Part shown: positions 1 to 64,000 of the stretch, piece by piece | How the letters are laid out: the number at the start of each line of letters is the position of its first letter | How positions within the stretch are numbered: the stretch's first letter is position 1 | Assembly: GCA_964423185.1 (NCBI GenBank) | Contig: CAYRDK010000005.1 | Location: 115,930 to 179,929 of the forward strand | Length of the DNA: 64,000 nt | Reading direction: 5' to 3' | From: an uncultured Planctomycetia bacterium | Lineage (GTDB): Bacteria > Omnitrophota > Gorgyraeia > Velamenicoccales > Velamenicoccaceae | Notes under the pieces: model-generated | Database searches by the model: none | The model's input: only the letters and a program-made list of their open reading frames with translations | What the model was told of the DNA's origin: nothing | Made by a program: the position numbers and the translations under genes

Positions 1-189
1 ATAAGCCGTTAAATAGTCCTTCGCGTCATAATAGCTTTTAGCAAAAGTAAACTGTTCAGCCGGGCTTTCCTTGGGAGCATACTTTGGATTAGTCCACTTT
101 TTACTCTCAGGGGTCCAGACCCAGAACGCAAAAGCTACCTGCGAAAAGGCAAAACACAAGATTAAGGCACACATAACTCTTTTAATCAT
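1..189 (-). CDS. TPR-like secreted protein, N-terminal part only (gene runs off the left edge)
   Basis: Not in the ORF track. Reverse translation from ATG 189-187 gives MIKRVMCALILCFAFSQVAFA FWVWTPESKKWTNPKYAPKESPAEQFTFAKSYYDAKDYLTAY. This is a signal peptide followed by a TPR-like helix, and the frame stays open to position 1. Confidence 0.5.
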   Translation of the reverse strand, partial: MIKRVMCALILCFAFSQVAFAFWVWTPESKKWTNPKYAPKESPAEQFTFAKSYYDAKDYLTAY

Positions 190-196
190 AGCCTTT

Positions 197-225
197 AATC
201 TATCATAGCACCCATGCTTTGTCAA
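197..225 (-). promoter_or_regulatory. sigma70-like promoter, TTGACA-17 nt-TAGATT, ending 7 nt before the ATG at 189
   Basis: On the minus strand, 225-220 is TTGACA, the spacer is 17 nt, 202-197 is TAGATT, then AAAGGCT and ATG. There is no SD, so a leaderless mRNA is possible. Confidence 0.35.
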
Positions 226-320
226 TCAAAGTGAAGCCCCTCACTTATAATAAAATCAACAACCAGCCTCGAACAGAAAAAGGGCTTTTCTAATACATGA
301 TCAAGAAATCTTTTTACTGT

Positions 321-382
321 CTTATTAGATAAGTTTTACACACAACTCATTATCTTATCTATATGAAACATATATAGATAAG
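321..382. promoter_or_regulatory. Two related palindromes (CTTAT-TAG-ATAAG and CTTATCTATAT-N7-ATATAGATAAG) in a divergent intergenic region
   Basis: 321-333 is cttattagataag. 354-364 and 372-382 form a perfect 11-bp inverted repeat. Both sites share TAGATAAG. They lie between the divergent TPR gene and dus. Confidence 0.3.
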
Positions 383-511
383 TTCTAATTAAAAAATATC
401 TTACCCTAAAAAGCTAGACTGCGCCTAAACCGTATAGAAGTTTTCATAAACACAACCAAACCAATAAACAAAATATAGACATTTCCAGTTTTTAATATAC
501 AATATACTGCC

Positions 512-1492
512 ATGATTGAATTCGGCCCCCTTAAACTCAACACAAATATCATCCTGGCACCGCTAGCCGGGATAAGCGACTCTCCTTTCAGGCTCCTATG
601 CAGGTCCTTTGGGGCCCAGTTTACTTTTGTGGAAATGATTAACGCCCGTGCCATATCCTATAAAAACAAAAAAACAAAAAAGATGCTTCAAACCGACCCT
701 CAGGATAAACCGCTCGGCATACAGCTTTTAGGATCAGAGGTCCCTTATCTCTTAAAAGCCATTGATATTATTGAAAGCTATAACTTTGACCTGCTTGATT
801 TCAATGCGGCCTGTCCGGTAAAAAAAGTGTGCCGCAGGCGCGAAGGTGCCGCGCTCATGAAAGAGCCGGAAAAACTTGAAAAAATACTAAAAGCCATTGT
901 GAAACACTGGAAAAAACCTATAACGATAAAAATTAGAAGCGGATGGGATCAACAACAGAAAAACGCAGTCGAGATTGCAAAAATCGCACAGAGCTGCGGT
1001 GTGAACGGCATCTTTATCCATGGCAGGGACAGAAAACAGTTTTATTCTGGAAATGTGGACTACTCCATTATTGCTGAAGTCAAAAAAAACGTATCTATCC
1101 CTGTTATCGCTTCAGGCGATATCTGGTCAGGTATCCATGCCAAAAAAATGTTTAACGAGACCGGGTGCGACGGCATCCTGATCGCCAGAGGCGCGTTAGG
1201 AAACCCCTGGATTTTTAAAGATATTGATATTTATTTAAAAACCGGAACGCCGGCGCCGGCGCCTGAAACAAAAGAAGTTATCACGACCCTCATCAAACAT
1301 CTGGAACTATGCGTCGCGGAACATGGAGAAAAAAATGGCGTAGCCCTCATGCGCAAGTTTATAGGCTGGTATCTCAAAGGAAAACGTTTTATCAGGCCCG
1401 TACGTAATAAAGTCAACACACTTAAAACAAAAGAAGATGTCCTTTGCGCCCTCGAACCAATCAGGACATCCGCTTCAGAAGAAGGCCGTTGA
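512..1492 (+). CDS. dus: tRNA-dihydrouridine synthase
   Basis: The N-terminus LAPLAGISDSPFRLLCRSFG, then FDLLDFNAACP, then ITIKIRSGWD and IFIHGRDR, give the Dus family TIM-barrel motif order. Confidence 0.9.
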   Translation: MIEFGPLKLNTNIILAPLAGISDSPFRLLCRSFGAQFTFVEMINARAISYKNKKTKKMLQTDPQDKPLGIQLLGSEVPYLLKAIDIIESYNFDLLDFNAACPVKKVCRRREGAALMKEPEKLEKILKAIVKHWKKPITIKIRSGWDQQQKNAVEIAKIAQSCGVNGIFIHGRDRKQFYSGNVDYSIIAEVKKNVSIPVIASGDIWSGIHAKKMFNETGCDGILIARGALGNPWIFKDIDIYLKTGTPAPAPETKEVITTLIKHLELCVAEHGEKNGVALMRKFIGWYLKGKRFIRPVRNKVNTLKTKEDVLCALEPIRTSASEEGR

Positions 1493-1559
1493 GGCCATTC
1501 CTGTACTCTCCCATAAACAGGCCTCCGTTGGCATAAACCCAGATCCAATTAAAGAGTAT

Positions 1560-1619
1560 GCTTCAACAAGAAGCTCCACGGGCTAAAAGCCCGCGGCTTC
1601 TTGCCAGCTGGCAAGAAGC
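1560..1619 (+). other. Cluster of mutually exclusive hairpins built from three copies of the word CAAGAAGC/GCTTCTTG
   Basis: gcttc-aacaa-gaagc spans 1560-1574. caagaagc (1567-1574) pairs with gcttcttg (1596-1603) and encloses the hairpin ccacgggc-taaaa-gcccgcgg. A perfect 22-nt palindrome cttcttgccagctggcaagaag spans 1597-1618. Confidence 0.3.
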
Positions 1620-1913
1620 GCAATACCAAGAGGCTCATACCCATCCCTGCCTGCCAGAAAGACGTGCGTTTGGTACGCCGCGAATGTATAAAAGTGCGAA
1701 ATAATTGTAGCTTTACTAATAAAATTTAGGGTTTGCAAGAAAAAATGATAATGGTAAAATAAAACACTGCGGATTGATTCCTTTGGCTTGGCGCAGATAC
1801 AATCACCACGAGCCGGGCAGGATAAAACCTGTAGTTATCACATTTTTTCCATCATAAACTGAAAACAGTGCCGTTCTGCAAACGAATAGACAAAAAAGAA
1901 AGAGAGCCGCAAT

Positions 1914-3401
1914 ATGCTTAAACTTTTACGAAGAAAAAATGTCACGAAAAAAATATTTTATGCGCTGGCCATCATTATCATCCCGGCCTTTGTCATCTGG
2001 GGATCTGCCAACTTTACCCAAAAAGATAAAACACCGCGTTACGCAGGGATTATTTTCGGTGAAAAAGTCAGCTTTGATGACTTCCGCTATGCCATGATGG
2101 CCTGGGCAACACAACTCAAGCTGCAATATGGAGAAAAAACCAACGAAATCATCAACGCATTTTTTAACCCTGTTGAAGCAACATGGGACAGGCTCATCCT
2201 TTTGCATGAAGTCAAAAAAAGAAAGGTTAAAGTCGACAATCAAGAGATTATTGACGCTATCACAAAATTCCCATTTTTGCAAAAAGACGGCCAATTTGAC
2301 GCGCAGGCCTATGAGCTCTTCTTAAAATATTCACTGGACATCCCAGCGAGAACATTTGAAGAGCAATTACGCCAGAATATTGCCATGGGGAAAATCTTTA
2401 AAGAGGTAACAAAAAATATCACCATGACAGAAGAAGAAATCGAAAAATCTTATAACGACCAAAATGAACAAACGCGCGTAAAATATGCCTCCTTCCCTTC
2501 TCAAGGATACAAAGACAAAATAACTGTGAGCGATGATGAACTCAAAGAGTTTTATGAAAATTCAACACAGGAATTCCTGGCCCCTCCTCAGATCAACACA
2601 AACTATCTTATGATCAAATGGGATCAGCAGACATCTGAGCCTGAAAAAGAAGCCGCGCGTAAAAAAATGCGAGAAGCCAAAACCCTCGCTAAACATAAAT
2701 CGTTAGACGATATCGCAAAAGAGTTAAATTTAGAAAAACAAACAACGGGCTTTTTTGGCCTTTCAGACCCTATCCCGACTTTAGGATGGATGCCCCAATT
2801 AGGCCCTGCCCTTTTCGACTTGCCATTAGATCACGTGAGTGAAATTATTGAGCTTGAAAACGGAATCTTCATCTTTAAAACAATTGAAAAAAAAGACGCG
2901 CATCTTCCTGATTTTAAAGAAGTTAAAGAAAAAGCAACTACGCTCTTAAAAAACAAAAAATCAAAAGAGATGGCGCGCGCTAAAGCTATTGAGTTTATTA
3001 CGAAGCTCAACTCAAAACCAGCCCCCTTATCCGCTGATTTTGAAAAGGCCGCAAAAGAGCTTAATATTGAAATTAAAGAAACGCCTTTGTTTTCCCGAGA
3101 CGCCTACATCCCGGAGTTAGGCATAGCAGAACCTTTGAAAAAAATCGCTTTTTCCCTTAAAAAAGAAGAGTTTGCCAAAGAGCCCATCGAACTTGAACAA
3201 GGGTACTACTGCATTCAATCGCTTGAGATAATAATGGTAGATAGCGAAAAATATAAAAAGGAAAAAGAGGCGTTTAAGGATCAACTTTTGAGCCAGAAAA
3301 AAAGCAAAGAGTTCTCTGGCTATTTTGATGATCTTAAAAAACAAGCCCACCTTACCAGCTATATAGATGAAGATACTGTCAAAAAAGGAAGGCGGTTTTA
3401 A
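1914..3401 (+). CDS. PpiD/SurA-like periplasmic chaperone with a degenerate parvulin domain
   Basis: The N-terminal membrane anchor is KKIFYALAIIIIPAFVIWG. A SurA_N-like helical region follows, then a parvulin-like segment (…NGIFIFKTIEKKD). Confidence 0.7.
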   Translation: MLKLLRRKNVTKKIFYALAIIIIPAFVIWGSANFTQKDKTPRYAGIIFGEKVSFDDFRYAMMAWATQLKLQYGEKTNEIINAFFNPVEATWDRLILLHEVKKRKVKVDNQEIIDAITKFPFLQKDGQFDAQAYELFLKYSLDIPARTFEEQLRQNIAMGKIFKEVTKNITMTEEEIEKSYNDQNEQTRVKYASFPSQGYKDKITVSDDELKEFYENSTQEFLAPPQINTNYLMIKWDQQTSEPEKEAARKKMREAKTLAKHKSLDDIAKELNLEKQTTGFFGLSDPIPTLGWMPQLGPALFDLPLDHVSEIIELENGIFIFKTIEKKDAHLPDFKEVKEKATTLLKNKKSKEMARAKAIEFITKLNSKPAPLSADFEKAAKELNIEIKETPLFSRDAYIPELGIAEPLKKIAFSLKKEEFAKEPIELEQGYYCIQSLEIIMVDSEKYKKEKEAFKDQLLSQKKSKEFSGYFDDLKKQAHLTSYIDEDTVKKGRRF

Positions 3402-3414
3402 AATACCGAATCAA

Positions 3415-4266
3415 TCAAATATTCCCCAGATAAACATACTTTAACTTTTTAAGCGCGATCCTCTGGGCTTTCTGAAGCGTCTCTTTTGGCGTGGATGGAA
3501 TTGACATTTTATAACAAGGAAAATAACGAGAAAAGTGCAGAGGCACCTCATCCCCCAATTCATGGTAAACCCACTCCACAAGATCAACTAGATCATCATC
3601 GCTGTCATTAAGTGTCGGGATGATTAAATTCGTTAACTCTATATGGCACGCCTGTTTCGCCCGTTTTATTGTTTTAAGGACCGGTTCAAGGCGGCCCTGG
3701 CATATTTTTTTATAAAAATCATCCCGAATAGATTTTAAATCAATGTTCATAGCATCGATAAAAGGCAATATCTCCTCTAATGGTTCTTGATTAACGAACC
3801 CATTAGTCACGAGAACATTAGCCAGCCCGGCTTTTCTAGCCAACTGTACCGTCTCATAAACAAACTCATACCAGATAAAAGGCTCATTATAAGTATAGGC
3901 GATACCGAAAGAACCTGCGTCTTTAGCCTTCTCAATAAGCTCCAAAGAAGAAACAGGTTCTGTTAACACGTCAAGATTTTTTGAAATACTCCAATTCTGG
4001 CAAAACTGACAGGCAAAATTACACCCTTGTGTTCCAACAGAGAGAATATAACTTTTCGGATGAAAATGATAAAGAGGTTTCTTCTCGATGGGGTCCAGCG
4101 CGATTGAAGAAACCCTTCCATAATTTATGCTGTAAAGCTTGCCTTCTTTATTTAACCTGACTCCGCACAAACCATGGCGGCCTTCTTGAATATGGCAAGA
4201 ATGAGGGCACAAGAGGCATCTCAAGGCTTTCCCATCCAGTTTCTTATAAAATAAAGCTTCTTTCAT
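3415..4266 (-). CDS. AmmeMemoRadiSam-system radical SAM enzyme (AmrS-like; PFL-activase-like)
   Basis: LRCLLCPHSCHIQEGRHGLCGVR, IEKKPLYHFHP and the CxxxCxxC motif GCNFACQFCQNW match the family. Confidence 0.85.
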   Translation of the reverse strand: MKEALFYKKLDGKALRCLLCPHSCHIQEGRHGLCGVRLNKEGKLYSINYGRVSSIALDPIEKKPLYHFHPKSYILSVGTQGCNFACQFCQNWSISKNLDVLTEPVSSLELIEKAKDAGSFGIAYTYNEPFIWYEFVYETVQLARKAGLANVLVTNGFVNQEPLEEILPFIDAMNIDLKSIRDDFYKKICQGRLEPVLKTIKRAKQACHIELTNLIIPTLNDSDDDLVDLVEWVYHELGDEVPLHFSRYFPCYKMSIPSTPKETLQKAQRIALKKLKYVYLGNI

Positions 4267-4302
4267 AAAAAAACAGGCCTGATTCTAAATAGAATCAGGC
4301 CT
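4267..4302 (-). terminator. Rho-independent terminator after the ferredoxin gene
   Basis: On the minus strand, AGGCCTGATTCT-ATTT-AGAATCAGGCCT is followed by GTTTTTTT. The T-run abuts the ATG of the radical SAM gene. Confidence 0.6.
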
Positions 4303-4363
4303 CTCATTAAGTGCTGTTTTAAAAATACCCCGGCCGATATAATAAAAGACAATACAACGGCTC

Positions 4364-4546
4364 TTACGCAACAACAATAGCATTCACGGGGCACTGATCC
4401 GCAACTTCTTGTAAATCACAATTACAAGTAAATTTTGGTTTCACATGAGCAACACCATCATCCTTCATTTCAAACACTTCAGGACAATTCTGCTCACAAA
4501 GACCGCAACCAACACACAATGACGCATCAACAGTAACTTTTGCCAT
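4364..4546 (-). CDS. Small [4Fe-4S]/[3Fe-4S] ferredoxin
   Basis: CVGCGLCEQNCP and a distal CP are present. I moved the start to MAKVTVD because GAAGGAGG lies 6 nt upstream; the ORF track starts at 4570. Confidence 0.85.
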   Translation of the reverse strand: MAKVTVDASLCVGCGLCEQNCPEVFEMKDDGVAHVKPKFTCNCDLQEVADQCPVNAIVVA

Positions 4547-4637
4547 TTTTTCCTCCTTCAATGAGGCCATACTTTAATAATTTTTACAATCTTAACACAT
4601 TCTTTTATTTTTCTCAACCATTGTTATCAAAAAAAGT

Positions 4638-5657
4638 TCACAGCTCTTTGGCACTTTGGATCTGGCGCCCATTGCGATCGCCCAGATAAATCTTGCCACT
4701 CTCATCTGAATAAAAGATAAACCTGCCCGTTACATCTTTCCCGGAAGGCCTCGCAAAAAGAGTAAAATGGCTTTCGTTAATTTTCTCGTATTGATAAATA
4801 TACCCTCCTGCCTCTCCCGACAACTCCTTAGCCGCTCCCTGCCCTAAAAACTTGTCTAAAACACCTAAACGAACAGGATAAAAACCTAATTCCAGCTTAT
4901 ATCGAGCTATAGCATCCACGATATCACGCGTAGCGATAAAAGCGTTAACCTCATTAAGCTTAACCATCTGAGACTTTGTCTCCGGATAGACAGAAACGAT
5001 GAAACCGTTTATAGCCGGCCCAGAAGCCATAATAATAAAAATAGAAACCAAAAAAGGCATGATAACTCCCGCAAAAACCAAACGGACAGTATCAGCGCGA
5101 TAAAACTCTCTCAAACCAGCAATGAGAATAAAAAGCGACCAAGATATAGATACAAACCCGCCGATAATAGGCAAAAAATAAAAGAGTTCTGAAGCGCTTT
5201 TATAACACATAACCAAAAAAAGCGAAGAGAGCTTTTTATCAAAACCCAAAACAAATTTAATGCTAACCGCTAATACTAAAAAAACTAAAATAAAATTTAT
5301 AAGAGGCCGCCAGATAAAAAATGGCGATTGAATCATAGTCGAAGCAAGAAAATCAAGCTGCATCTGCTGCCCCTCTTCAAGTAAATTTTTAGCCAAGTAC
5401 TTGAACCAAATAACATTAACATAATCTAAAAAAAGTTTAACATACCCCAAAATAAAAACAAAAATCAAAGCCCTCCACAAACGCCTTTTAAGATCAACAT
5501 GGCTTAAAGAAGCAATCATCTTGAAAAAAAAAGCCGGCCTGAATAAAATAGCTGCGCATAACGGAAGAAACACTTTCAGCCTCTCGCGGAAACTCCCATT
5601 CTCCCAGGACAAATAAGTTTCTTTATCTGTTTTAGTAATACGGCTATCTAAACTCAT
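4638..5657 (-). CDS. Yip1-type polytopic membrane protein fused to a pseudopilin (GspG)-like C-terminal domain
   Basis: The N-terminal 220 aa are multi-TM with WENGSFRERL, as in the Yip1/DUF1282 style. The C-terminus DIVDAIARYKLELGFYP…GGYIYQYEKI…FTLFARPSGKD resembles the GspG globular domain. Confidence 0.55.
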   Translation of the reverse strand: MSLDSRITKTDKETYLSWENGSFRERLKVFLPLCAAILFRPAFFFKMIASLSHVDLKRRLWRALIFVFILGYVKLFLDYVNVIWFKYLAKNLLEEGQQMQLDFLASTMIQSPFFIWRPLINFILVFLVLAVSIKFVLGFDKKLSSLFLVMCYKSASELFYFLPIIGGFVSISWSLFILIAGLREFYRADTVRLVFAGVIMPFLVSIFIIMASGPAINGFIVSVYPETKSQMVKLNEVNAFIATRDIVDAIARYKLELGFYPVRLGVLDKFLGQGAAKELSGEAGGYIYQYEKINESHFTLFARPSGKDVTGRFIFYSDESGKIYLGDRNGRQIQSAKEL

Positions 5658-5782
5658 GGCTATCCTTCCTTAAACCCAAAATTTGCAATAGGCTCTTATT
5701 CTTCTTTGTAACTTCTTACAGCACCAAGAGTTATCCTGTTGCAATGTAGCACAAAAAAGTGTATGCAAATTTCGGGATACCT

Positions 5783-5954
5783 CGATAGCAAGTTTAAATC
5801 CGTTCAGGATTTAAACTATCGACCCTTCGGGCAGATTTTGCCTAATGCAAAATCTGGGTTAAAAAATAGGCTGCTCGCTTCAAACTTGACGTAATCAAAG
5901 GTTAAAAAATACCACTTCTCCCCTTATGTTTCGTAGTTTGAAGCGAGCAGCCTA
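5783..5954. repeat. Three consecutive perfect stem-loops, including a 20-bp inverted repeat with a 48-nt spacer
   Basis: Hairpin 1 is 5783-5821 (cgat/agtttaaatcc-gttca-ggatttaaact/atcg). Hairpin 2 is 5832-5856 (cagattttgc-ctaat-gcaaaatctg). The inverted repeat taggctgctcgcttcaaact occupies 5867-5886 and 5935-5954. Confidence 0.5.
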
Positions 5955-6044
5955 ATACTGACTTTTATAATCCAGAACAAAACGTAGTTAAAAAACTAAT
6001 GGTACCGATTTTTTAAAAAAGAAACCGGAACAAAAAACATATTA

Positions 6045-6206
6045 TTAAATCAATTTTTTAAAGTTATCTTTTCCGACACCGCATTCAGGACAAACCCAAT
6101 CCTGCGGCAGGGCTTCAAACTTCGTTCCGGCTTTAACACCGTGCTCAGGATCACCTATGACAGGATCATAAATATACCCACAGACCTCACAAACCCACTT
6201 TTCCAT
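6045..6206 (-). CDS. rub: Rubredoxin
   Basis: Missed by the ORF track because it is 53 aa. The translation is [53 protein letters not shown], with both CxxCG knuckles. It starts 4 nt after the porB stop. Confidence 0.85.
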
Positions 6207-6210
6207 AAGA

Positions 6211-7086
6211 TTACTCTTCCGTTTTTAAACCATATTTTTTAATATTGTAATCCGCTACATCCTGAATCGCTTTTAAACCCTTTGGATCTTTAAGCAGATG
6301 CTTAAAACGGCCCTGCAATTTTAAATACTCCTCAACAGGCTTAATCTTGGCGATCTTTCTTGAAACCAATTGGCCATCGATATATTCAAATAACGGATAG
6401 AGGCCTGTTTCTACGGCAAGCTTGGCAACTTCAAGCGTCAGGTTTGATTCATGGCGCCATCCTAAAGGGCAAGGGACATGAATCTGAAGATACTTCGGCC
6501 CCTTAATCTTTAAAGCTTTTTTTACTTTATTCTGAATATCCATCGGAATCCCCGCTGAAGCCGTCGCGACATAAGGAACGCCATGAGCAGCGGCAATCTC
6601 AGGCATAGGTTTTTTAGGCCTTGGATTACCATAAGAGTTTTTGCCCGGAGGCGTTGTTGTCGTGTTAGATGTTGTCTGTGTCAAGCCGCTGCGCTGGATA
6701 CCTGTGTTCATATAAGCTTCATTATCATAGCAAACGTAAAGGATATCGTGCCCTCTTTCAAGCATCCCCGACAAAGCCTGTAAGCCAATATCTGCCGTAC
6801 CTCCATCACCAGCCTGCGCGATCACATTAACAGCATCTTTCTTCCCAAGATACTTCAGAGCTGATTCAACACCAGAAGCAACGGCCGCACAATTTTCAAA
6901 AAGCGAATGAATCCACGGCACCCCCCAGGAAGACTCAGGATATTTTGTCGAGAAGACTTCCAGGCAACCTGTATTATTGGCAATAATCGTGTTTTTTCCC
7001 GCCGCATCCACAACTAAACGCGCGGCAATAGCCTGCCCGCAGCCGGCGCACGCTGTATGTCCCGGTTTAAATAAAGTTTCAACCAT
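6211..7086 (-). CDS. porB: Pyruvate/2-oxoacid:ferredoxin oxidoreductase, beta (TPP-binding) subunit
   Basis: CAGCGQ and the TPP motif GDGGTADIG are present. I set the start at MVETLF, where an ATGA overlap with the porA stop occurs. The 35-aa extension in the ORF track overlaps porA. Confidence 0.9.
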
Positions 7087-8260
7087 TTTTCCCCTCCAAT
7101 AGTTCTTTTTTAAGCCCAATAAATTCACAATCAACCTGTTTTCCAGATAATTTTTCATAAACATCAAAAATAGAAGCTTTCTTAATATCACGGCCGCCTA
7201 ATCCTAAAACAAAACCACTAACTTGCGGCGCCTTATCCTTTAAAGAAGCCAAAGCCGCTTTTAAATCGGTATATACCGGCCCAAAACTACCAAGCGAAAT
7301 CGACTTATCTACAACAGCGACTTTCTTAGCCTTGCTCAATGCCGAAATAATGGCCTGAACAGGAAAAGGCCTATAGGCAATAAGTTTTAACAAACCAACT
7401 TTTTTTCCATCTTGGCGCAACTCATCTATGGCATCCTTAATCGTCCCGCAAACAGACCCCATAGCAACAAAAACAACATCAGCATCGTCAAGCATATATT
7501 TTTCAACCAGGCCGTCACCGCCCCTTTTAAACTGCTTTTCAAAAGCCTGCGCGGTTTCTACAATAATAGCCAAAGACTCCTCTTGCGTTTTTTGAATCAT
7601 ATACCTCATTTCCAGATAATATTCTGGATCAGCCAAAAAACCCATCGTTTTAGGATCATCCACGTCCAACTTGTAATCCGTTTTATAACCAGGAAGAAAC
7701 TTATCAACCTCTTCCTGAGAAGGCATATCAACCGTCTCCATCCCGTGTGTCAGGATGAAACCATCCATATTCACCATAACAGGAAGCATAACCCGTTTAT
7801 CCTCAGCAATACGATAAGCTTTTAAATGCAAGTCAACTGCTTCCTGATTATTTTCAGCAAAAAGCAAAATCCATCCGGCATCCCGGACAGCCATAACATC
7901 CTGCTGATCATTCCAGATATTAATAGGCGCTGAAATAGCACGATTAGCGCATGTCATAACCAGAGGCAGGCGCATACCGGCGATATTGAAAACAACCTCC
8001 GCCATCAAAAGTAATCCTTGTGAACTTGTTGCCGTATAAGACCTCACGCCTGTAGCTTGAGACCCCAAAACGACAGAAGCCGCTGAATGCTCACTCTCCA
8101 CATTTACAAATTGGGCATCCATCTCTTGATCAGCAACCATTTGAGCCAAATCTTCAACGATATGCGTCTGAGGCGTAATCGGATAAGCAGACACAACGCC
8201 GGGTTTACATCTTTTTATAATTTGAGCGACTGCATGTGAACCTTCTAAAAATTGTTTCAT
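7079..8260 (-). CDS. porA: Pyruvate/2-oxoacid:ferredoxin oxidoreductase, alpha subunit
   Basis: GSHAVAQ…AYPITPQT…ESEHSA…TATSSQGL is the typical PorA N-terminus. Confidence 0.9.
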   Translation of the reverse strand: MKQFLEGSHAVAQIIKRCKPGVVSAYPITPQTHIVEDLAQMVADQEMDAQFVNVESEHSAASVVLGSQATGVRSYTATSSQGLLLMAEVVFNIAGMRLPLVMTCANRAISAPINIWNDQQDVMAVRDAGWILLFAENNQEAVDLHLKAYRIAEDKRVMLPVMVNMDGFILTHGMETVDMPSQEEVDKFLPGYKTDYKLDVDDPKTMGFLADPEYYLEMRYMIQKTQEESLAIIVETAQAFEKQFKRGGDGLVEKYMLDDADVVFVAMGSVCGTIKDAIDELRQDGKKVGLLKLIAYRPFPVQAIISALSKAKKVAVVDKSISLGSFGPVYTDLKAALASLKDKAPQVSGFVLGLGGRDIKKASIFDVYEKLSGKQVDCEFIGLKKELLEGKNG

Positions 8261-8313
8261 CTTAACATTGCCTCCAATTAAGTGCCTTTTCTCTACCTAT
8301 AATTTATAATCCA

Positions 8314-8571
8314 TTATTCTGTTTCAGGAATCATTTCTATGTCTTTTTTAGGGCAAATAGCCGCGCAATTTCCGCAGCCCTTGCAATAGGCAAGATCACA
8401 ATCAAATGTATTCTTCCCATCGCCTTTAATAATACCTTCGGGGCATATAAAAACACACATCCGGCAGGCTATACAGTTTTTCTTCAAAAACTTAGGCCTG
8501 ATATCTACCCGCCAGGAACCGGTTTTATTCGCGACGCTTGAACCTGGTTTTGATGTAATATGGCGCAACAT
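8314..8571 (-). CDS. porD: Pyruvate:ferredoxin oxidoreductase delta subunit (2x[4Fe-4S])
   Basis: Two cluster motifs are present: CIACRMCVFICP and CKGCGNCAAICP. Confidence 0.85.
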   Translation of the reverse strand: MLRHITSKPGSSVANKTGSWRVDIRPKFLKKNCIACRMCVFICPEGIIKGDGKNTFDCDLAYCKGCGNCAAICPKKDIEMIPETE

Positions 8572-8602
8572 AAAATATCTCCTTTTTCTTATCTATTCCC
8601 TA

Positions 8603-9163
8603 TCAAGATTTTCTTTTTTTAATAAACTCAAAACCTTTTTTTATTGCTTCCTTATTCATCTCTACAACCTTGGGCCCTTTTCCATCAAAGCGTTCACTGA
8701 TTGATTTAGCAAGATCATCTAAATCCAGTTCCCCTGTTGCCGCCGCGTAAGCGCCCAAGAGGACTACATTGCTTAACAATGTCTTGCCCATAATCTCCAT
8801 GGAGATCTTGTTTCCGGGAACAATATAAAGCTTTTGTGACCCTTTGGGCTTGGGAATCTCCATGCCTTCCCTTTCATTGACAACGGCAACACCATTATCT
8901 TTAAACCCCACATAACAATCAAAACCGCGCATTAACGTCGCATCAACAACAATCAGATAATCCGGCTGATTAACCTGGCTGCGTAAACGCACAGGCTTAT
9001 CGTCAATGCGGACAAACGCGTTCATGGGAGCGCCCATGCGTGCCGCCCCAAAATGAGGAAAAGCATATGGATACTTACCTTTATGAAAATACGCATACCC
9101 TAAAATGCTGGCGGTTGTAATAGCACCCTGCCCCGCTCTGGCATGAATCCTGATCTCCTTCAT
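8603..9163 (-). CDS. porG: Pyruvate:ferredoxin oxidoreductase gamma subunit
   Basis: IRIHARAGQGAITTA…FGAARMGAP is the PorG signature order. Confidence 0.9.
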   Translation of the reverse strand: MKEIRIHARAGQGAITTASILGYAYFHKGKYPYAFPHFGAARMGAPMNAFVRIDDKPVRLRSQVNQPDYLIVVDATLMRGFDCYVGFKDNGVAVVNEREGMEIPKPKGSQKLYIVPGNKISMEIMGKTLLSNVVLLGAYAAATGELDLDDLAKSISERFDGKGPKVVEMNKEAIKKGFEFIKKRKS

Positions 9164-9332
9164 CTAAATCCTCCTGTTCTATCCTTTTTATATGTAAAAA
9201 CAAATTTTTTGATATCACCCGTCTATCCTGAAAACATCCAGATACACAAAAACGACTAAAAACACCATCAAAAGATGATGCTGTTTTAATAAACTTTAAA
9301 TTTAATATGGCTAAATGTCAGGAAGAAACTAT

Positions 9333-9361
9333 ATTATAATAGCTACCTAAAATTTAATCAA
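9333..9361 (-). promoter_or_regulatory. sigma70-like promoter, TTGATT-17 nt-TATAAT, upstream of porG
   Basis: On the minus strand, 9361-9356 is TTGATT, the spacer is 17 nt and 9338-9333 is TATAAT. This implies a 5' leader of about 165 nt. Confidence 0.4.
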
Positions 9362-9457
9362 CACTTTTTGCGCAGACTTTTTTACAGACTATTTTCGCGA
9401 GGAGATAAGAATCAAAGAGGTGACGAAAAAATAATTTTAAGCCGAATAATTCTTTAA

Positions 9458-9907
9458 TTAATGCACCAACTGCCTTGAATTACACTCATCACATAACCCA
9501 AAAAACTCTAAACGGTGCGAATAAATCCTAAAACCCGTAACAGAGCGAACCTTATCGTCAAGCTCCTTAATCGCGGGTATACGGATATCATAAATCTTAT
9601 GGCAATTCTTGCAAATAAAATGATAATGTGAATGCACAACCGCGTCAAAATGGCTTAAGCCAGTGCCAAAATCCAATTCCCAAATCTGCCCTTGCTCCTT
9701 TAGAATTCTTAAATTCCGGTAAACTGTGCCCAAACTTAACCGGGGAAATTTACTTTTAAGCTTCTTATAAACCTGGTCAGCCGTTGGATGTTCTTTGCTG
9801 TTGGTCAACAGTTCAAGAATCTTCTGCCGCTGTTTTGTAATCCTATAGGCGCTATCCTTATCCGTTTCTTGAACTTTACCTGCCATATTTTTTTTGGTCT
9901 TCTTCAT
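9458..9907 (-). CDS. Fur-family metalloregulator (PerR-like by context)
   Basis: A winged helix (HPTADQVYKKL…LGTVYRNL) is followed by HSHYHFICKNCHKIYD and CDEC metal sites. Confidence 0.85.
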   Translation of the reverse strand: MKKTKKNMAGKVQETDKDSAYRITKQRQKILELLTNSKEHPTADQVYKKLKSKFPRLSLGTVYRNLRILKEQGQIWELDFGTGLSHFDAVVHSHYHFICKNCHKIYDIRIPAIKELDDKVRSVTGFRIYSHRLEFFGLCDECNSRQLVH

Positions 9908-10096
9908 TTAAATCTCCTTAACTTTGCCTATATTAGTAAATATCTCTGCCTGGCACTGCCCATGTTTCAACAGGCCAAGCCAAACTTACGCTTATCGCTT
10001 TATAGACGATCTATAATAAATCAATGTGAAACAAGACAAGAATATTTTTGAGGTAAGGCTTGTAACCAGTAGCAACAAGACAAAATTATATAAAAT

Positions 10097-10146
10097 TAAT
10101 AATAATTATTATTACTAATAATATAATAATTTTTGCGTCCTGTCAA
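10097..10146 (-). promoter_or_regulatory. Promoter TTGACA-17 nt-TATTAT, with an 18-bp perfect AT palindrome (Fur/PerR-box-like) just downstream of the -10
   Basis: On the minus strand, 10146-10141 is TTGACA and 10123-10118 is TATTAT. The palindrome TAATAATAATTATTATTA occupies 10097-10114. Confidence 0.45.
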
Positions 10147-10153
10147 TATAAAA

Positions 10154-10654
10154 CTAATCCTTCAGCAGGCCGGGGTAATCCCGTGGCAGGTCATTGCCTT
10201 GATATTGAATAGTGCCGTTCGCAGCGATTAAAACATATGTTGGGACTCCAATAACACCATAACGGGTGGCTGTTTTAGAATCCGCATCCAACAAAACCTC
10301 TAAAGCCAAATTTTTATTCTCAATAAAAGATTTAACCTTTTGGCGGCTCTCGCCCACATCAATGAGCAACAGTTGAATCTTCTGTTCTTTATAAACATCT
10401 TGTTTTTTAGAAAGTTCTGAAACCGTCTTGATACAATACGGGCACCACGTCGTGAAAAAAAACATAATAACAGGCTGGCCTTTAAAATCTGACAACGAAA
10501 CACTCTCGCCGCTTTCTGAAGACTCCAGTACAAAATCGGCAGCTTTTACATTAGAACGGCCTTTTTCCAAACGCGCGGAGGCCAAGAGATTCCCCGTTAG
10601 AAGGAAAAACAGGCACAACGATAAAAAAAATACCCTCTTCAATATTCTCTTCAT
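10154..10654 (-). CDS. TlpA/ResA-like periplasmic thiol-disulfide oxidoreductase
   Basis: It has a signal peptide, the WCPYC active site in FFFTTWCPYCIKT, and GVIGVPT. Confidence 0.8.
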   Translation of the reverse strand: MKRILKRVFFLSLCLFFLLTGNLLASARLEKGRSNVKAADFVLESSESGESVSLSDFKGQPVIMFFFTTWCPYCIKTVSELSKKQDVYKEQKIQLLLIDVGESRQKVKSFIENKNLALEVLLDADSKTATRYGVIGVPTYVLIAANGTIQYQGNDLPRDYPGLLKD

Positions 10655-11322
10655 ACAAGCAACCTCCCCATATTAATCAAAAAGTATTCCCCCGCTAAAA
10701 TTAAAAGGATTCCGCCAACCTTCTCAATCGTATACATCCACTTACCAGACTTGGGCATATTCACCAGAATACCGCTAAAAGTACCCGCCAAGATAAGCAA
10801 AGTCCCCATACCATAAGCAAAACTGAACAACAGGATAATTCCGTAAAAAAGATTCTGTTTTGTAGCTACAAAAACAAGGATTGTCCCTAAAACAGGCGCG
10901 GTACACGGCCCAACGATTAAACCTGAAATTAATCCTAATAGAAAAACAGAAAACTTGGATTTCGGGCTCTTAATCTTATTTAATAGGGGTGCCGGAATAT
11001 GCACCTCAAAAACACCCAGCATCGATAAACCAAATATAACACAAATATTTCCAATAATGAAAAAAGAGATCGGGCTCGAACTGATTTGCCCAAATATCTT
11101 TCCTGTCAAGCTGGCAAAAACCCCCAAGATACAATAGGTGATAGACATACCCAAAACATAAATCAGGCTTAATAAAAACGCGTGAAACTTATCTTTCTGT
11201 GAAGAAGCTCCAATATAGCCGATTGTGATCGGCAAAAGCGGATAAACACAAGGCGAAAAACTCACTAAAATACCCGCGCCAAAAGCCAAAAGTATTTCTA
11301 AAGGATTCCCTCCTGAAATCAT
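10651..11322 (-). CDS. ccdA: Cytochrome c biogenesis/thiol-disulfide transporter CcdA (DsbD core)
   Basis: SFSPCVYPLLP and GPCTAPVLG are the two conserved Cys motifs, and the protein has six TM segments. Confidence 0.85.
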   Translation of the reverse strand: MISGGNPLEILLAFGAGILVSFSPCVYPLLPITIGYIGASSQKDKFHAFLLSLIYVLGMSITYCILGVFASLTGKIFGQISSSPISFFIIGNICVIFGLSMLGVFEVHIPAPLLNKIKSPKSKFSVFLLGLISGLIVGPCTAPVLGTILVFVATKQNLFYGIILLFSFAYGMGTLLILAGTFSGILVNMPKSGKWMYTIEKVGGILLILAGEYFLINMGRLLV

Positions 11323-11660
11323 ACCTGCCTACCCTTCCCTTTACGGCTACAACATTCAGCCTCAATCCAATCCAAATATGCCTTATTCCCGGCAATAATC
11401 GGAAAAGCAATAACCTCACACACCCGATAACTATGCTTTTCTTTGATAACCTTGACCAATCGCTTCAAGAGGCTACGTTTTGTTTTAATGATTAAAAGAG
11501 ACTCTTGAGCCTTGTCAATCTTAGACTGCCACCAAAAAAAAGAGTCAATAGATTTTATTATATTCACACAAGCACATAGCCTCGATTCAAGCAATATCTG
11601 AGCCAAAAAGCCAGATTCTTTACCTTTTGGTGCCGTCACAAAAACAACACAATAACCCAT
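11319..11660 (-). CDS. cutA: Divalent-cation tolerance protein CutA
   Basis: VVFVTAP…CACVNI…SFFWWQSKI…E…LIIKT is the CutA1 fold signature. Confidence 0.85.
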   Translation of the reverse strand: MGYCVVFVTAPKGKESGFLAQILLESRLCACVNIIKSIDSFFWWQSKIDKAQESLLIIKTKRSLLKRLVKVIKEKHSYRVCEVIAFPIIAGNKAYLDWIEAECCSRKGKGRQV

Positions 11661-11663
11661 CTT

Positions 11664-12575
11664 CTACTCCGATTGCAATAAATAACGCGAAACTCCCAAG
11701 ACAGCCTTGGCCCCTTCGCCGGCGGCAACAATAATCTGCTTCTCCGGGATATCCGTCACATCACCCGCGGCAAATATACCAGCAACGCTTGTGCGGTTTG
11801 AACTGTCCACTTTGATTTCCATCTTACTATTTTTCTCCACAAAATCAATCATTTCTGAATTGGGGACAGAACCGATTTCAACAAAAACTCCCTGGACGGC
11901 AAGCTCTTTTAAATCCTGCCCATGCTGAAAAATAATCTTTTCCACGAAAGTTTTCCCTGCAATTTCCTGCACGCGCGCATTATTAAAAATATCCACCTTC
12001 ACGGACTCTTCAACCTTCCGGCGCATAATCATATCGCCGCCCAACTGCGCGTTGATATTAATTAAATAAACTTTTTGCGCAATATTAACCATCTGCAATA
12101 CTGCGTCCAGCGCGGAATTGCCTCCGCCAATAACAGCAATAGTTTTCTCAGCAAAAACCGGGCCGTCGCATGTCGCGCAATACGTCACACCCTTATTACA
12201 GTACGCCTCTTCCCCTTTCACATTAAGAGGGTTGGAGCGCCGGCCGGAAGCGATGATAACTGACTTAGCCGCAAAGACAGAACCCTGAACTTCCAGATGA
12301 AAATAGTTACGCTCGCCACGCAAAATCCGCCGGACAGGCTTATTCTTCACAACAGCAACGTCAAACTGCTTCAAATGCTGCTCAAACTTATCAACAAGGT
12401 CAATACCCCTCACCAGCTGATAACCTGTATAATTCTCAACGTCCGCGCTCCAAAGCGTCTGGCCTCCAACATCATCTGTAACAATTAAAAGGTCTAGCCC
12501 TTTCCTCGCGGCATATATCCCGGCGGTGATACCCGCGGGGCCCGCTCCAACAATGATGAGGTCATGATAAATCAT
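11664..12575 (-). CDS. trxB: Thioredoxin-disulfide reductase (low-Mr type)
   Basis: GAGPAG, the redox-active CATCDG, GGGNSA and GDV are all present. Confidence 0.9.
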   Translation of the reverse strand: MIYHDLIIVGAGPAGITAGIYAARKGLDLLIVTDDVGGQTLWSADVENYTGYQLVRGIDLVDKFEQHLKQFDVAVVKNKPVRRILRGERNYFHLEVQGSVFAAKSVIIASGRRSNPLNVKGEEAYCNKGVTYCATCDGPVFAEKTIAVIGGGNSALDAVLQMVNIAQKVYLININAQLGGDMIMRRKVEESVKVDIFNNARVQEIAGKTFVEKIIFQHGQDLKELAVQGVFVEIGSVPNSEMIDFVEKNSKMEIKVDSSNRTSVAGIFAAGDVTDIPEKQIIVAAGEGAKAVLGVSRYLLQSE

Positions 12576-12805
12576 AAGCCGAGCTTGGCATTAATTCTAG
12601 CCTGGTCAAAACCAACAATAACGTCCCCATCAATCACTACCACAGGAACGCCCATCTGGCCGCTGAGGCCTATCATTTCTTGAAGCCCGGCCTGATCTGA
12701 TGAAACATCAATATTCTCAAACATGACACCTTTTTGTTGCAGATAGTTTTTAACTCTCACACAAAAAGGGCAAGCCGGTGTTGAGAAAACTCTTACCTGA
12801 GCCAT
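12572..12805 (-). CDS. Glutaredoxin-like protein (NrdH/YruB type)
   Basis: FSTPACPFCVRVKNYL and GVPVVVIDG are present. I moved the start to MAQVRV because GGAGG lies 6 nt upstream; the ORF track starts at 12838. Confidence 0.8.
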   Translation of the reverse strand: MAQVRVFSTPACPFCVRVKNYLQQKGVMFENIDVSSDQAGLQEMIGLSGQMGVPVVVIDGDVIVGFDQARINAKLGL

Positions 12806-12875
12806 AGCACCTCCTCTTTCATGATGCGTATCGCACATTCTGCCCGCGCTATTAAAACATCTGCCATATAATGAA

Positions 12876-13694
12876 CTATTTAAATACTTTATTCAACCAC
12901 TTTGAATGATCAGGAGACTCTAAAGAACTAAAAAGTTCTTCTTCTTGAATAAACCTTATCTCCTTCTGAAGTTTTTTCAAACACGATGAAGCCTCTTTAG
13001 CTAGCTTCCTGAATGAAGCCTTATCTAAAACAAGTTTGTCATTTTTGAGTTTTTTATAAAAAGAAACCAGCTTTTCCTCAATCTTTATCGCCATTTTTAA
13101 GGCTCCAATCAAAGAAAACCCCTGAGGTTTCATGTGGAGCCCTTCAAGCATACGAGACGCACCCGGCTCATATATTTCACCCGTTAGCTCCTGCAGATTC
13201 GCGATAAGCAGTTTCTTATGGACAAGCGACTCCTGATACATAATGCGAAAATTTTCTTTAACTTTGCCATTCTTTGTGTGCACCGTTACATATTTAGAAA
13301 ACTTCGCGGCAGCATGCTCTAAATCAACCGCGGCTTTAAGCCCATGATAAGCACTAAGCGCCTGCGTATCTTTTCTAACCATCAGCTTGATTTGAGCAAC
13401 GATCTCCTCGGCTTCTGGAAAATCATCCTGCTTAGCAACCAAGATACCGCCTTTAAAATAAAGCAGTGTCGGAATAACCCGGACACTAAACTCTTCCTGT
13501 TTTTTATTATCCTTCACATTGAGCCTGAAGAATAACATTTTGGAGGCATAATTTTTACTGGCTTCCTGTATGCGCTGGGCCATCGTTTTACAAATAATAC
13601 ACTCCGGGCTGGCGCACTCAACCAAAACCGGAAGGGCAGATTTCAACACGATCGCGTCAAATTGCGAATCATTAATCTCAATCATCTTAATCAT
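12876..13694 (-). CDS. Atypical thioredoxin-fold domain (CIIC) fused to an all-helical domain of about 165 aa
   Basis: The N-terminus …PVLVECASPECIICKTM…VIPTLLYFKGG is a Trx fold, but CxxC is C-I-I-C. The C-terminal helices carry DLEHAAAKF and AIKIEEKLVSFY. Confidence 0.6.
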   Translation of the reverse strand: MIKMIEINDSQFDAIVLKSALPVLVECASPECIICKTMAQRIQEASKNYASKMLFFRLNVKDNKKQEEFSVRVIPTLLYFKGGILVAKQDDFPEAEEIVAQIKLMVRKDTQALSAYHGLKAAVDLEHAAAKFSKYVTVHTKNGKVKENFRIMYQESLVHKKLLIANLQELTGEIYEPGASRMLEGLHMKPQGFSLIGALKMAIKIEEKLVSFYKKLKNDKLVLDKASFRKLAKEASSCLKKLQKEIRFIQEEELFSSLESPDHSKWLNKVFK

Positions 13695-13874
13695 ATTATT
13701 TCACCCTCATAAGAATAGAAATCCTGAAGCTAATCCCCGCGGGATGTATCATGCGGATAAAACCTTATCAGCTCTGAACCATCAGCCTTTCATAAAAAAC
13801 AACAACAGGCTAATTTGTATGATACCATGGATCAAGATACCATTCAAGGCGGACAGAACAATTTTATTCTTTTT

Positions 13875-14621
13875 TTACAACATCTCAACCAAAAACATAC
13901 TTCTGCCAGCGCCTGAGCCTTCTTTCCGATAAGAAAAAAACTCGTTGTTATGGCATGAAGTACAAATCAAACTGTCATAAATAGCATCTTTTCTGATTCC
14001 TGAAGCAACAAGCTGATCCATAGCGGCCTCCTGTAAATCAAAATAGATTTTTTTGCCGCGCCAAATTAAAAAATTATCAAAATGTTGCAAAAACTCTTCC
14101 CCTACTTCATAGCAACAAGGCCTGATAGACGGCCCAACAACAACCAGTAACTCAGACGGCTTTACGCTCAAACGGCTAACCATGGCATAAACTGTCTTTG
14201 AGATAATTAACTTCTCTATACCGCGCCAGCCAGCATGAATCAATGCCATCGCCTTCCTGTTCTTATCTAAAATAAAAATAGGAAGGCAATCAGCCGTCAA
14301 AATGCCCATAGGCAGCCGGCGCGCATCTGTAACAAAAGCATCTGTAGCATCAATGGCTGTTATTCGATTCAAGCCCCCGCAACCTCTTTGTGCGCGTACG
14401 GTAAAAAAAATACCGTCACCGTGCACCTGATTAGGACAAACAATTTCATGCCCGCTTACCTCCATAGCCTCATAGGCCTGCCGCCGGCTGGAAACCCCAA
14501 AGTCATCTTCAAAAGCCATATTGTAATCACGTGTTGTAATAAAACCTCGAACCTGAAACTTTTCTAAAAGCGGGATTCGGTAAAAACCTTTATCTTTTTT
14601 TAAAACAAGAAGGTTCGGCAT
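13875..14621 (-). CDS. pgeF: Peptidoglycan editing factor PgeF/YfiH (DUF152, laccase-domain protein)
   Basis: NQVHG, TADCLPIF, HAGWRG and CTSC are the family motifs. Confidence 0.85.
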   Translation of the reverse strand: MPNLLVLKKDKGFYRIPLLEKFQVRGFITTRDYNMAFEDDFGVSSRRQAYEAMEVSGHEIVCPNQVHGDGIFFTVRAQRGCGGLNRITAIDATDAFVTDARRLPMGILTADCLPIFILDKNRKAMALIHAGWRGIEKLIISKTVYAMVSRLSVKPSELLVVVGPSIRPCCYEVGEEFLQHFDNFLIWRGKKIYFDLQEAAMDQLVASGIRKDAIYDSLICTSCHNNEFFSYRKEGSGAGRSMFLVEML

Positions 14622-14635
14622 AATGTGGATTTTAA

Positions 14636-14869
14636 TCAGCTAAGAACTTCAATAGTTTTATGATGGGAATGCTCCCCCCTGATAATTACAATAGAACTCT
14701 TACTGACACGATAATACCGGGCGAGCATATCTACAAGGGCCTTATTGGCTTTACCCTTCTCAGGCGCAACCGTCAAATATACTTTTAATAATCCGCCTTC
14801 TTCTTTGACCTGATTACGGGAAGACTTGGGGACAACCTTAACTTTAATCAACATTTTGGAAACATTCAC
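14636..14869 (-). CDS. DUF167 (YggU) family protein
   Basis: VKVVPKSSRNQV…L.VYLTVAPEKGKAN.AL matches the family. Confidence 0.75.
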   Translation of the reverse strand: MNVSKMLIKVKVVPKSSRNQVKEEGGLLKVYLTVAPEKGKANKALVDMLARYYRVSKSSIVIIRGEHSHHKTIEVLS

Positions 14870-16032
14870 AATTCCTGATCAATGGCCTCGGGTTCTTCCA
14901 GCTTAATCTGAACAATGCCGTCTTTTTCCTGCCGCAGCTCTTCGATCTTCTTCAACTGTTTATCCAGCTGATTTTTACGCGTTGTACATAGTTTTTCATA
15001 CTCTTCCTGGGCCTCATCAATCTTTTCCCCTATCTTATCCAATGAAGCACAAAATAAAAAATATTGTTTCTCAAAAGAAGCCAAAACATCCAAAATCCTG
15101 TGAGCTGTACGCTCAAGGTTAAAATTATCAACGGCCTGGCGGATAACAGCCAAAATAGCGAATAAAGTCAACGGAGAACAGAAAATAACCCGTTGTTTCA
15201 TCGCCTCATCTAAAACAGACCTGTCATTTTCATTAACAAAAGCATAAACTTGTTCATTAGGAATAAAAACAATCACGTATTCCATAGTCTGATGCTCGGG
15301 ATCTATATAATCTCTCGTCGTAACTTCTTTAATACGATTTTTCACATCGCGCAAAAATTGCTCTTTATAAGCCTGTTTTTCCTGATCCGCTTGCGCTTCA
15401 AAAAAACGCAAGTAGTTATCCAAGGGGAATTTTACATCCATATTAACTCGCAGGCCCTTCGGCAGAAAAAAAGTATAATCCGGCCTTCCAGCCCCTTGAG
15501 CCTTCTGTTTGACATAATTAACGCCTTCGATAAAACCGGCCATGCGAAGCACATCTTCAGCCATCCGTTCACCCCATTGCCCTCTAGTCTTCGTATTAGT
15601 CAAAGCCATCTTAAGCTGTTGGGCCGTTTCCTGCAACTTGGACGTTTCCTGGGCCATCTGGCCCAATCCTAATGACAACTGGGCAAACTTATTTTCTCTG
15701 TCTTTCTCTAAAGACTTCATCAAATCCTTAACCTTCTCCAACTCCCCTCTCATATCGAAAACAGACTGATCAATCAGCTTCTTCTTGCCTTCTAAATCCT
15801 TATCAACGGAGAGCGACAAGGTATAGAGCTTCTCCTGCGCCAATTGCAGAAAATGCTCGCTGTTTTTCGACAAAGCCTCATAAGACAAACTGGCAAAAAC
15901 CCCTTTAAGTTTATCCACCGCGTCACCCATCTGCTTATCCGATTCAGCGGTAAGTTTTCTTTTTACGGAGAAGACGATAAAAAACACTCCTAAACCCAAT
16001 ATTAATCCGACTAACAACATAATATAATTCAT
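14866..16032 (-). CDS. rmuC: DNA recombination protein RmuC
   Basis: An N-terminal TM segment is followed by a coiled coil, then TRGQWGE…RPDY…DVKFPL…VIVFIPNE. Confidence 0.85.
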   Translation of the reverse strand: MNYIMLLVGLILGLGVFFIVFSVKRKLTAESDKQMGDAVDKLKGVFASLSYEALSKNSEHFLQLAQEKLYTLSLSVDKDLEGKKKLIDQSVFDMRGELEKVKDLMKSLEKDRENKFAQLSLGLGQMAQETSKLQETAQQLKMALTNTKTRGQWGERMAEDVLRMAGFIEGVNYVKQKAQGAGRPDYTFFLPKGLRVNMDVKFPLDNYLRFFEAQADQEKQAYKEQFLRDVKNRIKEVTTRDYIDPEHQTMEYVIVFIPNEQVYAFVNENDRSVLDEAMKQRVIFCSPLTLFAILAVIRQAVDNFNLERTAHRILDVLASFEKQYFLFCASLDKIGEKIDEAQEEYEKLCTTRKNQLDKQLKKIEELRQEKDGIVQIKLEEPEAIDQEL

Positions 16033-16139
16033 ATACTTTGCCTTCCTTTTAGCCGGAATGGCTACCTATCCATTAATACACAATCTTATTTCCCTTGCCG
16101 GTCTCATTATATCCACCTTAAAAGAATTTGTCATGGATT

Positions 16140-16522
16140 TTAATACTGGCATTGAAATAGCACATATTTCCTAACCATGCGACAAGGACGGTACGACTCT
16201 TTGGCAAGGCGCATCCCCTCAACACCTAAATCCTGCTGGCGGTTTATATAGATATACTGCGATGGCAGGGAAGAAACAAACAAATTATTAACCATCTGAT
16301 AAATGCCGACAAATTGCCCATTAGCCTTCTCTATTCGGCAATGCACAATAGAAATTCATCTAACATGAAAAGTTCAAACTGATAAACCTGAGGCCAGGCA
16401 AAAATATTGGTAAACGTCAATTCCGATACCTCAGGAGGGATTTTTTTTACACACCGGTCAAAGAAAGGCTTATCCGAAAGCTCAATCGGCCTTTTCTGCG
16501 GAAATACAGGAATAGGCTCCAT
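16140..16522 (-). pseudogene. Decayed DUF2156 (MprF C-terminal-like, aminoacyl-lipid synthase fold) remnant
   Basis: ORF 16331-16522 carries the N-terminal motif LTFTNIFAWPQVY. ORF 16140-16346 carries the C-terminal motif NRQQDLGVEGMRLAKESYRP…KY. They are in different frames, about 130 aa in total, versus about 290 aa in my recollection of the family. Confidence 0.5.
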
Positions 16523-17375
16523 CTATATCCAGCCCCTTTTTCTCTAAATAACGGCCTCTTAAGATTGTCTTATAAGCTAGTTCGCAAACATGTCTCCGCT
16601 GCATCCTTCTACTAAAACTATCTTCTATATCAGGCAGTTTCAAACAAGGGTGAACCTGAACAATAACTTTGATAGACCTGCATGTCAAAAGATTAAAAAA
16701 ATGATCTATAAATGTCATATCGCCGTACCAGTAAATCATATCCCTATTATCAGCCGCCACAGAAAAACCATCCACGCTTCGATAAGATAAACTAACCGGT
16801 ACAACACTGGCCCCGACAGCTAAAGGCGCCTCAAAAAAAGTCGCCACAAAAGGAAGCAGCCGATCCCCATTGGAAGAGGTACCTTCTGGAAAATACAACA
16901 CATTCCCCCCTGCCCCAAGCGTCTCAGCCATTTCCTGAATCGCCCCTAAAAGATAACCCTTATGATTCCTGTCAACAAATAATGTCCCTGATATCTCCGT
17001 CATAAAACCAATCAAAGGCCATTTTTTAAGTTCCGTCTTCGTGACATACACAACCGGAAACAAAGCGCCTAGAATAAAACCATCCAGATAACTGAGGTGG
17101 TTACTGACAAAAAATTTCCCGCAACAATCAACTTTAAGGCTTGAAATATCCCCCTTCACCTCTATTTTGATACCCATTAAAAATACAAGGCAACGGGCGA
17201 ACAACTGAGTCAATTTCGTTGTCAGGCTCCTCCTGCGGGGAGCTTTATAAAAAACAAAACAAAAACGCAATACAACAGCTATGAATAAATAAGAAAAAAA
17301 ACACGCGAAACAAGCCGCGAGTTTTAAGAAAGCCTTCAAGTATCTCAAAAAAGAGAGCGCCCTGTCATGCTTCAT
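16482..17375 (-). CDS. Lysophospholipid/lyso-aminolipid O-acyltransferase (PlsC/OlsA-like)
   Basis: It has an N-terminal TM segment, the HX4D motif NHLSYLDG, and FPEGTSS. Confidence 0.8.
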   Translation of the reverse strand: MKHDRALSFLRYLKAFLKLAACFACFFSYLFIAVVLRFCFVFYKAPRRRSLTTKLTQLFARCLVFLMGIKIEVKGDISSLKVDCCGKFFVSNHLSYLDGFILGALFPVVYVTKTELKKWPLIGFMTEISGTLFVDRNHKGYLLGAIQEMAETLGAGGNVLYFPEGTSSNGDRLLPFVATFFEAPLAVGASVVPVSLSYRSVDGFSVAADNRDMIYWYGDMTFIDHFFNLLTCRSIKVIVQVHPCLKLPDIEDSFSRRMQRRHVCELAYKTILRGRYLEKKGLDIDGAYSCISAEKAD

Positions 17376-18129
17376 AAGAAAAAAAGTTATCGAGCCCGAG
17401 CCGTTTTAAAAAAACCGCATTGATTTCACTTATTTTCAACATCATAAAAAAATCAACTGTCCCAAATTCATAATCTAAAATCGGATCACTGCAAACAACC
17501 GCCCCCAGTTTTAAATATGACCGGACAAGAGCCGGAATTCTGGACAAGATATCCTTTTCCTGCCCAATGATGTCAATATCAATCTTAAGGCCGAAAATCT
17601 CGCGCCCCTGCCTGGGCTTAACTAAAAAAGCATCTTTAGCGCCATGTTTAATTTTAAGTAAACGGTATATTTTGCTGATCTCAAGAAGATCTGTCGTATA
17701 AACACTGGAACAACCGATGATATATTTTACATCATTGGCTTTTACATATTCCAAAATGGCGCGCCAAAGCAGGATAACAACAGCACCTTGACGATAATCC
17801 TTGTGAACACAAGAACGCCCTAATTCTAGAAAGTCCCCCGCATTGCTTTTAATCTTGCTAAGATCAAACTCGTTTTCTGAATAAAAACTGCCGCCGTTTT
17901 TTAATTTTTTCCCCAAAAGCAAACGATATGTCCCAACAACCTCTTCTTTTTTTCTATCGATGATTATAATATGATCACATATGGCGTCATACTCATCTTC
18001 GTCAAGGCCCGAAGCATAAGACTGTTCCAAGCCTTTCTGAAGCTCTATGTTAAAGACTTTAAAACGAAGGCGCTTTGCCGAATCGACCTCTTCTCTACTC
18101 TGCGCAAACTTTACAAGAAAATCATCCAT
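17365..18129 (-). CDS. GNAT-type N-acyltransferase of the OlsB/GlsB ('hemolysin-like') family
   Basis: AKRLRFKVFNIEL…DEDEYDAICDHIIIID…VVGTYRLL is the typical family N-terminus. It overlaps the downstream acyltransferase by 11 nt. Confidence 0.75.
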   Translation of the reverse strand: MDDFLVKFAQSREEVDSAKRLRFKVFNIELQKGLEQSYASGLDEDEYDAICDHIIIIDRKKEEVVGTYRLLLGKKLKNGGSFYSENEFDLSKIKSNAGDFLELGRSCVHKDYRQGAVVILLWRAILEYVKANDVKYIIGCSSVYTTDLLEISKIYRLLKIKHGAKDAFLVKPRQGREIFGLKIDIDIIGQEKDILSRIPALVRSYLKLGAVVCSDPILDYEFGTVDFFMMLKISEINAVFLKRLGLDNFFSYEA

Positions 18130-18205
18130 TATTTTTTCTGTTAAAAAAAGCGGCTGCCAGGCTATCTATATATTCAGTAAACACAAGAACTAAACCGAAA
18201 GCTTA

Positions 18206-18715
18206 TTAATCCTTAAGATTTGGAAACCAGCGAGGAGTTTTTTGGAAATACAGAACATAATCAACGCCGAATCTTTTTTCCAAAGATTTCTCTTCAATTA
18301 AAATAAACTGACGCATAACCAAAAAAATTAAAAAAGCGTAAATCAAAAGCCCAAAAGAACCAAAAAGAAAAGCACTGCCGAAAAGAAATAGAACCGTACC
18401 AACGACCATGGGATTTCGCACAAACTTATAAGGCCCGCAAATAACAAGCTGTTTTGGATGGGCAAAAGGCAGAGGCGTCCCTTTGCCTTCATTGATAAAA
18501 AGCATAACACACCATACCGCAAGCATATAACCGGCCGCCGAGAAACCAACGCCGACCAACCGCAGCGGCTTCATGTAAAAACTACCTAAAAAAGGGTCCA
18601 CAAAAGTCTTGATTAAAAAAGGAAACAACGCCCACAAACACATAATAAAAGACCCTCCGATAATAAAAGTTTTTAATGTATTTATTAAATCTTCACGTGA
18701 TTTTATTTTAAGCAT
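18206..18715 (-). CDS. ICMT/PEMT-family membrane methyltransferase
   Basis: It is polytopic, with GPYKFVRNPMVVG and EEKSLEKRFG. I set the start at MLKIKS because GGGGA lies 4 nt upstream; the ORF track starts at 18763. Confidence 0.7.
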   Translation of the reverse strand: MLKIKSREDLINTLKTFIIGGSFIMCLWALFPFLIKTFVDPFLGSFYMKPLRLVGVGFSAAGYMLAVWCVMLFINEGKGTPLPFAHPKQLVICGPYKFVRNPMVVGTVLFLFGSAFLFGSFGLLIYAFLIFLVMRQFILIEEKSLEKRFGVDYVLYFQKTPRWFPNLKD

Positions 18716-18854
18716 ATTTCCCCTTGATATTACATAATAGAAATTGAATGGCCAAAAAAACAAACATCATTACAAATGCATTTTTTCAGGCAATTAAAAT
18801 TACAACATCTTAAAAACACTGAGAATTCGACACTGCCCTATTCTCTGATACGCG

Positions 18855-19055
18855 TTAAAACTTTAAAACATTCGCGGCCTGTTCGCCTTTTTCACTCTGG
18901 ATAATCTCAAACTCAACCGCTTGCCCCTGCTGCAGTGTTTTATACCCCTCACCTTGCACAGCGCTATGATGCACAAAAACATCTCTCCCGTCCTCTGTGT
19001 TAATAAAACCATAACCCTTCTGATTACTAAACCACTTTACCGTACCCTTTGCCAT
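18855..19055 (-). CDS. csp: Cold-shock protein
   Basis: [18 protein letters not shown]…VFVHHS contains the RNP1 and RNP2 motifs. Confidence 0.95.
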
Positions 19056-19187
19056 CTTGCTTCCTCCATTTTGAGTAAATTTAAAAAACCGTAAAGCCTT
19101 TAATACACTCTACGGTTCTTTAATTGCTGCTTATATGCCTTATCTGATCAACCATGCTATTCAACATCAAAAAATCATTATAAAAAA

Positions 19188-19343
19188 TTACTTCTTATCC
19201 CTGATTTCTCTCAAAATCTGAATCATAACTCTTTGGCGCACAAGCATAACTAGAAGGCATGAAAAAAGCATAAGAATAAAAATAATTTTAATCGCGAACA
19301 ATAAATAAACCCCGCTAACATCCAAAAGTGTAATATCGTACAT
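19188..19343 (-). CDS. Possible 51-aa single-TM peptide
   Basis: Not in the ORF track. GGGGG lies 5 nt upstream of the ATG. The translation is MYDITLLDVSGVYLLFAIKIIFILMLFSCLLVMLVRQRVMIQILREIRDKK. It lies 18 nt after the cyclophilin stop. Confidence 0.3.
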   Translation of the reverse strand: MYDITLLDVSGVYLLFAIKIIFILMLFSCLLVMLVRQRVMIQILREIRDKK

Positions 19344-19361
19344 CTTACCCCCTTTTTTTTG

Positions 19362-19922
19362 TTATGACTTCAAATAAGCACGAACAATCTTCTGTTCTCT
19401 CAAAGGCTTATCACCATCGCCAACAGCGGTTTTTGAGATCTTTTCAACAACGTCATAACCTCCACACACCTCTCCAAAAATGGTATGATGCATATTCAAC
19501 CAGGGTGTCGCGGCAACCGTAATAAAAAACTGGCTCCCATTAGTTCCGGGGCCGGCGTTAGCCATTGCTAAAATACCAGGTTTATCAAACTCTATGTTCT
19601 GCGATACTTCATCTTCAAACGGCGTTCCAAATAAAGATTCGCCGCCTCGGCCTGTTCCAGTCGGATCCCCTCCTTGAATCATAAAATCCTTAATGACCCG
19701 GTGAAAAATGATGCCGTCATAATACCCCTTTTTCACCAGCCCTATAAAATTTTCGCATGCTTTTGGCGCAACATCGAAAAAAAGTTTTAATTCAACAACC
19801 CCGGACGTCGTTTCTAAAATAACCTTTGTTTCTGCCACATCTTCCCCCTCTCCCATAAGATGCTGATAGCCTGCCAGCATTAAAAAAAACCAAGCAAAAA
19901 AAACAATGCGCCTAACTTTCAT
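19362..19922 (-). CDS. Cyclophilin-type peptidyl-prolyl isomerase, secreted
   Basis: It has a signal peptide plus FHRVIKDFMIQGGDP and GSQFFIT. Confidence 0.9.
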   Translation of the reverse strand: MKVRRIVFFAWFFLMLAGYQHLMGEGEDVAETKVILETTSGVVELKLFFDVAPKACENFIGLVKKGYYDGIIFHRVIKDFMIQGGDPTGTGRGGESLFGTPFEDEVSQNIEFDKPGILAMANAGPGTNGSQFFITVAATPWLNMHHTIFGEVCGGYDVVEKISKTAVGDGDKPLREQKIVRAYLKS

Positions 19923-19934
19923 TAAGCTCCCCCT

Positions 19935-20306
19935 CTACTCTTGAGCGTTAATAAAGATATGATCAAGCTCTTCCAGCTTCACAGGTTTATTGATAAAAGA
20001 GTCTCCGCCCAACTGGCGCACAACAGTGTCATTAACGGCCGGAAAACCTGAGATTAAAACAATCTTCGCGTTTGGATTTCTAGTGCGCGCAATCGGAATT
20101 AACTCCAGGCCTGTCAAATTAGGCATACTGCAATCCAATAAAAAGAAGTCAAAAGCGTCCTTCTCAATCGCCCTCTTAGCCTGTTCACCGTCAAAAACAA
20201 CGACAACCTTGAACTTTCTCCTTTCAAGGTATTTTTTTAAATACAGACAAATATCTTCTTCGTCATCCGCTATCAAAACTCTTTTCGAACGTTTAAAAAA
20301 AATCAT
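19935..20306 (-). CDS. Stand-alone response-regulator receiver domain
   Basis: The DDEE acidic pocket, the phospho-acceptor in LLDCSMP, and a K in INKP are present. Confidence 0.85.
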   Translation of the reverse strand: MIFFKRSKRVLIADDEEDICLYLKKYLERRKFKVVVVFDGEQAKRAIEKDAFDFFLLDCSMPNLTGLELIPIARTRNPNAKIVLISGFPAVNDTVVRQLGGDSFINKPVKLEELDHIFINAQE

Positions 20307-20370
20307 TTCACTTATTTTACCTTTTTAAAAAAATTAAATCAATTCTTTTGTTGGCTCAAAGCTCAACCGC

Positions 20371-21525
20371 TCAACTGACCCAATCCTTAAGCCTTACCGC
20401 CTTGTTAGAAAACAAATACAACTGTAACGCGGCTAAAACAGCAAAGTTATAAAAACAGAACTCATAGGGGATAAAAAACATCCTGAAGAAACTGCTCCTT
20501 TTCATTCCGGTCTTTTTTAAGAATAAACCCAAGAGCGCTAAACTGTAAAAGATTATCTGGATAAGAAAGAAGAGAAGGTAAAAACCTAGCTGACTAAAAA
20601 GAAAAATATTCGTAATAAAAGCACAAATAACACAATAAGGAATAATCAGATCCAAAACATCATGGGAAATAAGCTGAAAAGCCACTTTCGTCTTAAAAGG
20701 GTTCAAAGATTCTAAAAATAAAGAGAAAATCTGATAACTGCCAATATATTTTTTAACAATAGAGGCGAAACTGTCCTCCTGTTTACGCGGAACAAGGCTG
20801 TGTGTCCTGGCTAACGGTTCAAAAACAGCACGTTTCTTTAACATAATAACATTCATAGCCATATACACGTCATCCAAAAGGAGGTGTTCCGGCATATACC
20901 TAAACAGGTCCTTTCTGACAGCATACATCCCGCCCTTTGTTACAAACGTAGAATCAACGGCGTTCTCTAATTTTCTAAGAACCTTATCTTGCGTATCATA
21001 AAACAAGAGTTCAGCTTCTCTGGACGCCTCCCGGGGTTCGTCATATACAACCTCTCCTAAAACGCAACCAACGCTCTCATCTGCAAAACAGGCGATAAGC
21101 TCTTTCAAAGCAGTACGCTCTATCCTCTGCATGGCATCAACAATAACAAAAATTTCTCCTCTGGCATCTCTAACAAGTTTATTAACCATCGCATTTTTAC
21201 CAATCCTCTGGAACGCGACACCATAACGTATCTTGTTTTCATCAGCCAGCTGCTTAACGATTCTGTAGGTTTCATCTGTTGAACCGTCACAACCAACGAT
21301 GATTTCCATCTTATCGCGCGGGTAATCAAGATGCGTAATATGAGTTACTTTTTCTATAATGCTTTTTTCTTCATTGTAAGCTGAAATAAAAATGGAGATA
21401 AACGGATAGATCTCTTTCTTGCGCACCGGATTTTCCATTAGCGAGAAAAAAAGGGCCATAGAAAAAGGGTATAAGATATAACGCCAGGCGATAACAGCTA
21501 TGCTAATAAACAGTAACCATCTCAT
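20371..21525 (-). CDS. Membrane family-2 glycosyltransferase (processive-synthase-like)
   Basis: ISAYNEE, DGSTDET and VDAM are present, with C-terminal TM helices. Confidence 0.8.
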   Translation of the reverse strand: MRWLLFISIAVIAWRYILYPFSMALFFSLMENPVRKKEIYPFISIFISAYNEEKSIIEKVTHITHLDYPRDKMEIIVGCDGSTDETYRIVKQLADENKIRYGVAFQRIGKNAMVNKLVRDARGEIFVIVDAMQRIERTALKELIACFADESVGCVLGEVVYDEPREASREAELLFYDTQDKVLRKLENAVDSTFVTKGGMYAVRKDLFRYMPEHLLLDDVYMAMNVIMLKKRAVFEPLARTHSLVPRKQEDSFASIVKKYIGSYQIFSLFLESLNPFKTKVAFQLISHDVLDLIIPYCVICAFITNIFLFSQLGFYLLFFLIQIIFYSLALLGLFLKKTGMKRSSFFRMFFIPYEFCFYNFAVLAALQLYLFSNKAVRLKDWVS

Positions 21526-21530
21526 TTTAA

Positions 21531-21666
21531 CATTGCCTCCAATCAGGTAATTCTTCTTTACAATGTTAATCCTTGCGTCTGCTGAGAAAAGTTTATGTGG
21601 AAACTTTTCCAGCGGTTAGATGCAAGGGTTAACTGCTCATTGCCTCCAATCAGATAGTTCTTCTTT
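21531..21666. repeat. 29-nt direct repeat (27/29 identical) flanking a long imperfect hairpin
   Basis: cattgcctccaatcagGtaAttcttcttt at 21531-21559 repeats as cattgcctccaatcagAtaGttcttcttt at 21638-21666. The hairpin arms are 21565-21594 and 21601-21633. Confidence 0.5.
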
Positions 21667-21668
21667 GG

Positions 21669-22961
21669 CTAAAGCTTAACCACATTCGGAGCTTTAAATT
21701 TCACAGCATTTCTTGTATCCAGAAGAAGCCTGGCATGCCGGACAATCCATTCATAATCATAACAATTATGATCTGTCACAACAACCACGCAATCACTTTT
21801 ATTTAAAAGAGACGGGGTAAGCTTAACACTCTTCATGTTAAAATGATCCTTCGCGACTTCAGGGACAAAAGGATCATTATAAGACACGACAGAACCTTTC
21901 TCTTTAAGAAAATGCATGATCTCAAAAGCGGGAGACTCCCTGTAATCGCTGACGTTTCTTTTATAAGCGACACCTAATATAAGAATTTTAGCATTTTTTA
22001 AGCTTTTACCTTTATTGTTCAACGCATCCGCCACTTTATAAGCAACATGCTGCGGCATCATACTGTTAACACGGGCGGCTAAGTCAATAAAGCGCGCTTC
22101 AAATCCAAAGAATCTAGCTTTCCATGACAAATATAGGGGATCAATAGGAATACAGTGCCCGCCCAAGCCGGGGCCGGGATAAAAAGGCATGAAACCGAAC
22201 GGCTTCGTTGAAGCCGCATCAATAACTTCCCAGACATCAATCCCCATACGGTCGCACATCAAAGCCAGCTCATTGACTAAACCAATATTAACAGCCCGAA
22301 AAGCATTCTCGAGGAGTTTAACCGTTTCCGCCACTCTCGTTGAAGAAACGGAATAAACAGATTCCATAATCAGCCCATAAAACTTTTGGGCAACATCAAC
22401 ACAAGCAGGCGTAACTCCACCGACAACTTTTGGAATATTTTTTGTGCGAAAACTTCTGTTGCCGGGGTCAACGCGTTCAGGAGAAAAAGCTAAATAGAAA
22501 TCTTTACCGGCCTTAAACCCTTTTTTTTCAAACATAGGAAGCAAGACTTCCTCTGTTGTTCCCGGGTATGTTGTGCTTTCTAAAATAATCAACTGCCCCT
22601 TCTTGAGATAACGCGCGATTTGCGACGCGGCGGCAACGATATAAGAAATATCGGGCTCTCTGGTTTTAGACAAAGGTGTCGGGACACAGATATTAATTGT
22701 ATCAACACTTTTTAGAATTGAAAAATTGGCGGTTGCCGACAATAACCCCTTAGAGACACACCTGGCCAGTTCTTCCGCGTCAACATCCTGAATGTATGAC
22801 CTCTTTAAATTAACAGCATCAACTTTACCTTTATCTAAATCTATACCGACAACCTCTATGCCGGATGCGGCAAATTCAATCGCCAAAGGCAACCCAACAT
22901 ACCCAAGGCCAACCACCGCGCTCTTAATTTTCTTCTCCTGAATCTTTTCAACCAAAGTCAT
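21669..22961 (-). CDS. Nucleotide-sugar 6-dehydrogenase (UDP-GlcNAc/UDP-ManNAc dehydrogenase-like)
   Basis: VGLGYVGLPLA is a Rossmann motif and GGHCIP contains the catalytic Cys. Confidence 0.85.
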   Translation of the reverse strand: MTLVEKIQEKKIKSAVVGLGYVGLPLAIEFAASGIEVVGIDLDKGKVDAVNLKRSYIQDVDAEELARCVSKGLLSATANFSILKSVDTINICVPTPLSKTREPDISYIVAAASQIARYLKKGQLIILESTTYPGTTEEVLLPMFEKKGFKAGKDFYLAFSPERVDPGNRSFRTKNIPKVVGGVTPACVDVAQKFYGLIMESVYSVSSTRVAETVKLLENAFRAVNIGLVNELALMCDRMGIDVWEVIDAASTKPFGFMPFYPGPGLGGHCIPIDPLYLSWKARFFGFEARFIDLAARVNSMMPQHVAYKVADALNNKGKSLKNAKILILGVAYKRNVSDYRESPAFEIMHFLKEKGSVVSYNDPFVPEVAKDHFNMKSVKLTPSLLNKSDCVVVVTDHNCYDYEWIVRHARLLLDTRNAVKFKAPNVVKL

Positions 22962-23004
22962 ATTCTTCTCCTTATTATAAAGGCATAAAACTAATCACGC
23001 GCGT

Positions 23005-23364
23005 TCAATCAAACATCTTGGGCACAAAAATCATCCCGCCAATCACAAAAGCATTTAAAGCAGCAATAAAAACTCCTCCTGCCGCGATATCTTTTAATAA
23101 TTTTACATTGGGATGAAACTTGTCCCCGTGGACAAAATCAAGCAAAAGCTCAAAGGCGGTATTCGCCGCTTCAGCAATCATAACCAAAGCAATAGCAAAT
23201 ACAACAAAAATAAATTCAATTTCACTGACTCGCAACAGAAAACATAACACGACGGCCACAAGGGCAAAAAAACAATGAACCTTCATATTGCGTTCAGTTT
23301 TAAAAACAAACTGCAACCCTTCAAAGGCCAATCTAAAACTCTGAATTGTCGTCCTTTTATACAT
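23005..23364 (-). CDS. dgkA: Diacylglycerol/undecaprenol kinase (DgkA family)
   Basis: It has three TM segments plus AEAANTAFE and KDIAAGGV. Confidence 0.8.
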   Translation of the reverse strand: MYKRTTIQSFRLAFEGLQFVFKTERNMKVHCFFALVAVVLCFLLRVSEIEFIFVVFAIALVMIAEAANTAFELLLDFVHGDKFHPNVKLLKDIAAGGVFIAALNAFVIGGMIFVPKMFD

Positions 23365-23423
23365 GGCTTCTTTTGTTATATCGCAATTAATGCTTTTTTG
23401 CTACATTTTTTAGAAAGGCTTTT

Positions 23424-24332
23424 TTAAAGAATCTCAACCATTTTATCAATGGCGGCACGCGCCTTAAGCCTGATTTCATCAGAAACCCTTACTTCCGCCC
23501 TCATGTCGCGTAAAGATAGGTAAACCTTTTCCAAAGTTATACGTTTCATATTAGCGCAAACAGCATTTTCCGAAGCAGGATAAAACTTTTTATCCGGATT
23601 GTCTTTAGCTAGCCGGTAAATAATACCAACTTCCGTACCGACAATAAACTCCGTATCACGCGAGGCCTTCGCGTAAACACACATTTTACCGGTAGATAAA
23701 ACTTCATCAGCAAGTTCAATAACCTCCGGGCGGCACTCCGGATGAACCATAATTTTCGCTCCAGGATGCTGGCGTATCTTTTTTATAATATCTTCGGGCT
23801 GAATTTTGACATGAGTCGGACAATGCCCATCCCATGAAATAAGGCGGCGGCCCGTCTTTTTTGAGACATAGTCTGCCAAATACTTATCCGGTATAAAAAT
23901 AATCTCATCAGAACCTTTCAATTTAGACACAATCTCAACAGCATTTGTTGATGTGCAACAAATATCTAATTCAGCTTTCACATCGGCCGATGTGTTCACA
24001 TAACCAACAACAACCGCTTTAGGATGCCGCTCCTTTAACTCGCGCACATCCTCAGCAGAAATCATATTGGCCATAGGACAGCCGCCTAAAGGGTCAGGGA
24101 TCAAAATCGTCTTGTCCGGGCACAAAATTGAAGCTGTTTCCGCCATAAAATAGACGCCACAAAATACAATGATGTTTTTTTTGGACTTTGCCGCAATACG
24201 GCTCAGCTCTAAAGAATCACCGACATAATCGGCAATATCCTGGACCTCTCCTGCCTGATAATTATGAGCCAGGATAATAGCGTCACGTTCTTTTTTAAGG
24301 CTCTTTATTTTTTCGATTATTTCATTTGGCAT
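23424..24332 (-). CDS. nadA: Quinolinate synthase
   Basis: ILAHNYQ…VQDIADYVGDS, MAETA and HPEC are present. Confidence 0.9.
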   Translation of the reverse strand: MPNEIIEKIKSLKKERDAIILAHNYQAGEVQDIADYVGDSLELSRIAAKSKKNIIVFCGVYFMAETASILCPDKTILIPDPLGGCPMANMISAEDVRELKERHPKAVVVGYVNTSADVKAELDICCTSTNAVEIVSKLKGSDEIIFIPDKYLADYVSKKTGRRLISWDGHCPTHVKIQPEDIIKKIRQHPGAKIMVHPECRPEVIELADEVLSTGKMCVYAKASRDTEFIVGTEVGIIYRLAKDNPDKKFYPASENAVCANMKRITLEKVYLSLRDMRAEVRVSDEIRLKARAAIDKMVEIL

Positions 24333-24356
24333 CTTCCATCCTCCTTAAAACAAAAC

Positions 24357-25340
24357 CTACCTTGTAAATTCAAATTTTCTGCGCAAAATATCGCCATAAA
24401 TATTCTTGCCATATTTATCTTCAAACAATAAAAATAACACGCACCCAAGAGCATGCGCTGAAGGCACGTTAACAAATGATTTCAACCCCACCATCGGCTC
24501 AAAAGGCCTGCGTGATGTCTTAAGCCACTTCGGCCGCCTGGCAAAAGGCACGCCCAACTTTTTACTCACCCATACATAAACACCCTGCATGGCACCGACA
24601 TCTTCATCTAATATCCAATATAAAAACGCGTCATTGCCCTCTTTTAAAGCGTACATATGGGCAACATGCCTCTGGATACCTATGGCAAAACCTTCTTTAA
24701 AAATATCTAACTTATGAGAAACGGCACCGCCAAATTTAAAAACGTTCTCCAAGTGATGCGCGTATTCATGCGCTAAAACATGAGCCAATTCAGCGTGGCG
24801 CCCATAAGATATGCTTTTAGACGGCACAATAATCGTCTGTGTCAAAGGGTTATACGAATAACCAGATGCCACCTTCGAACCATAAACAGCTACGCGAGAT
24901 ATAGTTTTGTAGCCTAAAAAAAGTGCCCCTGCCCCCAATATAAAAACGGGCCAGGAGTTACGATAATAGTGCCGCAACAATAAACCCGCCGCCATAACCA
25001 CAAGGCCCAACAAAGTAAACAATACAGACAGATAACTTGTAGGCCAGTTTAAGAAGTGATAAGGCATTAATTGTGGGGAAGATATCTTTTCTAGCCCTAA
25101 AAAGGTATCCACATCTTTTTTTACCTGCCCCAGCATCTCAGGCAGGTCTTCAAAGAGGGTAACAAAACCAAAATCCAAAGCTTTTCTCCTGTAAGCCTTC
25201 TGAAGCTTCTCCAGCCTTACAGACTCTGCATCTAAAAGCTGTTTTAACTTAGCAAAACTATCCCGCTTGATCAAAAATTCAATCAAGCTTTCATTTTCAA
25301 AACGCTTCTCATATTCTGCCGTCAGTTTTTTAGGCGCCAT
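24357..25340 (-). CDS. Membrane-anchored gluzincin-like metallopeptidase (HExxH…EGFA)
   Basis: It has two or three central TM segments. HEYAHH is followed about 20 aa later by EGFAIG, a peptidase-MA-like arrangement. Confidence 0.55.
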   Translation of the reverse strand: MAPKKLTAEYEKRFENESLIEFLIKRDSFAKLKQLLDAESVRLEKLQKAYRRKALDFGFVTLFEDLPEMLGQVKKDVDTFLGLEKISSPQLMPYHFLNWPTSYLSVLFTLLGLVVMAAGLLLRHYYRNSWPVFILGAGALFLGYKTISRVAVYGSKVASGYSYNPLTQTIIVPSKSISYGRHAELAHVLAHEYAHHLENVFKFGGAVSHKLDIFKEGFAIGIQRHVAHMYALKEGNDAFLYWILDEDVGAMQGVYVWVSKKLGVPFARRPKWLKTSRRPFEPMVGLKSFVNVPSAHALGCVLFLLFEDKYGKNIYGDILRRKFEFTR

Positions 25341-25385
25341 AAAAGCATATCCAGTTTTCTATAATCCGCTGCGCTAACACAGGCC

Positions 25386-26432
25386 TTATAAAACCTCTGT
25401 AATCTTAGCCCCCGCGGCCACAACATCGCCATGATAAAAAACAACAAACTGCCCCGGCGTAATCGCGTTCTGCGGTTCCAAAAAATGAACAGCCACTTTA
25501 TCCTTATCCAATTTGCAGATACAGCATGAACCTTCCGGATGGCTATAGCGTATTTTCGCTTTAAGAAGGACTGAATCACTAAACAGGCCCTTCTCTAAAA
25601 TATTCAGGCTCTCAGCCACAAGACCTCTGGAATAAACATCCTTTTTAAAACCTACAACAACCTTATTTTCCCTGGCATCAAGTTTGACACAATACAATGC
25701 CTCTGAAGCCGATATGCCCAATCCTTCCCTCTGCCCTATCGTATAATTCACAATACCTTTATGATACCCTAAAACGCAACCCTGTTGGTCAACAATCTCT
25801 CCTTTCTTAAAATAAGCCCGGCCTAAATGCTTCTTCAAGAAAGCTCTATAATCATTGCCAGGAATAAAACAGACTTCCTGGCTGGAACGCTTATCAGCAA
25901 CACAAAAGCTATTCTTCCGCGCTAAAGCCAGCACCTGTTCTTTTGTCATGCTCCCTAAAGGGAACAAGATATGGCTTAAGGATTTTTTAGAAAGAAGGCA
26001 CAAAAAATAAGATTGATCTTTTTTTGAATCGGCCCCCTTCTTAAGCGAATACCCATTAGAGCCCTTTTCTATTCTGGCAAAGTGCCCGGTCGCAAGCGAA
26101 GAAAAGCCAAGTTTACGAGCTTTCTCAAAAAGCAGATTGAATTTCAAAAGCTCATTACACCGCACACACGGATTAGGCGTTCTGCCGTTGGCATATTCAG
26201 CTAAAAAATCGGCGATCACATATTTCTTAAGTTCGGTGCTAGCGTTGAAAACCTTATGAGAAATATCCAATTGCCGTGCCACCGCCCGAGCATCAACAAC
26301 GGCCCTGTCTGAATACCGATGGCCAAATGACATCGTTATCCCGGCTACATCATAACCCTGCTCTTTTAAAATAAAAGCAGCTACAGCCGAATCAACCCCG
26401 CCGCTCAAAGCCACTAAAACTTTTTTAGACAT
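25386..26432 (-). CDS. mnmA: tRNA 2-thiouridine(34) synthase
   Basis: The PP-loop ALSGGVDS, then NPCVRCN and ATGHFAR, are present. Confidence 0.9.
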   Translation of the reverse strand: MSKKVLVALSGGVDSAVAAFILKEQGYDVAGITMSFGHRYSDRAVVDARAVARQLDISHKVFNASTELKKYVIADFLAEYANGRTPNPCVRCNELLKFNLLFEKARKLGFSSLATGHFARIEKGSNGYSLKKGADSKKDQSYFLCLLSKKSLSHILFPLGSMTKEQVLALARKNSFCVADKRSSQEVCFIPGNDYRAFLKKHLGRAYFKKGEIVDQQGCVLGYHKGIVNYTIGQREGLGISASEALYCVKLDARENKVVVGFKKDVYSRGLVAESLNILEKGLFSDSVLLKAKIRYSHPEGSCCICKLDKDKVAVHFLEPQNAITPGQFVVFYHGDVVAAGAKITEVL

Positions 26433-26441
26433 AATATTATA

Positions 26442-26552
26442 CAGGGGGCCAGGGTACAGGCAACAGGGTTCAGAAAAACCAAAAAAACTTTATGATTTTT
26501 AACTTTTAATTTTTTTTAAACCGCACCCTGTCCCCCGAACCCTGTACCCTGC
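26442..26552. repeat. Inverted pair of heptamer-periodic tracts (CAGGGNN)n / (NNCCCTG)n
   Basis: CAG recurs at 26442, 26450, 26457, 26464 and 26471. CTG or CCG recurs at 26528, 26535, 26542 and 26549. cagggtacagg (26450-26460) is complementary to 26541-26551. Confidence 0.6.
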
Positions 26553-28352
26553 CTACCATTGAAACTGGATACCGCATTTAAACTGGCGGTCCGATTCAGG
26601 AATACCTTCAATCTCCTGATACTCCACATTCAACAAATTATAAACTTCACAAAACAACCCAACATTCTTACTGACATCAAAAGTAAAACGATCATTGACC
26701 AATACCCACGCGCGGCGGCCAGGTTTTTTCTTCATAATAAAATCCACCCTGTTATGCCCAAATGAAAAACCGGAATCAATACCCAAATCCAACATATGTT
26801 TGGTATAATTTAGGCCGTATTTATAAATTTTGCTACAGCCTTTCATATGCTTATTGGCGAAAAAATACCTGAAATCCACTGTTAGATTTTGAGCCGCGCG
26901 CCAACGCGTAAAAAAATTCAAACCTTGTGTTGAACCTTCGCTGATATTGGCCGCGATAAATTTTGGGTCACTTGGCGTATTTTTAACAAAATCAATTGTG
27001 TCATATTCCTGCCTGACGAAAAAAGAAAACGAACCGTTCAGGTTTTCAAAAAATTTTTTGTTCCACCCGCATTCTAAACTAAGCGCCTGCTCAGGCTTTA
27101 AATCAGGGTCACTTCCTGTCGTCGGGTCACTATAATAAAGCTCCGTAAATGTGGGTATCCTGATTGAACGGCCGAAGGTCGCGTAAATATCACTGGCATC
27201 GCTGAAAAGGCGCTTCAACAAAACAGAACCTGTCAGTTCTTCTTTAAATGTGGAATAATCATCCACCCTTAAAGAAACCTGTGCGTTTAAAGAATCTGAG
27301 AATTGCCAAAGAGAATCCGCATACATATCCCAATGCTGGCGGTTATGCTTGCCTAAATTATTAGAACTAATCCTGTCCTCGCCGTAATCGGCACCTGTTG
27401 ATAGCTTTAAACCATCATGCGGAAACTCAAACCGGCCACCTGCTAAAAACATATCTGTCCGGTGATGATTAAGGTAAAGGCCGGGCCGGGTGATATCCAG
27501 CATGAACTTATCATGATGCTGCCTGAAATCAAACCTTGGCTCAAACGAAAAATGTTCACCTTTCAGGAGGCCGCGCACGTCAAAAAAACCAGTATTGGTC
27601 CATTCTTTTGACGGATAATTCTTGCCTGGCGTATAAAAATCATACGCGCCAAACTCCTTCTCATTATAGCCTGCATCCATAAAAAGGGATGCCTTGCCTT
27701 TTTCGACAGCGCTTGAATGAAAAAACGTAGATGAGCGAAAATCCGTATCATAACGGCATCCGTTGGACTGAGCGTGGTCAAAACTTAAGCGGTTGGAAAA
27801 ATCCTGCGGGCCGTATGCCAAGTTTAACTTTCCTTCAAATGTGTCGTAATTGCCGCCGGCTGCCGACACATAACCTTTTTTTCCCTGAGGCCTTTTTAAA
27901 ACAAAATTAATAGCCCCGCCGATGCCATTAGGGCCATAAACAGAAGAACGCCCTGCCGGGATAATCTCAATCCTTTCAATATCATCCTTATTAAAAAAAA
28001 GGTCTAAATTATGATGTGCCGTCTGCGGGTCATTAACAGGTACCCCGTTAACAAGAATAAGCACCTGCTGAAATGTTGAAGCGTTTAAAGAGACGTCCGA
28101 CTTAACGCCATAAAATCCGCGCGTTTGAACATCAACGCTCAAATAGTTTAAGATATCTTCAGGAGTATTAGCCGCTATTTTTTCAATATCGTCTTCTTCC
28201 AAGACAGATGTCAACACCTCTTCACGGCTACCATAAGAAGCATGCTTGACAACAATAGGTTCAAGCTCTGTTTCAGCATAAACAAAACCCGCCAAAAAGA
28301 TAAGAACTAAACAGGAAAATACAACAGAAGAACTATTTCTTTTTATCATCAT
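26553..28352 (-). CDS. TonB-dependent outer-membrane receptor
   Basis: It has a signal peptide, a plug (…VNGVPVND…IERIEIIPG…SSVYG), a beta-barrel and a terminal …QFQW. I set the start at MMIKRN; it overlaps the cysteine desulfurase stop by 20 nt. Confidence 0.85.
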   Translation of the reverse strand: MMIKRNSSSVVFSCLVLIFLAGFVYAETELEPIVVKHASYGSREEVLTSVLEEDDIEKIAANTPEDILNYLSVDVQTRGFYGVKSDVSLNASTFQQVLILVNGVPVNDPQTAHHNLDLFFNKDDIERIEIIPAGRSSVYGPNGIGGAINFVLKRPQGKKGYVSAAGGNYDTFEGKLNLAYGPQDFSNRLSFDHAQSNGCRYDTDFRSSTFFHSSAVEKGKASLFMDAGYNEKEFGAYDFYTPGKNYPSKEWTNTGFFDVRGLLKGEHFSFEPRFDFRQHHDKFMLDITRPGLYLNHHRTDMFLAGGRFEFPHDGLKLSTGADYGEDRISSNNLGKHNRQHWDMYADSLWQFSDSLNAQVSLRVDDYSTFKEELTGSVLLKRLFSDASDIYATFGRSIRIPTFTELYYSDPTTGSDPDLKPEQALSLECGWNKKFFENLNGSFSFFVRQEYDTIDFVKNTPSDPKFIAANISEGSTQGLNFFTRWRAAQNLTVDFRYFFANKHMKGCSKIYKYGLNYTKHMLDLGIDSGFSFGHNRVDFIMKKKPGRRAWVLVNDRFTFDVSKNVGLFCEVYNLLNVEYQEIEGIPESDRQFKCGIQFQW

Positions 28353-29502
28353 ATAAAGGAGACATGGCGCGCAGTTTTGAAACAACGCCGGGGAATACCT
28401 CTAAAAACCTGTCAATATCCTGCTCTTTTGAAAACCGGCCCAAAGTCAGCCTTATAGACCCATGGCAGAGCTCATGAGGACGGCCGATAGCCAACAAAAC
28501 ATGAGAAGGCTCCAAATCACCTGATGTGCACGCAGACCCTGTTGAAGCGGCGATACCCAACCTGTCAAGATTCAATAACATAGACTCCCCCTCAATAAAC
28601 TCTATAGAAAAGTTTACATTATTCGCAAGCCTGAATGTTGGATGGCCATTCAAATATACATATTCAATGTTTCTTTGAATACCGCTGATAAGCTTATCGC
28701 GCAACCTGGCCTCTTCCCGCGCTTCCTCAAGCATCGTCGCGCCGCAAAGCTCTAAAGCCTTGGCCAAACCTATAATACCGGCGACATTTTCGGTTGAAGC
28801 CCGCCTGTGTTTTTCCTGGCCGCCGCCGCGCAAATATGGGGCAATTTTTACCCCTCTTCTCACATAAAGGCACCCAACACCTTTCGGGCCATAAAACTTA
28901 TGCGCGGCTAAAGATAACAAATCCACATTCAAATCAACTACATTAACAGGAATATGCCCAACCGTTTGCACGGCATCCGTATGAAAATAGATACCTTTCT
29001 GACGCGCTAATAAGCCGATCTCTCTAATAGGCTGAATAGAACCAATCTCATTATTGGCATGCATACACGAAATAAGGATCGTCTTATCCGTTATCGCTTT
29101 TTCTATATCCTCAACAGGCACAATACCATTAGTGTCAGGCTTAACATAAGTAACTTTAAACCCTTTTTTTTCCAAAAATTGAGCCGGTTCCAGGACAGCA
29201 TGATGTTCAATGGCAGTTGTGATAATATGATTACATCCAGATTCATTCGCCCAAGCTATGCCTAAAAGAGCAAAATTGTCCGACTCTGTCCCGCCTGATG
29301 TGAAAATAATCTCCTCAAGGCCAGCCCCTAAAGAGGCGGCCACAACAGCGCGCGAGTCCTCCATCGCCTTTCGCGCCTGACGGCCAAAAGAATGAATACT
29401 GGAAGGATTGCCAAAAATATCCGCATGATAGGGCAACATCGCCTCAACAACCCGAGGGTCTGCCGGAGTCGTTGCCGCATAATCAAAATATATATTTTCC
29501 AT
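28333..29502 (-). CDS. nifS: Cysteine desulfurase (NifS/IscS class)
   Basis: YFDYAATTP, the PLP lysine in SLAAHKFYGPKG, and the catalytic loop STGSACTS are present. Confidence 0.9.
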   Translation of the reverse strand: MENIYFDYAATTPADPRVVEAMLPYHADIFGNPSSIHSFGRQARKAMEDSRAVVAASLGAGLEEIIFTSGGTESDNFALLGIAWANESGCNHIITTAIEHHAVLEPAQFLEKKGFKVTYVKPDTNGIVPVEDIEKAITDKTILISCMHANNEIGSIQPIREIGLLARQKGIYFHTDAVQTVGHIPVNVVDLNVDLLSLAAHKFYGPKGVGCLYVRRGVKIAPYLRGGGQEKHRRASTENVAGIIGLAKALELCGATMLEEAREEARLRDKLISGIQRNIEYVYLNGHPTFRLANNVNFSIEFIEGESMLLNLDRLGIAASTGSACTSGDLEPSHVLLAIGRPHELCHGSIRLTLGRFSKEQDIDRFLEVFPGVVSKLRAMSPLYDDKKK

Positions 29503-29627
29503 AAAAAACTTTATTTTTTGAGGTTTTTAAACCTTGAAGATTTCCGGGTTTTGATTAAATCAAATTTTTACAATGACGGTATTATACTCCAAAAAACCAT
29601 CTAAAATAAAGGATATTTTAAAAATGG

Positions 29628-30407
29628 CTAGCGGCCCCTGTATTCTCTTATATCAACATACACCAAGCCGTATTTCAGCGTTTCAAGAGCAGCCTCAACA
29701 CTTACCCTATCTCTAATTTTTATAATTTCAGCTTTATCAACTTCAATACAAGCGCGAAGGCCTTGATCCCGGAATCTTAAATTTCCTTTAATGCCAAAAT
29801 TTCGGCGTAAAAATCTTTCTACGCCTTCAATCTTATGCAGGCGCTCCGGAACAATCTTCTCATTAACAGGAATCCTTGTCGCAAGGCAAGGCGAAGAAGG
29901 CCTATCCCAACCAGACATCCCCCGGTCTTTTAATAAGAGCCGGATTTCCTGCTTCGTTAGCCCAGCTTCCTGAAGAGGGGAAACAATAGCTAATTCTGAA
30001 GCAGCTTTCTTGCCAGGACGCGCTTCCATAACATCATCAGCATGAGAACCATCAATAACATGCTTGAGGCTATATCCGGAGGCAATCTCTTTTAGTTTTG
30101 AAAAAAGAAGTTTTTTGCAAATATAACAGCGGTCTTGTGTATTCAAACAAAAAGAAGGATCATTAAGTTGCGCAGCCTCAATAACAAGGTGCCTGGCTTT
30201 GGCTGAGGCGGCAAACCCCATAGCATATTCAACTTCTTCCCGCGGGAAAAGCGCTGATGAAGCAGTGACGGCCAAACAGTTATCATCCGCCAAAACATCT
30301 TTAGCTACCGCTAACAAAAAAAGGCTGTCCACCCCGCCTGAAAAAGCAACCACGACTGACTGAAGGCCGGCCAACCTCTGTTTCAATGCGTCCAACTTCG
30401 CAAACAT
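29628..30407 (-). CDS. PP-loop ATP pyrophosphatase, LarE-like (TIGR00268-type) sulfur transferase
   Basis: The PP-loop AFSGGVDS and SSPCLATRIP, which is in the LarE Cys position, are present. Confidence 0.75.
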   Translation of the reverse strand: MFAKLDALKQRLAGLQSVVVAFSGGVDSLFLLAVAKDVLADDNCLAVTASSALFPREEVEYAMGFAASAKARHLVIEAAQLNDPSFCLNTQDRCYICKKLLFSKLKEIASGYSLKHVIDGSHADDVMEARPGKKAASELAIVSPLQEAGLTKQEIRLLLKDRGMSGWDRPSSPCLATRIPVNEKIVPERLHKIEGVERFLRRNFGIKGNLRFRDQGLRACIEVDKAEIIKIRDRVSVEAALETLKYGLVYVDIREYRGR

Positions 30408-30428
30408 GACAACCTTTTCAAACGCTTC

Positions 30429-30656
30429 CTACTCCGTTACCACTTCTTTGATTTCAGGGACCTTGCTCTTAATCAAACGCTCAACACCCATCTTAAGCGT
30501 CATTGACGACATTGGGCACCCACTGCAGGCACCAGTCAATTTCACAACCACCTTGCCATCTTCAGTCACTTTAATCAATTTCACATCCCCGCCATCAGAC
30601 TGCAGCATCGGCCTGACCGCTTTTAACGCCTCTTCAACTTTTTCTTTTAATGTCAT
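30429..30656 (-). CDS. Nfu/NifU C-terminal-domain Fe-S carrier
   Basis: DGGDV.L……[10 protein letters not shown] is present. Confidence 0.85.
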
Positions 30657-30665
30657 CTCATCCTC

Positions 30666-31004
30666 CTATAATGTGAGATAATTATCAGTTATGGAATCTT
30701 CTTCTCTAAACTGTTTTTTAAACAATTTGTTTAACACTTTCTTATCAGAATCCGTACAAATCTCTTCAAAAAATTTCTGCACATGTCTTTTACTTTCTCC
30801 TTCTTTCTGAAAATCAAAAAATATTTTTGCAACGGCTTCGGCTATGATGATAAAAAACAAAACATCTAAAGCCGGCCGGCCCTTCTGGTAAACCTTGTCA
30901 GCTAAATATAACATCCTCGCGCACTGATGAACAATTAATCTTGCCTTTTGATTTGTTTTAGCTGATCCTATAAATTCTTCTGCAGCTTTTTGATTGCCAA
31001 ACAC
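30666..31004 (-). CDS. Hypothetical helical protein (GTG start)
   Basis: There is an ORF only and I recognise no motif. The frame stays open upstream to 31106 without a canonical start. Confidence 0.4.
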   Translation of the reverse strand: MFGNQKAAEEFIGSAKTNQKARLIVHQCARMLYLADKVYQKGRPALDVLFFIIIAEAVAKIFFDFQKEGESKRHVQKFFEEICTDSDKKVLNKLFKKQFREEDSITDNYLTL

Positions 31005-31095
31005 AGAAACAAAATATTCACAAATATCAATACTAGCTATATGTTTTTCTGTTTTTATCCGTATTGAAAATTCTTTTAAACCGCTATCTATCTCG

Positions 31096-31488
31096 TTAAA
31101 GTAATTTTATCGGCAGATGCCGCTTATAACTTTCAAAATCTTTATCACTTGTAAAAATAACAAGATCTTCCAGATAAGCCACCGAACAAATCAAAAAATC
31201 AATCGTTGAACCTTGGACGCCCTTGCTCCTGCAGGCATTACTAAATTCGGCGGCTTGTTCAAAATGTTCTGTTTTAAGCGCTATATCTTCAAAAGATAAA
31301 AGAATACCCTTTAACTGCTCAAATTGGTTTTTATCAGGTATGCCGGATAAAAGCTCCTGGCGGATAAGGCCCATCATGACAACTCTGCCATCTTCAATCA
31401 GGTCTTGAAGCTTTTTGGTTATCTCTAAATCAGGGGATTTATAGCGCAAGGCCTGCGACCAAATACAGGTATCAACTAAAACTTTCAT
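31096..31488 (-). CDS. vapC: PIN-domain toxin VapC
   Basis: MKVLVDTCIW contains the first acidic residue. It is about 130 aa and its start overlaps the antitoxin stop (ATGA). Confidence 0.85.
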   Translation of the reverse strand: MKVLVDTCIWSQALRYKSPDLEITKKLQDLIEDGRVVMMGLIRQELLSGIPDKNQFEQLKGILLSFEDIALKTEHFEQAAEFSNACRSKGVQGSTIDFLICSVAYLEDLVIFTSDKDFESYKRHLPIKLL

Positions 31489-31682
31489 TAGTTTCTGGCC
31501 TTTTTATAGTCATAATCTTTGCCAAAATCAACAGACCCAAAAGCCTTGAAAATATTCAACTGCTTCTTATGAGCAATATATTCCCGTAAAGCCGCTGTCA
31601 CAGCCTCTCTCTTGGTTTTATGATGCCCCGCCTTCTGAGCCTGCATAATCAACTTATCATCCAATGCTAAATTCGTCGCCAT
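31488..31682 (-). CDS. vapB: Type II antitoxin VapB (DUF2191/RHH-like)
   Basis: MATNLALDDKLIMQAQ……KREAVTAALREY is present, with AGGAGG 7 nt upstream. Confidence 0.8.
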   Translation of the reverse strand: MATNLALDDKLIMQAQKAGHHKTKREAVTAALREYIAHKKQLNIFKAFGSVDFGKDYDYKKARN

Positions 31683-31694
31683 CTCAACACCTCC

Positions 31695-31730
31695 TTTTAC
31701 ACATAATATAACACATTATTATGTGTAAAA
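31695..31730. promoter_or_regulatory. 13-bp inverted repeat (TTTTACACATAAT-N10-ATTATGTGTAAAA) overlapping the vapBC promoter
   Basis: The perfect inverted repeat lies directly upstream of the vapB SD. On the minus strand, TTGTTT-17 nt-TATATT is embedded in it. Confidence 0.5.
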
Positions 31731-31837
31731 CAAAGAAATTATTCTAACAATCCATAGACGGCTGATTTCCCATAATATTGGTAACCACATATGGGCCGAC
31801 GCAAGGCCGCCTCCCTATGATGTTGTTAATTCTTGCT

Positions 31838-31875
31838 TCCCTGTGCCCCGTCCCCTGTACCCTGACCCCTGTATT
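31838..31875 (-). repeat. Heptamer-periodic G-rich tract (NNCAGGG)x5 directly after a stop codon
   Basis: On the plus strand, CTG or CCG recurs at 31841, 31848, 31855, 31862 and 31869. The minus strand reads TAA-TACAGGGGTCAGGGTACAGGGGACGGGGCACAGGG. Confidence 0.6.
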
Positions 31876-33163
31876 ATCTCCCCCAAACGACCCACACAAA
31901 AATATAAGCGGCAAAAACAGCGGCCAGCGTAAAAGGAAAACCGATTTTAAAAAACTCTTTAAAGCTGACGGCGTGGCCATGTTTTTTCAAAAGACCGCAG
32001 GCGACAATATTGGCTGAGGCACCTATAGGCGTAATATTACCGCCAAGACTTGCGCCAATCAAAAGGCCAAACAATAATAACGACGGATTAATATGCAGCT
32101 TATCCGACATAGAAACAGCCACCGGCAGCATGGCTGCTAAAAACGGCACATTATCCACAAAAGCCGAAGCAAAAACCGAAACAAAAACAATCAATGTATA
32201 GGCCAAAAATACATTTGTGCCCACCCAATGAAAAAGCACTCCTGAAATCGCGTCAATCCAGCCGGTCTGAGTCACGCCGCCGACCAAAACAAAAACCCCG
32301 GCTAAAAAAAAGGTTGTTTCCCAATCAAGTGACTTTATATTCTTAAAAAAGCATTTCTGATAAACGATCAGTTCCCACACAGCGCAGGCCAAACCAAACA
32401 CCATACAGAGAATACCTGCCATATAGGAAAAACCCCTATCTAAAAACGAGGACAAAGCCAAAGAAACAATTAAAACAACAAGGATAACCGTCGGTACCCA
32501 GGAACGTACCTGTTCGCTCACTTCAAGTTTTACCCTTTTTTTCTGATCCCGGAAAATATAATACAAAACAATAAAAGATACTAAAGCACCTGCCTGAACG
32601 GCAAAAAATATGCTCATACGGCCCTGATAAAAAAAGAAGTCCATAAAATTCATTCCTGCATACCCGCCCAAAAGCATACTTGGCGGATCGCCTATCAATG
32701 TAGCCGTACCCTGCAAATTACTTGAAACAGCGATAGCGATAAGCATCTTGACCGGGTTCATATTCAGCTTTTTGGCCAAGGACAAGGCGATAGGCGCCAC
32801 AATTAACACAGTCGCCACATTTTCCACAAAGGCCGATATAAAACCCGTCATCGCGCAGATAAGTAAAATAGAGATGGCTGTATTTTTAGAGCGGTTAACA
32901 ATGATTTCAGCCAAATAGGCCGGCAGGCGGCTTTCCATAAAAGCATTAGCGACAAACAACGTGCCGACAAAAATCCCCATAACGTTCCAATTAACCGCCC
33001 AAAAAGCATCTTGAAACGTCATGACCCGAAACACAATAAGCGCGAAAGCGGCCATAATAGCCACAAGCGTCCTTCTGTGAGGAAGAAAAATAAAAAACAG
33101 ATATGCCAAAGCAAAAATAGCACCTGCCATATATGCCGAATTCATAAAACCTCGTATTAACAA
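31874..33163 (-). CDS. ArsB/NhaD (IT-superfamily) anion or Na+/H+ permease
   Basis: It has about 11-12 TM segments, with NLQGTATLIGDPP and SLGGNITPIGASAN hairpin motifs. Confidence 0.75.
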   Translation of the reverse strand: MLIRGFMNSAYMAGAIFALAYLFFIFLPHRRTLVAIMAAFALIVFRVMTFQDAFWAVNWNVMGIFVGTLFVANAFMESRLPAYLAEIIVNRSKNTAISILLICAMTGFISAFVENVATVLIVAPIALSLAKKLNMNPVKMLIAIAVSSNLQGTATLIGDPPSMLLGGYAGMNFMDFFFYQGRMSIFFAVQAGALVSFIVLYYIFRDQKKRVKLEVSEQVRSWVPTVILVVLIVSLALSSFLDRGFSYMAGILCMVFGLACAVWELIVYQKCFFKNIKSLDWETTFFLAGVFVLVGGVTQTGWIDAISGVLFHWVGTNVFLAYTLIVFVSVFASAFVDNVPFLAAMLPVAVSMSDKLHINPSLLLFGLLIGASLGGNITPIGASANIVACGLLKKHGHAVSFKEFFKIGFPFTLAAVFAAYIFVWVVWGR

Positions 33164-33194
33164 TATTTTTTCGCTTTTCGGTTTACGGTTTTTA

Positions 33195-34214
33195 CTATAC
33201 TTGATAATATCTGATATCTTCTTCGCCTAATGGCGGAACATGCAGGCATTCTTCTTTACCGCCACGCCTGATAAGAATTTCACATGTCTCGCCTGTCGGC
33301 GATGTCTTTTTATTAATGTACCTGCAAACAATCATAGCGCTCAAAGCCACATCTCCTATATGGAAAAACCGCCCAACGCCCAATGCCGACGGGCCGCAAA
33401 CTTGCGGTAGAGGCGTAAAGATGATGTCTTTTTCACTTGCCGCGGCCTCTAAAGCCGCGTTCTCTTTTTCATTACGGCCGACAATCAGTTTTGATTCTCT
33501 ATTGATACGAAAAAGACGGCCCATTTTCAATAAATCCAAATCTCTTCTATTCCAGGCCCCGTGTGTTAAAAGATCCTGAAAACGCCGTGAGAATGCCGGG
33601 TCTGTCAATAAACACCCTCCGCCGGGATTAGGATAATCATTAATCTGAAACTGCCGCGCAAGCTTCATCTGCTCATTTCTGCTGCGGCCGCTGATCCCAA
33701 AAAGTTTCAAACGGTCAACCCAGCCTTTTTGTTCAGGAATTGTAGGTTCCAAAAGCTGAGCCGATAAAGGGCGCAAAATCAGGCCTTCCAATCCCGACCT
33801 TTTTTCAATCATGCGCAGTGTTTCTTTTTTTTGTGACATCGGGCGCTGGCCGGCGACCTCTCCTGTAATCAAAAAAGAAGCGTTATAATTCTTCATCAAC
33901 TCGCCCGCCTTCTTTAACATAAGGAGCCGGCAATCAATACAAGGATTCATATGCGCGCCAAAGCCATATTGAGGATCCTCCAACATCTGGCGGCATCCGC
34001 CTGAGATATCAACAATCTCACACCTCACGCCGATCTGCTGACAGGCTTCTAAAACCTGTTTTTGCATCGCCTTCTGTTTTTCAAGAAGCCAAAAAGGGAC
34101 AATGAAATTGACAGCGACAACCTCAACACCCAACTGAGCCACAATCTTCGCTGCCAGAATGCTGTCCAACCCTCCGGAAACCAATGCAATGGCTTTAATA
34201 TTCTTCTCGTTCAT
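33195..34214 (-). CDS. PP-loop ATPase, MnmA/ThiI-like thiouridylase paralog with a distinct C-terminus
   Basis: The PP-loop LVSGGLDS, NPCIDCRLLMLKKA (compare NPCVRCN of MnmA), and GGGCLLTD are present. Confidence 0.7.
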   Translation of the reverse strand: MNEKNIKAIALVSGGLDSILAAKIVAQLGVEVVAVNFIVPFWLLEKQKAMQKQVLEACQQIGVRCEIVDISGGCRQMLEDPQYGFGAHMNPCIDCRLLMLKKAGELMKNYNASFLITGEVAGQRPMSQKKETLRMIEKRSGLEGLILRPLSAQLLEPTIPEQKGWVDRLKLFGISGRSRNEQMKLARQFQINDYPNPGGGCLLTDPAFSRRFQDLLTHGAWNRRDLDLLKMGRLFRINRESKLIVGRNEKENAALEAAASEKDIIFTPLPQVCGPSALGVGRFFHIGDVALSAMIVCRYINKKTSPTGETCEILIRRGGKEECLHVPPLGEEDIRYYQV

Positions 34215-34227
34215 AAAATCCGTTCTT

Positions 34228-34299
34228 TCAGGGTTCAGTGTTCAGCTAGTGCAAAAAAGATTTTGGTTTTACTGAACCCCGTACCCGGTGCCCCGTCAT
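34228..34299. repeat. Inverted heptamer-periodic tracts (GNGTTCA)n / (CCGNNCC)n
   Basis: gggttca gtgttca spans 34231-34244. ctgaacc ccgtacc cggtgcc ccgtcat spans 34272-34299. gggttcag is complementary to ctgaaccc. Confidence 0.5.
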
Positions 34300-34300
34300 T

Positions 34301-36028
34301 TTATAAAATAATATTTAGAATCCCACCTACCAACAACGTCACCCCTGCCATAATCGCAATACCGGCTAAAAGATACTTCCATCCCAGTTCTTTTAAAAAA
34401 ATAACGAATGTCGCGATACAGGGAAATGACATAGACAAAACAACACAAGCGATAATCAACTGTTTGATTGAAAGGCCGAGTGGAATCAATAATCCCGCCG
34501 CAATATCCTTTCTTAAAAACCCGATACACAACGGAAAAATAGCATCTTTAGGCAACCCTAACACAGCCTTCATAACGGGCGCAAAGAAATCACTGACTAT
34601 TTCAAAAATATGAATATACTGCAAAAGATTAATAATCACAACACCCAACATGACGTAAGGGAGAGCATCAAAGATAAACTCTCGAACCCTGATCCATAAT
34701 TTTGAAAAAAAGATATCTGCCGGCGGAAAACGATAAGGCGGAATCTCCAAGACTAATTCAGGGCTGTATCCTTTTAAAGAGTGATTCAAAATAAAACCTA
34801 TCACAACCCAAACAAAAAAAAGTGAAGCATAAACAATAATAAGTGGATATATTCCGAAAGGGCTCAAGAGCCTAAGCATCATGGCCTGAAGCGCCGCGCA
34901 TGGCACAGCAATAGATATCAAGGTTGAGGCGATGAAACGCTCCCGCTTGCTTTCTAAAACACGCGTAGCCATAATACCCGGCACGTTACATCCAAACCCA
35001 AGCAAAATAGGAATGATAGCAAAACCATGAAGCCCGAGCCTGTGCATCACAGCATCCAAAAGCAACGCAAAACGCGGCAGATAGCCGATATCTTCCAAGA
35101 GCCCTAAAACAAGATAAAAAGAAATAATATACGGTAAAACAAGATTAAACTCCACATAAGGCGCCGTTGTTAATAAACCGGCGGAGTTCTTATAATCTAT
35201 TGTGCCGCTTAGTAAATCGCCGATTAAAACATGATGAAGAAAATTATTTTGGCCTAAAAAAGCGCTTAATTTCATCAATAGAGGCGCATAGATATTATTA
35301 AAGACAGGATCCAACAAATACGTGGTCAGCCCCTCGCCGATAAAACGCACAATCTTAAAAACAGCATAAATAACAATAATGCCTATGGCCACGCCGCTCA
35401 CCGGATGTATAGATAAATCTTCTAAAAATTCACGCCAGTTATGATGCTTATGAGTTAACTTTTGCGCGGCTAAAATAATTTCACCAACAGCCTGCCAGAG
35501 TTCATCATGCGTGCGTATGCGCGCGGGGCGAAGTTTAACCTCGCTAAGCCTGTCTTTGAGCTGCCTTACACCCAACGCCGTCACACCGCATGTCGCGATA
35601 ACAGGCGCGCCAAGCAAACTTTCTATCTTTTCAAAATCAACCTCAACCCCTCTATGTTTTAACTCATCACACATATTCAAGGCGGCCATAACGGGATAAC
35701 CCCGGTCAATCAAATCAAGCGTCAGATGAAGATTGCGCTCGAGATTCGTACTGTCCACAACATTAAGCACAATTAAATCTTTATCTTTTCTAAAAGCCTC
35801 TTCCAGAAAATCCCGCGTAACCTCCTCGGCTTTTGACGTCGGTTCCAGGCTGTATGTACCAGGCAAATCAATCACCTCAAACTTCTCATCAGCCAATTTC
35901 ATAAAGCCTTTTCTATACTCAACGGTTGTGCCGGCATAGTTAGAAGTCATCACCTGCACACCCGTTAAACGCGCGAAGACAACACTTTTGCCGACGTTAG
36001 GATTTCCTATTAAAAGAATCTTCCTCAT
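34301..36028 (-). CDS. feoB: Ferrous iron transporter FeoB
   Basis: The G-domain motifs GNPNVGKS, DLPG and NMCD are followed by a polytopic permease. Confidence 0.9.
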   Translation of the reverse strand: MRKILLIGNPNVGKSVVFARLTGVQVMTSNYAGTTVEYRKGFMKLADEKFEVIDLPGTYSLEPTSKAEEVTRDFLEEAFRKDKDLIVLNVVDSTNLERNLHLTLDLIDRGYPVMAALNMCDELKHRGVEVDFEKIESLLGAPVIATCGVTALGVRQLKDRLSEVKLRPARIRTHDELWQAVGEIILAAQKLTHKHHNWREFLEDLSIHPVSGVAIGIIVIYAVFKIVRFIGEGLTTYLLDPVFNNIYAPLLMKLSAFLGQNNFLHHVLIGDLLSGTIDYKNSAGLLTTAPYVEFNLVLPYIISFYLVLGLLEDIGYLPRFALLLDAVMHRLGLHGFAIIPILLGFGCNVPGIMATRVLESKRERFIASTLISIAVPCAALQAMMLRLLSPFGIYPLIIVYASLFFVWVVIGFILNHSLKGYSPELVLEIPPYRFPPADIFFSKLWIRVREFIFDALPYVMLGVVIINLLQYIHIFEIVSDFFAPVMKAVLGLPKDAIFPLCIGFLRKDIAAGLLIPLGLSIKQLIIACVVLSMSFPCIATFVIFLKELGWKYLLAGIAIMAGVTLLVGGILNIIL

Positions 36029-36043
36029 AGTATTCTAATTAGA

Positions 36044-36298
36044 TTATAAAACCGGCTCAACCATCACCTTTTCAGCCATGCCATGGCCTAAAGCTATCGT
36101 TGAAGAACCAACTTTGATCGTTACAGGCCCTCTTAAAGCAAAAGTGCTGAGCTTTACAACATGGCCGCCAAGCCGAATACCCAAAGCCGAAAGCCGATGC
36201 GCAGCCTGTTTGCCTGAAATAATTTCAACGACCTTCGCCGCCGCCCCTTTTTTAAGTTTTGTAAGAGGAATATAGGATATATTTTTTGCGGAACTCAT
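36044..36298 (-). CDS. feoA: FeoA
   Basis: It is a small SH3-like protein with PLTKLKKG..AKVVEI…LGI..G and lies upstream of feoB. Confidence 0.85.
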   Translation of the reverse strand: MSSAKNISYIPLTKLKKGAAAKVVEIISGKQAAHRLSALGIRLGGHVVKLSTFALRGPVTIKVGSSTIALGHGMAEKVMVEPVL

Positions 36299-36306
36299 AC
36301 CTTACG

Positions 36307-36334
36307 ATTATAAAGAAACCCCTCCTTAAGTCAA
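36307..36334 (-). promoter_or_regulatory. sigma70-like promoter, TTGACT-16 nt-TATAAT, ending 8 nt before the feoA ATG
   Basis: On the minus strand, 36334-36329 is TTGACT and 36312-36307 is TATAAT, followed by CGTAAGGT and ATG. Confidence 0.35.
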
Positions 36335-36372
36335 GAAGATTCATAAACCAGCACAAAACAGCACCGACGTAA

Positions 36373-38121
36373 TTATTTATCCTTGCCTTGGACGAACCTG
36401 CTCCTTTTTTTCCTTAACACATTGCGGCCTTTAACATTTTGTCCTTGAATTAATCTCCTTTGCGCCATCCTGTCTGCCTTATTCTTAGCCACATAAAGCG
36501 GATGGCCTGATTCAGGGTCACATCCAGTATAATACATGCAATTTGACCGTGTCATCGGCAAAGGGATAAAATCCTGTATTTGTTCTGGTTTAAAACCCAT
36601 CTGTTTAACAAAGGCAGCTAATGTTCGCGCCGCTTTCATATCACAACCCGGATGCGCGGTAATAAAATAAGGCACTAAAAATTGCTTCTTGCGGGTTTTT
36701 TCATTTAAACCCTCAAATAACGTAATAAATTGCTTATATTTTACAAATAACGGTTTACGCATAAGGCGTAAAACATCATCACTAGAATGCTCAGGAGCGA
36801 CTTTTAACTGGCCACTGACATGATGCCGGCACAAACACTCCAGATATCCACGTGCCTCGGATTCCAACAAAAGGTCATACCGGATACCACTTTGGATATT
36901 CACCTGCTTCACCCCGGGAATCAAACGCAAGACATCAAGCATTTTTATCTGTTTAACAAAATCATTTTTAAAATGAGGGCATGGACGAGGAAAAAGACAA
37001 TCCTGTTTTGCGCACCCGCTCTCCAATAAACAACGCGCGCCATACATGTTTGCCGTCGCGGCACCAACATCAGAAATGACACCGTTAAACCCTGGCTGAT
37101 GGGATAATACCTTCGCCTCTTTTGCAATAGAGGCGATACTGCGGCTTTGAATAAAACGCCCCTGATGAAGAGCAAGAGAACAAAAAGAACAACTTCCCGC
37201 ACAGCCGCGATGGCTTGTGATAGATGTTTCTACCGTCTTCATCGCCGGAACTCCGCCGGACTTATCATAACAAGGATGGCTCCTCCTGCAAAAATCCAAT
37301 CCATACACTTCATCCATCTCGCCTTCCGTTAAAGGAAGAGCCGGCGGCAGTTGAATACAAAACCTTTGATCAACCTTCTGGATGAGAGAGAGGGCTTTAA
37401 AAGAGTTTATCTGGGCGCTATAAATATTAAACGCTTCAAGAAACTTAATTTTATCAGACACAACATGGGTAAAATCAGGCAAAGCCACATAATCTTTTAA
37501 AAAAGAGATATCATTTCTGGCGATAACTGTGCCGCGGACATCATTTAAACTTTCTATCTTCTCGCCGTTTTTCAAGCGTAGAGCGATTTCGCCTACCTGG
37601 CGTTCCGCCATGCCATAAACTAACATATCCGCCTTAGAATCAAAAAGAATAGAACGCCTGACCTTATCTGACCAAAAATCATAATAGGCTAGCCTTCGCA
37701 AGCTTGCCTCTAACCCTCCAATAACAATGGGGCAATCAGGAAAAATCTCCTTCAGCCTGTTGGTGTAAACAATTGTCGGCAACTTTGGGCGAAGGCCAAA
37801 AGTACCGCCTGGTGAATATTTATCAACTTTTCTAAAGTTCATAAAAGAGGTATATAGATTAAGCATGGAATCAAGGTTGCCGGCTGAGACACCGAAAAAA
37901 AGCCTTGGACGGCCTAACTTTAAAAAATCTTCCTGCCTCCTCCAATCAGGCTGAGCGATAATGCCTACCCGATAGCCTTCATGCTCCAGGAGGCGCGAAA
38001 GGATCGCCACGCCAAAACTCGGATGGTCGCAATACGCGTCTGCTGTCACAAAAATAATATCCAGCTCCTGCCAGCCGCGCTCGCGCATATCAGTTTTATT
38101 AATGGGAAGGAATTTCATCAT
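36373..38121 (-). CDS. ygiQ: YgiQ-family radical SAM protein (UPF0313)
   Basis: The N-terminus DIIFVTADAYCDHPSFGVAIL…GIIAQPDW and the motif CAGSCSFCS are present. Confidence 0.85.
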   Translation of the reverse strand: MMKFLPINKTDMRERGWQELDIIFVTADAYCDHPSFGVAILSRLLEHEGYRVGIIAQPDWRRQEDFLKLGRPRLFFGVSAGNLDSMLNLYTSFMNFRKVDKYSPGGTFGLRPKLPTIVYTNRLKEIFPDCPIVIGGLEASLRRLAYYDFWSDKVRRSILFDSKADMLVYGMAERQVGEIALRLKNGEKIESLNDVRGTVIARNDISFLKDYVALPDFTHVVSDKIKFLEAFNIYSAQINSFKALSLIQKVDQRFCIQLPPALPLTEGEMDEVYGLDFCRRSHPCYDKSGGVPAMKTVETSITSHRGCAGSCSFCSLALHQGRFIQSRSIASIAKEAKVLSHQPGFNGVISDVGAATANMYGARCLLESGCAKQDCLFPRPCPHFKNDFVKQIKMLDVLRLIPGVKQVNIQSGIRYDLLLESEARGYLECLCRHHVSGQLKVAPEHSSDDVLRLMRKPLFVKYKQFITLFEGLNEKTRKKQFLVPYFITAHPGCDMKAARTLAAFVKQMGFKPEQIQDFIPLPMTRSNCMYYTGCDPESGHPLYVAKNKADRMAQRRLIQGQNVKGRNVLRKKRSRFVQGKDK

Positions 38122-38191
38122 ATTATTATAACATTATTTTAAGTAAAAGGACGCTTTCAAAACCCGCTTTAAAAACGGCATTTGAAAAATT

Positions 38192-38234
38192 CTATAAAAC
38201 AAAGAGCCTTCTAAAAAATTTTAGAAGGCTCTTT
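38192..38234 (-). terminator. Rho-independent terminator after hppA
   Basis: On the minus strand, AGAGCCTTCT-loop-AGAAGGCTCT is followed by TTGTTTTAT. Confidence 0.6.
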
Positions 38235-38272
38235 GCAAACCATCGCGTTTAAAATATTGAATCTTTAACGAG

Positions 38273-40369
38273 TTATTTAAACAATGAGTTAGCCATAACA
38301 AAAGACGCAAAAACAATAGATACCATAGACATCAATTTAATCAAGATATTCAACGATGGCCCTGACGTATCTTTAAAAGGGTCTCCGACAGTATCGCCAA
38401 CAACAGTGGCTTTATGCGAATATGACCCCTTGCCGCCATAATGCCCTTCCTCAACATACTTCTTGGCATTATCCCATGTACCGCCGGCATTCGCCATCAT
38501 AATCGCCAGCACAAAACCTGTAACGGTCGCGCCGATCAATAAACCCGCCTGCGCCTCCAAACCTACCAACAATCCTACAACTATAGGCGCGCTAATAGCC
38601 AAAAGAGACGGCGCAATCATCTCTTTTTGCGCGGCCGTTGTCGCGATCATGACACAACCGGCGTAATCCGGCTTAGCCTTGCCTTCCATAAGCCCGACAA
38701 TTTCCTTAAACTGCCTGCGGACCTCTACAACAATTTTAGAAGCCGCGCGGCCCACCGCCTGCATTGTTAACGCGCAAAAAGCAAACGGCAGCATACCGCC
38801 CAAAAGCAAACCAACAAGAACCTGCGGGTTCATCAAAGATAAATCTAGTGTCTTTCCTGCCAATGTCACCTGATCACGAAAAGCCGCAATCAGCGCCAAA
38901 GCTGTTAAAGCCGCGGAACCTATGGCAAAGCCTTTGCCCGTTGCGGCCGTTGTATTACCCAATGAATCAAGCGCGTCAGTCCTCTTGCGCACTTCAGGCT
39001 CAAGTTCAGCCATCTGCGCGTTTCCCCCGGCATTATCAGCAATAGGCCCATAAGCATCTGTCGCCAAAGTCATGCCTAACGTTGACAACATACCGACGGC
39101 TGAAATAGCGACTCCATAAAGGCCGATGTTATAATTTTCTGCTCCGCCCGATAGATAAAAACTTGCCAAAACAGCGCCACAGACAATTAAAACAGGAACA
39201 ATTGTAGATAACATCCCGACCGAGATACCGGCGATAATAACGGTCGCGGGCCCCGTCAGAGAAGCATCGGCAACCTTTCTCGTCGGCGAATAACCGCTTG
39301 ACGTATAAAATTCCGTTGAGATACCTATGATGACACCGGCAACAAGCCCGGCAAAAATAGACCAGTAAATCCCCATATGCTCAACACCTAACGTAAACCG
39401 GACCAAAGGATAACAGGCGATTAAAATCAAAATAGCCGTGCTAAAAACGCCTTTCCTTAAAGCCCACAATAATGCCGCCTGTGAAGCCTCTTCTTTACTA
39501 CGGACAAAAAATGTCCCGACGATAGAAGCCAAAACGCCAACCGCGGCCATAACCATAGGCACCGTAACACCGCCAACCCCTAAACCAGCCGCCACGCCTA
39601 AAGCGCTTGTCGCCACAATAGAACCAACATAAGATTCATATAAATCGGCCCCCATACCGGCCACATCGCCCACATTATCACCGACATTATCAGCAATAAC
39701 AGCCGGATTACGTGGATCATCTTCAGGAATACCCGCCTCTACTTTACCGACCAAGTCCGCGCCCACATCTGCCGCTTTCGTAAAAATACCACCACCAACC
39801 CTGGCAAAAAGAGCCTGAGAACTCGCCCCCATGCCAAAACAAAGCATCGTTGAAGTGATAATGGTAATTTTATCCAAGCCTTGCGGCAAAGCATGGTTTG
39901 AATACCACCAATCAAGGCCAAAATACCATAAACTCAAATCCAAAAGGCCGAATCCAACAACAAGCATCCCCATAACAGCTCCACCTGAAAAAGCAACTTT
40001 CAAGCCGCTGTTTAAACTTTTTTGAGCACCGCTGGCTGTGCGGGCGCTGGAATTTGTTGCCATCTTCATTCCTAAAAACCCGCATAATCCGGAAAAGAAA
40101 CCTCCGCTTAAAAAAGCAAACGGAACAGCTGCCGGCAAATGCCCGGCTCTGACTAATAATAGTAAAATACCAAAAACAATAACAAAAAATATAGTGACTG
40201 TCGTATACTGCTTTTTCAAATACGCCGCGGCACCTTCTCTGACCGCCTGAGCGATACTGATCATTACCGGCGTGCCTTCTCTCTGCTTCATAATCGATAT
40301 CGCTAAATACCATGCAAACCCCAGAGCCAAAATAGATCCTATTGGCGCCAACCACAACAAATCAAACAT
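38273..40369 (-). CDS. hppA: Membrane-integral pyrophosphatase, K+-dependent type
   Basis: GGIFTKAADVGADLVGK, DNVGDNVGD and GNTTAATGKG are present. Ala rather than Lys in GNTTAA marks K+-dependent enzymes. I set the start at MFDLLW because GGAGG lies 4 nt upstream. Confidence 0.9.
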   Translation of the reverse strand: MFDLLWLAPIGSILALGFAWYLAISIMKQREGTPVMISIAQAVREGAAAYLKKQYTTVTIFFVIVFGILLLLVRAGHLPAAVPFAFLSGGFFSGLCGFLGMKMATNSSARTASGAQKSLNSGLKVAFSGGAVMGMLVVGFGLLDLSLWYFGLDWWYSNHALPQGLDKITIITSTMLCFGMGASSQALFARVGGGIFTKAADVGADLVGKVEAGIPEDDPRNPAVIADNVGDNVGDVAGMGADLYESYVGSIVATSALGVAAGLGVGGVTVPMVMAAVGVLASIVGTFFVRSKEEASQAALLWALRKGVFSTAILILIACYPLVRFTLGVEHMGIYWSIFAGLVAGVIIGISTEFYTSSGYSPTRKVADASLTGPATVIIAGISVGMLSTIVPVLIVCGAVLASFYLSGGAENYNIGLYGVAISAVGMLSTLGMTLATDAYGPIADNAGGNAQMAELEPEVRKRTDALDSLGNTTAATGKGFAIGSAALTALALIAAFRDQVTLAGKTLDLSLMNPQVLVGLLLGGMLPFAFCALTMQAVGRAASKIVVEVRRQFKEIVGLMEGKAKPDYAGCVMIATTAAQKEMIAPSLLAISAPIVVGLLVGLEAQAGLLIGATVTGFVLAIMMANAGGTWDNAKKYVEEGHYGGKGSYSHKATVVGDTVGDPFKDTSGPSLNILIKLMSMVSIVFASFVMANSLFK

Positions 40370-40677
40370 CTTTCCTCCCATTTTAAATAGCCCTGCTTAC
40401 AACTTTTTTATGAGCTCCACGGCTTAAAACAAGCCTATAGTTTCTTTTCTTTTGAAGATTCAAATAAAACCAAACCTGGAAATCATTCATTTATGTTCAC
40501 AAGAACATAAATTCCTGAATGCGAAAAGGTATAAAATCATGCCGATACTCAGGCCTTGTGCCTAAAAATAGTATTGCGGGATAATATAATATAATTCACG
40601 TTCTTTAGCAAGAAAAATTTTCTCTATTTTAGAAAAAAGTATCTTAAAACAAAAGATAAAACTATATGAGTTTCAGC

Positions 40678-41853
40678 TTAGTAGAGGCCGCTCAACAAAA
40701 CCAGACCCAGAGCGAAAAAGACCGCGGCCATAACAAGTTTAATAAGGCCCAGATTTTTTTTAGCCCAAAACTCGAAGTTCCGGGAAGATGTGCCAGCCAA
40801 AGTTAACACAAAAACAATGATAAGAGGGAGAATAAACATCAGATTATAGAGGAACAAATAGAAAATGGCGCGCGCGCGCAAAGCCCCTTCTTTCAAAACA
40901 AAAATAATCACCGGAAGATATAACTGGCCTGTACAAACAGCCTCGAGAAGAGAAACCATAAAACCGACAATAAGAGCGCTCAAAACCAACCCAAACAAAG
41001 ACTTCTTTTGGTCTTTATCTTCCTTCCTGTAATAACGGCCAACAATCGCCTGGATCCTTTTCTTAATGGCTTTTGGCAGCTGCAAAGCCATCCTTGCCGC
41101 CTCGCCCGTTCTTTTATAAACAATATAATCCTTTACAGCGATATAACCTAAGCTAAAGCTAAAGAGCCCTATGAGGGCATAAATAACGCGCGAGAAGAGA
41201 TGGAAGTAACGAAACTGGTATAAAGCGGTAAAAAAACCAAACCCCAAAAGAACATATGTCGTAAAGATAGCCGTGATATAAACTACCCCTATCAAAACCA
41301 TCTCTGTGCGCCTATAACCCATCAAAGTTAAAAAAGACATGAAGAAAACGACAACCGTAAAGGCGCAAGGATTAAAACCATCCACGAGGCCCGCCGCAAG
41401 GACGGTTATTGATCTGAACGATTTAAAACGTTCAAAGATTGCCAGCGTCGAAGGATGAAGGACAATTGGCAGCGGCTTTAACTGCAAAGCCGAAGCAATC
41501 TCCTTTTCCAGCGAATCCGCTACTTCAGTGAGCCCAACCAAAACCCTCTGCCCAACCACAACTGTCGGGCTGCCTAATTTGCGGCCGGTTTTTTTCTCTA
41601 AGTCAAAAAAAACACTGTAATTTTTTGGCAGTGTCAGTTCAAAATACTGCCACTCAACCTGCCGCCCATACTTCTCTGACAATGGCCGGATCACATCATG
41701 AATAGCCGTAATACAACTTTTGCAATGTGGAGAGAAAAAAACTTTTACCACAGGCGAACTTTCCTGGGCCGGCGCGGCAAAAACCGTGCCAGAGGCCAAG
41801 AGGCATAAACATATTAATAAAACATAAAAACCAACTCGCGAAAATCTTCTCAT
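40678..41853 (-). CDS. Periplasmic thioredoxin-like domain (CKSC) fused to a DsbD_2-type membrane domain
   Basis: A signal peptide is followed by FFSPHCKSC…SPTVVVG, then TM helices with VDGFNPCAF and EAVCTGQ. Confidence 0.7.
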   Translation of the reverse strand: MRRFSRVGFYVLLICLCLLASGTVFAAPAQESSPVVKVFFSPHCKSCITAIHDVIRPLSEKYGRQVEWQYFELTLPKNYSVFFDLEKKTGRKLGSPTVVVGQRVLVGLTEVADSLEKEIASALQLKPLPIVLHPSTLAIFERFKSFRSITVLAAGLVDGFNPCAFTVVVFFMSFLTLMGYRRTEMVLIGVVYITAIFTTYVLLGFGFFTALYQFRYFHLFSRVIYALIGLFSFSLGYIAVKDYIVYKRTGEAARMALQLPKAIKKRIQAIVGRYYRKEDKDQKKSLFGLVLSALIVGFMVSLLEAVCTGQLYLPVIIFVLKEGALRARAIFYLFLYNLMFILPLIIVFVLTLAGTSSRNFEFWAKKNLGLIKLVMAAVFFALGLVLLSGLY

Positions 41854-41875
41854 CCAGCTCCTAAAAAAGTTTAAC

Positions 41876-42856
41876 TTATTTATTAGTACGCAAACTCGTT
41901 AGTTTTACTTCAATATTCTCCATCAGGTCTTCTATGGTAATGATACCGACGACGCTCGTCTCATGAAACACAGCGGACATAGTTTCCTTATTCGGCTGCA
42001 TCTTAGCGAAAACCTTATCCAAACTTTCACTATCCTCAATACGAATAATAGATCGAATAAGCGCTTGCCAACTACCAGCGGAACTATCGTCTAATGAAAA
42101 AAAGATATCAAAAACATTAATAACACCTTTTAACTGTTCCCCTTCAAATACGGGGAAACGCGTAAAATGGTGAATCCGGCATTTTTCTCTAATATCTTCA
42201 GTGGTATCCTTGGTATAAATCCTGATAACATCCCTTAATGGAACCATAACATCAGCCGCTTTGGTTAGCGTTAATTCAAAAATCTCTTCAATAGCGTCTT
42301 TTTCATGGCTCTCCAGGACACCTTCTTTGGAAATATCCTTAATTAGAGATTTGATCTCATCTTTTGTTAAAAAAGGATTTTTCTTAACACCTTTCGGATT
42401 CACTATTCTGGCAACAGACTTTGAGAAAAAACTAAAAAAACTGACTAAAGGCAAAAACACTTTCTCGCTGAAGCTCAAAGGGCCTGCAACGCTTAACACA
42501 ATCTGGTTAACCCGGTTACGAAAGACAGTTTTTGGCAAAAGCTGGCAAAATATGAAAGAAATCGGTGTCATGACAAGCGTCGCGATTAGAGCGCTGTAAT
42601 TTTTGCATATTTTAGAAAATAAAACCGTAGCGCACGCGGAAGAAATAACAACAGAGATATTAGTCCCCACCAAAGTGGTAATCAACAACCGCTCAGGCTT
42701 CTTTAAAAGATTGTGGACACGCATAGCGCGTTTATTCTTTTTTTCAATCAGGTGTGTGAGTTTTAAAAAATTCACGGAAATAAAAGCAGACTCAGCCCCT
42801 GAGAAGAAACCTTCTAAAAAAAGTGCCAAAAGAATCAAAAATACCAAATGTATCAT
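41876..42856 (-). CDS. CNNM/DUF21 + CBS-pair protein without a CorC_HlyC domain
   Basis: FFSGAESAF is the DUF21 motif and CBS repeats follow. It is shorter than its upstream paralog. Confidence 0.8.
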   Translation of the reverse strand: MIHLVFLILLALFLEGFFSGAESAFISVNFLKLTHLIEKKNKRAMRVHNLLKKPERLLITTLVGTNISVVISSACATVLFSKICKNYSALIATLVMTPISFIFCQLLPKTVFRNRVNQIVLSVAGPLSFSEKVFLPLVSFFSFFSKSVARIVNPKGVKKNPFLTKDEIKSLIKDISKEGVLESHEKDAIEEIFELTLTKAADVMVPLRDVIRIYTKDTTEDIREKCRIHHFTRFPVFEGEQLKGVINVFDIFFSLDDSSAGSWQALIRSIIRIEDSESLDKVFAKMQPNKETMSAVFHETSVVGIITIEDLMENIEVKLTSLRTNK

Positions 42857-44085
42857 TTCATCTCCACAAGCACGCTTTTAATACGACGCCCAACGATCTT
42901 TTCAATAATAAATACCGCGCCGGCCGCTCTAACATGCTCACCTTCGGCAGGTATCTTGCCAAAAACGTACAACAAAAAACCGGCAATCGTTTCATAATCA
43001 CCAGGTGAGATAGAAAGGTTGCAATCCTCATTCACCTGATAAACCGGTGTTTTACCGCTCACTCTATAACGGCCTTCCGACATAAGCTCAACAAGTTTTT
43101 CCCCCATTTCAAACTCATCGTAAATTTCACCAAAGACCTCCTCTAAGATATCTTCTAAAGTCACCAGTCCGCTTGTGCCGCCGTACTCATCAATCACAAT
43201 AGCCATTTTTGTTTTCTGGCGGTAGAAATCCTGCAACAACTCATCAATCCTCTTTGTAGGCGGAACAAAAATAACCGGCTTGACCATATCAGCAAAAGCG
43301 CGGTTTGACTCTAAAAAAATATCCTTGGTATCAACCATACCAATAATATTATCGTAAGAATCTTTATAGACAGGCACTTTGGAATGCCTCGCCAGACGGA
43401 TAAGGCTTTTGACCTTGTCCATGGGCCAGTGAAAAGCAACCGCTTTTATATCTGTACGGGGAATCATAACTTCCTGAGCGGTTGTCTTCGTCAGCTCTAA
43501 AACAGAAAGAACCATCTCCTTTTCATTTTTACCAACAACTCCATGGCGCTGGCCAACCTCCATAATGGTCTTAAACTCTTCTTCCGTTAATGTCGGTTCA
43601 TGTTTAAGTTCTATATGCAACAACGCGATAACATTGTTGCATATTTTTGTTGCTAAAAACAATAGAGGCGAAACCATCCTGGTAAACAAAAATAAAGGCT
43701 TGGAAAAAAAGTAAGCCAGCCTTTCATTATTATGAATGGCCAGAGTCTTAGGCGTAACCTCTCCGAAAACAAGCAGGATAAAAGTCGTTACTCCAATAGA
43801 AATAAACAACCCCCCCGAACCTAACAGATCAATCAAAATGTATGTGATCAATGCTGATGCCGCGATATTGGCCAGAGTATTGCCGGCAAGGATCGCCGTC
43901 AAAAGATGCATTGGGTTTTCAAGAAGCTTGATGATAAAAGATGTATCTTTCCCGTTTTGTGACAACCGTTTTATTTTGATGGAGTCAAGCGAAAATAAAG
44001 CTGTTTCAGAAGCGGAAAAAAAAGCGGATAAGCTCAAAAAAATAAAAAGAAGAACGAATTTTACTATCAAAACTAAACCGATCAT
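42853..44085 (-). CDS. CNNM/DUF21 + CBS + CorC_HlyC 'hemolysin family' transporter
   Basis: FFSASETALFS, a CBS pair, DEYGGTSGLVTLEDILEE and a C-terminal transporter-associated domain are present. Confidence 0.85.
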   Translation of the reverse strand: MIGLVLIVKFVLLFIFLSLSAFFSASETALFSLDSIKIKRLSQNGKDTSFIIKLLENPMHLLTAILAGNTLANIAASALITYILIDLLGSGGLFISIGVTTFILLVFGEVTPKTLAIHNNERLAYFFSKPLFLFTRMVSPLLFLATKICNNVIALLHIELKHEPTLTEEEFKTIMEVGQRHGVVGKNEKEMVLSVLELTKTTAQEVMIPRTDIKAVAFHWPMDKVKSLIRLARHSKVPVYKDSYDNIIGMVDTKDIFLESNRAFADMVKPVIFVPPTKRIDELLQDFYRQKTKMAIVIDEYGGTSGLVTLEDILEEVFGEIYDEFEMGEKLVELMSEGRYRVSGKTPVYQVNEDCNLSISPGDYETIAGFLLYVFGKIPAEGEHVRAAGAVFIIEKIVGRRIKSVLVEMK

Positions 44086-44093
44086 AACCTCCT

Positions 44094-44396
44094 CTATCTT
44101 AAACGAAAACTTAAATCCAGAAGCGTCCTAACTAGAAAAGCTCTTACGAACATAAGGGTAAGTATCACGATGACAGGCGATATATCAACTCCAAATCTTA
44201 ACGAAAGCGGCAACATGCGCCTTACAGAATAAAGGACTGGTTCGGTGATAACCTGCAGAAACTGCACAATAGGATTAAAAGGATCCGGATTAACCCAGCT
44301 AATCAAAGCCCGGACAATGATAATCCAATAAAAGGCAACAAGCACCACATCCAAAATCTGCGCGATAGCTGCCAGAAGATTTGACATAACAAACAT
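44094..44396 (-). CDS. yggT: YggT-family membrane protein
   Basis: ILDVVLVAFYWIIIVRALISWV and DISP are present. GGAGG lies 7 nt upstream. Confidence 0.8.
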   Translation of the reverse strand: MFVMSNLLAAIAQILDVVLVAFYWIIIVRALISWVNPDPFNPIVQFLQVITEPVLYSVRRMLPLSLRFGVDISPVIVILTLMFVRAFLVRTLLDLSFRLR

Positions 44397-44561
44397 AAAA
44401 CCGCCTCCATAGCACGAAGAACCACCAAGAACAAATCAATATACGCTGTTCAGGTATAACCGTTATAACAAATCATCATGGGCAGGTCAAGCAAAAACCC
44501 TTATTAAACCAAACAAAAACAAACCTCTACCCGCTCTATCTTTTAAAAACCCCCCCCCTCA

Positions 44562-45209
44562 CTAAAGAAGTTTTTCGCGGCAAAATTCAAACATCTCTTT
44601 TAAATTTTTAACAAGATAGGTTGGTTTTTCTTTCCTAAGCTCAACCATGCAAGAAGATCCGGTTGCCACAATCAAAACATCCATACCAGCCCTGCGCGCC
44701 GTCTGAACATCCAAAACCATGTCCCCCACATAAATAGCCTCGCTTTTAGATATTTTGAAATACCTAATCAACATATTTAAAACAAGTGGATTCGGCTTGG
44801 CATATTTTAAACGGTCTGTGCATAATACTTTATTAAAAAAATGACCTATTTTTAAATGTTTTAAAACCAGCCGCGTAAAACGAGCCGGACGATTTGTAGC
44901 TACGGCCATTTTAACGCCGCTCTTGCCTAAAAAAGTCAAAATTTGACGCGCGTAAGGCATTAATCGCGCTTCCCGTACTAAAGATTCCATATGATGCCGC
45001 CTATAAATGACAATAGCCTTCTTTAATGCCTTTTTTGGAACAAAAGGCTTTAGCAAGTTTATATCTCCCCGCCCAACATGTTTTTTTATAATATCCGGTT
45101 TTTGAGCCTTAAAACCTGATTTCCGCATAGTAAAATTAAAGCTTGATATAATCGCCGGATACGCGTTGATTATGGTCCCATCTAAATCAAAAATGAAAAA
45201 AATTTTCAT
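44562..45209 (-). CDS. HAD-superfamily phosphatase (Gph-like)
   Basis: DLDGT, ATN and VGDMVLD are HAD motifs I-IV. Confidence 0.8.
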   Translation of the reverse strand: MKIFFIFDLDGTIINAYPAIISSFNFTMRKSGFKAQKPDIIKKHVGRGDINLLKPFVPKKALKKAIVIYRRHHMESLVREARLMPYARQILTFLGKSGVKMAVATNRPARFTRLVLKHLKIGHFFNKVLCTDRLKYAKPNPLVLNMLIRYFKISKSEAIYVGDMVLDVQTARRAGMDVLIVATGSSCMVELRKEKPTYLVKNLKEMFEFCREKLL

Positions 45210-45289
45210 ATTAACAAGGCCTGTAACACAGCAAAAAGCGAGGCTTGATACACCCCGCTTTCTACAAAATCAGCCTCCTCTTTTAAGGC

Positions 45290-46321
45290 CTATTCCTGCT
45301 GATGTTCCGGATTAATATCTTCAGCAGAAACCGGTTCACTACTGATAATATCCGGCTGTGCCTCTAGCGGCGCCAAAGGAACCGTTATATCATCAAGGCT
45401 GTCCAAATCGTCTTTTTCCATAACATCATTTAAAACCTCATTCTTGCTTACACCCGCCTCTTCTGAAACCGCGATATCTTCATTCAACTTGCTCTGTGCC
45501 GCCGCCAGGCCACCAGACGATATAGCATCCGCCTTCTCTTCTTTTAAAATAGCCGCTTCCTTTTTGTCCACATCGATATCTTTCTTTTCCACAACAATAA
45601 GCATAGACAAATTAGAACTATCGAGCTTGCGGTAGTCTATCGTGACGTAATCTTGCGGCTTAATCTCATTGATGCCGGCCACATTATCAAATACGGTTGA
45701 ATCATTTGTATCAAGAGCCATCACGGCCTCATCATAAGTTTCATAATCAAGATACTTGACTGTGATCTGTTTTTTCACCGGGTCAACAGAAATAACTTCT
45801 CCCCAGACCCATTGTGTTAAATCATCTTGCGGTTCATTAACCGCAATCTTCTTAATCTCCCCGCCCGCTTTCGCTGAACCTTCTTTTTTATCAAGCTCAA
45901 TAGATGCTGCAGCGCTCGCAGCCGGCTTAGGTTCCTGATCAGAAACTACCTCTTGAGTTTTTCCAACAACAACATTTTCTAAAGCGATGCCGCCTTCTCC
46001 TACCCCTGCGGGTTCAGCGGCATTTGATGGCGCAACACTTGGCTGTGACGGTGCTGTTTCAACATAAGATTCTTTAGCATCTCTTCCCTGACCCGGCAAT
46101 GATGTGCTGCCGGCAACTAAAACTTGCGGCTCCTCTTTTTTAACTTCTTCTGATGTTTCACCCTTTGGCGCAGCGCCTTGTACTACCTGAGAATCTTGCG
46201 AAATCCCCGTCTCAGGAATCGTAACCATTCCAACTTCATCATCTGCCAAAACAGTCAAAGGCGGCATACAACAGAAACAGAACAAAACAATTATAAAAAC
46301 CTTCCATTCACATTTAAACAT
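45290..46321 (-). CDS. Secreted acidic low-complexity protein with one central beta-domain
   Basis: The start MFKCEW has AGGAGG 6 nt upstream. It has a signal peptide and E/D/S/A/P-rich flanks. I see no catalytic motif. Confidence 0.5.
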   Translation of the reverse strand: MFKCEWKVFIIVLFCFCCMPPLTVLADDEVGMVTIPETGISQDSQVVQGAAPKGETSEEVKKEEPQVLVAGSTSLPGQGRDAKESYVETAPSQPSVAPSNAAEPAGVGEGGIALENVVVGKTQEVVSDQEPKPAASAAASIELDKKEGSAKAGGEIKKIAVNEPQDDLTQWVWGEVISVDPVKKQITVKYLDYETYDEAVMALDTNDSTVFDNVAGINEIKPQDYVTIDYRKLDSSNLSMLIVVEKKDIDVDKKEAAILKEEKADAISSGGLAAAQSKLNEDIAVSEEAGVSKNEVLNDVMEKDDLDSLDDITVPLAPLEAQPDIISSEPVSAEDINPEHQQE

Positions 46322-46383
46322 CACTGCCTCCTGGTCAATTAACACATTCCTTTAAACCAAATGCATAAAATCTGCGTGTTATT

Positions 46384-47412
46384 TCAAAACATCAACCTTA
46401 AACTTTCCGCTAAATCCTTACAAACTTCAGCAGACTCACAAACAGCCGCTTCAGAAGACGACGATATATCGCCATCCGTTGTAATCAATACACCATTTTT
46501 CAATAAAAATTGATGAGGTTTTATTTTTTGAAATAAACGGTTTCTTAAATCAAAGCCTTGCAACCCTTCTTGTTCAACAGGAACGCAGCCCAAAATAGGA
46601 ACACCGCCTCTTTTTAAAAAAGACGCCAAAGCCTTCTCAAATTCCGCAAGTACTTCAAAATTGCCACAAACATCAAAATGCAATAAATCAATAGAAAGGC
46701 GCTGTGTAAAAACACAATCTTTCACATTAGAAATCCGTAAAGCGCATAGAGCCTCATTGTCATGAATAACCTCAATTAAACTATTCAGCCTCTCAATGAT
46801 CTCCTCTAAAGGCAACTCCATTGCGCTTAAACAGATAGAAGATTCATCAATCACGACAATCATCTTTGTCTTTACGTTCGCTCTAAACTGCCTTATTAAC
46901 CAAGCTGTTTTTAAAGACAATACCAGAGGAACCAGCTCACCAAGCTCTTCATGAAAAATAAGCGGCTTGCCATTTTCATCACAAAGGCCTACCCCAGCGC
47001 TTAATGGGCCTAAAACCTGAAACTTTACCCAACCTTGCCAATTCATACCCATCAACCTTTGCGACAACAAATACAGCGATGGAGAATTCTGCTGGCTAAA
47101 AGCAAAATAGCCCGCATCTAATGCCATACATCTTGTAACACACTCCTCTAACGCAGCTTCAAAACCAGGGCATCTTGTATCTATCCAGGCCTTTTTCTGA
47201 AATTCATCTACTTTAAAACCGGGAAGATTATCACAAAACCGGACAACATCTTTTTCAAAAAAACTACGGTTTGGCAGAGAAAACCAAAAAGGAATTTGAT
47301 ACTCATAATGATCAAATACAAAACTTAACGCCCTCTGCGCATCCTGGAAAGGCAAAATACCACTGCCTGTAGCTAAATAGTTATCTTTAATGCTTCCTAT
47401 AAACCCGGGCAT
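46384..47412 (-). CDS. Hypothetical protein
   Basis: It is a long ORF with coding-like composition. I recognise no motif. Confidence 0.4.
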   Translation of the reverse strand: MPGFIGSIKDNYLATGSGILPFQDAQRALSFVFDHYEYQIPFWFSLPNRSFFEKDVVRFCDNLPGFKVDEFQKKAWIDTRCPGFEAALEECVTRCMALDAGYFAFSQQNSPSLYLLSQRLMGMNWQGWVKFQVLGPLSAGVGLCDENGKPLIFHEELGELVPLVLSLKTAWLIRQFRANVKTKMIVVIDESSICLSAMELPLEEIIERLNSLIEVIHDNEALCALRISNVKDCVFTQRLSIDLLHFDVCGNFEVLAEFEKALASFLKRGGVPILGCVPVEQEGLQGFDLRNRLFQKIKPHQFLLKNGVLITTDGDISSSSEAAVCESAEVCKDLAESLRLMF

Positions 47413-47495
47413 AATTTTAAGTTTTCAAAATCCATTACGGAAAACCCTCACGCGTAAAACCGAAACAGGCTGACTCAAAGTAAAAACCAAAAAAA

Positions 47496-48500
47496 TCAAT
47501 GAAACGGCTTCACAGAATCTCTGATAATTAATTCCGTTGGGAGAATAATACGTTTAATTTGACGGCTTTGATCCTGCATCTGCAAATAAAGCTCCTTTAC
47601 GGCCGCCTGAGTCATCTCGCGAAGCGGCTGCCTGACAGTTGTCAAAGCAATCGGGCCAAAAAGACAAACAGGATCATCATCAAAACCTATCACAGAGATA
47701 TCGTCAGGAACCTTTAAGCCTTTTTCCATAAAAACGGACACAACTTCTTGGGCCATATCATCGGATGAAGCAAAAACAGCAGATGGCCTCTCGCGCATGT
47801 TTAGAATACTCTCAGCGGCAAATCGTGCTGATTTTCTGGAATAATCACATCTTAAAATATAATTTTCACGCAGTGGTAAACCCGCCTTTTCTAGCGCGCG
47901 TTTATACCCTGCAAGCCGCTGCTGCGCTGCCTGAGTTATCAAATCTCCGGTAAGAAAAACAATATCCTTATGTTTATTATTAATCAAATATTCCACCGCG
48001 CTCTGTGCCCCTTTGGCATTATCAATGCTAACACTCGTTACCTCTAAATCAAGCGCGGCGTAGTTCATGAGGACAACAGGAACCCCCATCCCCATCAAAG
48101 CCTCTACATGCGCCGTGTTATTAATCAAATCCGCAAAAACAACCCCTCCTACCGCGGCGGAATTAATACAACTAACCCCATCTGTCAAATGAAGCAAAAG
48201 GTCAGTTTTAAGCGCGTCACAGGCGATACCTATGCTACGAAATATCTCCATGGCATAAAAAGAATAAAATAAACCTTCGTAACGCGGTATTTCCAGGCCA
48301 ATGGTATGGTTAGAACCACTCGCCAATCTCTGCGCCGATAAGTTTGGCTTAAACTTAAGCCTTTTTACCGCTCCTTCCACTTTTTTACGGTTCTCTTCCT
48401 TTACGGTAGGAAACTTATTGATAACGCGCGAGACCGTCGTTATAGAAACACCGGCCAATTTCGCCACATCTTCTATGTTAATATTTTTTTTCTGCGCCAT
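47496..48500 (-). CDS. LacI-family transcriptional regulator
   Basis: The HTH motif NIEDVAKLAGVSITTVSRVIN is followed by a periplasmic-binding-fold core. Confidence 0.9.
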   Translation of the reverse strand: MAQKKNINIEDVAKLAGVSITTVSRVINKFPTVKEENRKKVEGAVKRLKFKPNLSAQRLASGSNHTIGLEIPRYEGLFYSFYAMEIFRSIGIACDALKTDLLLHLTDGVSCINSAAVGGVVFADLINNTAHVEALMGMGVPVVLMNYAALDLEVTSVSIDNAKGAQSAVEYLINNKHKDIVFLTGDLITQAAQQRLAGYKRALEKAGLPLRENYILRCDYSRKSARFAAESILNMRERPSAVFASSDDMAQEVVSVFMEKGLKVPDDISVIGFDDDPVCLFGPIALTTVRQPLREMTQAAVKELYLQMQDQSRQIKRIILPTELIIRDSVKPFH

Positions 48501-48617
48501 ATTATACCCAACTGAATGGTAAAAGCCCGCGGGTCTTCTCCGCAGGCTTCTTTTTATACCACTATAACCACCTAAAATTTACAAGACAAATCTTTTACCG
48601 CCTTCTTACAAAAAATC

Positions 48618-49847
48618 CTAACTAACAACATCACCGATTTTAATTTGAGCCCCTGATCCTATATGTTTAATATCCGCAGCGGAAATCTCTTTCCTGCTCT
48701 GAATAACTTCTACTGTCGCGATCTTCTGAGAATTTCTAAAAACTGAAAATGTCTGGCCAACCTTAACACCATCATCCTGCCCGAGGTCAATAATGACAAA
48801 GTTATTTTCATCGTTAACAGCTAAAACCTGCCCTGCTGTTGGCAAAGCCTTTCCGGACTGCGAATCCTCCTGAGCGGCTTTAACAACAATGGGTTGCAAC
48901 TGGACAACACGGCTATCTTTTACATCAGCCGTATCAGCCTGAACACGCGCAGCTTTCAAGTCATCTTTAACCTGGATAATCTGATCAACACGATCCTGCA
49001 AAATATTATCCAACTCGGAAAGCCGCTTGGCTAAAATTTCCCTTTCCTGCTGTAAATCAACGACTTTTGTTTCTAATACGGACTTCTTATCCCCTAAAGC
49101 AACCAATCTATTTTTTAATTGAAAATTTTCCTGCCGTAAATTTTCTAACTGCAGGACAATGGCCTTTTTATCGCGTTTTTCTCTAACCAAATCTTCAGAC
49201 AATGCCTCAGCGAGTTTTTCATTATATTCAAGGCGCCTCTCAATATCACCTTTGGCCTCACTCACTGTTTTCATCTGCATGTCCAGCTTACGGCCTTCTT
49301 CCATGGCCTGCTCAGCTTTCAACCTGTAATCTTCAACCTGTTGAGTCAGAGTTTTGACCTGAAACTCTAACGATGTTTTTTCACGCAACACATTAGCCCA
49401 ATAGGCATCATCACCTGAAACGGCAGAAGCCGTATAAGACTGTGTAACCTGTGAAGCCTGGCTTGAGCCTGTTCTTGTTTTTTTAAGCTCTTCTATTGAA
49501 TCTTCCAGGTCTTTCTTCTGCTTGGCTAATTCCTGCAGTCTTTCAACAAGTGTCCCGCGTTCTTTTGTAACAAAATCAAATTTGTCTTTAAGTTTATCTC
49601 TTTCCTGAGACACAGAATCAAATTTAGACCGTAAATCTCCCAACTCAACATCAAGCTTCTTTTTGGCTTCTAAAACAGAACTCAACTGCTGATTTAAATT
49701 TTGTTTTTCTTGCTGAAACTCTTGTTCTTTAAAAGCAAACTGGCTGCGAAGGGATTTATTAACAGTATTTAATTGGAAGGCGATAACCAAAGAGATAGCG
49801 CACAATACAGCTAACCCGACGAGCAAAATTTTTATTTTATTATTCAT
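48618..49847 (-). CDS. Membrane-anchored long coiled-coil protein with a small C-terminal beta-domain
   Basis: An N-terminal TM segment is followed by about 280 aa of E/K/Q/L heptad-rich sequence. The C-terminus reads FVIIDLGQDDGVKVGQTFSVF. Confidence 0.5.
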   Translation of the reverse strand: MNNKIKILLVGLAVLCAISLVIAFQLNTVNKSLRSQFAFKEQEFQQEKQNLNQQLSSVLEAKKKLDVELGDLRSKFDSVSQERDKLKDKFDFVTKERGTLVERLQELAKQKKDLEDSIEELKKTRTGSSQASQVTQSYTASAVSGDDAYWANVLREKTSLEFQVKTLTQQVEDYRLKAEQAMEEGRKLDMQMKTVSEAKGDIERRLEYNEKLAEALSEDLVREKRDKKAIVLQLENLRQENFQLKNRLVALGDKKSVLETKVVDLQQEREILAKRLSELDNILQDRVDQIIQVKDDLKAARVQADTADVKDSRVVQLQPIVVKAAQEDSQSGKALPTAGQVLAVNDENNFVIIDLGQDDGVKVGQTFSVFRNSQKIATVEVIQSRKEISAADIKHIGSGAQIKIGDVVS

Positions 49848-50096
49848 CAGTTCTCCTTGCTTGCATTTAGATATATCATATTATACACCCAAGCGCAAGA
49901 AAAATTTATTGATTAACAATCATTACTTAACTAAATACTCAACAGAAGATTATGTGCGGCTTACAGATAAGAATTATTCATCTAAAAACCAGTCATCTTT
50001 TTTTATCATCACACGAAATCTCAGGCGAAAATAGACAAATATGCTTCAGAAAAAGGCACAGCTTTGAACTATGATATGATAAATGATATATAAAAG

Positions 50097-51290
50097 CTAC
50101 TCATTATTTAATACAAAACTCTGCCGTATGATAAGGCTGGCCGCGCCAAGCGCCACGGCATCATCACCAAGCCTTGAAGCAACAATCTTAACCGCCTGGG
50201 AGGATTCCTGAAAACACCACTCGCTCACAACTTCTTTAATTTCTTCAATTAAACTCATGCCCGCGTGTTCAATGCCTCCGCCTATAATCACCATCTGAGG
50301 ATTCAAAAGATTAACAAGATAAGCTGTACGAACACCAAGACGGCGGCCAGCTTCCCGGATAACATCAACAGCGGGCTGTTGGCCTGATTTAGCAAGCTCA
50401 AAAATAGCCCCGAGGGTATATTCCTGAGTTTTTTCAATATTCACGCCGGCCTGTTCTTTAACAGCTTTAAGAAAATTTTCTCGAATGTCTAAATCCATCT
50501 CCCATCTGTCTAAAAAATAAGGAGCCTCTTTCTTGTCGCTATGGATCGCTACCTCACCGGCGCAACCGCTGGCACCCCGGTAAATCTCATTGTTAAGCAT
50601 GAGCCCGCATCCAACACCAGCAAACATATAAACAAGATCCTTAACATCTGATTCAAGGGTCAACCACTGCTCTCCAAAACAGGCGAGCGTGGCATCATTA
50701 TCAAGCATAACAGGCAGATTAAACTCTCTTTCAATAATATCCTTTAAAGGAACAGTAACATCCACATAATGATAAGTTTCACCGACGCGCTGAGGCCAGC
50801 GCACCTTCTCGCGGTAAACATCAACGATCCCGCCGATCCCAATACCAACACCCTTTATTTTTGACCGTAGAGATTCCGCCTGCCCGCAAAGCTCTCTAAC
50901 AATAGATAAAATAGAATCAACAACGCCTCTAACGCCAACGCCCTGTTTATCTTTACTAATTTTAAACAAAACATTACCGCTCAAATCCATCACAACGCCT
51001 GTTGTGTTAAAAAGGTTTACACCTATGCCAATGGCATAACCGGCTTTTTTGTTAAGATCTAAAAGCAGAGGCCTTCTTCCACCCCTGGACACATCAAACT
51101 CTTTTTCAAAAACAACTTTCTGCCTCAAAAACTCTTCTATATAATTTGAGACGGTTACAACGTTTAAGCCAATCAATCCGGAGATATCCGTCTTGCTGAT
51201 AGGCCCGCGCCGCCTGATTGTATCTAAAATAAACAGGCTTTTTCTGGCACGGTCTGAAAGGTTTTCGCCTTTAAAACTAAACTCTTTCAC
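50097..51290 (-). CDS. ROK-family transcriptional regulator (NagC/XylR-like)
   Basis: An N-terminal wHTH (ISKTDISGLIGLNVVTVSNYI) is followed by a ROK sugar-kinase fold with GIGIGG and DNDA. Confidence 0.85.
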   Translation of the reverse strand: MKEFSFKGENLSDRARKSLFILDTIRRRGPISKTDISGLIGLNVVTVSNYIEEFLRQKVVFEKEFDVSRGGRRPLLLDLNKKAGYAIGIGVNLFNTTGVVMDLSGNVLFKISKDKQGVGVRGVVDSILSIVRELCGQAESLRSKIKGVGIGIGGIVDVYREKVRWPQRVGETYHYVDVTVPLKDIIEREFNLPVMLDNDATLACFGEQWLTLESDVKDLVYMFAGVGCGLMLNNEIYRGASGCAGEVAIHSDKKEAPYFLDRWEMDLDIRENFLKAVKEQAGVNIEKTQEYTLGAIFELAKSGQQPAVDVIREAGRRLGVRTAYLVNLLNPQMVIIGGGIEHAGMSLIEEIKEVVSEWCFQESSQAVKIVASRLGDDAVALGAASLIIRQSFVLNNE

Positions 51291-51393
51291 TTCAACCTCT
51301 TATAATTGTTTTAATAAAGATCAACTTTGTATCGTTTGTTATTATACGCTACACAGGAACGTATCCGCCATACAATTTTTTAAAAAATATTTA

Positions 51394-53058
51394 TTATTTT
51401 AGGCCTTCTAAGGAATTCTTTTTAATGACAATCTTAATCATCTCAAAACCAACGCCTTCCACGCCTTGCGGGCCTACAACCGCAACCTGGACAAGTTTAA
51501 TAGCGGGCGTGTCATATTCTGTTTTTAAATCAAAGGTATTGGGCACATTGGCGAGGCGGCCCATCTCGCCGGACCACTCATAAGAATAAGCCGGCACCAT
51601 ACATCCCGTTTCCGGCTTAGATGTTGTCACAACAATCCTCACAGGCACGTTCGCGTCCTCATTCGGAGGCTGCGCTGTCACATCAACACTCAAAAATCCG
51701 CTACTTTCAATTTGCCCTATCACAAATATGCCGCTTAAAAAAACCTTTAAGGAATATTTGATATCCTTGTTTTCTAAAATCTCTTTTAAGCGGCCTTCGG
51801 CCAGGCAAACAAGTTCATTTTCTTCAGAAGACGAAACAACAACAGGGGCGGCCGCGATAAGCTTGTCGTAAAAAACCTTGGCTTTTTCTTTCTCGCCTTG
51901 CCACTGATTCAAAAGGCCAAGCTGATATAAAGCAGATAAGGATTGCGCGTCTTGCGGATACTCTTGCGTCAATTTCAAAAAGTATCCACACGCCAAAGCG
52001 ATATCTTTTTTCGCGTAGGCAGCCAATACACCAAGGCGGTAATAGATTTCTTGCTTATTGCCATAATCAGGATAATTATCCAAAAGGTTTTGGTATGCCT
52101 CAAATGCCTGATGATATTCTTTAATGCGTTCTAAATTAAAAGCCCGGCGGTATTGAGACGCGCTCGAAAACGCGCTAACACCCGCTAACACAAACGCTTT
52201 GGCATATAAATTTTCGGCATAAAGAGGGTCCATGGCTTCGCCTGAATCCTGAACCGCGAATTTATCCGCTGTCGCGACTATCTCGGCGGACACAAGAGGA
52301 TCCTCTTTGAGTTCATTAAAATAAAGGCTTAACAGCGCCTTCGCCAAATATGCTTTGTCCGCGGAAGAAAAACCATCCGCCATGCTCTTTAACTCTTGTG
52401 CCCCTAAATGAAGCTGTGATATCTTCTCCAAAAAAACATCATAGAGCCTGCGGGCAGGATTTTTATCTTCTGAAAAAGAGAGCTCATCCCCTATAGACTT
52501 AACCATCTCGATATCGCCAAGGCTTGAAGCCTTTTCTTTTGCCGTATTGATCAGATCGTTGAGAAGGCCGCCAGCAGCATCAGAATCATCTTCTGAAACA
52601 ACCTGCCACTTTAAATACTTAATACTCAAAAGCAAGCCCACATCATCACCTGTCAGGCCCTGCGCCTGATTTAAAGAGTTAAGAATATCTTTTTTGTAAA
52701 GAGAGGCCTTATCATAGATCCCCTCCCAATTTTTTATCTCCTTCCAATAAGCAATCTCTCGCTGTCTTGCCAGAGCCATAAAATAATAAATCTTGGCTTT
52801 ATCGCCTTGTGGCTCCAGGAGGAGTTTTTCATAATGCGCGTAAAGCCCGTCATAATCATGTTTTTGCACATATGCTTCGAAGGTATCGTCTAAAACAGGG
52901 CCTATTTTTTTGATAGAAGCGCCCTTTTGCGCGTCAACAGTATTGACGGATTTTAAATCAGCGGGCTTATCGCCTGGATCATCTGATCCTTGCGCGAAAC
53001 AAAAACCGGCCAAAAACATAAATAATAATACCAACGCAAAAGTTATTCGCTTTTTCAT
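51394..53058 (-). CDS. Secreted TPR-repeat protein with a C-terminal beta-domain
   Basis: It has a signal peptide and several TPR-like A..Y.....Y..A repeats. Confidence 0.65.
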   Translation of the reverse strand: MKKRITFALVLLFMFLAGFCFAQGSDDPGDKPADLKSVNTVDAQKGASIKKIGPVLDDTFEAYVQKHDYDGLYAHYEKLLLEPQGDKAKIYYFMALARQREIAYWKEIKNWEGIYDKASLYKKDILNSLNQAQGLTGDDVGLLLSIKYLKWQVVSEDDSDAAGGLLNDLINTAKEKASSLGDIEMVKSIGDELSFSEDKNPARRLYDVFLEKISQLHLGAQELKSMADGFSSADKAYLAKALLSLYFNELKEDPLVSAEIVATADKFAVQDSGEAMDPLYAENLYAKAFVLAGVSAFSSASQYRRAFNLERIKEYHQAFEAYQNLLDNYPDYGNKQEIYYRLGVLAAYAKKDIALACGYFLKLTQEYPQDAQSLSALYQLGLLNQWQGEKEKAKVFYDKLIAAAPVVVSSSEENELVCLAEGRLKEILENKDIKYSLKVFLSGIFVIGQIESSGFLSVDVTAQPPNEDANVPVRIVVTTSKPETGCMVPAYSYEWSGEMGRLANVPNTFDLKTEYDTPAIKLVQVAVVGPQGVEGVGFEMIKIVIKKNSLEGLK

Positions 53059-53124
53059 CTTCTCGCCCGTCTTGGTTATTTCATTCCCTTAGTTTAACTA
53101 CTACCACCACAGTTTCTCACCCAT

Positions 53125-54312
53125 TTAAACATTGCCATATCTTAAATCTTTGCCATCATGAGGCGACTGCCAAAATTTTCTAATCGCGTAATAACTTCTA
53201 CGCGGGATGCGTTCATCCAAGCCATCTGCACTCGGTTTAACCCCCACAATACCAAACCACTCCTCGTTCATATTCATATTGCGCTCAGCCTTGATGTCTA
53301 GATAATAAGAACCATTGGACCAGTTAGATTCTGTGTCATGAACCGCCCAACCGCTGGAATCATAATCATTATGCTTCCACCACTCATCGCTCCATTCAAA
53401 CATAACACCGCCCAAACAATTCCCTTCGCCTGAAGAATTCCCAGCGAGATTCTGATAAATCTCAGCCCATTGCGATTCCAAAAAGAAAGCCTGCATATCT
53501 TCATCTTCGCACTTTTGCTGCGCGTTATAAACGTCCGAACCAAATTCGATAAAAACAATAGGCTTATCATATATCTTCTTTAAAGAACTAAAACTATTAC
53601 CGAATGTTTTACCTCTATAGATAACACAACCGACAATATCAATATCGCCAGCCACTTCATGGGCGATATCAAGATATGCCAGCTCACCATTGCCCATCAC
53701 AACAGGATGATCAGGGTCAATCTTATGAATTTCACAAGCCAGCTCATTAACAAGGGAGTAATAGACCCTGGCCTTCTCAGCCAGGCGTTCCCGCGGGTCT
53801 TTAATAGCGTCCAGGCGTTCGCTTGACCAGGAGTTAATCTTGCCACTAAAAGAAAAGTTATTCTCATTTCCTAAGACCCAAAACAGGATACCTTCCTCAT
53901 CTTTTAAGGCCTCTACCATAGCCAAAACTTCTCGCTTTACGGATTTACGGAATTCTTCATCATCATAAAAAGGCGCGGGGTAATTCCAAAAATTAAGCCA
54001 ATGGCCCATCATGGTATGAACGCCGTAATTATGATAAAGATCCTGCACAACCTTTTTTACTTCTTCTAAATTCTGGCCGGCCTGATAAAAACGAACGGTA
54101 TTTACACCCATCTTTTTCATCATTTCGCCGTCTTTCTTCCATGGCTCTTGAGAATCAGCCCAAAAATTATAATCGTGTGTCTGGCCTATAGGAATAGGGT
54201 TATAACAAACACCTTTAACGATAAACGGCCTGCCAGCAACTATCAATTGATAGTGCCCGTTCTTTAGCATTTTAACATAAACTTTCTTATGGTTGGCTGG
54301 TGCCATTCCCAT
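53125..54312 (-). CDS. Clan GH-A (TIM-barrel) glycoside hydrolase with an ambiguous start codon
   Basis: RPFIVKGVCY, GVNTVRFYQ, the acid/base LGNENN, IYRG and the nucleophile region FIEFGSD, then GGVMFEWSDEWW, are present. In-frame ATGs occur at 54312, 54306 and 54429; see the heptamer finding. Confidence 0.75.
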   Translation of the reverse strand: MGMAPANHKKVYVKMLKNGHYQLIVAGRPFIVKGVCYNPIPIGQTHDYNFWADSQEPWKKDGEMMKKMGVNTVRFYQAGQNLEEVKKVVQDLYHNYGVHTMMGHWLNFWNYPAPFYDDEEFRKSVKREVLAMVEALKDEEGILFWVLGNENNFSFSGKINSWSSERLDAIKDPRERLAEKARVYYSLVNELACEIHKIDPDHPVVMGNGELAYLDIAHEVAGDIDIVGCVIYRGKTFGNSFSSLKKIYDKPIVFIEFGSDVYNAQQKCEDEDMQAFFLESQWAEIYQNLAGNSSGEGNCLGGVMFEWSDEWWKHNDYDSSGWAVHDTESNWSNGSYYLDIKAERNMNMNEEWFGIVGVKPSADGLDERIPRRSYYAIRKFWQSPHDGKDLRYGNV

Positions 54313-54317
54313 AAAAA

Positions 54318-54398
<81 letters not shown>

Positions 54399-54409
54399 TA
54401 TCCGATGTT

Positions 54410-55549
54410 CTATTCGTATTTAATCTCATCCAGATAAAATGTAGCCCCATCAGGATTAACATCCAGATTTGTTGCCCAGGCAAAACCACCGATAATATAA
54501 GACATATCTTTGCCCTGGAGATCAATCGTATACTGTTTCCAGCTTTTGTCTAAAATCACAGGGCCAATACCGCCCGTGTCAGAATCTGAAAATTCACCCA
54601 TGATGCCGCCAACTTTAAACTCTTCTATCCTCTCGCCGCCTTTTTCACCCCTGGCCCAAAATGTAACCTTCGTCGCCTTGGATAAATCAAAACCGGCATC
54701 GACTCCACCCCAATTATTCGGCGGATGCTGCCAATAAACACCTGCCCAGCGGGCGCCATTAGAAGCTTTATTCCCATACACAATCTTCGTGCATGTTTTG
54801 CCAAAATAAGGATCCTCCAAACAACCAACATCTAACTTAATATCACTATAATCACCCATCCAGCCAGAAGGAATAAAATGGTTAGAAATAGAGCCTTTAT
54901 CAGCATAAACATAAAACGGCACATCTTGAGACGCTTTCTTAGACTCTTTTAATTCCGGGTCATATTCAAAACGAATATCGTCCATATAAAATGTTAAACC
55001 ATTAGGATTCGAATCCGCGTTAACAACCCAGCTTAAGGCACCGTTGATATAAGAAAGGTCTTTCCCAACAAGATTAACCGTATACTGCTGCCATGTATTC
55101 GTTAACTCGATTGGCCCGATAGACATTTCGGCCGTATCCGGATAAGTCCCTTTAATACCGCCAATGGCAAACTTATCAATGACCTCTCCGCCCTTATCGC
55201 CTTTTGCCCAAAATGTAAGCTTGTTTAAACCTGTTAAATCAAAACCGCCCTTTTTTGAACCCCAGTTATTTGCAGGATTCTGCCAATAAATACCGGCCCA
55301 ACCTTGATTCTGGCTTTTTTTGGCCGTATAAACAAATTTAATACACGTGGAACCGCCATGCGCGTCCCCCATATATTTATCGTCCATGGATAAGTCGCCA
55401 AAATCCCCCATCCAACCGGAAGGGATATAATGATTATCCGGCGATTTACTATCCGTGTAAACGGGGAAGCTTTTAACATCCTTCGCATACACAGAATAGC
55501 AAGTCGTAAGGCCTATCAACAATACTGCCAACCCCAACAACTTCTTCAT
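54410..55549 (-). CDS. Secreted protein with two tandem jelly-roll (CBM-like) domains of about 170 aa
   Basis: An internal duplication is visible: …HYIPSGWMGDFGD…GWAGIYWQNPANNWG…LTFWAKGDKGGE…TFYMDDIRFE repeats as …HFIPSGWMGDYSD…RWAGVYWQHPPNNWG…VTFWARGEKGGE…TFYLDEIKYE. I set the start at MKKLLG because GGAGG lies 7 nt upstream. Confidence 0.6.
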   Translation of the reverse strand: MKKLLGLAVLLIGLTTCYSVYAKDVKSFPVYTDSKSPDNHYIPSGWMGDFGDLSMDDKYMGDAHGGSTCIKFVYTAKKSQNQGWAGIYWQNPANNWGSKKGGFDLTGLNKLTFWAKGDKGGEVIDKFAIGGIKGTYPDTAEMSIGPIELTNTWQQYTVNLVGKDLSYINGALSWVVNADSNPNGLTFYMDDIRFEYDPELKESKKASQDVPFYVYADKGSISNHFIPSGWMGDYSDIKLDVGCLEDPYFGKTCTKIVYGNKASNGARWAGVYWQHPPNNWGGVDAGFDLSKATKVTFWARGEKGGERIEEFKVGGIMGEFSDSDTGGIGPVILDKSWKQYTIDLQGKDMSYIIGGFAWATNLDVNPDGATFYLDEIKYE

Positions 55550-55630
55550 TCTACACCTCCATTTAAGCTGTCCCACGCAGAAAAATAACAAACTACGCCC
55601 ATGTAATTGTTATCGTGCGACATTGCCATT

Positions 55631-58000
55631 TCATTTTTTCCACAACTTTTGATACTCGTAATACCCTTTTCTTAATTCCCGCAAAAACGGGCTTTTAGCG
55701 CCATCGCCCTGGCCCGCTACACCGAGCCATTCTTCATGCATGGACCCGTCCGGAAAAGGCCCTTTGAAAAGGCCTTTCTTATCATGAAAAGATGGTTCAT
55801 ACGCTTTCCACCACTCATCCAGCCATTCGAACAACACACCCCCGATAGCATTGCCGCAACCAGAACCAAACGCAGCATTATCCATAATATCTTCCCAATT
55901 GCCTTTTAGATACTCAGACTGGGCTTCCTCTGCTTCCTCCTGTGTCAAACCATAGGCAAAAGCAGGGCAACCATATTCCGTCACAAAAGCAGGCTTATCC
56001 GTTAACTCTTTAACAGATTCCCAATAAGACCCAAAACCACTTTCTCCCCGATAAACATTAGCACCAAACATATCAACATCAGGGCAATACTGGGCAAATC
56101 TATCCAAAAACAGTGTATCACCGCTGGCAATCGCGACCGGATGATTTTTATCTAAAGACTTAATTAAACGAGCCACTTTGTTAACAAACTTAAAGAAACT
56201 TTCAGGTTTCTTATCAGCATTACAGGCGACACCATAAACATTCTCATTCCCTAATAACCACGAAAGGACATAAGGTTCATCCTTAAACTCTTTTACCATT
56301 TTTTCAACAGAATCCAGCATAGCCTTCTGCTGTTCCTTGTTATCGTAATCTGTCCCATCAAACCAGGTCGCGCCAGAACCAATGGCATACTTCCCTAAAA
56401 AATCCCCCATAATAACACGGATACCATATCTTTTATAAAGATCCCGGAGAATCTTTTTATCTATTTCAAAAGGCTGATGATACACTCTGACCGTATTGAC
56501 CCCCAACTTCTTTAATAATTCAAAATCGCCGACGGAAGGCTCATTATGATCCTGTATCCCGTTGCTATTGGCATCAACAAACGCGTCATAAGGGCCATCG
56601 CATTTTCCATTATCGTTATAATCATATTCCATCCAGTTTTTTAAACTCCCATTATCCGGGCTCTGGCCGACTTTAGATACAGCGTAAGTGATCCCCTTAA
56701 TGATAAAGGGGCGGTTATCCACCAGCATCTGCCAATCTCCATTCTCATATTGGATAAAACGCACCTTCCCTTGCCCCAGCTTTCTCTTGATTTTTGTCTG
56801 CATAATCCTTTTATCAACATGCTTCTTAATCCTGTCAAAAAAAGTTTCCGGGATATTATTCTTTACAATCTTCCCTGGATTCGTAACAAAAGCGTCATTT
56901 GAAACATCATTATCATAGCCATTAATAACGCTGATTTTGGCATCAACCAAGCTCATATTTAACTGCGGGTATTTTGCACAAAGATACTTAATCCTGGCAA
57001 TAGCGGCCTGCCCCACATACCAAGGCGTGTGCCAATAGGTCCATCCGACCGTATGGGGAAAATGGACCACGGCCGCGTAATAAACTTTTATCGCGTGTTT
57101 AATCAATCCGGACTTCTCGAGGACTAGCCCCGTGTAAAATAACTTAATCCCATGGGGCTCAGAAGATATTGCCCATTTGATAAACGCCGCTTCCAGGTCA
57201 GGCGAATAGACAAAATCCCACTGGCTGCCTTCCAGGCGCTTCTCTTGCCTGACCTGACGGAATGCCGGATCCCAACGGACACTGGTTGTATTCGGATAAA
57301 TCCCTTCGCCAACAGCTTCCGACAAACCCTCTTGCGATTTTATAATATATTTATAATTCTCTGTACCGATCCCGACAAACTCTCCATATTTGGCATAATC
57401 AACAACTTCCTCTTTCCCTGAATCATAGAGCACAACCTCAGTCTTGGGGACACCCTGATATTTATCCTCTTCAGAGCTAGCCTTCTCTATGGCATCAAGC
57501 CCTTTCTCAAGCTTATCTAAAGTGGCCTGCGACTTTTCAGCAACTTTCCAATACCAACCGCGCGGATCCCACGCCTGCGCGAAAGAATAGTCAGAAAGAA
57601 TAAGATGGAATATTTTCTTAGCATCCTCTGTCTTATTCTCCTTTAAAAGCGCCTCTCCTTTGATAAAAAGACAAGTTGCCACATTATTTAACACATCATA
57701 GTTTTTTGTTTTTTCCGCGGCGGGAAAACTGTTTAAACTCTGCTGCTGCTCTCGCGCCTGAAGACCATACTCATCAACCATCTGTTGAGCAATAGCATAC
57801 ACTTTATCAGGCTCATTCTTGGCCAAAGCTTCCCAGCACTTTGCGACCGTCTCTGAAAGGCCTGCCCCGGGGGTTGGCTCGGATTGAACTTCAACAGCTT
57901 CCTGCGCATAAACAACTCTAGTAAAGGTAGTATTAAAGATAGAAAACATAAACACTGCCAAAGCACAACACTTGAAAATATTAAATTTTATTTTTTGCAT
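55631..58000 (-). CDS. Large secreted protein: helical N-terminal half plus a clan GH-A glycosidase domain paralogous to 53125-54312
   Basis: It has a signal peptide. The C-terminal half carries RPFIIKGITY, GVNTVRVYHQ, LLGNENVYG, VYRGE, FVTEYGCP and GGVLFEWLDEWW. Confidence 0.75.
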   Translation of the reverse strand: MQKIKFNIFKCCALAVFMFSIFNTTFTRVVYAQEAVEVQSEPTPGAGLSETVAKCWEALAKNEPDKVYAIAQQMVDEYGLQAREQQQSLNSFPAAEKTKNYDVLNNVATCLFIKGEALLKENKTEDAKKIFHLILSDYSFAQAWDPRGWYWKVAEKSQATLDKLEKGLDAIEKASSEEDKYQGVPKTEVVLYDSGKEEVVDYAKYGEFVGIGTENYKYIIKSQEGLSEAVGEGIYPNTTSVRWDPAFRQVRQEKRLEGSQWDFVYSPDLEAAFIKWAISSEPHGIKLFYTGLVLEKSGLIKHAIKVYYAAVVHFPHTVGWTYWHTPWYVGQAAIARIKYLCAKYPQLNMSLVDAKISVINGYDNDVSNDAFVTNPGKIVKNNIPETFFDRIKKHVDKRIMQTKIKRKLGQGKVRFIQYENGDWQMLVDNRPFIIKGITYAVSKVGQSPDNGSLKNWMEYDYNDNGKCDGPYDAFVDANSNGIQDHNEPSVGDFELLKKLGVNTVRVYHQPFEIDKKILRDLYKRYGIRVIMGDFLGKYAIGSGATWFDGTDYDNKEQQKAMLDSVEKMVKEFKDEPYVLSWLLGNENVYGVACNADKKPESFFKFVNKVARLIKSLDKNHPVAIASGDTLFLDRFAQYCPDVDMFGANVYRGESGFGSYWESVKELTDKPAFVTEYGCPAFAYGLTQEEAEEAQSEYLKGNWEDIMDNAAFGSGCGNAIGGVLFEWLDEWWKAYEPSFHDKKGLFKGPFPDGSMHEEWLGVAGQGDGAKSPFLRELRKGYYEYQKLWKK

Positions 58001-58040
58001 TTCAACCTTTACGTTGTACTTCTAAATAATAACCGGCTCT

Positions 58041-58982
58041 TCATCCGACAACGGCGCCAGCCGTAATACCTTTAATAATAAATTTCTGCATTAATAAATA
58101 TATGATCAAAATAGGCAAAACGGTGATCGTCATGCCCGCCATAAGCAAAGGGTACTGAGTAATATGCTCGCCCTGAAACACCATAAGCCCGCGCTGCAAA
58201 GGCATCAGGCTTTTGCTGGAAAGAATCAGATTCGCAAGAATATATTCATTCCAGACATTAAGCGCGTTATAGATAACAATAACGGCGATAGCCGGTTTAG
58301 CCAATGGCAAAGCCACATGCCGCCATATCCCAAGCCGGGTGCATCCATCGATCCTGGCGGCATCTTCCAGCTCCTTTGGCATCTTGTCAAAAAAGGTCCT
58401 CAACATAAAAATACTAAAAGACAGGCCAACATTAATCATACACAGGATATAGGCAAAACGCGGATAAAACTGCATTTCAATAAAAGATATCAAATTGTAA
58501 ACAAAAGCATCCGGCAGAAATTTCAAAAGAAAAGGCGTGGACGCGTTAAGCGCGTTCAAAAGAACATTACGCACATTATTAACCAGGACATAAAGAGGGA
58601 CAAAGCTCCCCGGTAAAGGAATCATCATGGCCGCTAAAAACATAAAGAATAAAAGGTTCTTTCCGGGAAAGTTCATTCTGGAAAAAGCGTATGCGGCCCA
58701 AGAAGAAATAATAACAATGCCAAACACTACAATAACGGTATAAAATAAACTGTTGAGAAAATAAACACCAAACCCGCCGTTGGTCCAAGCCAAATAAAAA
58801 TTCTCCCAATGCATCATGCGCGGGATAATACTCATATCAGAAAAAACGGTGCTTTGGGTTTTAAGGCTTGACCCAAACATCCAAAGAAGAGGAAACACAC
58901 ACGTCAAGGCGATAATCCCTAAAAAAACATAAACAATAAAGTTGCTTGCAGTTGTCAATACTTTGTATTTATTCAGCTCCAT
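58041..58982 (-). CDS. Carbohydrate ABC transporter permease (MalG-like)
   Basis: The EAA loop ELEDAARIDGC…W..V.LPL and six TM segments are present. Confidence 0.9.
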   Translation of the reverse strand: MELNKYKVLTTASNFIVYVFLGIIALTCVFPLLWMFGSSLKTQSTVFSDMSIIPRMMHWENFYLAWTNGGFGVYFLNSLFYTVIVVFGIVIISSWAAYAFSRMNFPGKNLLFFMFLAAMMIPLPGSFVPLYVLVNNVRNVLLNALNASTPFLLKFLPDAFVYNLISFIEMQFYPRFAYILCMINVGLSFSIFMLRTFFDKMPKELEDAARIDGCTRLGIWRHVALPLAKPAIAVIVIYNALNVWNEYILANLILSSKSLMPLQRGLMVFQGEHITQYPLLMAGMTITVLPILIIYLLMQKFIIKGITAGAVVG

Positions 58983-59040
58983 TGTCCCCTCTAATTGAGT
59001 TCTGCTTTTACTCTACAACACTATTTTTTGACACTCTATA

Positions 59041-60114
59041 TCACGCTTGCTTCAATTTGCGGGATATTCCCATCTGCGCGAAAGATACCATCATTAAAAT
59101 AACACCAAAAACAATCCCCTGTGAACAGGCATACCCGAACATGGACGACCCTTGCATGGACGCCAGTATTCTCGTCACAGGCACCTCCGTATGATACCCA
59201 GGCCCGCCGCCTGTCATAGATAAAATAAGGACAAAAACCTGCATCGTCCCTAAAATCGTAAGGATTGTAACAAGCACAAAAACCGGGATCATCAAAGGAA
59301 TTGTCACATTTTTAAAACTCTGCCAGATATTAGCTCCATCCACTCTCGCGGCCTCATAAAGCTCTCTTGGAATAGTCTGCAGGCCGGCCAAAAGAATCAT
59401 AAAACCCCAACCGAAACCTTTCCAGCAATGAATCACGGCGACACACGTTAAAGCCGTCTTAGGATCAGACAGCCAGCTTCTCGCAAAATCCGCGAAACCC
59501 AATGAAACAAGGGCATGGTTTAATAAACCATAATTGCCGTCATAAATCCAGCGCCATATTAAACCAACAACTACTTCCGAAAGGACAGGCGGAATAAAAA
59601 AAATAACCCGGAAGAAATTTTTACCCTTAATCTGCCGGTCACACGCCAAAGCCAGCGCAAGCGCCAAAATATTCTGAAAGACCAAAGCTATAAAGGTAAT
59701 ATAGAGAGCGTTGCGCATAGATGTCCACCAAATCCTGTCCTGCAGCACTTCTTTAAAATTACCCAAACCTGCAAATGACATGGTTGGCGATATACCATCC
59801 CAGGCATTATGGCTTAACTGCAACACTTTAAAAAAAGGATAAATATAAAAGATAGAAAAGATAACCAGCGCGGGAACCACAAACATAAAACTGGCAAGTG
59901 CTTTCTTTGTAATATTAGCGGCTATTAAAAAAAGCAGTGATAAGCAAACAGAACTATAAACAATAAACCAAAAAACTGCGGAGGCGTGAAAGTTTAAAAA
60001 AGAAATCTCTAAAACACAGGCAAGTATTAATATGCCGATAACCTTCTGCTTTGCTGTTGCTTCATGCAGAAAATTATAAGCCTGCTTTATCTTTTCCGAT
60101 ATCTTATTTCCCAT
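59041..60114 (-). CDS. Carbohydrate ABC transporter permease (MalF-like)
   Basis: The EAA loop ELYEAARVDGANIWQSF..VT.PL and multiple TM segments are present. Confidence 0.9.
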   Translation of the reverse strand: MGNKISEKIKQAYNFLHEATAKQKVIGILILACVLEISFLNFHASAVFWFIVYSSVCLSLLFLIAANITKKALASFMFVVPALVIFSIFYIYPFFKVLQLSHNAWDGISPTMSFAGLGNFKEVLQDRIWWTSMRNALYITFIALVFQNILALALALACDRQIKGKNFFRVIFFIPPVLSEVVVGLIWRWIYDGNYGLLNHALVSLGFADFARSWLSDPKTALTCVAVIHCWKGFGWGFMILLAGLQTIPRELYEAARVDGANIWQSFKNVTIPLMIPVFVLVTILTILGTMQVFVLILSMTGGGPGYHTEVPVTRILASMQGSSMFGYACSQGIVFGVILMMVSFAQMGISRKLKQA

Positions 60115-60178
60115 AGATAAAACCTCACGGACAATCTAATTAGGCCCTTGTGCAGGCGGCCGCACGAAGACGGATAAA

Positions 60179-61552
60179 TTACCTAGCCTTCTTCTGCATC
60201 TCTTCAGCTTTTAATTTTGTCAACTCTTCTCCGAGTTGCTGCGGCGTCTTCTCGCCGATAATAATAGACTGGATGCCTTTATCAAAACGCTCAATAACCT
60301 TAGGCAGTTCATTCACAGGCCAAACATTCGGATGTGTTACATTCTTCATGCCTTTAGCAAAATCCGCAAGAGCCTCCCCAATATCGCCTAAAGCCTTTTT
60401 ATTAGAAGGAAGGTTACGGGTTTTTTGGCTCAAAAAAACCTGCTGGCTTTCGGATGTGACCCACTTTATAAAAGCGATCGCCTCCTCCTTAACCTGTGAC
60501 CTGTCATTAACCAAAAAGGATGACCCGCCGCCGCCCCAAATATACATCGGATGCTGCACGCTCGATTTCGGAGGCAGCATAACACCATAATCCAAATCAG
60601 GATTCATACCATGATAAACATTAACACACCAGGATCCGTTAAAAGCGAAGGCGGCTCTTTCGTTCGCGAAAGCCTGTTCAGCGCTCTTGTTAACATAAGT
60701 TACAATGCCGCTGGCCAACATCCCCTTATCAGCCATATCTTTAAAAAGGCTAAAAACTTTAATCCAGTCCGGGTCAGAATATGGAATCTCGCCTCTGATC
60801 GTCGCGAAAACCTTAGCAGGCCCCATAACATTAAAAGCCATATTAGAAGCAAAACAGTCAATCATCCAAACTTCGCCCCAACCACTGACAAACCCCTGTA
60901 TACCCGCGGCCTTCAACTTTTCACAGGCGGAAATAAAATCTTCCCATGTTTTCGGCGGGTGATCCGGATCAAGGCCGGCTTTCTTAAAGAGGTTTTTATT
61001 ATAAACCATCTGAATATTCATCACGTCTATAGGCGCGCCATAAATTCCAGGCTGCACACCAAAAACATTCCCCTCTTCAAACTCATTAACAGCCAAAGCT
61101 TTCTCAAAAAACTCTCCCTTCCAAAAAGCGTTATCCTTATCCATCTCTTGCGTTAGGTCTGCGACATGCCCAGCTTTGATGAATGCGGCAAAATCTCTTT
61201 TTTCACCTAAAAGGCCAAAAACATCCGGCAACGCCTTGGCCTGCGCCGCGGCCCGCACCTTTTGCGTATAAGCATCAGAGGGAGCATAGAGTTCAAACAG
61301 AACTTTAATACCAGTCTCTTCTTCGTATTTTTTTGCCAGTTCCTGGAAAGATTCTTCTCTGTCCGTCATCCAGTGCCACACGACTATCTTTTTCGTGGCA
61401 ACACGAGGGGCAGATTCAGAAGGCTGAGAAATACAACCTGTTAAAACAGAAGACAGAAGACAGAGGGCAGAAAACAGAAAAAAACAACCACCAAAAAAAG
61501 ACAAAGCTACTTTTTTATTTGATCTACGGCGGGCAAACTTCTGATTTTTCAT
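60179..61552 (-). CDS. Extracellular solute-binding lipoprotein (CUT1 sugar ABC family)
   Basis: The lipobox is LLSSVLTGC. It is about 430 aa with a family-1 SBP pattern (…VVWHWM…). Confidence 0.9.
   Translation of the reverse strand: MKNQKFARRRSNKKVALSFFGGCFFLFSALCLLSSVLTGCISQPSESAPRVATKKIVVWHWMTDREESFQELAKKYEEETGIKVLFELYAPSDAYTQKVRAAAQAKALPDVFGLLGEKRDFAAFIKAGHVADLTQEMDKDNAFWKGEFFEKALAVNEFEEGNVFGVQPGIYGAPIDVMNIQMVYNKNLFKKAGLDPDHPPKTWEDFISACEKLKAAGIQGFVSGWGEVWMIDCFASNMAFNVMGPAKVFATIRGEIPYSDPDWIKVFSLFKDMADKGMLASGIVTYVNKSAEQAFANERAAFAFNGSWCVNVYHGMNPDLDYGVMLPPKSSVQHPMYIWGGGGSSFLVNDRSQVKEEAIAFIKWVTSESQQVFLSQKTRNLPSNKKALGDIGEALADFAKGMKNVTHPNVWPVNELPKVIERFDKGIQSIIIGEKTPQQLGEELTKLKAEEMQKKAR
61447..61483 (-). 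repeat. Heptamer-periodic tract of the CTGTCTT family inside the signal-peptide-coding region
   Basis: On the plus strand, CAG recurs at 61447, 61454, 61461, 61468 and 61475. The minus strand reads TTTCTGTTTTCTGCCCTCTGTCTTCTGTCTTCTGTTTTAA and encodes FLFSALCLLSSVL. Confidence 0.5.
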
Positions 61553-61580
61553 ATTTATCTTTCTCCCTTCATAATATCCA

Positions 61581-64000
61581 TCAGCCCATCACAACTTTAA
61601 CATTATGGGCTTTTCCATCACCAACAGGTTTAATCAAATTGCCATCTACCTCTTTGCCATCAAGATAAATCTCTTTAACACCCTTTTCTACGCCATTTGG
61701 ATTTTCTATTTCAACATTGTAAACATCTCCACGAAAAGGCCTCTTAATAGAACACTTCTTCCAACAAGACGGCAGGCAAGGATCGATACGTAACCCTTCA
61801 AAGTCACGCTTAACGCCAAAAATCCATTCCGTCACAGCCATATAAGCCCAACCGGAAGTCCCGGTAATCCAGGTAAACTGCCCTTCACCATAACGATAAG
61901 GATTCTCCGGCCCAACCAAATACTCCGCGTAAGCGTAAGGCTCAGCTTTATAAAGATCATAATCTTTTTGTTTATTAGGCATAACCTTCAACATGGCCTC
62001 GTAAGCTTTTGTTCCGCAACCGGCAAGGCAGTACGCCACAACCATGAAGTGGACCGCGTGGCAAAAAACAGCCGCGTTCTCTTTCGTGCCTTCAGAAAAC
62101 ATACTGATACGGCCCAGTTCCGGATAAAATCTGCTGTAAGCCGGATAAAATAAAGCCAAGCCATGCGGCCCGTCAAGATACTTATCAACGGACTTAAGAA
62201 TTTTCTTTAATCGCTCCCCCTGTACAACGCCGCTTAAAATCGCCCATGATTGCGTGTTAAGAAAAATCTTCCCTTCTTCATAGGCCTTTGCACCATAGGC
62301 GATGCCGTCATCCGTAAAACCACGCATATACCAATCGCCATCCCAACCGACGCTATTAATTCTCTCTGTCATAGTTTTAGCTTTATTCGCGAACTCACGC
62401 GCCTTATCTTTAGCGCCTGTTAATTCAGCCAACTGAATAAAAAACTTTAATGAACGCACAAGCGCCTGCGCCAACCAAACACTTTCACCGCGGTGCTTTT
62501 TACCGGCAGCATCAATCGCGTCATTCCAATCCGCGTGGCCTATTTTAGGCAAACCTCTCTCACCCACATCATTAAAACAAAAATTTAAATTTTTCTCTAA
62601 ATGTTCAAACAGCGTGCCTTCCCCATCTGTAACAGCAGTACCTTTAAAGCTGGCATCCTTATGCCATCCGTCTATCCATTGATCCTTTAAATATGGAACA
62701 TATTCGCAAAGAATATCTTTATCTCCTGTTTCCTGAATATAAGCATAGACGGTCGCAGTCAGCCAAACTTGATGGTCTTTATTTGGCCGGTGTGTGGCAG
62801 GCCCGGACATATCAGACCAACCCGGAGCGCTAGTACCATCACGCCTGATAAGAGAAGCCAGCTGTAATATTCTTTTTTTCGTAAAATCAGAACTTATGGA
62901 AAGGATCGCCTCGGAATCCTGCGCGGAATCCCTATAACCTCTGCCGCCAGACCCTTCATGGTAAAAAGAAGGCGAACGCGACCATAAGTTACAAATATAA
63001 ATCTGATATTTTAACCAAGAGTTCACCAAAACATCGAACTCCTTATCCGGCGTTTTTACTGTCACGTTCCCTAATATACGGTTGCGCCATAACTCTTTTG
63101 TCTCCTCAAGCGCCTTCTTCGCGCGATCCAAATCCCTGTACTGCTCAACAAGTTTAATAGCAGCCGCCTGCCCTTCGGTCGACCCCATAACGACAACAAA
63201 CTCCTTTTTTTCTTTCGGAGCAAGTTTGACAATATGTTTAAAAACACCAACCGCGTCTTCACCGGAACAAAGCGCCGTATTAACCATCTTGCCTTCTAAG
63301 ATGCTCTCCGGCTTTTCCTCATTATTATAACGCCCTAAAAACTCCCCTTTTCGCGTGGCAAAACCTTTAACTTCCAAGCTGGATGCAAGAAAAGAATAAT
63401 GCTTGAACTCTTTTATATTCATCCCCTGCCAAAAAGCTGTCTTCCAGGCAAAAATCATCTTATACTGTTCGTCATACCAAATCCGGTTATATAAATTCAT
63501 GATATTGCGGTAACGCAACTCTTCCTGATAATCGCCTATCAACCACTCAACGTAAGGGTAAAGCTCAAGTTTTTTTTCTTTGTTAGACTCATTGGCCAAC
63601 TTAACCAGCCAAATCTCGCAGTCATCATGAGGAGGGACAAAATAAGTAACATTAGAAAGAATGGAATTATATTTAGAAGTTATAGATGTATAACCAAGGC
63701 CATGCCTGCATTCAAAAACATCAGGCTCAACACGCATAGGCTGGTATGTTAATGACCAGGCCTTTTTCTGAAGCTGCGCCTTTGCAGATTTAGAGCTTAT
63801 CTCTTTAGCATAAATATATCGCCCGGGCCTGTCAAAGTTCTTATAATCAGGCGCCCAACGCAAAATCCGGTCTGTGCGGCAGTCTTTATAAAAACTGTAC
63901 CCGCCGGCACACTGAGAGACGATCGCGCAATACTTTTCATTTGTCAGATAATTAATCCATGGGGTAGGTGTGGCAGGATTAGTAATGATAAATTCAAGGC
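61581..64000 (-). CDS. GH94 glycoside phosphorylase (cellobiose/chitobiose/beta-glucan-oligosaccharide phosphorylase family), 5' end outside the window
   Basis: GGRGYRDSAQD and GHADWNDAID (catalytic Asp region) are present. The frame stays open from 63863 to 64000 and encodes …ITNPATPTPWINYLTNEKYCAIVSQCAGGYSFYKDCRTDRIL, the family N-terminus. The 'M' in the ORF track is an internal TTG. Confidence 0.9.
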   Translation of the reverse strand, partial: LEFIITNPATPTPWINYLTNEKYCAIVSQCAGGYSFYKDCRTDRILRWAPDYKNFDRPGRYIYAKEISSKSAKAQLQKKAWSLTYQPMRVEPDVFECRHGLGYTSITSKYNSILSNVTYFVPPHDDCEIWLVKLANESNKEKKLELYPYVEWLIGDYQEELRYRNIMNLYNRIWYDEQYKMIFAWKTAFWQGMNIKEFKHYSFLASSLEVKGFATRKGEFLGRYNNEEKPESILEGKMVNTALCSGEDAVGVFKHIVKLAPKEKKEFVVVMGSTEGQAAAIKLVEQYRDLDRAKKALEETKELWRNRILGNVTVKTPDKEFDVLVNSWLKYQIYICNLWSRSPSFYHEGSGGRGYRDSAQDSEAILSISSDFTKKRILQLASLIRRDGTSAPGWSDMSGPATHRPNKDHQVWLTATVYAYIQETGDKDILCEYVPYLKDQWIDGWHKDASFKGTAVTDGEGTLFEHLEKNLNFCFNDVGERGLPKIGHADWNDAIDAAGKKHRGESVWLAQALVRSLKFFIQLAELTGAKDKAREFANKAKTMTERINSVGWDGDWYMRGFTDDGIAYGAKAYEEGKIFLNTQSWAILSGVVQGERLKKILKSVDKYLDGPHGLALFYPAYSRFYPELGRISMFSEGTKENAAVFCHAVHFMVVAYCLAGCGTKAYEAMLKVMPNKQKDYDLYKAEPYAYAEYLVGPENPYRYGEGQFTWITGTSGWAYMAVTEWIFGVKRDFEGLRIDPCLPSCWKKCSIKRPFRGDVYNVEIENPNGVEKGVKEIYLDGKEVDGNLIKPVGDGKAHNVKVVMG

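Follow-up and report, generated by a model that had tools for sequence, protein, structure and literature searches.

A PerR-like Fur-family regulator of Omnitrophota with a conserved operator-type box at its own promoter

A Fur-family gene that follows a thiol-redox operon in the window, i.e. the whole 64-kb stretch of DNA that was analyzed, probably encodes a metal-dependent repressor of the PerR type that shuts off its own promoter via a conserved box. The Omnitrophota, a phylum of uncultured anaerobes, are for the most part ultra-small and in part predatory; our literature search on their transcriptional regulation, including PerR, found nothing relevant. For the Velamenicoccus clade, the locus offers a candidate sensor of oxidative stress. 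We consider the circuit to be an ordinary, textbook autoregulated Fur-family circuit in a little-studied phylum, with no new mechanism, and the value of the locus to lie in its annotation and in a testable handle.

All genes of the cluster, from the Trx fusion to rubredoxin, are located on the minus strand, in the order listed here. The Pfam and NCBIfam matches agreed with the gene identities and the gene order of the first-pass annotation.

12876-13694, minus strand: Trx fusion, a thioredoxin-fold domain plus a four-helix C-terminal domain (Pfam Thioredoxin, 5e-15)
12572-12838, minus strand: glutaredoxin-like protein, YruB family (Pfam Glutaredoxin, 1.7e-19)
11664-12575, minus strand: thioredoxin-reductase / AhpF-C-terminal-like flavoprotein (Pyr_redox_2, 4.7e-38)
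11319-11660, minus strand: CutA (PF03091, 3.4e-33)
10651-11322, minus strand: CcdA/DsbD-type (DsbD_TM) transmembrane thiol-disulfide electron transporter (PF02683, 5.4e-46)
10154-10654, minus strand: TlpA/ResA-like thiol:disulfide oxidoreductase, exported, with WCPYC (AhpC-TSA, 3.8e-25, and Redoxin)
9458-9907, minus strand: PerR-like Fur-family regulator, 149 aa (PF01475, 1.4e-33)
6211-9163, minus strand: PorGDAB
6045-6206, minus strand: rubredoxin

Three of the gene junctions in the cluster are 4-nt overlaps, and no terminator was predicted inside it. The glutaredoxin-like protein scored 88.0 bits against TIGR02196 (GlrX_YruB), the cutoff of which is 88.55, and the flavoprotein scored 290 bits against AhpF and 273 bits against TRX_reduct, each below its equivalog cutoff. 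For the TlpA/ResA-like protein, which has a hydrophobic N-terminus, ResA was the top NCBIfam match, again below the cutoff.

The regulatory elements of the cluster are as follows.

13819-13847, minus strand: thiol-redox operon promoter, TTGAAT-17-TATCAT plus a TG extension (9/12 with TG)
10141-10146, minus strand: -35 hexamer of the regulator promoter, TTGACA (TTGAC(A/T) in each of the 19 orthologous loci examined and in the window)
10118-10123, minus strand: -10 hexamer TATTAT of the regulator's own promoter (TAnAAT-like in orthologs)
10097-10117, no strand: conserved operator, TAG-TAATAAT-A-ATTATTA-TTA (PWM score 28.6 bits)
9908-10111, minus strand: predicted 5' leader of about 200 nt, read from the sequence
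9333-9361, minus strand: porGDAB-rubredoxin promoter, TTGATT-17-TATAAT (conserved in orthologs)

The regulator promoter, TTGACA-17 nt-TATTAT (10146-10118), begins 7 nt past the TlpA stop codon and was the top sigma-70-like match within 8900-14200, with 11 of 12 positions. Its -35 and -10 hexamers are conserved across genomes, whereas the spacer between them is not, and in the sense of this conservation we take the promoter to be real. The leader ends in the Shine-Dalgarno sequence AAGGAG (9914-9919). An Rfam scan of 8000-15000 gave no match, and a structured leader or riboswitch was rejected, as RNAalifold yielded no consensus structure in the orthologous leaders and the fold of the window leader was no better than that of shuffled sequences (z = -1.24). 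The conserved leader element TTTTTGTC was also rejected as an RNA motif, the simplest explanation being a Shine-Dalgarno sequence and the in-frame TTG start of the orthologs. The 200-nt leader of the window genome counts against autoregulation of the PerR type.

Over this promoter, at 10097-10114, lies the perfect 18-bp palindrome TAATAATAATTATTATTA that the first-pass annotation had described, separated from the -10 hexamer by 3 nt (TAG) rather than by the 4 nt given there. It is composed of a 7-1-7 operator core, TAATAAT-A-ATTATTA, at 10100-10114 (centre 10107), and a second 7-1-7 unit at 10097-10111 that overlaps the core at a 3-nt offset. The predicted transcription start (about 10111) falls inside the operator, which agrees with the proposed repressor-operator geometry, in that a 7-1-7 box of the Fur-family type covers the start. 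The suggested likeness to Fur/PerR boxes was also supported. The B. subtilis PerR box has the consensus TTATAATNATTATAA and the Fur box the consensus TGATAATNATTATCA; the box matches each at 12 of 14 positions and departs from both alike at the discriminating position 2/14, and the box thus cannot assign the subfamily.

The promoter and the AT-only 7-1-7 repeat TAATAAT-N-ATTATTA are kept in 21 related Omnitrophota loci besides the window, namely L002-L019 and L021 (72-94% protein identity), L045 (72%) and L046 (69%), from genomes with a GC content of 37-63%. The shared arrangement has TTGAC(A/T)-16/18-TAnAAT ahead of the AT-only inverted repeat; in 18 orthologous loci and the window, the flanked box starts 0-12 nt past the conserved -10. 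Within the box footprint (columns -12 to +11), conservation was 1.27 bits per column as compared to 0.13 in the flanks, and the AT content was 89% as compared to 52%. The heptamer inverted repeat with its 1-nt spacer and ATAAT-N-ATTAT core was supported by 19 aligned orthologous sites. Duplication of the box in an overlapping register, which produces the perfect palindrome, was seen in the window and its closest relative (L004) only. Box and promoter are both missing in L047 and L048, whose regulator gene directly adjoins or overlaps tlpA, leaving no room for a promoter of its own. For the Velamenicoccus clade, we regard the conserved box as part of a high-confidence promoter/operator pair.

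The encoded protein belongs to the Fur superfamily (116 bits against PF01475 (FUR) over residues 20-135, cutoff 23.1), and its top solved relative was B. subtilis PerR (2fe3; 3e-42, 147 bits, as compared to 86 bits for the next). The regulatory-site ligands H40, D88, H94, H96 and D107 align gap-free to H37, D85, H91, H93 and D104 of 2fe3, and H40, H94, H96 and D107 were invariant in a 12-sequence alignment. The Cys4 zinc site is kept, with C99, C102, C139 and C142 invariant in two CxxC motifs. A clostridial PerR model was the best NCBIfam match, with PerR ranked at the top; the scores were nonetheless below the cutoffs of the PerR equivalogs, with 118.9 vs. 180 for NF052545 and 94.6 vs. 200 for NF047406. 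On the sequence comparisons, the best reading of the regulator is a PerR-like one, not a Fur- or Zur-like one.

A PWM built from the orthologous sites was used to search for further boxes, and the operator was its sole significant match in the window. At 9.0 bits, within a coding region, the next best score fell short of the mean maximum by chance, 11, and weak matches at 21748-21774 and 53357-53377 were rejected as lying inside coding sequences and below chance level. With up to three mismatches allowed, the palindrome recurred in the window only as self-overlaps. The first-pass annotation had proposed a genome search with the palindrome to define a regulon, including the regions upstream of 13694 and of porG; in the window, the site at the regulator's own promoter was recovered, but no further box. 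The thiol-operon promoter, for which an extended -10 TGGTAtnAT is conserved upstream of the first gene in orthologs, gave no PWM match to a Fur-type box in the window or the orthologous loci, and none was obtained in the window at the por promoter, which in orthologs mostly reads CTTGATTT...TTACCTAATATAAT. Since por has its own conserved promoter, co-transcription with the regulator is not required, and obligatory co-transcription was rejected.

The outcome was similar beyond the window. Twenty orthologous loci of 2.5-12 kb, mostly of about 12 kb, were scanned; apart from L020, which begins inside the Fur-family gene, each had its sole match of at least 12 bits in front of this gene, and no second box was found in the approximately 190 kb of these loci. 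In two sister genomes (the assemblies of L011 and L002), the region upstream of rubrerythrin had no box, and none was found at catalase, ahpC, mrgA or other regulon promoters in the sequence examined. Among 80 metagenome rubrerythrin loci (448 kb), three (L068, L095 and L122) contained box matches of at least 14 bits; each has a Fur homolog upstream of rubrerythrin, and in L068 and L095 the match is located directly upstream of this homolog. With no second PWM site in the 64-kb window, the idea of a redox or peroxide regulon joining the thiol systems through the box was not supported in the sequence examined. A global peroxide regulator would not usually have one self-site alone, which counts against the PerR reading, as does the lack of a second box near any stress gene examined, rubrerythrin in the two sister genomes included.

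The palindrome alone is not unusual, because among 200 dinucleotide-shuffled versions of the window, 52% had a perfect palindrome whose arms measured 9 or more, and a longer one with arms of 12 is present elsewhere in the window (1596-1619). These shuffles, and the ATTATTA repeats that also occur in the promoter spacer of the window genome, would fit a functionless low-complexity (TAA)n/(TTA)n stretch in an AT-rich spacer. However, the motif keeps its position even where the flanks are GC-rich, in genomes with a GC content as high as 63%, which cannot be drift; cross-genome conservation refutes the chance explanation, which we consider extremely improbable. Judged from the aligned sequences, it is position and conservation that make the palindrome significant. 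Alternatively, the palindrome could be a conserved cis-element for another transcription factor or a nucleoid protein, or an initially transcribed AT-rich stretch that the promoter needs in order to function, with the Fur-family protein not being the binder, and the presence of one site per genome in the examined sequence, with no regulon to tie the palindrome to the regulator, is in line with this. Yet a 7-1-7 symmetry with an ATAAT-N-ATTAT core is the signature of the Fur family, and in 22 genomes the element accompanies the promoter that belongs to the Fur-family gene, being absent when the gene lacks such a promoter. The two central positions of the box vary freely while the half-sites are fixed, the pattern expected of a dimer site, and we find this alternative very unlikely.

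The protein may instead be a metal-uptake regulator of the Fur, Mur, Nur or Zur type, the box responding to metal supply and not to peroxide. The equal distance of the box to the Fur and PerR consensus sequences is compatible with this, as is the score of 97 bits against the NCBIfam Fur (Bacillus) model. A residue in helix H4 tells Fur from PerR, being Arg in Fur and Asn61 in B. subtilis PerR (PMC8638967), and the regulator has the Fur-type Arg64 (TVYRNL) in this DNA-reading helix. Arg64 and the sub-cutoff PerR scores both count against the PerR reading. However, of 15 other homologs checked, 13 have Arg at this position, among them 10 of the 11 located beside rubrerythrin, and the Asn/Arg criterion may therefore be specific to Bacillus. 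In other phyla, rubrerythrin follows homologs with the same Asp107/Arg64 pattern, so that Arg does not exclude a PerR role; the Asn/Arg rule thus fails beside rubrerythrin in several anaerobic phyla. At position 104, Asp separates PerR and Irr from Fur, Zur, Mur and Nur, which have Glu (PMC8638967), and the regulator has the PerR-type Asp (D107). B. subtilis PerR also scored at least 60 bits above every Fur or Zur structure, and nearby lie thiol-redox genes, rubrerythrin and rubredoxin, but no metal-transport genes. A metal-uptake regulator is on balance rather unlikely. It is also unlikely that the Omnitrophota regulators form a separate Fur-family specificity class, combining the PerR-type Asp with the Fur-type Arg and an A at the discriminating box position, with their sole operator on their own promoter at the end of a thiol-export operon. 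If they did, the repressor would mainly be a peroxide-released gate or roadblock between the thiol operon and the downstream genes, not a multi-promoter master.

Under the preferred reading of a PerR-type repressor acting on its own promoter, a metallated regulator dimer would bind TAATAAT-N-ATTATTA, 3 nt past the -10 and over the predicted start, and the bound dimer would block RNA polymerase, resulting in negative autoregulation. By analogy to B. subtilis PerR, H2O2 would lead to iron-catalysed oxidation of a regulatory-site histidine, with release and derepression as the consequence. Because no terminator separates the thiol operon from the regulator gene, read-through from the upstream operon could reach this gene, and the bound repressor may act as a roadblock too.

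The regulator and B. subtilis PerR have in common the Fur fold, the Cys4 structural zinc and the His37/Asp85/His91/His93/Asp104 site. The B. subtilis perR promoter is likewise overlapped by a 7-1-7 AT-rich inverted repeat, and PerR has been reported to control its own transcription (PMC8546684). In contrast, the Omnitrophota regulator, with approximately 48% identity in the alignment, has Arg in place of Asn61, and its box has A, not T, at half-site position 2. Another close system is clostridial PerR, which controls rubrerythrin operons (Clostridioides difficile, rbr1 operon; C. acetobutylicum). As here, a PerR-type repressor of an anaerobic organism is linked to defences of the rubrerythrin and rubredoxin type, and L046 has rubrerythrin as the next gene after the orthologous regulator, behind the boxed promoter. 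In the window clade, however, rubrerythrin is located elsewhere in the genome, box-free in the two sister genomes, and the window regulator follows a Trx/Grx/TrxR/CutA/CcdA/TlpA operon. The classical Fur box is similar in its 7-1-7 architecture and core, and the window genome has two overlapping units; overlapping 7-1-7 units were reportedly proposed for the 19-bp Fur box by Baichoo and Helmann in 2002. The window differs in that the overlap has an offset of 3 bp and is lineage-specific (the window and L004), and in that the protein has Asp, not Glu. The 21-nt motif can be used to scan complete genomes and thereby to define a regulon.

The C-terminal domain of the Trx fusion showed weak similarity to rubrerythrin/ferritin-like proteins (17.2 bits against PF02915, E 0.007, cutoff 22.8), and a precomputed PF02915 match is present in many of its orthologs. 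A fold search with the AF2 model (pLDDT 78.6) was dominated by the thioredoxin domain and uninformative for the C-terminal bundle; the model itself shows a Trx fold followed by four long helices. Of the two ExxH diiron motifs sought in this domain, helix B has ExxxH and helix D has KEASSC as compared to the consensus KEExxH. The active site of the Trx fusion is an atypical C32-I-I-C35, and this CIIC was invariant across 29 sequences.

The genes concerned lie on the minus strand, and both Pfam and NCBIfam bore out the gene list proposed in the first-pass annotation:

12876-13694, minus strand, thioredoxin-domain fusion
12572-12838, minus strand, YruB-type glutaredoxin-like protein
11664-12575, minus strand, thioredoxin-reductase/AhpF-like flavoprotein
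11319-11660, minus strand, CutA
10651-11322, minus strand, CcdA/DsbD-type membrane protein
10154-10654, minus strand, exported TlpA/ResA-like oxidoreductase
9458-9907, minus strand, Fur-family regulator
6211-9163, minus strand, porGDAB
6045-6206, minus strand, rubredoxin

Genes overlap by 4 nt at three junctions of the cluster, and no terminator was predicted inside it. In the product of the first gene, a thioredoxin fold, whose atypical CIIC site is invariant, is joined to a C-terminal four-helix domain with weak similarity to rubrerythrin (PF02915). This family is small (35 matches in the search), and its named members are all from Omnitrophota. The second ExxH-like motif of the fusion protein, KEExxH in the consensus, reads KEASSC in the window copy.

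The regulator promoter claimed after the TlpA stop codon is present: on the minus strand, TTGACA (10146-10141) starts 7 nt past the stop and is followed by a 17-nt spacer and TATTAT (10123-10118), which together represent the top promoter-like match of the region (11 of 12 positions). The palindrome reported over this promoter was also confirmed. It is perfect, TAATAATAATTATTATTA, and located at 10114-10097, although it is separated from the -10 hexamer by three nucleotides (TAG) rather than by four. Transcription is predicted to start approximately 7 nt past the -10 hexamer (near 10111), inside the left half-site. The palindrome consists of the conserved 7-1-7 unit TAATAAT-A-ATTATTA (10114-10100, centre 10107) and a second 7-1-7 unit at 10111-10097, common only to the window and the related locus L004; the 18-mer is perfect because the two units overlap with a 3-nt shift. 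The spacer and the -10 hexamer carry further ATTATTA heptamers (10116-10130 and 10107-10123), and a perfect 8-1-8 palindrome, TATTATTAGTAATAATA in the minus-strand reading, spans the -10 hexamer and the first half-site. This additional array is not kept in the relatives.

Taken by itself, apart from the comparative evidence, the palindrome is not beyond chance expectation, since perfect palindromes with arms of at least 9 nt occurred in 52% of the dinucleotide shuffles of the window, and the window itself contains a longer one at 1596-1619. No second copy was found within the window, allowing for up to three mismatches. The palindrome at 1596-1619, at 24 bp the longest perfect one in the window, is GC-rich (GCTTCTTGCCAGCTGGCAAGAAGC) and is flanked by two plus-strand genes 420 nt apart, a Dus-like gene (512-1492) and a long gene (1914-3401). 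It is not an obvious terminator, since both a loop and a T-run are missing.

The source of the window is an Omnitrophota bacterium near Candidatus Velamenicoccus archaeovorus, and relatives of the regulator with 72-94% identity were found in 20 genome loci (L002-L021). The gene order in the relatives is the same, with a Cu-oxidase_4 gene followed by the thiol genes, the regulator and por. Many relatives (L002, L011, L048 and others) have a nicotinate phosphoribosyltransferase gene (about 450 aa) between the regulator and porG, which in some overlaps the regulator stop codon and which is absent from the window. All 19 loci covering the region upstream of the regulator contain TTGAC(A/T), a spacer of 16-18 nt and TAnAAT, followed by an AT-only inverted repeat, whereas the spacer is unconserved and often GC-rich. 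Aligned on their centres, the orthologous sites read TAA-TAATAAn-N-ATTATTA-(A/T)TA. The 21 columns of this box hold 1.27 bits per column and are 89% AT, as compared to 0.13 bits and 52% downstream; the overall GC content of the loci ranges from 40 to 63%. Two central positions vary freely, as expected of a dimer site.

The same promoter, with a TAATAAT-G-ATTACT box, was observed in the more distant loci L045 (72% identity) and L046 (69%). In L047 (57%) and L048 (62%), the regulator gene abuts or overlaps tlpA, and neither a separate regulator promoter nor a box was found; the regulators of these two loci have Ala at the equivalent of the Asp85 ligand. These four loci, from deeper Omnitrophota branches, have a flavodoxin gene in place of the thioredoxin fusion and the thioredoxin reductase-like gene, and retain the order Grx-CutA-CcdA-TlpA-regulator. 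The alignments thus provide a clear phylogenetic footprint of a putative promoter-proximal operator, kept together with the regulator gene.

The best solved relative of the 149-aa regulator is B. subtilis PerR (2fe3; 3e-42, 147 bits), followed by streptococcal PerR (86 bits), with Fur and Zur structures below that. The alignment to 2fe3 is gap-free and places H40, D88, H94, H96 and D107 at PerR H37, D85, H91, H93 and D104, with a zinc site at C99, C102, C139 and C142. NCBIfam PerR models ranked highest, yet under their cutoffs. Two published marks of the subfamilies disagree here. An Asp at the last regulatory position marks PerR and Irr, and a Glu marks Fur, Zur, Mur and Nur, whereas in helix H4 an Asn marks PerR and an Arg marks Fur (PMC8638967); the regulator has Asp107, on the PerR side, and Arg64, on the Fur side. 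However, the Asp-plus-Arg pattern recurs in most of the homologs whose genes immediately precede rubrerythrin in metagenomic lineages, Nitrospirota/Manganitrophus among them, and the ortholog in L046 is directly followed by a rubrerythrin gene. Judged from these comparisons, a peroxide role is therefore not called into question by Arg64. Measured against the consensus boxes of B. subtilis PerR and Fur, the box agrees at 12 of 14 positions in either case and departs from them solely at the position that separates the two, so that it cannot settle the subfamily.

The footprint in the related loci and the position of the box over the predicted start both agree with the earlier proposal of a self-operator, and a predicted autoregulatory PerR-type operator is well supported. 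Binding, repression and signal are all inferred: most likely, a PerR-type repressor would bind its own promoter over the predicted transcription start, resulting in negative autoregulation; like its counterparts in B. subtilis and clostridia, the repressor would dissociate when peroxide causes metal-catalysed oxidation of histidine. Throughout Omnitrophota, the regulator gene accompanies the thiol-export operon, and in the deeper branches its translation is coupled to that of tlpA, suggesting that read-through transcription from this operon may also feed the regulator gene. We speculate that such transcription could meet a roadblock in the bound repressor.

The first-pass annotation had also proposed a peroxide or redox stress regulon. 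We derived a matrix from 14 non-redundant orthologous sites and scanned with it; it scored 28.6 bits at 10097-10117 and gave no further match above 9.0 bits in the window (mean chance maximum 11). Two weak matches were checked as sites, and both fall within coding sequences. Each orthologous locus contained a single match of at least 12 bits, before the regulator. Separate promoters serve the thiol operon, with a conserved extended -10 element of TGGTAtnAT (window 13847-13819), and por, where CTTGATTT...TTACCTAATATAAT (window 9361-9333) is strongly conserved; the matrix identified no box at either. Rubrerythrin loci from the assemblies of L011 and L002 scored at best 8.2 and 5.8 bits, with no box. 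Among 80 metagenomic rubrerythrin loci, only three had matches of at least 14 bits, each with a Fur homolog upstream of rubrerythrin. Thus, the box did not recur upstream of other stress genes in the window, the orthologous loci or the sister-genome rubrerythrin loci, and the regulon is not supported within the sequence scanned.

The por promoter is unusually conserved as CTTGATTT-N-TTACCTAATATAAT in L002, L005, L007-L011 and L014-L019, and the conservation reaching upstream of the -10 hexamer points tentatively to an additional site of protein binding. The window (9333-9361) and L004 have a plainer version, TTGATT/TTGATA-17-TATAAT.

No conserved RNA structure was found in the regulator leader. 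The leaders of L003, L005, L010-L013 and L015-L019 share a yCCCGCC element between the box and the start codon, approximately 45-56 nt before the Shine-Dalgarno sequence and the TTG start. Neither the window nor L004 has this element, and RNAalifold gave no consensus structure. In many orthologs, an in-frame TTG with an AAGGGA-like Shine-Dalgarno sequence is probably the regulator start. Such candidates, observed in L002, L005, L006, L008, L009, L012, L014, L016 and L017, are located several codons upstream of the ATG picked by gene callers. The called ATG in L045, L046 and L021 falls within the operator, so that either the leader would be very short or the start would be miscalled. Intergenic short tandem repeats flank the cluster in L006 (13-80, AGATAGAAG-type) and in L014 (approximately 1230-1650 and 4970-5120, GGCACGGCAGCTCA-type around runs of N).

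Follow-up and report, generated by a model that had tools for sequence, protein, structure and literature searches.

Three adjacent minus-strand genes, encoding a membrane methyltransferase, an OlsB-like N-acyltransferase and an OlsA-like O-acyltransferase, most likely work as one unit that makes a phosphorus-free acyloxyacyl aminolipid with a methylated head group, a reading that we hold with moderate confidence. The window is the whole stretch of 64,000 nt that was analysed; all coordinates are positions within it, and the span under study covers 16140-18715. The open reading frames of the three genes were confirmed at the coordinates of the preliminary description, and the features of the span and of its upstream spacer are as follows:

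18716-18854, minus strand: intergenic spacer of 139 nt between a cold-shock gene and the methyltransferase gene (coordinates)
18206-18715, minus strand: PEMT/ICMT-superfamily integral-membrane SAM-dependent methyltransferase, 169 aa, first gene of the trio
17365-18129, minus strand: OlsB-like GNAT N-acyltransferase, 254 aa (Pfam Acetyltransf_5, NCBIfam OlsB models)
16482-17375, minus strand: OlsA-like PlsC-family HX4D O-acyltransferase, 297 aa (Pfam Acyltransferase, NCBIfam OlsA models)
16140-16522, minus strand: DUF2156 (LPG_synthase_C) pseudogene remnant (Pfam, clade HMM, blastn against the related locus L004)

The acyltransferase pair and the layout of the genes

The preliminary description had assigned the three products to the OlsB/GlsB, PlsC and ICMT/PEMT families from the letters alone, and the Pfam matches (Acetyltransf_5, Acyltransferase and PEMT) agree with these assignments, the GlsB alternative reaching only 28 bits; the E-values obtained are much too low for chance matches. 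The OlsB-like protein carries an Acetyltransf_5 GNAT domain (PF13444; 112 bits, cut-off 22.4, E 1.9e-32) and is paired with an O-acyltransferase gene, as is expected of the OlsB family. The NCBIfam OlsB models NF052554 (179.4 bits, E 1e-52) and NF052555 (161.2 bits, E 3e-47) match it over its full length, with scores below their equivalog cut-offs of 350 and 320, respectively. The protein is thus to be taken as a relative of the OlsB family rather than as a demonstrated equivalog. A sequence search for solved structures of this OlsB clade found none.

The second acyltransferase matches Pfam Acyltransferase (PF01553; 75 bits, E 5e-21) and two NCBIfam OlsA models (136.3 and 126.3 bits, the equivalog cut-off of 300 not being reached), while the E. 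coli-type PlsC model (PRK15018) gives 50.3 bits, about 85 below the OlsA models. The HX4D motif reported earlier is present as HLSYLD at residues 93-98 (H93-LSYL-D98), and FPEGT occupies residues 162-166, with EGT at 164; the protein has a PlsC-family fold with both motifs, and it matches the PlsC structure 5kym in the PDB (E 1e-9). The C-terminus is 16 codons longer than in L004, where the stop codon comes earlier.

The two acyltransferase genes overlap by 11 nt (17365-17375), exactly as had been proposed. Junctions of this kind recur among relatives: the two genes overlap by 11 nt in L004 and by 4 nt in L005, L008 and L089, and in L007 they abut with 1 nt between them. A translationally coupled OlsB/OlsA pair is the classic gene arrangement; of the 17 more distant OlsB loci with sufficient downstream flank, 11 have it too. 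The ornithine-lipid pathway of Sinorhizobium, Rhodobacter and Brucella likewise has an Acetyltransf_5 N-acyltransferase followed by an overlapping HX4D PlsC-family O-acyltransferase. The scores obtained in the window are, however, about half of the equivalog cut-offs (179 vs. 350 and 136 vs. 300), so neither orthology to OlsB/OlsA nor an ornithine head group is established. The earlier caution that the head group is not readable from the sequence was justified. OlsB-family enzymes also accept other amino acids, as in lysine lipids (review PMC12971839), and the available text of PMC6298996 describes a glutamine lipid pathway.

It would also be conceivable that no membrane aminolipid is made. 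The GNAT protein would then produce a FeeM-type N-acyl amino acid, either soluble or secreted, while the PlsC-like protein would serve as a general lysophospholipid acyltransferase. The FeeM model does match the GNAT protein weakly (23 bits, under the cut-off of 27), and both acyltransferases stay under the OlsB/OlsA equivalog cut-offs. We nevertheless consider such an outcome highly improbable, given the full-length match of the OlsB models, the lead of the OlsA models over PlsC and the coupled gene layout, which recurs in the distant loci.

The promoter of the trio likely lies in the 139-nt spacer upstream of the methyltransferase gene, where a promoter consensus scan gave nothing convincing, the overall count of sites being no higher than in shuffled sequence. 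No terminator-like site was found in the 76-nt spacer between the methyltransferase and OlsB-like genes (18130-18205); the three terminator-like matches of the scan all fall within coding sequence. An Rfam scan of the whole window gave no match. At the amino acid level, the methyltransferase shares 80.6% identity with its L004 counterpart, and the two other proteins share 74.4% and 70.1%. The methyltransferase is therefore the best conserved member of the trio in this comparison, which indicates that it is under purifying selection.

The membrane methyltransferase

The length of 169 aa was counted from an ATG common to all homologues, the listed open reading frame reaching a TTG at 18763. The protein passes the Pfam cut-off for PEMT (PF04191; 46.1 bits, cut-off 25) and remains below that for ICMT (PF04140; 18.2 bits, cut-off 24). 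In NCBIfam, its similarities are limited to ICMT (equivalog NF040696, 31 bits vs. a cut-off of 160), LmtA (27 vs. 325) and MddA (15 vs. 270); they are weak and restricted to the C-terminal part, i.e. the last ~80 residues. A profile of the clade matches the ICMT structures 4a2n (E 5e-13), 5vg9 and 5v7p. The AlphaFold model (pLDDT 87.6) has four long helices, and its best Foldseek matches in the PDB are the ICMT structures 4a2n and 5v7p, with a probability of 1.0.

Orthologues are 55-81% identical, and those labelled with a phylum belong mostly to Omnitrophota/Omnitrophica; by the names of its homologues, the window DNA belongs to Candidatus Omnitrophota. Their alignment conserves GxG...GPYxxxRNPM...EE...FG, within which GPY..RNPM, EE and FG..Y are invariant. 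The window protein resembles ICMT/Ste14, eukaryotic PEMT/Opi3 and the bacterial LmtA and MddA in its fold and in the SAM-binding motifs of its C-terminal part (RNPM..G, EE, FG..Y). It differs from them by scores far under the NCBIfam cut-offs and by an N-terminal half that is specific to the clade, other relatives aligning only over residues ~50-168.

PEMT methylates a side-chain nitrogen, as does OlsG, whereas ICMT methylates the free alpha-carboxylate of N-acylated prenylcysteine, LmtA acts on a lipid A phosphate and MddA on a thiol. We know of no characterised ICMT/PEMT-superfamily member that acts on an aminolipid. We also tried to read N- or O-methylation from the sequence; Pfam favours PEMT over ICMT, the weak NCBIfam matches are to O- and S-methyltransferases, and the comparison was judged uninformative.

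We take OlsG (Sinac_1600 of Singulisphaera acidiphila) to be soluble and of the Rossmann type, as is bacterial PmtA, whereas the window protein has the polytopic ICMT/PEMT fold; any resemblance between the two would therefore be functional and not homologous. Kinship of the window methyltransferase to OlsG is doubtful. No protein named OlsG appeared among its homologues, no OlsG model was among its NCBIfam matches, and the papers examined that cite OlsG do not give a family assignment for it. As a SAM-dependent methyltransferase of an aminolipid operon, OlsG may still be a functional analogue (PMC12493201), and olsH-olsG-olsI is a precedent for a methyltransferase gene within such an operon (PMC12493201). 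Its partners are OlsH, of the GH3 type, and OlsI, an alpha/beta-hydrolase, rather than OlsBA (PMC12493201). The available text of the review PMC12971839 calls OlsG 'related to phospholipid N-methyltransferases'.

Gene linkage and the DUF2156 remnant

The OlsB clade comprises 15 distinct clusters (95%), 13 of which have enough upstream flank. In all 13 loci, the gene next upstream of OlsB, in the same orientation, is a PEMT gene of the clade type, while the 41 loci whose OlsB homologues are more distant gave no PEMT match of any kind. The spacing between the two genes ranges from -20 to +125 nt. Ca. Velamenicoccus archaeovorus, whose genome is complete (CP019384.1), has the same trio and carries the full locus. 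Conversely, when we considered the best 80 PEMT relatives from species-representative genomes, OlsB was nearby only in three Omnitrophota-type loci (L009-L011) and was not found near the other 77, which are generic PEMT/ICMT relatives from other phyla. A PEMT relative at 39% identity is unlinked to OlsB, and no clade-type PEMT copy apart from OlsB/OlsA was found in the loci examined. In the close relative L176, a single deletion took PEMT, OlsB and most of OlsA, leaving an OlsA tail of 28-43 codons (tblastn E 1.5e-9) between intact flanking genes, DUF2156 included. The 13/13 vs. 0/41 contrast and the joint loss in L176 give comparative support to what had been put forward as a guess, namely a link of the methyltransferase to the aminolipid pair.

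A larger gene-order block, with GT2, response regulator and PPIase genes on to RmuC and thioredoxin genes, is also conserved in these Omnitrophota. Synteny therefore reaches well past the lipid genes, so the adjacency of PEMT and OlsB could simply be inherited and the en-bloc loss in L176 could be one accidental deletion. On this basis, OlsB and OlsA might make an ordinary unmodified aminolipid next to a PEMT-fold enzyme that is a mere syntenic neighbour with an unrelated substrate: phosphatidylethanolamine (giving N-methyl-PE or PC), a lipid A phosphate (LmtA-like), a thiol (MddA-like), or a prenylated or other carboxylate. The 77 relatives lacking OlsB nearby and the restriction of the NCBIfam similarities to ICMT, LmtA and MddA fit such an explanation. 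It accounts less well for the immediate, same-strand position upstream of OlsB in 13/13 loci, with spacing down to a 20-nt overlap, for the clade's own N-terminal half and for the failure to find a clade-type PEMT away from OlsB/OlsA. We consider it possible, if unlikely.

Downstream of OlsA, a stand-alone DUF2156 (MprF C-terminal-like) gene has become a pseudogene (16140-16522). It consists of two out-of-frame open reading frames, 16331-16522 (N-terminal) and 16140-16346 (C-terminal); ~0.52 kb has been deleted from its interior, at a junction near 16334-16350, and the frame is shifted. In Pfam, the C-terminal piece aligns with positions 209-297 of the LPG_synthase_C profile, and the clade HMM matches only at positions 1-57 and 230-291 of 293; the remnant thus falls short of a complete double-GNAT domain (~290-300 residues). 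Against the intact gene of L004 (301 aa, L004:8162-9067), 538 nt of L004 face 15 nt of the window. The deletion was placed by local blastn, as a MAFFT global alignment of the window with L004 misplaced it. An independent ENA assembly (L173) crosses the junction at 99.93% identity and without a gap. The preliminary description passed over this pseudogene within its own span, as well as the conserved ABC-2 genes and intact DUF2156 of the relatives and the Omnitrophota origin of the DNA.

DUF2156 follows OlsA in 9/9 clade clusters with enough downstream flank, and an ABC-2 exporter pair is present in seven of these nine and in three shorter clusters. The window remnant and the intact orthologues have LPG_synthase_C in common with MprF and the aminoacyl-phosphatidylglycerol synthases, and the L004 orthologue matches PDB 2hqy, a stand-alone DUF2156 protein deposited as 'conserved hypothetical protein', over its whole length (E 4e-53). 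Unlike MprF, these stand-alone proteins have no membrane flippase domain; in relatives the ABC-2 exporter pair adjoins them.

PEMT, OlsB, OlsA, the ABC-2 exporter and DUF2156 might accordingly form one ancestral pathway, crippled in the window, in which a methylated aminolipid would be aminoacylated by DUF2156 from aminoacyl-tRNA and exported. The conservation of DUF2156 and of the exporter pair in the clusters would suit this, and DUF2156 domains are indeed aminoacyl-tRNA-dependent lipid aminoacylases (PMC7334510). Several observations speak against it: the window keeps the trio without DUF2156 and L176 keeps DUF2156 without the trio, in L007 and L089 an inserted AhpC gene separates OlsA from the ABC genes, and stand-alone DUF2156 homologues of other taxa (40-44% identity) were in no case beside aminolipid genes. 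The literature search found no link of DUF2156 to aminolipids. Since the losses are reciprocal and no such linkage was seen in taxa beyond the clade, we downgraded this single pathway to a distinctly improbable explanation. The reciprocal decay indicates that the locus is accessory and modular. The 13/13 linkage, the decay of DUF2156 in the window and the en-bloc loss in L176 together indicate that the trio acts as one unit from which DUF2156 is separable. The DUF2156 gene, accompanied by the ABC-2 exporter in most relatives, is a separate, dispensable module that is dead in the window genome.

The predicted lipid and its significance

In the favoured reading of the trio as one unit, the OlsA-like HX4D enzyme would, from what is known of its family, add a second fatty acid, in ester linkage, at the 3-hydroxyl. 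The PEMT/ICMT-fold enzyme, as its gene linkage suggests, would then carry out SAM-dependent methylation of the head group of that lipid in the membrane. The conserved larger block, a promoter and terminator scan no better than shuffled sequence, the sub-cut-off scores of OlsB/OlsA, the weak, C-terminal-only match to characterised methyltransferases and the failure to find lipid data for Omnitrophota in the literature searched were counted against this reading.

A more specific proposal is that a PEMT/ICMT-fold enzyme was recruited to an OlsBA operon in Omnitrophota, where it would perform an ICMT-like methylation of the free alpha-carboxylate or, in a milder version, an N-methylation. ICMT acts on a lipid-tailed, N-acylated amino acid whose carboxylate is free, and by analogy this type of substrate may also be a candidate here. 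We regard the proposal as quite unlikely. If the alpha-carboxylate were methylated, the resulting aminolipid would be a methyl ester and carry one negative charge fewer, a lipid class for which no report was found in the literature searched; N-methylation by an enzyme possibly unrelated to OlsG would instead be a case of convergence.

The phylum Omnitrophota consists of very small cells, most of them uncultured. Our literature search found neither a characterisation of their membranes nor a report of an aminolipid or other lipid from them. Modifications of aminolipids alter membrane charge and stress resistance, and to our knowledge only one aminolipid head-group methyltransferase, OlsG, is known, from a different pathway. 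An OlsBA operon that includes a PEMT/ICMT-fold methyltransferase throughout the clade leads us to predict that Omnitrophota make a new modified lipid. The bacterial PF04191 family is very large and is annotated merely by analogy, as 'isoprenylcysteine carboxyl methyltransferase family protein'; the search found no relevant literature on it. If the prediction is true, the aminolipid would be the first substrate for one branch of this family.

Family membership of the three genes

The GC content of the window is about 40%, its GC skew is strongly negative and the minus strand carries nearly all long ORFs. The locus (16140-18763) presents five ORFs on this strand, listed from 5' to 3':

18206-18763, minus strand: 185-aa ORF (169 aa if started at the ATG at 18715), methyltransferase
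17365-18129, minus strand: 254-aa ORF, OlsB-like
16482-17375, minus strand: 297-aa ORF, OlsA-like
16331-16522, minus strand: small ORF, N-terminal side of DUF2156, in a different frame from the next ORF
16140-16346, minus strand: small ORF, C-terminal side of DUF2156 (Pfam LPG_synthase_C, profile positions 209-297)

Pfam and NCBIfam matches bear out the families that the preliminary description had proposed for the first three ORFs. The methyltransferase reaches 46 bits with PEMT (cut-off 25) and 18 bits, under the cut-off, with ICMT. The OlsB-like protein matches Acetyltransf_5 (E 1.9e-32), and its top NCBIfam models are two OlsB models (179 and 161 bits, full-length), vs. 28 bits for GlsB. 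The OlsA-like protein belongs to the PlsC-type Acyltransferase family of Pfam; two OlsA models come first in NCBIfam (136 and 126 bits), vs. 50 bits for E. coli-type PlsC. Its HX4D motif (HLSYLD, residues 93-98), also proposed earlier, is present together with an EGT motif at 164, and the two acyltransferase genes do share the 11-nt overlap. The pair would work like OlsBA, although every OlsB and OlsA score is under the NCBIfam equivalog cut-offs; the proteins are therefore family relatives, and ornithine-specific orthology is not proven. It is against these scores that a product other than a membrane lipid has to be weighed, and we consider it very improbable.

Linkage of the trio among relatives

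Most of the phylum-labelled homologues with 55-81% identity to the methyltransferase are called Candidatus Omnitrophota/Omnitrophica. Wherever a relative has enough flank, its genes run PEMT, OlsB, OlsA, (ABC ATPase, ABC-2 permease), DUF2156, RmuC; Ca. Velamenicoccus archaeovorus, whose genome is complete (CP019384.1), has this order too. For two fetched loci with the full Omnitrophota-type cluster (L008 and L010), the depositors assigned the bins to "Deltaproteobacteria" and "Planctomycetia"; the gene order and an identity of 57% point to binning or taxonomy artefacts.

Linkage was counted with HMMs built from these proteins and run over all fetched loci. Among the best 80 relatives of the methyltransferase in species-representative genomes, only three have OlsB, OlsA and DUF2156 nearby, all in Omnitrophota-type loci (57-61% identity). 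Neither OlsB nor DUF2156 was found near the methyltransferase in the remaining 77 (many phyla, 36-48% identity), most of which align only with roughly the last two-thirds of the query; a relative at 39% identity showed no linkage either. From the OlsB side, the best 80 metagenome loci were used, in which the clade OlsBs form 15 clusters at 95% identity. A clade-type methyltransferase lies directly upstream of OlsB in all 13 clusters with upstream flank, and no PEMT match was found near the more distant OlsB homologues (0 of 41 loci). Where these distant loci have enough downstream flank (n = 17), OlsA is adjacent in 11 and DUF2156 in none. Counts from both sides thus show the trio to be constant in one Omnitrophota clade and specific to it. 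The preliminary description, whose interpretation is partly supported, gains from this clade-wide linkage as regards its hypothesis that the methyltransferase belongs with the aminolipid pair, and from the acyltransferase families as regards the pair itself; the equivalog cut-offs weigh against the latter. Long-range synteny in this clade extends to housekeeping genes, so that neighbourhood is weaker evidence here than in rearranged genomes. A methyltransferase acting on an unrelated substrate, a reading on which this synteny bears directly, is rather unlikely but has to be taken seriously.

A DUF2156 remnant and the modularity of the locus

The two small ORFs, which the preliminary description left out of its account of this span, are the remnant of a DUF2156 gene. 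At the same position, a relative with an 81%-identical methyltransferase (locus L004) holds an intact 301-aa DUF2156 gene. Local blastn aligns window 16604-16350 with L004 8081-8334 and window 16334-16129 with L004 8873-9078. Between these two blocks, L004 has 538 nt and the window 15 nt; the window has therefore lost about 0.52 kb, a length not divisible by three. An HMM of five intact orthologues matches the remnant in just two stretches, positions 1-57 and 230-291 of 293. The deleted part contains the basic stretch KYDGKRNLIRSF (L004 sequence, aligned to 2hqy), which by its position should be the aminoacyl-tRNA-binding helix; a positively charged helix of DUF2156 is described as binding aminoacyl-tRNA (PMC7334510). 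The remnant (74.5-75.8% nt and 65-77% aa identity with L004) is as similar to L004 as its intact neighbours are (73-80% nt, 70-81% aa), which makes the deletion a recent one compared with the split from the L004 lineage. In a separate ENA assembly, one contig (L173) matches window 16215-17699 at 99.93% identity without gaps and spans the junction. A one-off misassembly is thus unlikely, yet the samples may share one study.

At the 3' end of the window OlsA (16482-16530, minus strand), the stop position of L004 is lost and the frame runs 16 codons further, overlapping the start of the remnant by 41 nt. The NCBI gene call for OlsA starts 9 codons later, at Leu10 of the window translation (288 aa); the start conserved in L004 is the overlapping ATG. 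The twin contig of the window (L001, 14 kb, ENA; window 16921-24129) is identical to it and stops inside OlsA at 16921; with a break so near the deletion, the population might be heterogeneous here.

Most Omnitrophota relatives have an ABC-2 pair directly ahead of the stand-alone DUF2156, an arrangement resembling a split MprF (synthase plus flippase). Neither the window nor L004 has the pair. The arrangement, an ABC ATPase and an ABC-2 permease just before DUF2156, was located at:

L005:8124-10798
L007:8585-11396
L008:6577-9240
L089 (Ca. Velamenicoccus archaeovorus):6126-8918

In L007 and L089, OlsA is separated from the ABC genes by an inserted AhpC gene. A close relative (L176, GCA_043819345.1) keeps the same synteny on both sides, with a cold-shock gene followed by an intact 304-aa DUF2156 gene. 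Just upstream of the latter, tblastn finds OlsA reduced to its last 28-43 codons (L176:6752-7035, E 1.5e-9) and no PEMT or OlsB trace in this locus. There, one deletion removed the trio and kept DUF2156 intact, the mirror image of the window. Moreover, stand-alone DUF2156 homologues in other taxa have no aminolipid genes nearby. These reciprocal losses, the AhpC insertion and the unlinked DUF2156 elsewhere indicate that DUF2156, together with the ABC-2 exporter, is a separate dispensable module, the trio being the relevant unit. One larger pathway including the DUF2156 and ABC genes, as the shared order in relatives might suggest, is accordingly improbable.

Flanking genes and predicted product

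Three genes lie just upstream of the locus:

20371-23364, minus strand: membrane GT2 glycosyltransferase, UDP-glucose/GDP-mannose dehydrogenase family gene, DgkA-type diacylglycerol kinase

The glycosyltransferase matches Glyco_transf_21 marginally (23 bits, cut-off 21.7), and the order GT2, response regulator, PPIase, PEMT is also kept in Ca. Velamenicoccus. As rhizobial GT21 enzymes make glucuronosyl and glucosyl diacylglycerol when phosphate is limited, these genes might form a glycolipid module next to those for the aminolipid. Between the DUF2156 remnant and rmuC (14866-16032), a site at 16106-16134 (minus strand) matches the sigma-70 consensus at 11 of 12 positions (ATGACA, 17-nt spacer, TATAAT), the promoter and terminator sites of the consensus scan being no commoner overall than in shuffled sequence. 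The site may act as the rmuC promoter and likely marks the 3' boundary of the lipid locus. A 51-52-aa ORF without Pfam match was observed between the PPIase and cold-shock genes in L001 and three relatives:

window about 19188-19343, minus strand
L004:5377-5532
L005:5430-5588
L176:6262-6417

To our knowledge, no aminolipid head-group methyltransferase other than OlsG is known. OlsG is probably a soluble Rossmann-type enzyme, in which case the window methyltransferase would be at most its functional analogue. In the literature searched, no paper reports that Omnitrophota have aminolipid genes or that a PF04191 enzyme acts on aminolipids. OlsG is encoded in an olsH-olsG-olsI operon of a planctomycete without OlsB (PMC12493201), and PMC12971839 describes it as a relative of phospholipid N-methyltransferases.

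The window methyltransferase certainly has an ICMT/PEMT-type fold. In its C-terminal half, GxG, GPYxxxRNPM, EE and FG..Y..Y are invariant in the clade alignment, and the clade profile matches archaeal and insect ICMT structures. The AlphaFold model (pLDDT 87.6) is a long-helix bundle; its best PDB matches are ICMT, then related sterol reductases (probability 1.0, with modest TM-scores of 0.48-0.60). Matches to the NCBIfam models of ICMT, LmtA and MddA are weak, far under the cut-offs and present only in the last ~80 residues.

We slightly favour an operon that makes an acyloxyacyl aminolipid with a methylated head group. The OlsB-like and OlsA-like proteins would perform the acylation steps, as their families suggest, and gene linkage points to the PEMT/ICMT-fold enzyme for head-group methylation. 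PEMT N-methylates PE and OlsG ornithine lipid; ICMT O-methylates the free alpha-carboxylate of N-acylated prenylcysteine. By analogy, N-methylation of a side-chain amine or O-methylation of the alpha-carboxylate are both plausible on the predicted aminolipid.

Follow-up and report, generated by a model that had tools for sequence, protein, structure and literature searches.

Heptamer-periodic hairpins between genes of an Omnitrophota bacterium and their similarity to 23S rRNA intervening sequences

Three spacers between minus-strand genes of the 64-kb window (the whole stretch of DNA that was analysed) hold G-rich tracts with a 7-nt period that begin 0-6 nt past a stop codon, and the question raised by this locus is whether they are G-quadruplex (G4) motifs placed at gene ends, as an earlier note on this DNA had proposed, or parts of something else. 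The material comprised the window and about 150 kb from relatives. Our answer, held with moderate confidence, is that the tracts belong to a dispersed family of ORF-less selfish insertion elements, resembling the intervening sequences (IVSs) of 23S rRNA, that form hairpins in mRNA and are probably cut by RNase III.

Heptamer tracts and hairpins in the window

The pattern GGG-N4-GGG-N4-GGG was matched six times in the window, always on the minus strand and always within the three reported sites, against an expectation of 0.45 ± 0.74 derived from 100 dinucleotide-preserving shuffles of the window, none of which (0/100) reached six matches. Canonical G3+N1-7 x4 motifs were found at only two positions in the 64 kb, 26526-26549 and 31846-31869, within the first two tracts, and units with a G3+ tract number four at 26521-26552, five at 31838-31873 and three at 34272-34296. 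In self-matching of the window, six tracts were detected at lag 7, whereas the remaining lags, multiples of 3 excepted, gave none or one; at a strict threshold, four of the five lag-7 tracts were intergenic, in a window with an intergenic share of about 12%. The tract sequences quoted in the earlier note were recovered at their minus-strand coordinates, and its statements that they exceed compositional expectation, repeat every 7 nt and, for the first two, fit the G4 pattern agree with these counts. The (TCGGCTT)x4 array at 36169-36200 was not counted: it falls within the small ORF, FeoA-like, that precedes feoB, and has the appearance of a by-product of protein coding. An Rfam scan of the window at the gathering threshold returned no known RNA family and no rRNA.

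Lag-7 arrays were present across many phyla. At control MnmA loci, the few array matches all fell at loci with 50-66% G+C, and no array of at least three units was found at those of similarly low G+C. Among metagenome arrays, a C-arm of at least three units lay downstream in about 16 cases versus upstream in three, the purine arm usually coming first, and proximity to stop codons at 120 metagenome loci gave an uninformative 28 versus 20, from crude stop-to-stop ORFs that are spurious in high-GC contigs. Some metagenome pattern matches proved to be eukaryote-type telomere arrays (TTCAGGG / TTTAGGG, at contig ends) and were set aside as unrelated.

The elements are palindromes of about 90-125 nt with four to five degenerate heptamers per arm (CAGRRNN in the 5' arm, NNYYCTG in the 3' arm) around an A/T-rich centre; they fill stop-to-start spacers and are predicted to fold as RNA into hairpins of 21-43 bp, with energies of -23 to -51 kcal/mol. 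The complete element of the TonB-receptor to mnmA spacer (26441-26552, minus strand) has a 5' arm at 26521-26552 (GCAGGGT ACAGGGT TCGGGGG ACAGGGT GCGG), an A/T-rich and itself partly paired centre at 26478-26520 and a 3' arm at 26441-26477 (CTGAACC CTGTTGC CTGTACC CTGGCCC CCTG). On one side it abuts the stop codon (TAG, 26555-26553), and on the other 8 nt separate it from ATG 26432 of mnmA, upstream of which no Shine-Dalgarno (SD) motif was found. The predicted fold of this spacer has 39 pairs and -50.1 kcal/mol (z = -4.96). A candidate promoter in the 3' arm (TTGCCT-16-TATAAT before the mnmA ATG) was rejected, as a gap of only 3 nt lies between its -10 box and the start codon and relatives lack the motif.

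The shorter element of the spacer between feoB and a ThiI-like gene (34215-34300, minus strand; hairpin 34231-34286) follows the stop TAA 34303-34301 and pairs a 5' array at 34272-34296 (ACGGGGC ACCGGGT ACGGGGT) with a 3' arm reading CTGAACA CTGAACC CTG, with a spacer fold of -23.1 kcal/mol (z = -2.35). The inverted copies that the earlier note had reported for these two spacers are real, at 26442-26477 and 34228-34250. Its weaker AT-rich example also exists, between the ThiI-like gene and the permease gene, as a remnant 3' arm at 33164-33194 (minus strand, AAACCGT AAACCGA AAAGCGA AAAAATA); the full hairpin is kept in the relatives L202 and L203 (CGGTTCT TGGTTAG CGGTGAG CGGTTAG ... GATAACC AAGAACC GATAACC GTAAACC).

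Directly past the CitMHS permease stop (TAA 31876-31874) lies a lone 5'-type array of five units with a canonical G4 motif (31838-31873, minus strand, ACAGGGG TCAGGGT ACAGGGG ACGGGGC ACAGGG), followed downstream by a vapB/vapC (PIN) module, which has a promoter-like region of its own, and by a 112-aa ORF. No partner 3' arm was found between 30408 and 31838. Homologous lone purine arrays stand at the matching junction in L203 and L204, and the persistence of such arrays without a partner arm is left unexplained by a pure hairpin model.

The strongest element, judged by its fold, was outside the earlier note's list and is not G4-capable (54310-54407, minus strand). It starts 2 nt past the stop TAG 54412-54410 with a purine 5' arm (CAUCGGAUAACAGAGGGCAGAGAACGGAAGAUGGGAGAUGGGAG, 54362-54407), followed by a loop at 54355-54361 and a 3' arm at 54310-54354 composed of (CTGTCTT)x5, then T6 (54313-54318), then the ATG of the next gene. 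Its predicted stem of 43 pairs, including 13 G-U pairs, has -51.1 kcal/mol (z = -7.14) versus only -22.8 for the antisense strand, and the ATG (54312-54310) pairs in this fold with a CAU at the base of the stem. A further 3' half-element was detected within a coding region (61436-61488, minus strand, TTTTTTTCTGTTTTCTGCCCTCTGTCTTCTGTCTTCTG), where it encodes the hydrophobic signal-peptide core of an SBP_bac_1 lipoprotein (ORF 60179-61552) and resembles an arm from L203, TTTTTTGGTTTTTCTGTCTTCTGCTATCTGCCCTCTGTC.

Orthologous spacers, covariation and dispersal

Conservation of position was examined at the TonB-receptor/mnmA spacer. Every syntenic relative (L202, L203, L204 and L205, with 82-84% receptor identity) has a hairpin of heptamer period there, the L205 spacer being identical to that of L003. 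In all five relatives the stem base starts 0-18 nt past the stop and ends 4-12 nt before the ATG. The number and sequence of units turn over fast between relatives, with CAGGGNN, CAGAGNN and AGTCAAA forms at this one locus, and the hairpins of L203, L003 and L204 are built from CAGAGNN or AGTCAAA units. In a five-sequence alignment with 26 predicted pairs, 86.9% of cells were paired and 11 of the 26 pairs were compensatory, a level reached in 0/500 shuffles, with slid controls at 41-56%. This covariation could also come from DNA-level conversion between the arms of the palindrome. Periodicity and arm pairing are thus what is conserved at this spacer and G4 potential is not, because the orthologous hairpins of L203, L003 and L204 have no G-runs; the idea, advanced earlier, that the G-quadruplex is the relevant property is not supported.

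Sense-strand folds were far more stable than antisense ones (-50/-32, -51/-23, -35/-18 and -50/-27 kcal/mol), and G-U pairs outnumbered A-C mismatches by 40:7, an excess over the expectation of 0.67 with p = 0.004 for individual folds and p = 0.049 for the alignment. Together these are a hint of action at the RNA level. Given a strong bias of the sense strand towards G+T (third codon positions: G.26, C.155, T.39, A.195), the G-U excess is partly expected, and we downgraded it from clean proof of RNA-level selection.

The elements are dispersed. The 34.3-kb element can be aligned from end to end, the loop as well as the arms, with the TonB-mnmA elements of the window and L202, to which it is not orthologous, at 73% mean column identity, and L209 contains three copies of about 100 nt with common arms, loop and 3' tail, the tail including AGGAG. 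Around the 34.3-kb element, 9 nt are directly duplicated (ATTTTATAA at 34309-34301 and ATTTTATGA at 34220-34212; ATTTTATRA), and in L003, where the site is empty of this element, the overlapping stop/start junction ATTTTATGA is single. One junction duplicated here and single in L003 looks like an insertion signature for this element; it is the one clear case, with no target-site-like duplication at the other element sites. In that its copies are homologous although their loci are unrelated, end in inverted repeats and have no transposase, the family resembles MITE-, REP- or ERIC-like elements.

PF05635 genes, intervening sequences and alternative readings

No PF05635 homologue was found in the 64-kb window, so the link to IVSs rests on relatives and other phyla. 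PF05635 genes were found inside heptamer inverted repeats in the Omnitrophota loci L005 and, by eye, L209, in a Deltaproteobacteria MAG (L077), in a bacterium in which the gene lies between atpA and atpG (L083) and on seven cyanobacterial plasmids, with Nostoc, Calothrix and Anabaena among the hosts. In an objective lag-7 test, 12 of 16 PF05635 genes scored, versus 33 of 1394 control ORFs (p = 4e-16); the four that failed were L221 (no array), L215 (8-nt period) and L209 and L217 (periodic only by eye). The association is apparently new: we found no paper that links PF05635 or a four helix bundle protein to heptamer repeats in a literature search that was incomplete, and an earlier description is possible.

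In Azospirillum lipoferum the PF05635 gene is located inside a 23S rRNA gene, within an IVS whose 32-bp stem (-66.8 kcal/mol) is itself heptamer-periodic (CAGAGGA CGGATGA CAGAGGA CGGAGGA, then CCGTCCT CTGTCTT CTGTCAT). The 12-mer CGGATGACAGAG is common to this stem and L003, near-identical versions occur in L203 (CAGATGACAGAG) and in the 54.3-kb element of the window (CGGATAACAGAG), and the 5' motif of the latter, CGGATAACAGAGG, resembles the Azospirillum stem; the shared 12-mer could reflect convergent constraint instead of common descent. The Coxiella 23S IVS has a stem formed by a 28-bp terminal inverted repeat, and its tandem GACAGAT heptamers, variable in copy number among strains, lie at the mapped RNase III 5' cut (PMC4990558). 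Repeat #15 of the Xanthomonas GGGAATC heptamers overlaps the start codon of XCC0516 (Rehm et al. 2015, supplement, PMC4692102), and this protein (PDB 2GSC) is a homologue of the L083 protein (E = 3e-22).

We read these observations as follows. The G-rich tracts are the purine-rich 5' arms of small palindromic elements, each placed exactly in the gap that separates a stop codon from the start codon of the following gene in the same orientation; the elements would be transcribed within the operon mRNA, where they would fold into hairpins of 21-43 bp, and would represent the ORF-less form of the 23S rRNA IVS, whose loop sometimes carries a gene for a PF05635/S23p four-helix-bundle protein. By analogy with IVSs, the stem would most likely be cut by RNase III, splitting the polycistronic transcript and leaving each half with a half-stem at its end. 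The G-rich composition, and hence the G4 motif, is one heptamer variant and not the conserved property. We infer cleavage solely from the IVS literature and from stems that offer at least 20 bp of dsRNA; transcription and mobility are likewise proposed, as would be any benefit to the host.

That the arrays are neutral simple-sequence repeats, favoured by slippage in 7-nt units (an idea of Mrazek 2007) and arising in place in dispensable spacers, with hairpins made by local inverted duplication and with neither element identity nor function, would fit the spread of lag-7 arrays across phyla, the rapid turnover of units between relatives, the variable copy number in Coxiella strains and, going by a quotation in PMC4679880, the report that among long SSRs heptanucleotide repeats outnumber every other class in the majority of prokaryotic genomes (Mrazek et al. 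2007). We nevertheless consider this unlikely, given the homology of whole elements, loops included, at non-orthologous loci, the duplicated junction around the 34.3-kb element, the covarying arms, the order of the arms (purine arm first in 16 versus 3), the PF05635 association (p = 4e-16) and a 12-mer common to different phyla.

Less likely still is that sense-strand G-quadruplexes past stop codons modulate transcription, mRNA stability or translation, a view also taken by Rehm et al. (2015), who found equivalent Xanthomonas and Nostoc repeats to form G4 in vitro (PMC4692102). The two canonical motifs are the window's only ones, their arrays reach the minimum of four to five units, and at the 31.8-kb array, which has no competing C-rich arm, a G4 may form. 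Yet periodicity, pairing and position are kept without G-runs in the L203, L003 and L204 orthologues and in the 54.3-kb element, L005, L209 and L204 have AT-rich heptamer arms of this family, a duplex of -50 kcal/mol competes wherever a C-rich arm is present, and the 34.3-kb array has just three G-tracts.

Intrinsic terminators or attenuators, stopping or reducing transcription between neighbouring genes, would suit a location just past stop codons and the U6 directly after the 54.3-kb hairpin. We regard them as very improbable, and rejected them as a general explanation on the grounds that U-tracts are absent from most copies, including the 26.5-kb and 34.3-kb elements and those of L202, L203 and L003. 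Ordinary short terminators with a GC stem and U-tract stand elsewhere in the window (38200-38235, and within 48501-48617, 45210-45289 and 4267-4637), the next start codon, 0-12 nt away, leaves no space for a promoter, and synteny suggests that these genes are co-transcribed.

To translational coupling or shunting, in which the stem base would join the upstream stop to the downstream start so that ribosomes re-initiate on a gene without an SD motif, we give slightly less credence again. The position of the stem base in the five relatives and the AUG paired with CAU at 54.3 kb are in line with it, as is the absence of an SD-like motif from 4/4 window genes that follow elements versus 23/52 genes overall, although the latter is weak evidence (about p = 0.04) because 44% of genes lack an SD regardless. 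Against it, an AGGAG stands in the 3' tail of the L209 copies, the architecture recurs within rRNA and about PF05635 genes, settings in which coupling has no relevance, and we know of no precedent for bacterial shunting across stems of 40 bp. Periodic binding by a TRAP-, Hfq-, CsrA- or Rho-type protein is speculation.

Meaning and comparison with known repeats

By itself, the finding carries a repeat class known from publications into Omnitrophota, an uncultured phylum, and the comparison of orthologous loci shows that it is hairpin pairing, not G4 potential, that is conserved. Its wider value lies in an association across phyla: PF05635 genes are flanked by heptamer arrays, and the stems of a true 23S IVS have the same heptamer period. 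We raise, as a tentative proposal with somewhat less confidence than the IVS-like reading of the window elements, that heptanucleotide repeats (STRR, GGGAATC and similar) and 23S IVSs are two faces of one widespread selfish element: a heptamer-periodic hairpin with terminal inverted repeats, sometimes with a PF05635 (Avd-like) gene, that inserts at RNA sites which are transcribed yet dispensable, at operon stop/start junctions and at the tips of rRNA helices, and is removed or split by RNase III after transcription. The PF05635 protein might bind four to five heptamers or help to copy the element; the Avd protein of diversity-generating retroelements (DGRs) is a pentamer. If true, heptanucleotide repeats would gain a concrete, testable origin and mechanism as IVS-type selfish hairpins and RNase III substrates, the origin of rRNA intervening sequences would be explained, and the occurrence of repeats at stop codons would follow from insertion that duplicates an overlapping stop/start junction. 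Such spacers would also be flagged as likely mRNA processing sites in operons, among them those with atp, acc and cas genes and with genes for iron-sulfur/tRNA-thiolation functions.

What defines an IVS is its site, in 23S helix 9, 25 or 45, together with its removal from pre-rRNA by RNase III, and a PF05635/S23p ORF is present in those of Leptospira, Coxiella and Azospirillum and absent from many enterobacterial ones. With the 23S IVSs of Coxiella, Leptospira, Salmonella and Alphaproteobacteria the window elements share an extended stem of complementary termini (39 and 43 pairs), heptamers in the 5' stem (GACAGAT in Coxiella; CAGAGGA/CGGATGA in Azospirillum), the CGGATGACAGAG motif and a sporadic distribution as for a selfish element. 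The optional loop ORF of IVSs is missing from the window elements and present in the related hairpins of L005, L209, L083 and L077. Because the window elements lie in mRNA spacers between protein-coding genes, in a window without rRNA, they are IVS-like and not strict IVSs, and their cleavage is presumed.

ERIC/IRU, Neisseria Correia/nemis and REP/BIME elements are also small transposase-less palindromes between co-transcribed genes that form mRNA hairpins; RNase III acts on Correia elements, and mRNA stability is changed by ERIC and REP elements. Going by their descriptions, non-periodic arms and the lack of a PF05635 association set them apart. The STRR heptamers of heterocystous cyanobacteria, reportedly described by Mazel and colleagues in 1990, were an apt parallel for the earlier note to draw: the unit is 7 nt, intergenic and dispersed, with a lineage-specific sequence, as in the long heptanucleotide SSRs of Mrazek et al. 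2007 (quoted in PMC4679880). STRR units differ (CCCCAGT, TTGGTCA, CAACAGT) and are usually described as long direct arrays, not short paired arms; this comparison is by description, except for the plasmid-borne heptamer arrays of Nostoc, Calothrix and Anabaena that flank PF05635 genes.

The TAACTGA direct repeats of marine Beggiatoaceae, proposed as binding sites of a translational regulator (MacGregor 2015, PMC4679880), are similarly intergenic heptamers of two to six units that adjoin coding-sequence boundaries in several phyla. Unlike the window elements, almost all of them have a single orientation and lie directly upstream of start codons, with 1/170 cases inverted, and they are not proposed to form hairpins (PMC4679880).

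The closest counterparts are the G-rich heptamers GGGAATC of Xanthomonas and GGGGA(C/T)T of Nostoc PCC 7120 (Rehm et al. 2015, PMC4692102), so the suggestion that the repeats were undescribed fails for the class, although no description from Omnitrophota was found in the literature searched. Like them, the window tracts are tandem heptamers with a G3-4 tract, about four units and a G4-capable motif, occur as convergent inverted pairs (here at 26.5 and 34.3 kb) and keep their position between relatives while length and sequence vary; unlike them, they come from Omnitrophota and have the unit CAGGGNN. Going beyond that work, the G-rich form alternates here with A-rich, non-G4 forms at one locus, and the PF05635/IVS link was not made there, although the authors' own supplement puts repeat #15 on the XCC0516 start codon. 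In kind, the elements of the window belong with the GGGAATC heptamers of Xanthomonas and the STRR heptamers of cyanobacteria.

Heptamer tracts and hairpins in the window

The three minus-strand heptamer tracts quoted in the earlier note were all confirmed at the positions given, with an onset 0-6 nt past a stop codon, in the spacers from the TonB-dependent receptor gene to mnmA (26441-26552, the 26.5k array), from the CitMHS permease gene to a vapBC module (31838-31873, 31.8k) and from feoB to a ThiI-like gene (34215-34300, 34.3k). Multiples of three left aside, self-similarity in the window was higher at lag 7 than at the other lags. The window belongs to an uncultured Candidatus Omnitrophota bacterium and has 41.6% G+C. 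The motif GGGN4GGGN4GGG had six matches in it, all on the minus strand and confined to these three sites, against 0.45 ± 0.74 expected from 100 dinucleotide-preserving shuffles, none of which reached six. The canonical G-quadruplex (G4) pattern was likewise present at two of the tracts (26526-26549 and 31846-31869) and nowhere else in the 64 kb. Among 80 control loci fetched with MnmA (closest match 70% identical to the window protein), no such array was present at a similarly low G+C, and the few matches all fell in loci of 50-66% G+C.

The predicted inverted copies were found at 26.5k and 34.3k, where the spacers fold much more stably than shuffled sequences (26433-26555, -50.1 kcal/mol, z = -5.0; 34215-34303, -23.1 kcal/mol, z = -2.4); no inverted partner was found for the 31.8k array. 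The strongest case, previously overlooked, lies between two glycosidase-like genes (54310-54407, minus strand; 54.3k), where a perfect (CTGTCTT)x5 array pairs, in large part via G-U, with a purine arm immediately 3' of a stop codon (-51.1 kcal/mol, z = -7.1); after the 43 pairs come U6 and then the ATG of the next gene. Because short GC-stem/U-tract terminators of the ordinary type occur elsewhere in the window, the heptamer hairpins stand apart as a feature of their own.

The window also contains a perfect 20-nt inverted repeat, TAGGCTGCTCGCTTCAAACT (5867-5886 and 5935-5954, 48-nt loop), which is not heptamer-periodic and shares its 553-nt spacer with a small rubredoxin-like ORF. A homopolymer tract, G9 then T5 (TGAGGGGGGGGGTTTTT), stands immediately 3' of a stop codon at 44545-44561 (minus strand). 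Two copies of an RBS-containing leader, AAGAAGAAnTAnCTGATTGGAGGCAATG(TTAAA), stand in a single spacer (within 21526-21668, minus strand), and a similar leader, TTGGAGGCAATGTTAAG, precedes another gene (8261-8290, minus strand).

Conservation of pairing in related genomes

Four syntenic relatives were recovered (L202 to L205; receptors 82-84% identical; the spacer of L205 is the same as that of a further locus, L003), and in all four the receptor/mnmA spacer contains a hairpin with heptamer periodicity (-31 to -51 kcal/mol). In-register alignment and common flank and loop segments indicate that these spacers are homologous. The units nevertheless differ, with CAGGGNN pairing with NNCCCTG in the window and L202, GACAGAG/CCAGAAG with CTGTCTT-type units in L203 and L003, and AGTCAAA with TTTTGAC in L204. 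RNAalifold predicted 26 pairs from the five-sequence alignment, 11 of them changed on both sides, with 86.9% of cells paired; none of 500 shuffles was as good, and sliding the partners reduced pairing to 41-56%. What is conserved is periodicity and arm complementarity. G-runs are absent from three of the five spacer versions, and G-quadruplex potential, which had been proposed as the relevant property, is therefore not the conserved one. The tract between the ThiI-like and permease genes (33164-33194, minus strand), described earlier as a weak AT-rich example, is indeed present, but as the remaining 3' arm of a hairpin that L202 and L203 keep in full. Among more distant relatives, L206 has no spacer, L207 a plain 13-bp hairpin and L209 a hairpin of another arm family.

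Folded as sense-strand RNA, the elements were far more stable than in antisense; G-U pairs outnumbered A-C mismatches 40:7 in individual folds and 18:3 in the alignment. All called genes lie on the minus strand from 3.4 kb on, and this sense strand has a strong G+T bias (codon position 3: G.26, C.155, T.39, A.195; 711 versus 261 GGG runs in 3415-64000), so that arguments from G-U pairs are confounded. Against an expectation of ~0.67, the G-U excess (p = 0.004 for folds, p = 0.049 for the alignment) is supportive of RNA-level pairing rather than decisive.

Dispersal, probable insertion and lone arrays

Sequence comparison suggests that the tracts belong to a dispersed element rather than to products of local slippage. 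From end to end, with its loop and 3' terminus, the 34.3k element can be aligned to the receptor/mnmA elements, which are not its orthologues (73% mean column identity). The 54.3k element matches one of L203 in loop and arm, and L209 holds three copies of ~100 nt with arms, loop and 3' tail in common. At the feoB/ThiI junction of L003 (3160-3175) the overlapping stop/start ATTTTATGA is single and carries no element, whereas the order in the window is ATTTTATAA, element (86 nt), ATTTTATGA. A 9-nt direct duplication of this junction, ATTTTATRA, flanks 34.3k (34301-34309 and 34212-34220) and looks like a target-site duplication; duplication of the junction on insertion would explain why elements lie flush with both stop and start codon. 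In L203 the same junction holds a different palindrome of 188 nt, flanked by ATTTTGTAAGA and ATTTTATGAGA. A 3' half-element (T-run, GGTT, then CTGTCTT-type heptamers) lies at 61436-61488 (minus strand) inside ORF 60179-61552, where it codes for the signal peptide's hydrophobic core in an SBP_bac_1 lipoprotein, in what looks like exaptation of repeat DNA into a coding region.

The lone arrays, 31.8k and its L203 and L204 homologues, are not covered by the hairpin reading, and a single-strand or G4 function is conceivable for them. Such a purine array opens the permease-to-NifU spacer in the window (30408-31873), L203 (6631-6967) and L204 (1321-3430). As cargo, the spacer has vapBC and an ORF of 112 aa in the window, an ORF of 194 aa and vapBC in L202 (2507-4140), and in L204 a nucleotidyltransferase gene, an ORF of 148 aa and an HNH gene, while L203 and L003 have none. 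This spacer may be a hotspot of integration.

Known heptamer repeats and a proposed link to 23S rRNA intervening sequences

Among long SSRs of prokaryotes, heptanucleotide repeats are the most common class according to Mrazek 2007 (quoted in PMC4679880), and heptamer repeats have been noted before in Geobacter and in Beggiatoaceae (PMC4679880). Rehm et al. 2015 (PMC4692102) reported G-rich repeats of this unit length from Xanthomonas and Nostoc. Our metagenome scan for (CRGGGNN)x4 returned at least 120 loci of 35-75% G+C; among the matches listed, a C-rich arm (at least 3 units) lay downstream in about 16 and upstream in 3. Long TTCAGGG/TTTAGGG arrays at contig ends of sample Ga0307489 (L100, L128, L135, L140 and others) resemble eukaryotic telomeres and were set aside as unrelated. 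The window tracts therefore belong to a known class; the likeness to cyanobacterial STRRs holds, and as a class these repeats had been described before.

A 120-aa ORF inside inverted heptamer arrays of L005 (16215-16644) belongs to PF05635, the family of 23S rRNA intervening-sequence (IVS) proteins, which are four-helix bundles (E = 3e-21). A profile search of all fetched loci gave five such genes, one of them a second L005 copy cut by the locus end. The others lie in L209 (8215-8722), with flanks matching the receptor/mnmA hairpin arms of the same genome, in L077 (5250-5700), inside heptamer-periodic inverted repeats, and in L083 (3087-3542), with ATCAGGG-type arms between atpA and atpG; L083 also has an ORF-less copy between atpH and atpA. 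Matches of PF05635 to plasmids (tblastn) were mostly in heterocystous cyanobacteria, the classic STRR hosts. Of 12 plasmid genes examined, one is embedded in a 23S rRNA gene and 9 of the other 11 have heptamer arrays in their flanks, the remaining two being a Gemmatirosa gene with an 8-nt period and one without an array. By an objective lag-7 criterion, 12/16 PF05635 genes scored against 33/1394 control ORFs (Fisher p = 4e-16), and PF05635/TIGR02436 genes with heptamer arms occur in several phyla (including plasmid loci L210-L221). Two such genes with their arms sit between cas6 and cas4 (L214, Anabaena sp. 90 pANA02) and between cas10 and cmr3 (L217, Picosynechococcus PCC 7003). Large surveys list '23S rRNA IVP' as a CRISPR-linked domain, which insertion into CRISPR-cas operons may account for.

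The best-supported reading takes the window tracts as the arms of selfish hairpin elements that resemble IVSs but carry no ORF, apparently inserted at stop/start junctions and presumably transcribed inside operon mRNAs. From the IVS precedent and the 21-43 bp stems, RNase III would be expected to cut the stem, which would uncouple neighbouring cistrons, and each new end would carry a half-stem. We found no paper stating an association of heptamer repeats, PF05635 and IVSs in an incomplete coverage of the literature; this cross-phylum link is the interesting part and possibly new, and it turns the long-standing question of repeat identity into a directly testable one.

Two published results are consistent with this link. 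In Xanthomonas, GGGAATC repeat #15 overlaps the start codon of XCC0516 (Rehm et al. 2015 supplement, PMC4692102), whose product (PDB 2GSC) is a homologue of the L083 PF05635 protein. In the Coxiella IVS, GACAGAT heptamers are reported to be repeated in tandem, in a copy number that varies, and RNase III to make its 5' cut at the first of them (Warrier et al. 2016, PMC4990558). The plasmid PF05635 gene found within a 23S rRNA gene is that of Azospirillum lipoferum 4B (plasmid AZO_p2, L222:884-4082, Rfam LSU match), and it thus marks a true IVS. The 32-bp stem of this IVS shows heptamer periodicity (CAGAGGA CGGATGA CAGAGGA CGGAGGA, then CCGTCCT CTGTCTT CTGTCAT), has CGGATGACAGAG in common with the Omnitrophota spacer elements and, in CTGTCTTCTGTC, matches the arm of the 54.3k element.
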